NCBI GenBank assembly: GCA_029256685.1
Contig: JAQSXL010000001.1
Location: 1-40,071 of the forward strand
DNA length: 40,071 nucleotides
Source: Gammaproteobacteria bacterium
Lineage (GTDB): Bacteria; Pseudomonadota; Gammaproteobacteria; JAQSXL01
Reading direction: 5' to 3'
Shown here: positions 1 through 40,071 of the stretch, in pieces
Layout of the letters: every line of letters begins with the position of its first letter
How positions within the stretch are numbered: the stretch's first letter is position 1
Made by a program: the position numbers and the translations under genes
Notes under the pieces: generated by a model
The model's input: only the letters and a program-made list of their open reading frames with translations
Told to the model about the DNA's origin: nothing
Databases searched by the model: none

Positions 1-233
1 GGGCTTAACGTTGTAAAGCCATTATCCGTATCGGCCAAGGCCTTAGCTTTTAGACTCTCCTTACCAAACCGCTGGTTGAACAAGGTCGGCTGTTTAGCTT
101 TCCGGTTGACTACTTGGCTTGATTGAGCCTGTGCTTCTCTGCGGGTCATGGTAGACTCGGGTTGATGACGCAAAGTATGATAGGCATTTAATTGCTCAAC
201 GATAGGCTGAGACAGTATCGACCTGACAACGTA
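1..233 (-). pseudogene. Orphan (start-less) YD/Rhs toxin C-terminal cassette. Only the 5' part is in the window; it continues past the left edge.
   Basis: The minus-strand frame reads ...PIVEQLNAYHTLRHQPESTMTRREAQAQSSQVVNRKAKQPTLFNQRFGKESLKAKALADTDNGF... This is nearly identical to residues ~3907-3971 of the 4281-aa protein. An in-frame TAG (complement of 234-236) lies directly upstream, and no start codon precedes the homology. Confidence 0.6.
5..207. repeat. Copy A of a ~200-bp direct repeat (homology handle) shared with 2862-3064
   Basis: Manual alignment at a constant offset of 2857 nt gave about 10 mismatches and no indels over ~200 positions. Similarity ends abruptly at 208/3065. Confidence 0.9.
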
Positions 234-267
234 CTAATATCGGGCCAAGTTTTTAATCAAACCTATG

Positions 268-708
268 CTAATGAATTCCATAATAGTTAACTATCCAGAG
301 AAGTAATCCGCCACATGTGATAAAAAGTAGATAACTAATCATTACTGCAAAACTCCACATGATTTCTTTCCTAGTAAACAGCTCATAGGGATAATTAATT
401 TTTTGTAAAGCATATGCCTTAGGGTATATCTTGACTGTATTTGGATCTTTTCCAAACCATTTAATTAGACATTTTGCAAAGATATAAAAAGCAATTTCTG
501 TTTGGCGCATAAAATATTTACCACGAAACATCATGCGGTATTGAATCATATAATAACCTAGTTTCTGGCCAATCTTTCTCTCTATTTCTGGCACTATGAT
601 GCGATTAAATACCAGAGGAAAAAGGGTTACAATTATTAACATGCTTATAGTTCCTATGAAGCCAGTCACATGATATATAACCATTACAGTTAAATTTAAC
701 TTGTCCAT
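268..708 (-). CDS. Small polytopic membrane protein (about 4 hydrophobic helices); putative immunity partner of the upstream 133-aa protein
   Basis: 146-aa ORF. AAGGA lies 7 nt before the ATG, and the ORF starts 16 nt after the stop of the 133-aa ORF. Hydrophobic stretches include VMVIYHVTGFIGTISMLIIVTLFPLVF and WSFAVMISYLLFITCGGLLLWIV. The DNA is very AT-rich. Confidence 0.6.
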   Translation of the reverse strand: MDKLNLTVMVIYHVTGFIGTISMLIIVTLFPLVFNRIIVPEIERKIGQKLGYYMIQYRMMFRGKYFMRQTEIAFYIFAKCLIKWFGKDPNTVKIYPKAYALQKINYPYELFTRKEIMWSFAVMISYLLFITCGGLLLWIVNYYGIH

Positions 709-724
709 GGAATATCCTTAAAAA

Positions 725-1126
725 TTAATACTTATTACGTATTTCATGCTCAAATTTCTCAAAGCTATCTATAGCTTCTTTAGTTTCAACATACATAACG
801 TGACCAAATTTTTTGCCAAAGGCAGCCCCTGCCGAAGTTAAAGCGACAACTGTCGCAATAGCCACAGGCGTAAGTATTCCTGCTGAAATGCCTTCTTCGC
901 CAAAAGCAACAAGTCCACCGATGACTCCTCCCGCAACACCACCCACAATTCTACCTGTTTCCTCAAAGGCCGTTTGCAGTTTTGTACCCGATTCGGCTTG
1001 AAGAACATTGATGCCACCAAGTGCTATCTCTGCCGGCAATACAAGCCTACTGGCGCCCTCGATAAACTCTGCACCCTTCGCATATAGCCCATACTTTGCC
1101 GCTAATCCCGAGTACCTTTGATACAT
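725..1126 (-). CDS. Small Gly/Ala-rich glycine-zipper protein; possible membrane-active orphan toxin module
   Basis: 133-aa ORF with ETGRIVGGVAGGVIGGLVAFGEEGISAGILTPVAIATVVALTSAGAAFG. It weakly resembles the start of the main toxin's variable region (YAKGAEFIEGA versus FAGAEVIGGV; E-TG motif). It is followed by a coupled membrane-protein gene. Confidence 0.5.
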   Translation of the reverse strand: MYQRYSGLAAKYGLYAKGAEFIEGASRLVLPAEIALGGINVLQAESGTKLQTAFEETGRIVGGVAGGVIGGLVAFGEEGISAGILTPVAIATVVALTSAGAAFGKKFGHVMYVETKEAIDSFEKFEHEIRNKY

Positions 1127-1390
1127 TTCACCAGACTTTGCTACATCACTGATAATCTATAACTCGCACAGCACCATTTCGAGCATAAACACTATAGCGA
1201 TTATACTTCTCAATCACACTCAATCGTTCTATTCGCTGGCCAAAGTGTTCCAAAGTAGCTCCAATCGTCGTATTAGGGTCTTGAACTTCTGCAATAAAAG
1301 TATCCTTTAAGCGTGTTACTAAATTAAAAGACTATAAGGACCTGTGCCTAACGCATACTTAAAGCCAAATTAGATAATTTCTTACAAAAC

Positions 1391-1927
1391 TTAGCTATCA
1401 ATAAGTTGTATTAGTAATTCACTATCAATTTTATGTTCGTTTACAGGAATGAGATTAATTATCAAATTTGTTAATTTACTAAATATCAGTTCATTAGATG
1501 AAATCTCCGAAGAAGCACCGTAGCAAAAATTCAAGTTACCACTAAGCTTCAACTGACTATTTTTAGAAATAGATTCAATCTTATCGAAAATCGCTTTACA
1601 ATATTTCTCAGAAACGGATAAATATACAGGCTCTATTTTCTCAATTAGCGATTTCTTAAAACTATTTGCATTAAAATTACTGCCACATAAAACACTTACT
1701 TCAAGATTATTTGTTGGCATTGGTATATAATTAGCACCTAGTAATCCATATATATTTCTTCCACCACGTGGAATTAAGAGTTCTATAATTACTGTTTTAT
1801 TACAAAAATCATTATTTGAATGGCTAGAGTACTTAGCAATCTGTGGCTTATTACTTAATAATAAATCTTGATTAGGTTGTAACCATAATCTTATATTTCT
1901 TAAATAATCTAACTCAAATTCTAACAT
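1391..1927 (-). CDS. Putative cognate immunity protein of the YD/Rhs C-terminal toxin
   Basis: 178-aa ORF. The toxin stop is followed by GGAG and an ATG 11 nt later (TAAGGAGAAATAATATG). The DNA is extremely AT-rich (13 G+C in 1441-1500). I recognise no motif in it. Confidence 0.65.
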   Translation of the reverse strand: MLEFELDYLRNIRLWLQPNQDLLLSNKPQIAKYSSHSNNDFCNKTVIIELLIPRGGRNIYGLLGANYIPMPTNNLEVSVLCGSNFNANSFKKSLIEKIEPVYLSVSEKYCKAIFDKIESISKNSQLKLSGNLNFCYGASSEISSNELIFSKLTNLIINLIPVNEHKIDSELLIQLIDS

Positions 1928-1938
1928 ATTATTTCTCC

Positions 1939-4900
1939 TTAAAGTTCTGGGGTTATATGATGTAATTTAGGTTGATAGTTGCTCCAGAAATCAATCCATT
2001 TATTGTTGAAGGAGCCTGGCTCTATCGCATTCACCGCATTGATAACATCTGGGTGATAAACACTAAACGGTGAAACTTGATATTTACTTAGTGCAAACTG
2101 ATGAGCTTCAATATAGTTCATCCCTTTTGACATTTTAGTTGCCTCTGTAACCTCATGTATATAAAAACTAGCATCTGCACCAGTCACGGTCTTCCCAGAT
2201 CGTAATGCTTCATTTAGCCTTAATAACATTAATTCATTCTCTTTTACTGGACCAAATTTAGATAAGTGTTGAGTTACGAGGTCTAAGCCTTTTTGTGATA
2301 TACGAACAGCACTATTGGTAAGCTTACCTAACCCTTCGCCATCTGAGATACTTGTACTTAAATAGGCACCTGTTTTTTCTATACTGCTAAACAACCGAGG
2401 CCCAACCAATTTTATACCACCGGCTAAGCCACCGGGCATTACTAAATCAAACCCCACCTCCATAGCAGTTGTGCCAATATTATCCAGACCAAACTCATGC
2501 GCCGCTCGACCAAACGCAGTGGTCTCAGCTTCACCTGTCCATAAACATTTTAAGCCCGTTTCTATATGGTCAAGCCCTCTCAGCGCTGTGACGCCCCCCA
2601 CAGCAAGCCCTACACCAGTTTCAATCGTCAATATACCAAAACCAACTCCAGCAGCTGTTTGTACAACTCCGCCTATGACTTCAGCGCCTGCAAATATCCG
2701 ATTAGTAAAAGCTGCCCTTTTATTCGATGGTGACAAATCACTATTTTGTGAAGTTGCATAGATAGATTTATTTGATGCTGTCCAGATCATCTTACCTTCA
2801 TCTAGCATAGCCATTACATCATCGGACCTAATGGGTGTTAACAAACTCTCCTCATCAGGACTCTGCGTTATAAAGCCGTTATCCGTATCGGCCAACGCCT
2901 TAGCTTTTAGACTCTCCTTACTAAACCGCTGATTGAATAAAGTCGGCTGTTTAGCTTTCCGGTTGACTACTTGGCTTGATTGAGCCTGTGCTTCTCTGCG
3001 GGTCATGGTAGACTCGGGTTGGCGACGCAAAGTATGATAGGCATTTAATTGCTCAACAATAGGCGTTGCTAGCTTAATTCCTATCGCAGTACCTAGCGCT
3101 TGGGCGGCTATCAACTCTATATTAGGCTCGTGCTGTTGCATCACGCTGTCTACCATGCCTTGCACCAAGGGCTGGCTAATCGGCTGAGCGAGTTTATTCG
3201 TGATATTCAGCTCGTAGTTTAATATCTGGCCGCTTATCGCCGCCAAGACTTCACCAAAGTCAAAGTGCGGACTTAAACCCAGCGCTAGCTTGCTCAGCTG
3301 CTCCAGTATTACCACCTTGCCTACGCGGGATAGCTTCTCTGCAAGCTCAAGCCGCTCTCCCAGCTTAAGTTTATCTAAGCCTTGGACATCTAGCCCCGAG
3401 TTTAAACCGGCACTGGCCGCGCCCATGGCCATGTTGGAAAACGAAAACTGGTGTTGAGCCCCTAACCCTATCAACACCCCTTGGCTGGCCGCACTGGCCA
3501 ACGCACCTAGCGCCGCCGCCCTAAGTGCGTTAGTCATCACCGCTGCACCTTGTACCTGTGCCAACGCCGGCACCAAGACTGGCATGAAGTAGGCTATCAC
3601 TACCGTTATCACCACCTGAATCACAATCCCTAAAAAGCTGCTCCAAAAACCACCGTCAGGCTGGGGTGTTTCCAAGTGTGGATACAGATGTTCCAAAATG
3701 GTATTTAAAAATACCTGGTAGGCTATGTGATTACCCGCCCCATTGTGCATGGGGATTAAGGGCGGTACATTTAAAGCCAACCCCGGTGTCGGGGTCTCAT
3801 CCGCCCGCAAGCCATTGGCTTCTGCCAATAAACTCGCATAGCTATTGTCTCCATACACCTGCTGCGCTATACCACTAAAACTATCTCCTTCCATCACCAC
3901 ATAGCGCGTGACTCCCGTCCCTGTTCCAAGCTCGCTCACCCGCTGAATAAAATCCACCAGCTTCAATCGTCCCATCGCTTGCGGCAGTAAGTCTTTCGCC
4001 TTATAGTGCAAGACGGGTAAATGCCGTTGGTTATGAAGATACTGTTTAGGCTGAGGCATGTGCACCTCACTGGCTCGCCGCTTAGCTAATCTTATCAAAT
4101 CGGCCCATACTCGGTAACTGTTGCCATCCCACGGGTCCTTAGTGATTTCATAAGCGCCTATAGGCGCGCCATTCACTGTATAAAAATAATGGTGTTCCTT
4201 GATCCGGGGCGTCTCTTGCCAAATATTGTTGGTTTTGTTCGGCTGTAATATCTGCTTCTTAAATACCAAACCGTCCGAAGCCGCTTGGTATAGCACAACC
4301 TCTTGCGTTTTATTATCCTCAGCATAAACCCCAAGATTCGCATTTTGTGCCCCATTTGCATCATACAGCAATTGTGCTTGGTTATAGGGACTTGAATCAC
4401 CGTCACGTTCACGCCGTCCCCAGGTCTTGGTTAATTGTAGGCTGTCAAAACGAGCGTACTCATTATTCAGATAATCCCAAAAATCCACATCCTTTGTAAA
4501 ATAGTAGCTTACCTGTTGCTGCGGCTGACCGCTCGCCGTGAAGATCTTAAATACGCTAGAGCTTACCTTATTTTTATGATAGCCAAAAAAGCTATCCTCC
4601 CCCTCTTCTTGGTAATCATCAACTAGCCATTGGTTGGCGTTATAAACTAGCTTATGCTCCTTAATGCTTGCCACTTTAAGATAATCCATAACCTTGAGAT
4701 CAACCGCTTTAGAGTAGTAACGCTTTAGCAATCCCGATGAATAATACTCTCTTAAAGTGGTAGTTTGTAAAGGCAAATCAAGCAGAGTCGTGCTTAACTT
4801 ACCCTCATCATCATAGCCTATTAAGGTTTTTTTATAGGTCCAGTCTTTGTCGTATTCCTCTTCGCTAACCCGTACATCCCACTGGTAATTCAGTTTCTTG

Positions 4901-7900
4901 CCTTGGCCATTGGTGATAACGATATTGCCATTTTGCAACACACCGCCATCAATGATGGCACGATTGTTGGCATCGAATCGATTCCAGGTGGATTGAGTCA
5001 TCACCGGCGCTTTATTTTCTCCCGGATAGAGGAAGGCCGATACATGCATGCGATTACCGCACGCATCATACCCCGTAGCCAACAGCATCATGGTGTCTAA
5101 GGTCCACGATTCTCGTCCTAAAGCATCAAGCCGGGTCACGACTCGGCGCAATTGAACCTCACCCTGTTTGACTTCAACGCCTATACGTCGGTTTTCACTG
5201 TCTAAGCTATAGTAGGTACTTTTACCCTGTACCCTATCATGTTCTTCGTACAATCGACCCGCACGGTATACCCGTTCTATGACTTGATTGGGCGTTGGCA
5301 GTGAGACGGGTTGATAGCAGTCTGCCTGTATGATAATAGGTTTTCTGTCCCGCTCTCTGATTTCAAAGTCTTTGACCGTTTGCTTAAGTAGCAGATAGGT
5401 GCCGTGCTGAGCATCGCGGGACCCTTGCTTAATCAGCTGATACTTGTAATCGTAAACGTACTGATATATACCGCTCAAACTGCCATGTTCCTGTAGGTTG
5501 CCAAAATAGTCGCGCGTCCAATACTGGCTGCCATCATTGTTTATTTGCCGCACCAACTGGTGGTTGCGATCGTGCTCCGTTACGGTTACATCTCCCTCCG
5601 GTAAAATAAGAGCCAGCACATCGTACTTTGGAGTATAGCGATAGCGGGTCTGCTGCAGCTCTGCATTGATATCGGTGATACGCAAATTGCATTCATTAAT
5701 GGTAAAACTATGAATATTGTTTAAGGGCGAGATAAACGCTGTTATGTTATTGGCATTATCAAACGCCTGCCGCCATATTTTTCCGCGAGCATCGGTATAC
5801 CTTGGCACCCGGCCTAAAGCATCAAATATCTGCTTACGTTTTATAGTACCGTCCGCTAACACATGAGTTAACTGTTGACCAGCCCTATCCACAAAGTAGG
5901 CCTGGGTATGACCACGCGGATCAACCTCGGCTATCAACATACCTCTAAGGTTATAACCACTGCGAGTAGTCGGCGATTGATGGCTGAGCGTACCATTTTC
6001 GGCTACAACCTCGACCTCGGACTGAACCCGCTTTATGACCTGATTGAAGACATTGAAACGCTGCTGGGTTTGATGGCCTAGGCTATCGGTTTCCGTCGTC
6101 ACGTTGTCCCAACTGTCGTATTCAAATTGGTGCATGGGTTGAATCAGCTTGGATTTAGGCTCAGAAAGATCATGGCTTGCTAAGACATAGCCATTTAACT
6201 CAAGCTTAAATACGCCATTCGTCTCGCCTAGCTTAAACGGGTAACTCCCTAACGGCAGATCGCTGACATCCAAGACAACGCCTTGTTGAGTGACACCCAT
6301 AGCCTGCAGGTTTTTCCAGCATGCCAGCCTATCGTATGAGGTATCCCAAAATTGCAGCGTGGGTTGAGCGGTTTGTCCCAGGATGGGCGTAATATAGCTT
6401 ACAATTCTATCGGGAAAGGGAATAACGGTTATTAGATTTTCTGTAGTAGGCACTTCTTGAGAGTTGAGCGTAGGCATAGTCTGATAAAGTGGCAAGCTAT
6501 CTTGCTCATTGAGTAACAATGCAACGGAAATCGACTTGACTTGGTTAAGCTTATGGGCAAATTCGCTGTTACAGATAAGCTCCTTCCCTTTATCATCTTT
6601 ATAATGACCCTTATCCGTGCCCGGCCGAATGATATCCTCCTGAATGTACTCTTGCTCGTCGTCGGCGGTGTATACACAAGTTAAGGCGATAGGCAAGGTT
6701 TGGTAGCACTCGGGCACAGACCAGATCACCTGGACGTGATTGTCTAAGGCTAACATTTGGATAGAGGCTTGGATTTCTCGCGCCAAAGGATTTATCGAAG
6801 GCGTAGCGGTATAAATGGTAAAGGGTAAACTCAGCTCATCAACCGCATCACGCTTCGCATTTTCTGTAAGGCTTTGCCGCATCGAGACCGGATTTTTCTT
6901 AAGTGTGCCAATAGGTATAACCCGATACTCGCCCGAGGCTTGATTAGCAAGGTTGATATACCACTCGTTGGTTTGGGGATCTTGCTTGACTGCCACCTCA
7001 TCCAACTTTTTGCCATCTTGCCATAATTCAACCGCCTTAAGTTGCTCGGTATTGCCGCTGAAATAGACCAGGTGATCATGCCTCACTTCGGTAACCAAAT
7101 GTTGACTACGCTTGGTATGAAAGGTATTGATTTGGGTAAAACCTTGCGTGCGGTATTGCGGTAATGTGTCCAATTGGCCGGTAATGGGATTGCGTAAATA
7201 ATAGTTGATTTCATACTCGTATACGTCGCAGCTCAATTCGCTAACATCCACTCCACAGCGATAAGCACTGCGTTTGATGACTAAATCGGTTTTAAGTCCG
7301 GGACTGCCTTTGGGCCACAGACTCATTGTTGCAGCCTCGACGTTGGTTTCCTGCGGCTGCGTCCAGCTCAGCGTTAGCTTACCAAGCTCAGGATAAGCCT
7401 TACCAAACAGGATGGTCAGTGGAATGTTAAGCGGATGCGCCGGATCGGTTTCCCAATAGGCTGGCGTGCCCTGCGCGATGACGCGGCCCGCATTATCCCG
7501 CCAAGTGCTATGCTTTTCTAATTTTTCAACCGGCCAGCTCAATAGGCCTGCTTGTTGGTCGTAGCTTACCTTTGCTATATTCTCGGTCGCTGAGCGCAAT
7601 TCAGCGGTTTTCAGGCCTCGCAGATCATAGAGCTGGATTAGGTGTACACCCTTGCTAAGATTCTGGGCCCAACTACGATTTTGCACGTCACGGTGTTGAT
7701 AAGCCGGCCAGACATTATTGCCGGGTCCTTCCGCCACCACATTGCCGAAAATGTCGTACGCCTGCTGTGTGATTTCATAGCTGTTGTTATCACGCAACAC
7801 CTCGGTATAGTAAACTCGGTTACAGGCATCACGGCGCAGGCGCTTTTCATCGATGTGAGTGCTAAGCTTATACTCCGTGCGGCTAAGTTGATCCCAATGC

Positions 7901-10900
7901 GTGTATAGATACCAGTTGCGCGCCGGCTCTCGCCTGGGATCGTAGGTGTAGCCGTGCAGGTTGCCTCTCGCATCTTGCTGATACTGGGCTAACCCTCGAT
8001 TATCCATCAGACTCAGCTCAGTTTGATCCTGAGCCGTACTGGCAATAGGAGTAGGCAGCTGATCAACCGTAGCCTTTGCCGTCCCTTGGGCAAAACGGGT
8101 GACCATCACTACTTGACCATGGGCATTCACACCCCAATAGCTTAAAGGGATGATGGTAATAGGTTTATCGGCCTCGTCCCTTGACTCGCGGGCCACGCCT
8201 GTCTCGCCTATCTTGTGACCCTGAGCATTATAATACCGATATTCGGCGCTTTCGTCCGGATAGGTGATACTAATCAGCTGACGGTGAGCATTATAGCTAA
8301 ACGAAGTAGTAAGATTTAGCTTGGGTTTATCATGCATGCTGGGGATATTATTCGAGTCCAGGATCAGCTCCTGGACCACAATGCCTACCTTAATTTCAGC
8401 GATCTTGTCGCCTAGATTATTATAATCGAATTCAGAGACACGGTCTTCGTCAGAAATTTCAACGGCAGCTTCTAAGGCCGCTAAACTCATGCCGGGCAAA
8501 GGTGGCTTAGCCAGCGACCTGGCGAACTCTATTCGTTTGATCGCCTTGGCAAACGCATTGCGATAGTATCGTTCGACTATAAAATCAGGGTTAACCTTAG
8601 CCAGCAGATTACCCTGCTTATCACGCCAATAGAGGGTTTGAGCCCAGCGGTCGTGTTTAGGACTCAGCAGTTCCTCTTCTAACACGCGCTCGTTAAAAGC
8701 ATTATAGTCATAGCGGGTAATGGAATGCGCCATGCCGTATTCTTCTTGCTTACCCGGCAGATAGTAAAACACCTGTGGTTTTTCTATGCGTTTGAGATTG
8801 CTGACCCTATCAAACGCATAATTAACTGTTTGGTCATTAGCCGAGGGTTTTACCTGCTGCTCCATAACGGCCAAGGGAATACCCGACATTGTGTAGGGAG
8901 CCAAGTCTATGGCTAGGGGTAGAGAATAGCGGGTGACCTGGGTTTTATTGCCAAAGCTATTATAGCTATTTTGGGTAACCGCTTTTTCAGCGTTGATTAG
9001 ATAAACAGGGCGGCTTGCCGCATCATAGACCGTGAACGACCAACATCCGGCCTCATCGCAGTTTGCCACTTCCAGCCCTTTACCATTGTATACCTTTTGA
9101 GTGGTTAAAATCATTCGCCGCTCTGGCCTTTGGCTAAAACTAGCCGCTTGCTCTGGGTCATCGACGGCAATGTCCTCTATTCGGGTATCACTCAGTTGAT
9201 GGGAGGCGTTATAGTGCAACGTCATCCGACGCGCTTCCTGGGTATTAGCCGCTTTGGTAATGCAAATGACATTGCCTACCTTATCGTAATCCTTATGCGT
9301 CTCTATGGCCAAATTGGTTTGTTGATGGCTAAGCTTGTCGTTCTGCCATTCAACAATAGTCACCGGTATGGCTGGAGCAATCTCCTTTTGTATACGTTGC
9401 GCTCTATCTAACTGATAGAACCAAGCTTGCAGCATGCGATCGGTGTGCTGAATAATATTGTTCAAGGCATCGCGCTGGTAATGGTCTTGCTTTTGCTCGG
9501 CATCTATCTCAGATTCGATTCTATCGGCGGCATCGTAAACCGTTTTGTCTATCTGTGCATTATCCTGGGTCGGGGTTAAATCTTGCAGCAGCTCTACCAA
9601 GGCCGAGTAATCGCTGGGTACAGAGATAGGCTGTTTAAAACGGCTGGTTTGGTAAAGCTTGTTATTTTCGTCGTGATCATACTTCGTCACGGCACCGAGT
9701 GGATCAACCTCAAACTGCAAGCGTCCTGCCGAATCATAAACGTGGTAATGAGTTCTGTCCTGCAAGACATCACGCTGCAATTTAGCCACAAGTTGTGCGG
9801 GAGTCAACTGCGCTAAAGCCGCTGGCTCGGCAACGGGTATGGCGTAAACGGTTTTAGTGATCAAGCGATTGAGTTTATCAAAGACCTGTTGGGTCACTAC
9901 GCCTGTGGCACTCAAGGTAAAAAGTGCCTGACCCAAGGCGTCCACCACATAGTAATTTATTCGATCCAGGCTGGGGTTAGCCAAGGTTTTTACCCGTTGT
10001 TCCAGGGCGGCGGTGGTTAAACCAGCCAGCTCTTTTGGCTCTAAACCCTGAGCATAATTAAGGATTTGAAGCTTATGTCCAGCCAAATTGTAGCGGGTTT
10101 CTTGCACTACCCCCAGTCCATTGATGCTAAAACGCGCCTGCTGGCGTGCATCATAAAACAGCCAGGTTTGCTGATCCTGGTTGCACGGCTGGATTAACTT
10201 AGCCACCTCGGCTAAATTAGTCTGTTCGCTAAGCTTGCCCAGAGCTATTTTTTGTTCATAGTGCAGGGTAGTTTGCAATAAACCATTGGCGTGGTAACGC
10301 CATTCTTGCACGGCTCCCGTGGGTTTCACACAAAAACGCTTTTGCCCTAGCAAATCATAAAAATAATGGGTTTTTTGCCCATTGGCATCAAGGTGAACCA
10401 CCACATCGTCTGCCTTATTCAACACTTGCTGGGTGGCAATGGCCAAGGCATTAGGGCGGGATGGGGTAACAGGATCAACGGTATCCCCCAGCTTGCGGCC
10501 CCAGGCATCGTATTGCAAGGTTTGATAAAATTGGTCCGGGTTATTAACATCGCCCTTTTGCACCCAGATTACTTGCTTTAGACCATTGTAGCCGCGCGTG
10601 GTCAGCAGGTTTAAACCGGGTTTATTTTCGCTGTCGGGATCAAACGTGCAGCTTAGCTCTAAACCGCGCTTATCGTAGGTTTTTTTGGTATGTACACGCC
10701 GTGGGTTTGTGGTTTCTACCACGTCACCGAAGTTATCGCGGACATAGACAGTACTTAGTTTTAAACCGTTTACGTCATCGATATGCAAGATCTGACGGCC
10801 AAGCACATCGTAACCAAACTCATTGCGCAGCCCCTGCTCGCGCTGTTCAGCCAGATGCCAGCCCATGCGGTTGTATTTATTGGTTGTTTTGTGTCCAAGT

Positions 10901-18750: not shown

Positions 18751-19746
18751 TTACTTCACGAGTACCTTATGCGGCTGCCCTGGTTCTTCACGTACCAGTT
18801 TCGGTTCTAAATACCCGGGTAATTTCTCCTGCAACGCCTTCATTAAAGTCAGGGCTGTATTGACCTCGACCTCAAAGTGAGCGGTACCTTGTACCTTATC
18901 TAATACATGCAAATAGTAGGGTAATACCCCTTGTTTAAATAAACGCTCACTTAATGCGACCAAAACCTCCGCCTTATCATTAATACCTTTTAACAATACC
19001 GCTTGATTAAGCAAGGTAATCCCGGCTGTTTTTAATTTTGCCAAGGCGGATTCTACCGTACTATCCACTTCATTGGCATGATTACAGTGTGTAACTACCA
19101 CAAGATTTAATGACAAACTCTTTAGCATGGTCACCAAACTATCGGTAATTCTAGCGGGCAATACTATAGGCATACGCGAGTGGATCCGTAAGGTGGTTAC
19201 ATGCGAAATAGCCGCAATTTTTTGACATAAGGCTTGTAAATAATCATCATTGGCCACGAGTGGGTCACCACCACTTAAAATAACCTCTTTAATACTGCTA
19301 TCGGCTGCAATGTACTCTATCACTTTATCCCAACCGGCTTTACCTGGATTATTAGCGGAGTAAGGGAAATGGCGGCGAAAACAATAACGGCAATTAATAC
19401 TACAGGTGCCTACGGCGGTTAATAACACCCGGCCATGGTATTTATGAATCAGCCCTGCAAGCGGGTTAGACTGCTTTTCTTGTAAGGGATCGCGGCTAAA
19501 CCCCGGGGTTAGCTGTAATTCATCGGCTAAAGGCAAAACCTGGCGTAATAACGGATCGGTTGCATCACCTTTACGCATTCTGGCCACAAAACCACGCGGT
19601 ACCCGCAAGGGAAAACTCGTTGTTGCTTGCCAAGTAGCGTTTAACTGTTTAGGATCAAGCTCGAGCACAGCAAGTAACTCATCAAGCTTATTAATAGCTT
19701 GACTTAATTCAACTTGCCATGCTGGAATATTAACTATCTGAGTCAT
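18751..19746 (-). CDS. epmB: EF-P beta-lysylation protein, lysine 2,3-aminomutase-like radical SAM enzyme
   Basis: Radical-SAM CxxxCxxC motif (CSINCRYCFRR). Length and overall sequence fit the YjeK/KamA family. It is divergent from efp. Confidence 0.9.
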   Translation of the reverse strand: MTQIVNIPAWQVELSQAINKLDELLAVLELDPKQLNATWQATTSFPLRVPRGFVARMRKGDATDPLLRQVLPLADELQLTPGFSRDPLQEKQSNPLAGLIHKYHGRVLLTAVGTCSINCRYCFRRHFPYSANNPGKAGWDKVIEYIAADSSIKEVILSGGDPLVANDDYLQALCQKIAAISHVTTLRIHSRMPIVLPARITDSLVTMLKSLSLNLVVVTHCNHANEVDSTVESALAKLKTAGITLLNQAVLLKGINDKAEVLVALSERLFKQGVLPYYLHVLDKVQGTAHFEVEVNTALTLMKALQEKLPGYLEPKLVREEPGQPHKVLVK

Positions 19747-19812
19747 AATTTTTATGTTTAGCTTAAAGCAAATGCGATCGAAGCTAACGATTATCGTATA
19801 AAAGGGGATGGC

Positions 19813-20382
19813 ATGGCAACCTATAGCACCAATGAATTTAAAAGTGGTTTAAAAGTAATGCTGGATAATGATCCGGCTTCTATTGTAGACAATGAATTTG
19901 TTAAACCCGGTAAAGGCCAGGCCTTTAATCGAGTTAAAATTCGTAATTTAAGAACCGGCCGGGTCATTGAACGCACATTTAAATCCGGTGATACGCTTGA
20001 AGCGGCCGATGTGAACGATATTGACGTACAATATCTTTACAATGACGGTGAGCACTGGCACTTTATGCAACCAGAAAATTTTGAACAATATGCGGCTAGT
20101 GAAACCGTGGTAGCCGATGCTAAGCAATGGTTAAAAGAGCAAGATGTTTGTATCATGACCTTATGGAATGGTGCACCCTTAAGTATTATGCCACCTAATT
20201 TTGTAGTACTGAAAATTATTGAAACAGACCCCGGTTTACGCGGCGATACCTCTGGCGGTGGTGGCAAACCCGCAACCTTAGAAACCGGTGCCGTAGTTCG
20301 CGTACCTTTATTCGTGCCTAATGGTGAATTAATTAAGGTAGATACCCGCACCGGTGAATATGTGGGTAGAGCTAAAGAATAA
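19813..20382 (+). CDS. efp: Translation elongation factor P
   Basis: 189 aa. [15 protein letters not shown]... with the KPGKGQAF loop carrying the modified lysine. Confidence 0.97.
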
Positions 20383-20384
20383 GT

Positions 20385-20807
20385 CTACCAAATGGTTTTC
20401 ACAACCTCATACTGCCGGATATGTTTATCCGGCGTGATGATCTTCAAATTATATTCTAGTGCGGTAGCAATAATAATCCTATCGGCTGGATCTAAATGAA
20501 TTTTTGGTAATTCAACTGAATTTATATAAATTCCATAGTCAACGGGTAATACGGTTAAGCCATGCAATTCCACTACACGTTTAAACCATTGCCTAGGTAC
20601 CAAAGGCAATACTAAAGAGCCCTTATGAAACTTGATGGCAATTTCAAATGCCGAAATGGCTGAAACAAATAAATCATTCCCAAATAAATCTTTATTATTT
20701 TTAAATAAACCAGCCTTTTCACCCTCAATTGCTGAAAAAGCATTTCGAGACAGCTGAGTTTGATCTAAACTTAGCCAAAGTAAGCTACAGGTATCGAGTA
20801 AGAACAT
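20385..20807 (-). CDS. vapC: PIN-domain toxin, VapC family (type II TA)
   Basis: 140 aa. N-terminal MFLLDTCSLLWL and C-terminal DPADRIIIATAL acidic motifs are typical of PIN. It sits 2 nt downstream of a small antitoxin ORF. Confidence 0.85.
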   Translation of the reverse strand: MFLLDTCSLLWLSLDQTQLSRNAFSAIEGEKAGLFKNNKDLFGNDLFVSAISAFEIAIKFHKGSLVLPLVPRQWFKRVVELHGLTVLPVDYGIYINSVELPKIHLDPADRIIIATALEYNLKIITPDKHIRQYEVVKTIW

Positions 20808-20809
20808 AG

Positions 20810-21049
20810 CTATCTATATTCCTCTGGCCATTCATCTTCTGTTAATGGTTCGGTGGGATTATAATTTATCTTAGCGCCTTGATATAACTCGGAGTGCATT
20901 TTCAAATGATCAACTTTTTGCTTAATGGGGACAATATCGGCAATGGGCTTACCATGACGGCAGATCCTAACCGTGGTATGATGTTGTTCTATTTCTGCTA
21001 ATAATTGAGATAGCTTAGTTTTCGCTTCGTGTGTATTAACTATAATCAT
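20810..21049 (-). CDS. Phd/YefM-type antitoxin
   Basis: 79 aa. MIIVNTHEAKTKLSQLLAEIEQHHTTVRICRHGKPIADIVP matches the Phd/YefM N-terminal fold pattern, and the C-terminus is acidic. It lies directly upstream of the PIN gene. Confidence 0.8.
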   Translation of the reverse strand: MIIVNTHEAKTKLSQLLAEIEQHHTTVRICRHGKPIADIVPIKQKVDHLKMHSELYQGAKINYNPTEPLTEDEWPEEYR

Positions 21050-21101
21050 AAACAGTCCCCCTTAACTAAACTAAGTTTAGTTTAATTTTTGGAGCTTAGC
21101 A

Positions 21102-22082
21102 ATGCAAGATAATAAAATAAATTGGCAGCCTACCGCTAGCTTAGCTAATCTAAAAAATCGGGCCCAAATTCTAGCTAAAATCCGTGGTTTTTTTGCGGCG
21201 CGTAATGTGTTAGAGGTCGAAACACCTTTATTATCTCATGCTACCATCACCGATCCGGTTTTACATTCTTTTGCTACTTGTTATACAGGACCAGGAGCGG
21301 CTCAAGGAAAAACTTTTTATCTGCAAACCTCGCCCGAATTTGCCATGAAACGCTTGTTAGCTGCCGACAGCGGGTCTATTTATCAAATCTGCAAGGCCTT
21401 TCGCAATGACGAGTTAGGCCGGCATCATAATCCGGAATTTACCATGCTTGAGTGGTATAGGCCGGGCTTTGATCATCACGATTTAATGAATGAAATGGAT
21501 GAATTGCTCAAGCTGATTCTTGCTGGTGAATCCGCTGAAAGGCTAAGCTATCAGCAGGCTTTTTTACGCTATGCCAAGCTTGATCCGCATGATACCTCAA
21601 TATCCGATTTAGAAGCGTGTGCCAATAATGCGGGTATTGAAACCCATCACTTAGCGCTAACTGATAAAGACAGCTGGTTACATTTATTAATGAGCCATGT
21701 GATTGAACCACAGTTAGGTCAGGATAAGCCCTGCTTTATTTATGATTACCCAGCCACTCAAGCGGCGCTCGCCCAGATTCGCCCGGGTAATCCACCCCTA
21801 GCCGAGCGGTTTGAGGTTTATAGCAAGGGTATAGAACTTGCCAATGGCTTTCATGAACTCAGTGATGCCAAAGAGCAATACCGGCGCTTTGCCAACGAAT
21901 TGGAAGAACGAAAATCATTGGGCCTACCTCTGTTACCCATAGATTATAATTTACTAGCAGCACTTGAGCATGGTATTCCCGATTGTGCCGGGGTAGCGCT
22001 AGGCATTGACAGGCTGGTGATGTTGGCATGTAAGGCTCAATCCCTGCAAGAGGTCATTAATTTTCCAGTGGATAGAGCTTAA
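21102..22082 (+). CDS. epmA: EF-P--(R)-beta-lysine ligase (truncated class II LysRS paralogue)
   Basis: 326 aa. Class II aaRS motifs YLQTSPEFAMKRLL and FRNDELGRHHNPEFTMLEWY. The length matches GenX/PoxA. Confidence 0.92.
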   Translation: MQDNKINWQPTASLANLKNRAQILAKIRGFFAARNVLEVETPLLSHATITDPVLHSFATCYTGPGAAQGKTFYLQTSPEFAMKRLLAADSGSIYQICKAFRNDELGRHHNPEFTMLEWYRPGFDHHDLMNEMDELLKLILAGESAERLSYQQAFLRYAKLDPHDTSISDLEACANNAGIETHHLALTDKDSWLHLLMSHVIEPQLGQDKPCFIYDYPATQAALAQIRPGNPPLAERFEVYSKGIELANGFHELSDAKEQYRRFANELEERKSLGLPLLPIDYNLLAALEHGIPDCAGVALGIDRLVMLACKAQSLQEVINFPVDRA

Positions 22083-22094
22083 TTAAGCTCATTT

Positions 22095-23513
22095 TTAGAT
22101 ACCGCAGCTTGACTTACACGCGTTAGTTTTACCCAGTTTAGTGATCATAAACCCCGATAAACTAACCACTAACATCCCCCCCATCAGCATAAGCTCATAA
22201 ACCCATATTTTTCCTAGCTGCAGTTGCGCCGGTGGTAAAAAACCCAACCATAGGGTTATAAAGCAGGCTAAAATCCCCATTCCAGCCACTAACCACATCC
22301 AAATATTACCACCGGGTAACCGGTAAGCTCTGGGTTGATCGGGATACTTATAACGCAGCCTAATAGCGGCTGTAAACAATAACATATAAAACAATAAGGC
22401 TAGCTGTGAAGTTAAGGCGGTCAGGATCCAATATGAGCTGTTTACACTAGGAAATAGCACAAACACCGAACACAGAATGGTAAAAATAACGGCCTGAGTA
22501 ATTAAAATAGCAACCGGAGCACCAAATCGATTCACTCGCAGTAATCCGGTTGGCATAATCCCATCATGCGCGGCAACTAATAAACCTTTAGTCGGTCCAA
22601 AGCTCCAGGTTGAAACACTGCAAATCCCACCTATCACAATGAATAAAGCGACTAAAGGCAAGGCCCAACTCAAATGGTAGGCCTGCAAAAATATGGCAAA
22701 GGCATCCATCACCCCAGCTACTAAACTCAATTGTTTATTAGGCACCACCATCGCAATGGCTAAAGAACCTAGCACTAAGGTTATAAAAATGATAACGGTG
22801 GAATAAAATAAAGCCTTAGGGTAATCCCGTTGTGGATTGCGTACTTCTTCTGCATGGACCGCAGACATTTCCATGCCGGCAAGACCAAATAATACAGCGG
22901 TTAAAAATCCTACGTTGCCCCAATTGGTTAAATCGGGTAGTAAAGCTTTTGTAGAGATTTCAATTTGTAGTGGCTGGCCCTTAATTAACCAAATGAGACC
23001 TAATATAATAACCAGGCAAATGGGCAATAAAGTTCCAAAGATGGCCCCTATTACACTCATCCAACTGGAAGCTCGCATCCCTAAGCAATTGATTAAGGTC
23101 GTCGCCCAATAAATCACTAGCACGGCTATTAACATAAAAATTTGATTATGCGCCAATGCCGGGTCTATAAGATAGGCAAACGTCGCGGCAATAAAAGCCA
23201 GAATGGTTGGATACCAAACCACATTATAAATCCACTGCAACCAAATCGCTAAAAAGGCCAGCTTTTTGCCAAAGGCCTCGCGTACCCAAACATAAACCCC
23301 ACCTTTTTGCGGCCAGCCTGTAGCTAACTCGGCGGCTATTAAAGCACTCGGTACAAAAAAGAACACCGAAGCCAGTACATAATAAGCTATGAGCGAAAAA
23401 CCATATTCGGCGCCAATAGCTAAACTACGTAAGCTATTTACCGCAATCACGTTGATCATCACTAAGCCAAAAACGCCTAGTATCTTACCCGCCGGTCTTG
23501 TTATGTGAGCCAC
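22095..23513 (-). CDS. APC-superfamily amino-acid permease, glutamate:GABA antiporter (GadC)-like
   Basis: 472 aa with about 12 hydrophobic helices. GadC-like blocks: GFSLIAYYVLASVFFFVPSALIAAELATGWPQKGGVYVWV, NPQRDYPKAL, STWSFGPTKGLLVAA, YPDQPRAYRLPGG. Confidence 0.85.
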   Translation of the reverse strand: MAHITRPAGKILGVFGLVMINVIAVNSLRSLAIGAEYGFSLIAYYVLASVFFFVPSALIAAELATGWPQKGGVYVWVREAFGKKLAFLAIWLQWIYNVVWYPTILAFIAATFAYLIDPALAHNQIFMLIAVLVIYWATTLINCLGMRASSWMSVIGAIFGTLLPICLVIILGLIWLIKGQPLQIEISTKALLPDLTNWGNVGFLTAVLFGLAGMEMSAVHAEEVRNPQRDYPKALFYSTVIIFITLVLGSLAIAMVVPNKQLSLVAGVMDAFAIFLQAYHLSWALPLVALFIVIGGICSVSTWSFGPTKGLLVAAHDGIMPTGLLRVNRFGAPVAILITQAVIFTILCSVFVLFPSVNSSYWILTALTSQLALLFYMLLFTAAIRLRYKYPDQPRAYRLPGGNIWMWLVAGMGILACFITLWLGFLPPAQLQLGKIWVYELMLMGGMLVVSLSGFMITKLGKTNACKSSCGI

Positions 23514-23606
23514 ACAAACTCCTTGATTTCTTAAGATAAGCCGCTAACTTAGCCTATTGTTAATGCGTGTCACCAACGCCCACAGCTATGCGAGATAGAT
23601 AAGACT

Positions 23607-24512
23607 TTAGAGATGGCCCGACAAATTACCAAGATGCTGCCCCATGTGTACTACACTGCCTGCTTGCAAATGGGAAACCCAATTCATCATATCGGAAGGG
23701 AATAATAAAATCACCGTAGAACCCAATTGGAAATGCCCCATCTCACTCCCCCTTTGTAATACGATGGCTTCGGTGCCAGTGGAGGGATATTGCCACGTTT
23801 GTATTTCACGTTTTAATCCGGGTGTTAACTCACCCGCCCAAGCGGTATGAATACTATCGAATATCATGGCGACGACTAACACCATGGCCATGGGGCCATA
23901 TTCGGTATTAAAAATACACACCACTCTTTCATTGCGGCTAAATAAACGCGGGATATTACGGGCCGTTGCGGTGTTGACCGAGAATAGCTGCCCAGGCACA
24001 TAAACCATCTCATGCAACGTGCCTGTTAATGGCATATGAATTCTATGATAATCTTTAGGCGCTAAATAAATAGTAGTAAACTGACCATCCACAAAAGGGG
24101 CTGCGCGTTGTTCCGAACCGCCGAGTAATTCATATAAGCTATAATCAAAACCCTTAGCCTGAAACAGTCGGTCAGCTTTAATCTTGCCAAATTGACTTAC
24201 GGTTCCATCGACTGGGCTGGCTAACGTAAAAGCCTCTCGCACAATGGGCCTAGCATCGGGTCTAAGGGTGCGGGTAAAAAAGGCATTAAAACTTTCATAG
24301 GCTAAGGGATCGGGCTGATTGGCCTGACTCATATCAACCTTAAAATGTTTAACAAATTGTTTAATTAACAAATTTTTTAATGCACGAATACGACTGTTCG
24401 CAAGCCCTCGCGCTAAACGAGAAAGCAAGCGTTGCGGAAGCATGTATTGTAAGTATGCAAAGATGCGTTCTTGCCACATGGTTTTAAGATTACTTAAATA
24501 ATTAACAAGCAC
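23607..24512 (-). CDS. psd: Phosphatidylserine decarboxylase proenzyme
   Basis: LGST self-cleavage motif (GHFQLGSTVILLF), plus DYHRIHMP. The start is either GTG at 24512 or ATG at 24479. Confidence 0.93.
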   Translation of the reverse strand: MLVNYLSNLKTMWQERIFAYLQYMLPQRLLSRLARGLANSRIRALKNLLIKQFVKHFKVDMSQANQPDPLAYESFNAFFTRTLRPDARPIVREAFTLASPVDGTVSQFGKIKADRLFQAKGFDYSLYELLGGSEQRAAPFVDGQFTTIYLAPKDYHRIHMPLTGTLHEMVYVPGQLFSVNTATARNIPRLFSRNERVVCIFNTEYGPMAMVLVVAMIFDSIHTAWAGELTPGLKREIQTWQYPSTGTEAIVLQRGSEMGHFQLGSTVILLFPSDMMNWVSHLQAGSVVHMGQHLGNLSGHL

Positions 24513-24866
24513 GCAATTTTAGCATTTATCTAGCCAGGATTAATAGTTATTTTTAGCTAAGAGGTAAATAACAGCTCCCCTTAAATTGCTCACCTGCACA
24601 AGCTAAGGCTATAGTATCTGAAAACTTACGCACAGGGCTTTTAAAAACTTCCAGCATTTGGCTACTTCTATTCGATTTTGGATAGACCCAACTGTAAAAT
24701 TATGCACTAGTATTGATTGGGCACTAAGTGAAATACAGCGGGGAGTAGACTCTATTTATCTTTATGTACTTGCAGGCATGAGCCCATTTGAAGTTGAAGC
24801 TTATTTTAAAAAAGCACTTCGTAAACTCAAGATAAAGTTTCCTGTAGAGCTTACCAAAAAGTTAAT

Positions 24867-24990
24867 AACGCGATGCTCAACTTTTTTTCTAAGAAATAGG
24901 TGGTGTTACAGCGCACGCAGTTTACGAGTACGATAGAGTGACTTAAACGACAGGATCCCAGTCCTTGTTAAAAAAGTTGAGCAGCGCGTT
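24867..24990. repeat. 21-bp inverted repeat (20/21 match) separated by an 82-nt spacer
   Basis: AACGCGATGCTCAACTTTTTT (24867-24887) against the reverse complement of 24970-24990 (AACGCGCTGCTCAACTTTTTT). Confidence 0.85.
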
Positions 24991-25323
24991 AATTACTAAA
25001 GTTCATTACCATACATCTTTTCTAACAAGGGGTTAATAGTTTGGCGATTTTTTAGCCTATCTGTTTGTCTATTTGGGGGGGTAACGATAATGATTGATGA
25101 TTCACAAATATCTGCAGACAACTCATCAGAAATAACCGGTTTTTGCTCGTTCATAATGTTGATTTCCTTTTCTAAAGTAAAGCCTTAAATCCTAGTAGTT
25201 TTTTCCTTAAAACTACTCTATACAAAGCATAGACCATCCCATTGAATTCTGCCAGCAGCTACTACGGAAATTTTTGCAAGTACTTGGCTATATTATGCCC
25301 ATCACTAACCTCTTCTCTACAAA

Positions 25324-26415
25324 TCACACATTAAAGCGAAAATGCATCACATCGCCGTCTTTTACAATATAGTCTTTACCCTCTAAACGCCACTTACCCG
25401 CGTCTTTAGCCCCTTGCTCACCGTTATATTGAATAAAATCTTGGTAAGCTATAACTTCGGCTCGAATAAAGCCTTTCTCAAAATCGGTATGAATACATCC
25501 TGCGGCTTGTGGCGCGGTTGCGCCCGTTAAGACAGTCCAAGCTCTTACTTCTTTTACACCGGCGGTAAAATAAGTCTGCAAGCCTAATAATTCATAACCT
25601 GCTCTAATGACTCTGTTAAGCCCTGGTTCTTCTAAGCCTAATTCGGCTAAAAATTCCGACCTCTCATGATCCTCAAGCTCCACCAGCTCAGACTCAATGG
25701 CCGCACATACCGGAACAAGAGCCGCTTTTTCCTCGAGAGCCAGCTGCTTAACGCTGTCTAAATAGGGGTTATTAGTAAAACCATCTTCTGCAACATTCGC
25801 AATGTAAAGCACGGGTTTTGCGGTTAATAAATTCAACGGTTTAAGTATAACTTGCTCTTCTGTACTTAATTCAAGAATACGTACCGCACTGCCCGTATCT
25901 AAATGTTGTTTTACCCGGTCCAACAATGCAGTTTCAAGTTGCGATGATTTATCACCCGTCTTTGCTTTTTTACTGGCTTTTTGCCAGGCCCGCTCCACAG
26001 ATTCTAAATCGGCTAAGGCCAGTTCGGTATTAATGGTTTCGATATCGCCCAAGGGATCAACTTTACCGGCCACATGCACAATATCGTCATTTTCGAAACA
26101 ACGGACCACATGGGCAATCGCCTCGGTTTCGCGGATATTAGCCAAAAACTTATTACCTAAGCCTTCCCCTTTAGCCGCACCTGCTACTAAGCCTGCAATA
26201 TCGACAAACTCCATGGTAGTAGGCAGTACCCGCTGTGGTTTTACAATAGCGGCTAGTTTGTCTAAACGTGGATCGGGCATGGCCACAATACCCACGTTAG
26301 GCTCTATAGTACAAAATGGATAATTAGCCGCTTCAATACCGGCTTTAGTTAAGGCATTAAACAAGGTAGACTTTCCTACATTGGGTAGACCCACAATTCC
26401 GCACTTAAATCCCAT
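25324..26415 (-). CDS. ychF: Ribosome-binding ATPase YchF
   Basis: 363 aa. [24 protein letters not shown]-loop and a conserved C-terminal TGS-like region. Confidence 0.96.
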
Positions 26416-26472
26416 TCTCTCATCCTCACTTCACCCTTTTTATAAGGGAAATTTTTTCACTGTATTCTCTAA

Positions 26473-26527
26473 AATAGCTTTGGAGAGTATTTAAAGCGAG
26501 TTTGTTTAAATACTCTCCAAAGCTATT
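26473..26527. repeat. Perfect 23-bp inverted repeat (stem-loop, 9-nt loop) in the pth-ychF spacer
   Basis: AATAGCTTTGGAGAGTATTTAAA (26473-26495) is exactly complementary to 26505-26527. No adjacent U-tract on either strand. Confidence 0.9.
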
Positions 26528-26554
26528 ACCAGCCATGACTCGCTAACAAAATTT

Positions 26555-27124
26555 TTACCCATGCAATATTCTCATGGCTTTTTGCTCATCGCCCTTTACT
26601 AAATCGGGTAAGGCCATTAAGGCCTTGGTTAATGCAAGGTCAATTTGTTCACGCTCCAGTTTGCCGGGGTTATGTAACACATAATCAACCACCTCACTGC
26701 GCTGGCCAGGATGACCAATTCCTATCCTCAATCGGTAAAAACCATGGGTTCCCAAATGAGCAATGGTATCGCGTAAGCCATTATGGCCACCATGCCCACC
26801 ATCCCATTTAATTTTAGCGGTACCAGCAGGTAAATCCAGTTCATCGTGTACCAGCAAAATGGCTTCCGGTGGAATTTTATAAAACTGAGCTAAGGCTCTA
26901 ATTGCCTGCCCGCTACGGTTCATAAAAGTAGTGGGTAGTAATAAATGGCACTCTTGCCCTTGCAGTGCTACCCGAGCATGTAAGCCGTAAAATTTTTTTT
27001 GCTCAGAAAAATTAACGCCAGCTTGCTTGGCCAAACTTTCTACTAGCCAAGCGCCGGCGTTATGACGCGTATCTGCATATTGTGGGCCGGGGTTACCGAG
27101 GCCCACAATGAGTTGAATAGCCAT
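26555..27124 (-). CDS. pth: Peptidyl-tRNA hydrolase
   Basis: 189 aa. LIVGLGNPGPQYADTRHNAG signature. Confidence 0.96.
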   Translation of the reverse strand: MAIQLIVGLGNPGPQYADTRHNAGAWLVESLAKQAGVNFSEQKKFYGLHARVALQGQECHLLLPTTFMNRSGQAIRALAQFYKIPPEAILLVHDELDLPAGTAKIKWDGGHGGHNGLRDTIAHLGTHGFYRLRIGIGHPGQRSEVVDYVLHNPGKLEREQIDLALTKALMALPDLVKGDEQKAMRILHG

Positions 27125-27150
27125 GATTACATACTCATGAAGAGTATAAA

Positions 27151-27789
27151 CTAGCTCTTTGAAGCTTCAGCCGCTTCCGTACTAGCAGCCGCTGCTTCTT
27201 CCGCTACTGCCGCACGCGGTAACTGAATGTTAACCACCGATAAATCGTGATCGTGGCTTAATGCTACCAATTCGACGCCTTTAGGTAATTTAAGCTCGGA
27301 TAAATGAATAGCTTGGTTAACTTGTAAACCGCTTAAATCAACTTCAATGTACTCGGGTAAATCGTTAGGTAAACAAATAACTTCCACGTCGGTCAACAAG
27401 TGATTAACCATACCACCACCGGTTTTAACGCCTGGAGCAATAGCTTCGTTAATAAAATGTAATGGAACATGCATATGCAGCTTAGATTTAGCTGAAACGC
27501 GTTGAAAATCCATATGGGTAACTTTAGGTTTGAAAGCATGGCGCTGCACATCTTTTAGCACTGCTTTTTCTGCTTTTCCATCAACATTAATGGTCAAAAC
27601 GTGGGAATAAAAAGCTTCGTTTTCTAAAGCCTTTAATACCTGATTATGTTCTAAGGTAATTGCTACAGGCTCTTTTTCACCACCATAAAGAATTCCAGGT
27701 ATTTTATCTTGTAAGCGGCGTAGGCGGCGGCTCGCACCCTTGCCTATATCGGCGCGCTTTTCTGCATTTAATTCAAATATATCGGTCAT
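27151..27789 (-). CDS. rplY: 50S ribosomal protein L25, long Ctc form
   Basis: 212 aa. [17 protein letters not shown] and [12 protein letters not shown] are typical of L25/Ctc. It sits in the conserved rplY-pth-ychF order. Confidence 0.93.
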
Positions 27790-28043
27790 AACTCATCTCC
27801 AAAAATCGATTAAAAAATCGCCACTTTCGCGACCAAAAGCGACGAGCTGAGCATTTTACAACGAAAGCCATGAAAAGTCTTGCTTTAGATACAAAATTTA
27901 TGGTTTTCTAGAACCGCTAAAGAGTAGGAGTAGCCAAGTTACCAGGACTCAATTGCTAGGCAAAATTTTCCAAATTGGCTAATATGTGGTTATATCCCTC
28001 ACTTCATCTTATTAGACAATATCAGCCTGACCCTGTACTTAAG

Positions 28044-28967
28044 CTAATTTTTTTGTTGCTGTGTAAAGGTTACCAAAGCAATAGCTATCAATATTAAGCC
28101 TACCGCCGTAGCCGAATAAAGATTCAGCCGCTCACCGAAGATAAACCAGCCCCAAAATAAACCGGTGATAACCACAATCCCACCTACCAAGCTATAATAT
28201 ACCGAGCCGGCTATACGCAGCAGTTCAAATAAAATGACATACCCTAAACTTGACAAGCCAATTTCTAATAATACCGCTAAGTCAGGCAGCGTAAGCGGCC
28301 AATGGAATAGATAAAAATCTTGTTTAGCAAAAACGACGGGCATTAAAAACACACTAGAAGCCATTAGCATGCCGGCCGATAATACTAATGAAGAACTATC
28401 GGCAGGCCGATAACGATTAATATAAATGGCGCATAAGGCAAAACAGACGGGCGTTAATAAGATCAATAACATCCAGGGAAGCATACTAGCAGCAGGCAAA
28501 CTAATGCCCGGAGTTGCAATTAGCATCAGCCCCATTACAGCCGATATAATTCCTAAAAAACGCCAGACTTGAAACTTCTCTTCTTTTAAGGCTAAAGCCA
28601 AGACATAGATCATAACCGGCACAGTATTGACCACCACGGCTAAAATGCCGGATGGTAAATGGGGAGCAGCAAAATACATATTGGTATTAGGTATAGCAAT
28701 CCCTATTGCGCCACAGATAGCAAAATACCAGAGATGCTGCCGATTAAAGTCAAAGGGTAATCGTCGCGCCCAACTAATTAAGCTCACCAAAATTGCGGGA
28801 CCTAAGGATTGCCAAAAGGAATAACCCAAAGGCGGTACCCCGTGCAAGGTAGCGTAACGCGCTATGACATAACCAGAGCCCCAAATTACGCCCAGTAGCA
28901 CTAATAAAATTAAGGCCCTGGTTGATATATTATTCGTGGGCATAACGCGCTCTTGCACCTCTTTCAA
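28044..28967 (-). CDS. EamA/DMT-family transporter
   Basis: About 10 hydrophobic helices in two similar halves. The track start is TTG at 28967, but the ATG at 28943 is a more likely start. Confidence 0.85.
   Translation of the reverse strand: MKEVQERVMPTNNISTRALILLVLLGVIWGSGYVIARYATLHGVPPLGYSFWQSLGPAILVSLISWARRLPFDFNRQHLWYFAICGAIGIAIPNTNMYFAAPHLPSGILAVVVNTVPVMIYVLALALKEEKFQVWRFLGIISAVMGLMLIATPGISLPAASMLPWMLLILLTPVCFALCAIYINRYRPADSSSLVLSAGMLMASSVFLMPVVFAKQDFYLFHWPLTLPDLAVLLEIGLSSLGYVILFELLRIAGSVYYSLVGGIVVITGLFWGWFIFGERLNLYSATAVGLILIAIALVTFTQQQKN

Positions 28968-40071: not shown

Follow-up and report, generated by a model that had tools for sequence, protein, structure and literature searches.

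Rhs toxins reportedly diversify by C-terminal displacement. In this process, which Jackson et al. 2009 are said to have described, earlier tips are displaced to downstream positions and degenerate, and the immunity genes that belong to them are retained. Bee-gut Rhs arrays are also said to exhibit C-terminal displacement of Rhs toxins.

Experiments in Salmonella document that rhs-main recombines with an rhs orphan through a shared 522-bp stretch (95% identity), and in LT2 this joins the orphan tip onto the delivery part (PMC3967940). Orphan cdiA-CT/cdiI modules have no initiation signals of their own, and the amount of sequence retained before the demarcation motif varies. In Y. pestis Microtus, an orphan has been joined to cdiA by a documented deletion (PMC3150448).

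The locus described here is located in the window, which is the whole stretch of DNA that was analyzed (40,071 nucleotides). The kind of system is known (orphan modules of the Rhs/CdiA type), and the YD-LysM toxin family is new. The features of the locus are as follows.

1 to 207, minus strand: copy R', the orphan stub, with 69 open codons (the 64-codon linker, then ..TTLS and the beginning of P), truncated where the contig stops.
208 to 267, minus strand: spacer between imm2 and the stub, with an in-frame TAG (234-236); a 29-nt piece (210-238) is also found on contig C146.
268 to 708, minus strand: imm2, intact ORF for a 146-aa membrane protein, the putative immunity to the Gly-zipper toxin.
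725 to 1331, minus strand: dead orphan 1, a Gly-zipper toxin remnant, 5'-truncated, frameshifted and without the linker.
1391 to 1927, minus strand: imm1, putative cognate immunity gene, 178 aa, 11 nt past the toxin stop.
1939 to 14784, minus strand: giant YD-repeat toxin gene, 4281 aa (ORF and translation), with RHS repeats and a LysM domain.
1939 to 2861, minus strand: C-terminal region of the expressed toxin, composed of a short conserved pre-toxin stretch (..SPDEESLLTPIRSDDVM), a Gly-rich module and the terminal toxin domain.
2862 to 3064, minus strand: copy R, the part of the main gene that encodes the linker (residues 3908-3971, PIVEQ...DTDNGF) and four further codons.

The giant toxin possesses RHS/YD shell repeats, a classical Rhs/TcC criterion (RHS_repeat, Pfam E 7.8e-58), and also has a Pfam LysM match. 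RHS repeats in the genome are confined to this gene. The Rhs core-end motif PxxxxDPxGL is not found, with no DPxGL-type motif anywhere in the 4281 aa, and the CdiA-type VENN/DUF638 is represented by neither a VENN-like motif nor a Pfam match in the protein. The terminal toxin domain is located at ~residues 4135-4268. A 306-aa query of the tip matches 553 cluster representatives in all. Among the 150 of these matches that were listed, the proteins range from 84 to 3745 aa, and the toxin domain is at or near the C-terminus in almost all. None of the toxin tips matches a Pfam family, and neither do imm1 and imm2. GC content is 46-50% across the gene body and drops to 26-31% around imm1, imm2 and the toxin 3' end; the CT1 and Gly-zipper coding parts have 37-50%.

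The linker is present twice. Positions 9-207 and 2866-3064 form a gapless alignment of 199 nt with 10 mismatches (95% identity), a perfect run of 80 nt, and a start-to-start spacing of 2857. The first-pass annotation had assigned about 10 mismatches and ~95% identity to the longer range of 5-207 and 2862-3064, which has 13 mismatches in 203 nt (93.6%). Stub-specific variants include those at positions 6-8, 13, 21, 39, 65, 75, 81 and 84. The linker peptide that it quoted is correct; in the 4281-aa protein it spans residues 3908-3971. Similarity between R' and the main gene has a sharp 5' limit at 207/3064, and mismatches increase over the last 14 nt, where the contig ends. Against the 2-Mb genome, the repeat gives a BLAST E-value of 8e-87, and a third copy is absent. 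Self-comparison of the window, which the same annotation had advised, returns the linker copies as the only long direct repeat (the sole one of at least 40 nt in 40 kb, besides a 54-nt tandem repeat elsewhere).

Within the 64 codons, R and R' differ by seven synonymous and two non-synonymous changes (pS 0.167, pN 0.013; binomial P 5.6e-4). As the differences are mostly synonymous (7:2), both copies have evolved as coding sequence.

The stub is on the same strand as the toxin, and the array runs from the main gene through imm1, the frameshifted toxin remnant and the intact imm2 to the stub. The in-frame TAG reported upstream of the stub is present at the complement of 234-236. Because the stub is preceded by this codon and by an unrelated spacer, it is a 5'-truncated orphan. 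The description of the left copy as having no start codon is not strictly correct, as an in-frame ATG (147-149) and TTG (171-173) lie inside the stub, both in common with the main gene. The left copy does run off the window and also off the contig, since the window is the entire contig C16 of a 207-contig MAG. Past the linker, four codons are visible before the contig ends. The divergence noted after DTDNGF can be seen and is based on these four codons, after which both copies read S-P.

Extension to the left was sought in the MAG and in other metagenomes. By BLAST, window 1-300 has no overlap with the 207 contigs of the MAG. The sole exact match to the imm2 protein elsewhere is on a 3066-nt JGI contig (metagenome 3300042922). 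This contig comes from an independent assembly, equals window 1-3066, and has the same left end base. Each of its ends is no more than two or three bases away from the outer edge of a repeat copy. In a cluster look-up, the region is found in no further samples. That the entire linker-toxin-immunity unit was recently duplicated within the genome was considered as the simplest origin of R' and rejected, given the synonymous divergence of 0.17 with strong purifying selection and a JGI contig whose left end has just ~209 nt of the repeat vs the full cassette at its right.

The comparative sample is composed of two related metagenome loci, L004 and L008, which are near-identical strains with different main-gene tips. 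The expressed tip of L004 is a Gly-zipper toxin with a 4-TM immunity protein, the counterpart of the dead fragment and imm2 of the window. The dead fragment consists of two adjoining frames (1146-1331 and 725-1156), which have 68% and 59% identity to this intact tip, and imm2 has 67% identity to the gene immediately 3' of it. Downstream, L004 has a decayed orphan in which a pre-linker and a linker of the window type are followed by the toxin (83% aa) and imm1 (91.6%). The final 8 nt of the window's stub equal the orphan sequence in L004. The two other cassettes of the window have exchanged expressed and orphan positions in L004. The three orphans differ in the length of upstream sequence that they keep.

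Homologues of imm1 are found in L004 (91.6%) and L008 (91%), each after a homologous toxin, and homology to L004 stops ~20 nt past the imm1 stop, near window 1371. The toxin/imm1 cassette has 91-95% nt identity between the window and L004, and the flanking genes have 78-84%. The higher identity of the cassette suggests horizontal exchange. Homologues of the L004 flanking genes are located on contigs C25, C190 and C52, and the order beside the array is not conserved. L004 also has an Imm53 immunity gene (E 1.7e-36).

A metagenome scan with the linker peptide found it in just one other locus, so that the comparison sample is tiny. The host lineage is uncultured; the search covered 60 genomes, whose relationship to it is at class level at best, and the linker is present in 0/60 of these class-level relatives. 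Full-length relatives have ~30% identity over residues 3620-3975 in the C-terminal region searched, and none of them matches the linker peptide. No orphan-sized proteins starting with the linker are found besides the window's own.

The main genes of L004 and L008 have 100% identity over 1.2 kb and 96-98.5% in the 600 nt preceding the junction, past which tips and immunities are unrelated. The junction is sharp and coincides with an (E/D)DV(I/M) site, ~17-20 codons past the basic linker. Identity is 78-88% in the decayed 5' part of the orphan and 98-100% again through most of it, from ~L004 10156. The linker was originally believed to be the switch point. The sole mappable tip swap, L004 vs L008, has its junction 17-20 codons past the linker, which places the linker within the conserved arm and not at the switch point itself. 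From the same comparison, the swap junction of the window is predicted near 2812-2814.

The stub is probably (about 0.7) the head of a third toxin-tip/immunity module in an array that follows a giant polymorphic toxin gene of the YD-LysM type. The orphan-array reading of the first-pass annotation is thereby kept in part. The fragment is 5'-truncated, on the same strand and downstream of immunity genes, and within its visible length the similarity to the full-length gene covers the pre-toxin linker; relatives have cassettes swapped between positions and a swapped tip. The stub's own cassette, on which that reading also relied, would lie beyond the contig end.

New tip/immunity cassettes may have entered the 3' end of the main gene via homologous exchange in the conserved TM-helix/linker region. 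Every entry would have displaced the previous tip downstream, leaving a dead 5'-truncated Gly-zipper remnant and a still-intact immunity gene. Beyond this remnant, an older module would have retained ~200 nt of linker. Recombination between R and R' could delete the intervening 2857 bp, so that the delivery part would continue in frame into the spare tip. Such a simple deletion would lose imm1 and imm2 and should be costly; after local duplication, tip fusion could keep the immunity genes. Another possible use of the stub is as a downstream arm for cassette replacement by incoming DNA. The genome carries recA, and with the 95% identity and the 80-nt perfect run, recombination between R and R' is therefore feasible. 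The sequences show the repeat, the truncation, the anatomy of the array and, in relatives, the swapping of cassettes and tips; we infer the order of events, an intact spare tip, and switching in the genome studied.

No recombinant or hybrid between R and R' is seen in the assembled sequences, and it is quite unlikely that tip switching is ongoing in the sampled natural population. The ends of the JGI contig at both repeat edges, together with the left end base shared by two assemblies, could reflect coexisting haplotypes. These could be deletion recombinants, tandem duplications or excised circles that arise via linker recombination, beyond assembler behavior alone. If switching is ongoing, the locus would permit its direct observation in a lineage that is uncultured and possibly host-associated.

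The stub may instead be inert debris of tip displacement, its downstream toxin decayed or absent and its similarity without a role. The adjacent Gly-zipper remnant is frameshifted, and no recombinant is seen in the assembled sequences. In addition, the positionally equivalent, homologous orphan of L004/L008 is a pseudogene with frameshifts and deletions within the linker, and has no repeat of at least 40 nt in common with the main gene of its own locus. Decay thus does occur among orphans of this family, and not all of them are recombinogenic. The stub itself differs from such debris, as all 69 visible codons are open, the 7:2 synonymous excess (P 5.6e-4) is unexpected for a long-untranslated fragment, and its 95% identity and 80-nt perfect run are far above those of the other orphans. 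An inert relic is unlikely.

A use mainly as right-hand homology arm, through which a cassette from another strain is brought in by double crossover, would make the stub something other than an intragenomic deletion partner. The segment replaced between L004 and L008 extends from the (E/D)DV site at its left to the orphan 5' end at its right, and the toxin/imm1 cassette is more alike between the window and L004 than its flanks. Poole et al. likewise describe cdiA modules conserved between successive VENN sites (PMC3150448). However, the right arm in L004/L008 is a window-type fragment and not a copy of their own linker. Moreover, one sequence can serve both uses, so intragenomic recombination stays compatible with this role, and it is very unlikely that the stub is mainly such an arm.

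It is highly improbable that the stub is a variant main-gene linker of a co-occurring strain, misjoined behind imm2 by assembly. The stub is at a contig end of the MAG, and the JGI contig that equals window 1-3066 ends near the outer edges of both copies, so assemblers break at the linker repeat. Against a misjoin, the junction is identical in both assembled contigs, the stub and main copy differ at 13 positions, and an unrelated 60-nt spacer separates the stub from imm2. Since similarity starts only at 207/3064, no shared k-mer spans the junction to cause a false join. A second YD gene is absent from the genome, and L004 and L008 independently have an immunity gene followed by a window-type orphan.

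Least probable of all is translation of the stub from ATG 147-149 as a toxin-antitoxin-like module with an immunity gene, as proposed for the Salmonella orphan Rhs, with a precedent listed in PMC7043789: the gene caller did start the stub at this internal ATG on the JGI contig, but the ATG is inherited from the main gene, no Shine-Dalgarno-like sequence is seen by eye before the internal starts, and the promoter signal at the stub is not above shuffled expectation.

As the head of a third module, the stub would indicate that cassette swapping of the kind seen in Rhs and CdiA also diversifies giant YD-LysM toxins, in which the Rhs core-end motif is absent. R and R' are a concrete, testable pair of recombination substrates. 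The candidate demarcation site of the family, ..PI(K/R)x(E/D)DV(I/M), ~17-20 residues past the basic linker, helps define the start of the delivered tip. The understanding of polymorphic toxins in general is unchanged.

C-terminal displacement in Rhs toxins matches the frameshifted Gly-zipper remnant and intact imm2 of the window. Unlike the Rhs displacement cases, the host belongs to an uncultured lineage and the toxin scaffold is of a different family.

The locus resembles rhs-main/rhs-orphan of Salmonella Typhimurium LT2 in its order of YD/RHS toxin, immunity gene and 5'-truncated tip fragment, with a shared stretch of ~95% identity that is 522 bp in LT2 and ~200 bp in the window (PMC3967940). 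In contrast to LT2, the shared stretch is not marked by PxxxxDPxGL and is a basic linker located past the LysM domain and helices of membrane type. A PAAR, VgrG or T6SS context is not seen in the window, and recombination, documented in LT2, is a prediction here.

Compared with CdiA, the delivery protein is a YD shell, not of the filamentous hemagglutinin type, and has no VENN/DUF638. The demarcation site in YD-LysM relatives is (E/D)DV(I/M), vs VENN for cdiA. As in cdiA orphans, the three orphans of the YD-LysM loci have variable upstream lengths, and in cdiA-CT/cdiI arrays and YD-LysM loci alike, modules are exchanged between main and orphan positions in related strains (PMC3150448).

Positions 9-207 recur in direct orientation at 2866-3064; the two copies, at a 2857-nt spacing, align along 199 nt without a gap and differ at 10 sites. 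Near-identical, gapless copies had been described in the first-pass annotation and are confirmed; over the range given there for the left copy (5-207, 203 nt), 13 positions differ. A BLAST search of the full 2-Mb genome recovers the repeat at E 8e-87 and no third copy, and there are no further long direct repeats across the 40-kb window. The right copy encodes residues 3908-3971 (PIVEQ...DTDNGF), the linker within the 4281-aa ORF of the giant YD-repeat toxin gene. The left copy, or stub, encodes the same peptide except for two replacements, R to H and S to G, and within its 95% identity keeps a perfect 80-nt run (85-164). Upstream of it are sequence unrelated to the main gene and, as first noted, an in-frame TAG (234-236). 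The stub was also said to have no start codon, but an in-frame ATG (147-149) and TTG (171-173) lie inside it, both being the main gene's own codons. The divergence described after DTDNGF is based on only four codons (FTTLS versus FITQS), after which S-P follows in both copies. The stub does leave the window and, moreover, leaves the assembly, as the window is the entire contig C16.

The locus is composed of the following elements:

1939-14784, minus strand: main gene, a 4281-aa ORF with RHS repeats and a LysM domain
1391-1927, minus strand: imm1, 178 aa, the putative cognate immunity gene of the expressed tip
1146-1331 and 725-1156, minus strand: toxin remnant of the Gly-zipper type, 5'-truncated and split over two frames
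268-708, minus strand: imm2, an intact 146-aa membrane protein, putative Gly-zipper immunity
60 nt, in minus-strand order: spacer between imm2 and the stub
after the spacer, minus strand: stub, the last element

In the gene body GC content is 46-50%; it drops to 26-31% near both immunity genes and the toxin 3' end, and the coding parts of the expressed C-terminal toxin and the Gly-zipper remnant are still at 37-50%. A 29-nt piece of the spacer (210-238), 2 nt from the stub 5' edge and including the TAG, recurs at 28/29 in C146:13851-13879 (L007 2852-2880), close upstream of an MlaA-like lipoprotein gene. The piece may have been captured as filler DNA during formation of the orphan junction, or may be a small element of regulatory or repeat type. 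Elsewhere, a 54-nt unit is present in two tandem copies (85% identical; 32514-32621) inside a 678-aa minus-strand ORF (32147-34183).

Over the 64-codon core, the two copies differ by 7 synonymous and 2 non-synonymous changes (pS 0.167, pN 0.013). Given site numbers of 42 (synonymous) and 150 (non-synonymous), this skew has a binomial P of 5.6e-4, and therefore both copies were translated during most of their divergence. The pattern fits a linker once carried by an expressed gene, whether that of a donor strain or the one at this locus prior to displacement. The same synonymous-skewed divergence disfavours a recent local duplication as the origin of the stub and a long-dead fragment as its nature.

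The expressed tip ends in a toxin domain of ~135 residues. A 306-aa tip query matched 553 protein-cluster representatives, and of the 150 matches listed, which span 84 to 4912 aa, almost all (84 to 3745 aa) carry the domain at the C-terminus or close to it. Such placement is the hallmark of a polymorphic toxin domain. The tip (1939-2859, residues 3976-4281) is bipartite, with a Gly-rich module (~residues 36-170 of the tip) ahead of the ~135-aa terminal domain; the module is also found in a 4912-aa protein with a different end. Neither part has a Pfam family.

The sole related locus with the linker peptide from a metagenome scan is L004, a 48-kb contig. It is a relative because its flanking genes encode proteins 61-87% identical to those on other contigs of this genome. 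Its main YD gene has as its tip an intact counterpart of the Gly-zipper fragment that is broken in the window (59-68% aa), and a homologue of the 146-aa protein (67%) comes directly after. The orphan position begins with a piece of the window-type pre-linker (79-95% aa) and the linker, continues with a toxin that shares 83% identity with the expressed tip of the window, and ends with an immunity gene 91.6% identical to imm1. Thus, each of the two cassettes is expressed in one genome and an orphan in the other. Frameshifts and a 55-nt deletion within the linker render the L004 orphan a pseudogene; the immunity gene that goes with it is intact. In the comparison of window 1371-2720 with L004 10236-11628, the 3' kilobase (distal toxin domain and imm1) is 91-95% identical at the nucleotide level, the proximal toxin part 83-85%, and the flanking housekeeping genes 78-84%. 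Because the 3' kilobase is more similar than these flanking genes, a recent horizontal exchange of the toxin/imm1 cassette is suggested. Farther along L004 (11645-12546), an immunity gene of the Imm53 family (E 1.7e-36) and a fragment of another putative toxin, 202 aa between stops, overlap each other, and a degraded LysM-region fragment comes next (12568-12795); this array therefore has at least three modules.

A second locus of the same lineage as L004, L008, was located in an NCBI assembly via its imm1 homologue. The two main genes are 100% identical over 1.2 kb, then mosaic (46-98%), and 96-98.5% identical in the 600 nt ahead of the tip. Identity stops sharply after ..KPIKPEDVI, beyond which the tips and immunity genes are unrelated. 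It resumes at the orphan 5' end, at 78-88% across the decayed 5' part, and is 98-100% from ~L004 10156 through the remaining orphan and its immunity gene. In this pair, a tip swap in the YD-LysM toxin family can be seen directly. On the window protein the junction maps to DDVM (residues 3988-3991). It lies 17-20 residues past the basic linker, so the linker, first taken as the switch point, is instead part of the conserved arm. The equivalent point on the stub is expected ~45 nt beyond the contig end. Across L004 4042-8505 and L008 1-4430, the YD genes of these two near-identical strains are strongly mosaic, running from 100% for 1.2 kb through blocks of 46-85% to 96-98.5%; recombination tracts thus extend beyond the tip, far into the shell-coding part. 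A ~140-nt palindromic MITE/REP-like element (window 24860-24997; arms GTTAATGCGATGCTCAACTTTTTTT) has a further copy at L008 5575-5715, which falls precisely at the right edge of the swapped segment, with the tip's immunity gene on one side and the orphan on the other. The arms have 17 matches on 12 contigs of the window's genome.

The three window-type orphans keep different lengths of upstream sequence, from ~residue 3803 in L008 and from residue 3908 in the stub, and that of L004 carries an internal deletion. Variable upstream lengths are likewise described for cdiA orphans by Poole et al. (PMC3150448). In the more distant metagenome contig L010, a 1008-codon open frame (551-4128) starts inside YD-shell homology, directly after two small genes. 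The toxin domain at its end shares 58% identity with that of the window, an imm1 homologue (55%) comes next, and the frame is possibly a large orphan with ~650 aa of upstream sequence.

The best account is that tips would be displaced one after another by incoming cassettes, through recombination in the conserved TM-helix/linker region and illegitimate joining downstream. The present cassette meets the Gly-zipper remnant within 1331-1370, ~20 nt after the imm1 stop, and RecA is encoded in the genome. In Salmonella, rhs-main and its orphan share 522 bp at 95% identity, and recombination across this stretch has been observed experimentally, following a locus duplication by which immunity was kept (PMC3967940). 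By analogy, recombination between the two copies here would excise 2857 bp, with an in-frame fusion of the spare tip. A second use, suggested by the L004/L008 pair, is that the stub may serve as the right-hand arm in cassette replacement. No event of either kind was seen in this genome.

That the stub is an inert relic is plausible, given the decay of its counterparts in relatives. An assembly chimera is unlikely. The source MAG consists of 207 contigs (1.99 Mb), and the 3066-nt JGI metagenome contig L001 matches window 1-3066 at every base. It starts at the window's first base and ends 2 bases past the outer edge of the right copy, so the imm2-spacer-stub junction is the same in the two assemblies, each of which breaks at the repeat. 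Moreover, no k-mer is common across the junction, the genome has no second YD gene, and L004 and L008 have the same layout. From usual assembler behaviour, we infer that a repeat of ~209 nt was recognised in the data and that the sequence left of position 1 is not a near-identical copy of that from 2857 downwards. None of the genome's other contigs overlaps the left contig end, and protein look-ups found no other samples with these window proteins. Stand-alone expression of the stub from its internal ATG has no support beyond the codon.

The system works in the manner of the orphan arrays at rhs and cdiA loci. Lacking the DPxGL core-end motif, it is no classical Rhs member, and lacking VENN, it is not CdiA. 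The orphan-array logic itself is well known; what is new is an orphan array in the YD-LysM toxin family, together with a candidate (E/D)DV(I/M) demarcation site.

Follow-up and report, generated by a model that had tools for sequence, protein, structure and literature searches.

The window, meaning the whole 40,071-nucleotide stretch of DNA analysed here, carries on its minus strand a giant gene for a YD-repeat polymorphic toxin (Table 1). An earlier note had drawn attention to positions 3399-3912 (- strand), which correspond to residues 3625-3796 of the 4281-aa product, and every peptide quoted in that note was located at its given place within this single open reading frame. Searches of the full-length protein returned RHS_repeat (Pfam, E 7.8e-58) and TIGR01643 (NCBIfam, E 6.9e-32), and YD sequence accounts for ~3500 residues, several times a normal shell. 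The beta sheet modelled by AF2 for residues 2875-3560 matches Rhs cocoons (Foldseek E 1e-30), with Tse15, RhsA, Tse5 (8cp6) and TcB-TcC among the matches. The TM-scores for this partial shell are low (0.2-0.39) and therefore carry no statement on shell closure. The final shell strands of the model (segment residues 667-676 and 680-686) correspond to residues 3541-3560 and are separated from the LysM domain by a 64-residue linker with a pLDDT of 26-36.

Neither PAAR, VgrG-binding and SpvB/TcB domains nor a Sec signal was found in the full-length protein (Pfam and NCBIfam, E<=1), and NHL, FN3, TTR and TEN_YD-shell gave no match (Pfam, E<=1). PAAR and DUF1795 are absent from both the protein and the neighbouring genes. 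The N-terminus, FPYxPxxGxGLGxSYSSxTQ, is kept across the family and lacks annotation. Upstream of the giant gene lies a conserved partner, an LRR_6 protein that has hydrophobic helices near its N-terminus and carries a TM anchor at its C-terminus. A homologous LRR gene was found directly upstream of the giant gene in all four of the loci examined, and the partner proteins are homologous along their full length.

Table 1. Features of the giant YD-repeat gene and its surroundings in the window.
Feature	Nucleotides	Strand	Residues	Basis and remarks
Conserved upstream partner, 1094-aa LRR_6 protein	14806..18090	-		Pfam LRR_6 E 3.3e-34
Giant YD-repeat polymorphic toxin gene	1939..14784	-	1-4281	4281 aa, GTG start; ORF list and Pfam
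Last YD-like strand	4135-4194	-	3531-3550	Peptide located
Last YD-type beta strands	4105..4194	-	3531-3560	Peptide located and AF2
Shell-to-LysM linker	3913..4104	-	3561-3624	Predicted disordered; without Rhs core
LysM domain	3763..3909	-	3626-3674	Pfam, family profile and AF2
Joint	3655..3762	-	3675-3710	PxxIPxxN, short helix, LYPHLETPQP (nt 3658-3687)
Strongly hydrophobic, TM-competent helix	3553..3648	-	3713-3744	Kyte-Doolittle, Hessa, alignment
Ala/Gly/Gln-rich amphipathic helices	3394..3549	-	3746-3797	Ala/Gly-rich segments 3746-3776 and 3786-3797; motif QGVxIGLGxQxxFS
Conserved helical region, module end	3049..3393	-	3798-3912	QLxEMAxGLRxxFD ... AAQALGxxIG
Polar low-complexity linker	2710..3048	-	3913-4025	Holds the constant/variable junction
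Gly-rich hydrophobic pre-toxin segment	2395..2709	-	4026-4130	GLDHIETGLKxLWTG; variable cassette
C-terminal toxin domain	1942..2394	-	4131-4281	Unannotated family, signature GADASFYxHExxEA
Putative cognate immunity protein, 178 aa	1391..1927	-		Orphan pair with toxin in L009
Decayed orphan toxin and immunity ORF	257..1330	-		Frameshifted ORF 725-1126 and ORF 268-708

The lack of a canonical DPxGL core end, first noticed by eye, was borne out by regular expression, by TIGR03696 and by profile-profile comparison. DPxG[LWFIMV] and PxxxxDPxG occur nowhere in the 4281-aa protein. TIGR03696 is absent from it at E<=1 and was not found in the C-terminal ~1000 aa of nine family members either, and alignment of the family tail with 10 classical cores gave an hhalign probability of 0.1%. 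As a positive control, classical Rhs proteins ending in this toxin domain were matched by TIGR03696 at E 1e-16 to 1e-25, with the match ending at DPxGL. Additionally, no other protease signature was seen in the alignment of the pre-toxin region, which holds no invariant His, Cys or Asp outside the LysM domain. The Rhs-associated core, an aspartyl autoprotease ending in PxxxxDPxGL, is missing from the giant YD clade.

The LysM-helix module and its family

The LysM match reported from the sequence proved to be real. PF01476 scores 20.2 bits in the whole 4281-aa protein, just below the cut-off of 20.9, while isolated segments score above it (25.3 bits, E 1.5e-5, for a 261-aa segment and 24.4 bits for a further one). 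A profile built from 20 homologous modules matches solved LysM domains in the PDB at E 5.8e-10 to 1e-6. The AF2 model of the segment is beta-alpha-alpha-beta (E3-6, H13-21, H24-33, E47-50) with a pLDDT of 85-96, and it superposes on LysM structures with an rmsd of 1.6-2.5 A; the Foldseek E-values are weak (0.1 or worse) because the query was the whole 281-residue module. Pfam detected LysM in five of nine relatives, and columns D11, G22, G45 and P51 are invariant in the 20-sequence alignment. Other roles are known for the LysM fold, namely K+ sensing in Kbp and protein-protein contacts within the baseplates of injection systems, and LysM domains from Kbp and baseplates rank among the best structural matches of the module. 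By itself, the fold is no proof of glycan binding.

The joint that follows is Pro-rich in relatives, with P79 nearly invariant in the alignments and LYPHLETPQP identical in P0002, P0017 and P0119. It leads into a strongly hydrophobic helix, where the Kyte-Doolittle value (19-residue window) rises to 2.66 at residues 3710-3751, the top value of the whole protein; residues 1-3500 contain no value above 1.35. Shuffling the protein gave a maximum of 1.88 +/- 0.27 and, at the highest, 3.12, so one sequence alone is not decisive for this helix. The hydrophobic peak falls at the same alignment column in 20/20 homologues, with Kyte-Doolittle values of 1.7-3.4. A simple Hessa sum is ~0 kcal for residues 3716-3734. 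In relatives, the hydrophobic helix is broken by 'APE' after ~20 residues (P112 is nearly invariant), and many of them carry basic residues on its LysM side.

The earlier note had spoken of several membrane-type helices. The helix at residues 3713-3744 is of TM grade, but the Ala/Gly-rich segments behind it are amphipathic and, taken alone, only marginally hydrophobic (Kyte-Doolittle 1.4-1.6; Hessa sum +3.9 to +8 kcal). Within the Ala/Gly/Gln-rich helices Q145 is invariant and F157 and S158 are nearly so. The conserved region also extends beyond the stretch described in that note, continuing as a helical region to ~residue 3912, in which Q206 and G213 are invariant and AF2 places helices at low confidence. 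For the module helices as a whole the pLDDT is 42-73, and the model does not fix the number or topology of spans.

Together, the LysM domain, YPxLETPQP joint, hydrophobic helix, Ala/Gly/Gln-rich helices and helical region make up a pre-toxin module of ~330 aa. In an exhaustive HMMER search, at least 12 giant YD proteins (3903-5433 aa, all from MAGs or metagenomes) were found to carry it at the corresponding place. By BLASTP these relatives are collinear with the 4281-aa protein at 26-40% identity end to end, with collinearity running from residue ~1 to about 3846-3963 and then stopping; past ~3850-3960 the C-termini are unrelated in 11 of the 12. The loss of collinearity, ~50-100 residues past the module, coincides with the onset of the variable toxins. 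The family was retrieved solely by the exhaustive search. Word-indexed searches with the module, the module profile or the N-terminal 600 aa gave nothing useful or fragments only. Contig scans of GTDB species representatives returned no relative with the single protein as query and only a LysM in a Clostridia MAG with a 4-sequence alignment, and a metagenome scan returned one short relative (L002).

The unusual YD toxin layout suggested earlier is real and no single-sequence accident; the pre-toxin region is conserved across the family. As judged by these comparisons, the region under study is the core of a conserved ~330-residue module in a clade of giant YD-repeat polymorphic toxins that had not been described before, and the module belongs to the constant body. 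Its signature (LysM ... YPxLETPQP ... APE ... QGVxIGLGxQxxFS ... QLxEMAxGLRxxFD ... AAQALGxxIG) allows giant toxins labelled 'YD repeat-containing protein' or 'hypothetical' to be spotted, and with them their still unannotated sets of toxins and immunity proteins.

One relative is labelled Pseudomonadota bacterium. Gene content includes U-box and RNI-type LRR proteins, plus DUF5630 in L011, and a Legionellales-like affiliation is a guess from this gene content only.

Toxin cassettes, immunity genes and orphans

The variable cassette begins only past ~residue 3960-3990, a point that the earlier note had missed; P0020 and P0040 diverge past ~residue 3985-3996. A basic-xx-(L/F)F motif (KQPTLFNQRF, nt ~2884-2964) occurs in ~9/23 relatives and offers a lead to a possible junction motif. 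The pre-toxin segment at residues 4026-4130 reaches a Kyte-Doolittle value of 1.77, is common to P0002 and P0092 only and has no Pfam match. The toxin domain with the signature GADASFYxHExxEA was present in 120 of the best 150 representative matches and was also found behind canonical Rhs cores. The C-terminal pieces matched no toxin or pre-toxin family in Pfam/NCBIfam (PT-TG included) and nothing in the PDB. The 178-aa ORF that follows, a putative cognate immunity protein by its orphan pairing with the toxin, shows no hydrophobic peak. GC content is 0.48-0.57 across the module, lower in the toxin (0.37) and lowest in the immunity gene (0.26-0.31).

Orphan cassettes connect the window with locus L009 in both directions. 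An L009 orphan corresponds to window positions 1371-3285 (tail, toxin and immunity gene) at 83% nt identity, in an array that also holds an Imm53 gene, and the decayed orphan of the window is 71% identical in nt sequence to the 3' end of the main gene of L009 together with the immunity gene belonging to it. In the latter, ORF 725-1126 is Gly-rich and hydrophobic, and the immunity ORF has two TM helices. Paralogy of ORF 725-1126 with the giant protein's own pre-toxin segment was considered and dropped (BLASTP E 0.024); the L009 main C-terminus is clearly homologous. These reciprocal orphans indicate a polymorphic toxin family in which the constant pre-toxin region is the module.

Orphan cassettes begin within the module-end helical region, at residue 3834 or 3877, and the short ORFs P0013, P0020 and P0040 likewise begin in the end of the module and run into other C-termini. 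Long orphans such as P0127 begin at the LysM domain, behind another short-ORF pair, indicating that the module can travel with the toxin. The first downstream ORF is different at every locus (178, 148, 126, 227 and 160 aa), which leaves the constant module without an immunity protein dedicated to it.

Readings of the module's role

In order, the last YD strand is followed by the flexible linker, LysM domain, Pro-rich joint, hydrophobic helix, amphipathic helices and helical region, then by the polar linker and exchangeable toxin, with the immunity gene and orphan cassettes next. The best overall explanation, which we hold to be somewhat better than an even bet, is that the module is a delivery end outside the shell that combines glycan docking with membrane insertion or translocation. 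The LysM domain would dock the giant protein on a glycan layer, most likely peptidoglycan, while the membrane next to that layer would take up the hydrophobic helix and the amphipathic helices. The C-terminal toxin, of whatever type, would then be carried across, or held at, this membrane without the proteolytic release known from TcC and classical Rhs proteins. Action at the inner membrane of the target cell is favoured because the immunity protein looks cytosolic and the module lacks an immunity partner of its own.

Several observations count against a delivery role. Neither a signal peptide nor a PAAR/VgrG-type domain was detected, a single segment reaches TM-grade hydrophobicity, the AF2 confidence for the helices is low (pLDDT 42-73) and the LysM fold is found in Kbp and baseplates too. 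If the producer's own machinery inserts the helix, the basic residues that many relatives carry on the LysM side would put the LysM domain in the cytoplasm by the positive-inside rule, a placement that fits neither simple model well. Furthermore, Rhs shells can house hydrophobic cargo, examples being Tse5-CT and the C-terminal domain of BiTLP (PMC13018210).

The same elements could instead anchor the toxin to its producer, with the helix in the producer's membrane, the LysM domain on the producer's peptidoglycan and the YD body or toxin displayed; we consider this rather unlikely. Its models are the type II membrane anchor of teneurins and the wall-anchoring LysM repeats of Streptococcus suis WapA, documented in the YD toxin WapA-CT1 (PMC12704120); the TM-anchored LRR partner would share the producer's membrane with the helix. 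One strong TM helix, a peptidoglycan-binding domain and a Pro-rich spacer form a typical envelope-anchor arrangement, and the conserved LRR partner, with its C-terminal TM anchor and further hydrophobic helices, agrees with it. However, ~3700 residues precede the helix without an N-terminal signal peptide, which leaves export of the LysM side unexplained, and with the anchor at this point of the chain, behind the carrier and ahead of the toxin, the toxin and the LysM domain would end up on opposite sides of the membrane. The long orphan cassettes, moreover, keep the module with the toxin, as expected of a delivery element and not of a housekeeping anchor.

Encapsulation of the entire post-YD tail, unfolded in an unusually large YD cocoon that shields the hydrophobic stretch from solvent, has precedents in Tse5 and a Bacillus teneurin-like protein. 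The ~3500 YD residues, the presence of Tse5 (8cp6) among the Foldseek matches and the TM-containing hydrophobic C-terminal domains known from Rhs and TLP shells (PMC13018210) all speak for it. Its difficulty is size. The tail past the last YD strand is 731 aa (~80 kDa), far exceeding the known encapsulated cargoes of ~15-30 kDa, and in bacterial teneurin-like proteins ~15 kDa are held in a 44,000 A3 cavity (PMC13018210); simple encapsulation of the tail is unlikely for this reason. The LysM domain is predicted to be well folded, with its canonical positions conserved, which would be pointless in a permanently unfolded chain, and no cleavage motif is present for release. AF2 also leaves the tail unthreaded through the sheet, behind a disordered linker, although this is weak evidence. 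The earlier view that the region is not simple encapsulated cargo is supported, and we regard encapsulation as improbable.

Least probable of all is a constant pore-forming, membrane-damaging toxin within a protein of two toxic activities: the small-residue-rich amphipathic helices with their invariant Gln resemble glycine-zipper pore formers, and the orphan toxin of the window and the main toxin of L009 are Gly-rich, hydrophobic and paired with membrane immunity proteins, so that membrane toxins seem to be in use within the family, but the module is not C-terminal, matches no known pore-former family (Pfam, PDB) and, with downstream ORFs that differ by locus, has no conserved immunity gene.

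Extending the preferred reading of the module as a delivery end, we tentatively raise a further possibility, although we doubt it: the module and the TM-anchored LRR partner may form a new two-gene system that delivers exchangeable toxins without autoproteolysis, with the module as a self-contained envelope-crossing device that docks on glycan and translocates through the membrane. If true, such a system would add a third solution to those of the Rhs aspartyl-protease cocoon and the CdiA entry domain, perhaps one confined to Legionellales-like bacteria with an intracellular or amoeba-associated life. The module is in any case a defined, conserved piece of ~330 residues and as such open to assays of peptidoglycan binding, of membrane insertion and of toxin translocation.

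Comparison with known toxin systems

Similar to classical Rhs, TcC and WapA proteins, the giant family has a beta sheet of YD repeats (RHS_repeat in Pfam; Foldseek E 1e-30) and, at the C-terminus, a variable toxin with an immunity gene and orphan cassettes behind it; the same toxin domain even occurs in classical Rhs proteins. As in polymorphic toxins of the Rhs/CdiA type, a constant body ends in a sharply variable C-terminus, and orphans retain a constant piece. In contrast to the classical proteins, members of the giant family are three to four times larger and lack the Rhs-associated core and aspartyl protease motif; the ~330-aa LysM-helix module and the polar linker stand in the place of DPxGL. 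A PAAR, VgrG, SpvB or signal-peptide N-terminus was not found, whereas a conserved LRR membrane-protein partner is present.

In TMD-bearing T6SS effectors (the prePAAR class, Tse6 and class I Rhs) and in the entry domains of CdiA-CT and colicins, the toxin is taken across the target's inner membrane. What these toxins share with the giant family is a concept, that of a toxin equipped with its own hydrophobic helices or entry domain. In the prePAAR effectors, however, the TM domains stand at the N-terminus, where they flank PAAR, and depend on Eag chaperones, while the helices described here separate the carrier from the toxin. The module shows no sequence similarity to prePAAR effectors, CdiA-CT or colicins. 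Phage tape-measure proteins likewise combine a peptidoglycan-binding or -degrading domain with hydrophobic helices to cross the cell envelope. The analogy is functional only, as their sequence is unrelated, carries no toxin and lacks YD repeats.

WapA-CT1 of Streptococcus suis is a 3158-aa YD toxin that uses LysM for cell-wall anchoring (PMC12704120). Its LysM repeats are N-terminal, after a Sec signal, its Rhs-associated core is canonical, and it belongs to a Gram-positive system with sortase and SecF-like partners (PMC12704120). Teneurins and bacterial teneurin-like proteins resemble the giant family in their large YD shells. The unreleased C-terminal domains of metazoan teneurins, which lie outside the shell, are the nearest precedent for an uncleaved external tail. 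Bacterial teneurin-like proteins differ in that they retain the cleavage site of the Rhs core and enclose a C-terminal domain of ~15 kDa within the shell (PDB 9ifo; PMC13018210), and 9ifo matches the 4281-aa protein in sequence only weakly, at the level of YD repeats (E 9.7e-4). The FN-plug, NHL propeller and YD-shell that together define the teneurin superfold were not recovered by Pfam from the 4281-aa protein.

Rhs and other YD toxins have been understood through one mechanism, in which a closed cocoon and a PxxxxDPxGL aspartyl autoprotease free a small unfolded toxin. The giant family retains the YD body and cassette swapping and appears to have exchanged the core end for a predicted glycan-binding domain and membrane helices, which would mean that a YD scaffold can be coupled to a different delivery logic.

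The region between the YD repeats and the toxin

The window protein was identified as a YD-repeat protein by Pfam RHS_repeat (E 7.8e-58) and TIGR01643 (E 6.9e-32). Positions 3399-3912 encode its residues 3625-3796, and all peptides quoted in the earlier note were located within the 4281-aa ORF where that note had placed them. The note had seen no Rhs core-end motif by eye, and this held on systematic search: the full 4281-residue sequence contains neither DPxG[LWFIMV] nor PxxxxDPxG. Additionally, the Rhs-associated core (TIGR03696) did not match the window protein at E<=1 or, in nine family members, the C-terminal ~1000 residues, and aligning a profile of the family tail (residues 3380-3720) to one built from ten classical cores gave a probability of 0.1%. 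As a positive control, the window's toxin domain is found in classical Rhs proteins too, behind '...RFLTRDPIGF...(22)...DPLGL', where TIGR03696 matched at E 1e-16 to 1e-25 and ended exactly at the motif. Thus, these tests detect the core in proteins with the same toxin domain.

We modeled residues 2875-3790 with AF2 using eleven homologues (pTM 0.61). YD-type strands run unbroken to residue ~3560 (pLDDT 70-93), followed by a 64-residue stretch at pLDDT 26-36, the LysM fold and low-confidence helices. The beta part matched Rhs cocoons, TcB-TcC and teneurins in Foldseek (E 1e-30 to 1e-17), with TM-scores so low that the model does not bear on closure of the shell.

The LysM match proposed from the sequence was confirmed. 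LysM scored 20.2 bits in the full-length Pfam scan, just under the 20.9 cut-off, and 25.3 bits (E 1.5e-5) on the isolated segment, above it. A profile of 20 homologous modules matched the solved LysM domains of Kbp (E 5.8e-10) and a Thermus endopeptidase (E 1.6e-7), as well as LysM subunits of contractile-injection baseplates (~1e-6). Module residues 1-50 were predicted by AF2 as beta-alpha-alpha-beta (pLDDT 85-96), superposing on LysM structures at 1.6-2.5 A, with weak Foldseek E-values (0.1 or worse) for the whole-module query.

The hydrophobic helix, described earlier as strongly hydrophobic, is indeed the Kyte-Doolittle peak of the protein (2.66, while residues 1-3500 never exceed 1.35), with a simple Hessa sum of ~0 kcal. 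Shuffles of the window protein (mean 1.88, sd 0.27, maximum 3.12) occasionally reach this value, and the decisive point that the helix is more than chance is therefore its conservation: a peak of 1.7-3.4 lies at the same column in 20 of 20 aligned homologues. The Ala/Gly-rich segments are present as reported, but their hydrophobicity is marginal (Kyte-Doolittle 1.4-1.6; Hessa +3.9 to +8), and amphipathic helices rich in small residues is the more fitting description.

Features of the giant gene and its surroundings
Feature	Position	Strand	Remarks
Giant YD-repeat ORF	1939-14784	-	4281 aa, single very long ORF
Last YD-like strand	residues 3531-3550	-	peptide located
LysM-like stretch	residues 3626-3674	-	peptide located
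Hydrophobic helix	residues 3713-3744	-	peptide located
Ala/Gly-rich stretches	residues 3746-3776, 3786-3797	-	peptides located
Motif basic-xx-(L/F)F (KQPTLFNQRF)	2884-2964, residues ~3941-3967	-	polar linker
Gly-rich hydrophobic pre-toxin segment	2395-2709, residues 4026-4130	-	GLDHIETGLKxLWTG; second hydrophobic segment, just before toxin
C-terminal toxin domain	1942-2394	-	signature GADASFYxHExxEA; invariant H, N, R, D, FY, HE, E, H
Decayed orphan toxin and immunity	257-1330	-	71% nt identity to end of L009 main gene and its immunity gene
LRR_6 protein	14806-18090	-	1094 aa, RNI-type repeats, hydrophobic N-terminal helices, C-terminal TM anchor

A family defined by the module

Word-indexed homologue searches with the module found nothing; the family emerged when residues 3551-4281 were run in an exhaustive HMMER search against 1.84 billion representatives. 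One group of matches, in proteins of every size, was restricted to the last ~135 residues (the toxin domain). The other covered residues ~3625-3950 in proteins of 3903-5433 aa, the giants matching at an equivalent distance from the C-terminus, and in shorter fragments and cassettes. By BLASTP, 12 giants align collinearly (26-40% identity) over window protein residues ~1 to ~3850-3960, after which similarity ends. Two homologues stay similar for longer: P0002 up to residue 4144, past the Gly-rich pre-toxin segment, and P0092 almost to the end (residue 4246). The Gly-rich segment, common to all three proteins, is reminiscent of the pre-toxin TG-type domain idea, though it does not match PF14449.

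The alignments gave a fixed order: LysM (YVVxxGDTFxxIAxxxYGDxxxAxxIAxANG...GxxLxxPQ); PxxIPxxN and a short helix; LYPxLxTPQP(P), often lengthened by poly-Pro and a basic stretch; a ~20-residue hydrophobic helix with terminal 'APE' ('MPV' in the window); AAxxAALAxAAxQGVAIGLGxQxxFS; and, lastly, a helical stretch bearing QLxEMAxGLRxxFD and AAxALGxxIG. Invariant positions are D11, G22, G45 and P51 in LysM and Q145, Q206 and G213 in the helices; they give no hint of a protease. Every member stems from a MAG or metagenome, with database names going no further than 'YD repeat-containing protein' or 'hypothetical protein [Pseudomonadota bacterium]', and two scans of GTDB species representatives found no relatives. 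The LysM-helix module is the hallmark of a new family.

Most relatives share with the window protein a non-YD middle region (residues 2443-2881; window ~6142-7458, minus strand) that by eye resembles Ig-like repeats and is missing from P0003 and P0129. P0002 and P0003 have other inserts instead, by eye like cysteine-protease (OTU or CE-clan type) domains.

Cassette exchange and neighboring genes

Directly downstream of the giant gene, the 178-aa ORF (1391-1927) has near-identical copies on other contigs. In the related locus L009, a different giant YD gene, its module only ~24% identical to the window's, ends in a Gly-rich hydrophobic C-terminus followed by a 148-aa two-TM ORF. Behind this pair, the window sequence recurs in degenerate form, beginning at residue 3834 (83% nucleotide identity across 1.9 kb); the copy takes in the end of the module, the polar linker, the pre-toxin and toxin, and the 178-aa ORF. 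L009 10694-11733 then holds one more toxin-like ORF (162 aa) paired with an Imm53 gene, followed by remnants matching window residues 3544-3603 and 3632-3648, making a multi-cassette orphan array. Reciprocally, window 257-1330 matches the end of the L009 main gene and its immunity gene (71% identity); this orphan toxin is frameshifted, leaving a Gly-rich hydrophobic peptide (ORF 725-1126), and the putative immunity ORF 268-708 is intact (146 aa, two TM). Three short ORFs from other samples (P0013, P0020, P0040) have their starts within the final helices of the module (63-80% identity) and continue into differing C-termini, and P0127 is a complete LysM-to-toxin cassette behind another short-ORF pair.

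GC content declines from 0.48-0.57 (module) through 0.37 (toxin) to 0.26-0.31 (immunity gene); that of window 1-2400 (toxin, immunity and orphan; 0.26-0.37, versus 0.45-0.57 in the gene body) fits horizontally exchanged cassettes. Thus, this is a polymorphic toxin locus with genetics as in Rhs and CdiA loci, in which the LysM-helix module and polar linker act as the constant region beside the exchange junction. The basic-xx-(L/F)F motif, 42-68 residues after the module in ~9 of 23 relatives and near the orphan-cassette divergence point, may be a junction or processing site. The toxin domain has no Pfam or PDB match and occurs in 120 of the 150 best representative matches, classical Rhs proteins included; it is a widespread unannotated toxin family.

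Upstream sequence was available for four loci (window, L011, L012 and the P0140 contig), and in each of them the giant gene is preceded at a distance of 12-160 nt (21 nt in the window) by an LRR_6 gene (1094-1376 aa) of the same orientation. Homology among the LRR_6 proteins spans their full length and is not confined to the repeats, and those of the window and L011 have a strong C-terminal TM helix. The LRR_6 protein looks like an obligatory partner of the giant toxin gene. The window also encodes a protein of 678 aa carrying a U-box domain of eukaryotic type (32147-34183, minus strand) and an IS-type DDE transposase (36917-38104, minus strand), which together with the RNI-type LRR protein suggest a host-associated (Legionellales-like) gammaproteobacterium.

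Possible roles and comparison with known systems

What is established is a pre-toxin module, conserved in the family, that combines a LysM fold with a TM-grade helix, lacks the Rhs autoprotease and is followed by exchangeable toxins; the observation is secure and the family new, and from these we infer function. The module would lie outside the YD shell and serve delivery, with LysM docking to glycan and the helices inserting into a membrane or translocating the attached toxin across it. No immunity gene is dedicated to the module, since each locus has a different downstream ORF. The putative immunity protein of the current toxin (178 aa) lacks any hydrophobic segment, which makes the cytoplasm the probable site of toxin action and would require passage across an inner membrane. 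Together with long orphan cassettes that carry module and toxin, these points favor action on a target cell. The first-ranked alternative is an anchor in the producer's envelope, which has a precedent in S. suis WapA with its N-terminal LysM repeats (PMC12704120). Some points make delivery less certain: in many relatives, basic residues flank the helix toward LysM; LysM folds can serve non-glycan roles; and hydrophobic cargo can be encapsulated, as in Tse5 and BiTLP (PMC13018210), a precedent also for the second-ranked alternative, that module and toxin tail are housed as cargo. The tail after the last YD strand is 731 residues; bacterial teneurin-like proteins enclose ~15 kDa in a 44,000 A3 cavity (PMC13018210). 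A constant pore-forming toxin ranks third.

The layout, considered unusual from the outset, is conserved in the family, and we found no description in the literature of a YD toxin family with a LysM-TM-helix module in place of the core. LysM is among the accessory adhesion domains of some polymorphic toxins (Zhang et al. 2012; PMC3482391), and WapA-CT1, unlike the window protein, combines N-terminal LysM repeats with a canonical core (PMC12704120). Membership tests place the window protein outside the teneurin-like proteins and prePAAR effectors, and it lacks the core end that defines classical Rhs and TcC proteins. By its genetics and YD body, it belongs to the polymorphic toxins.
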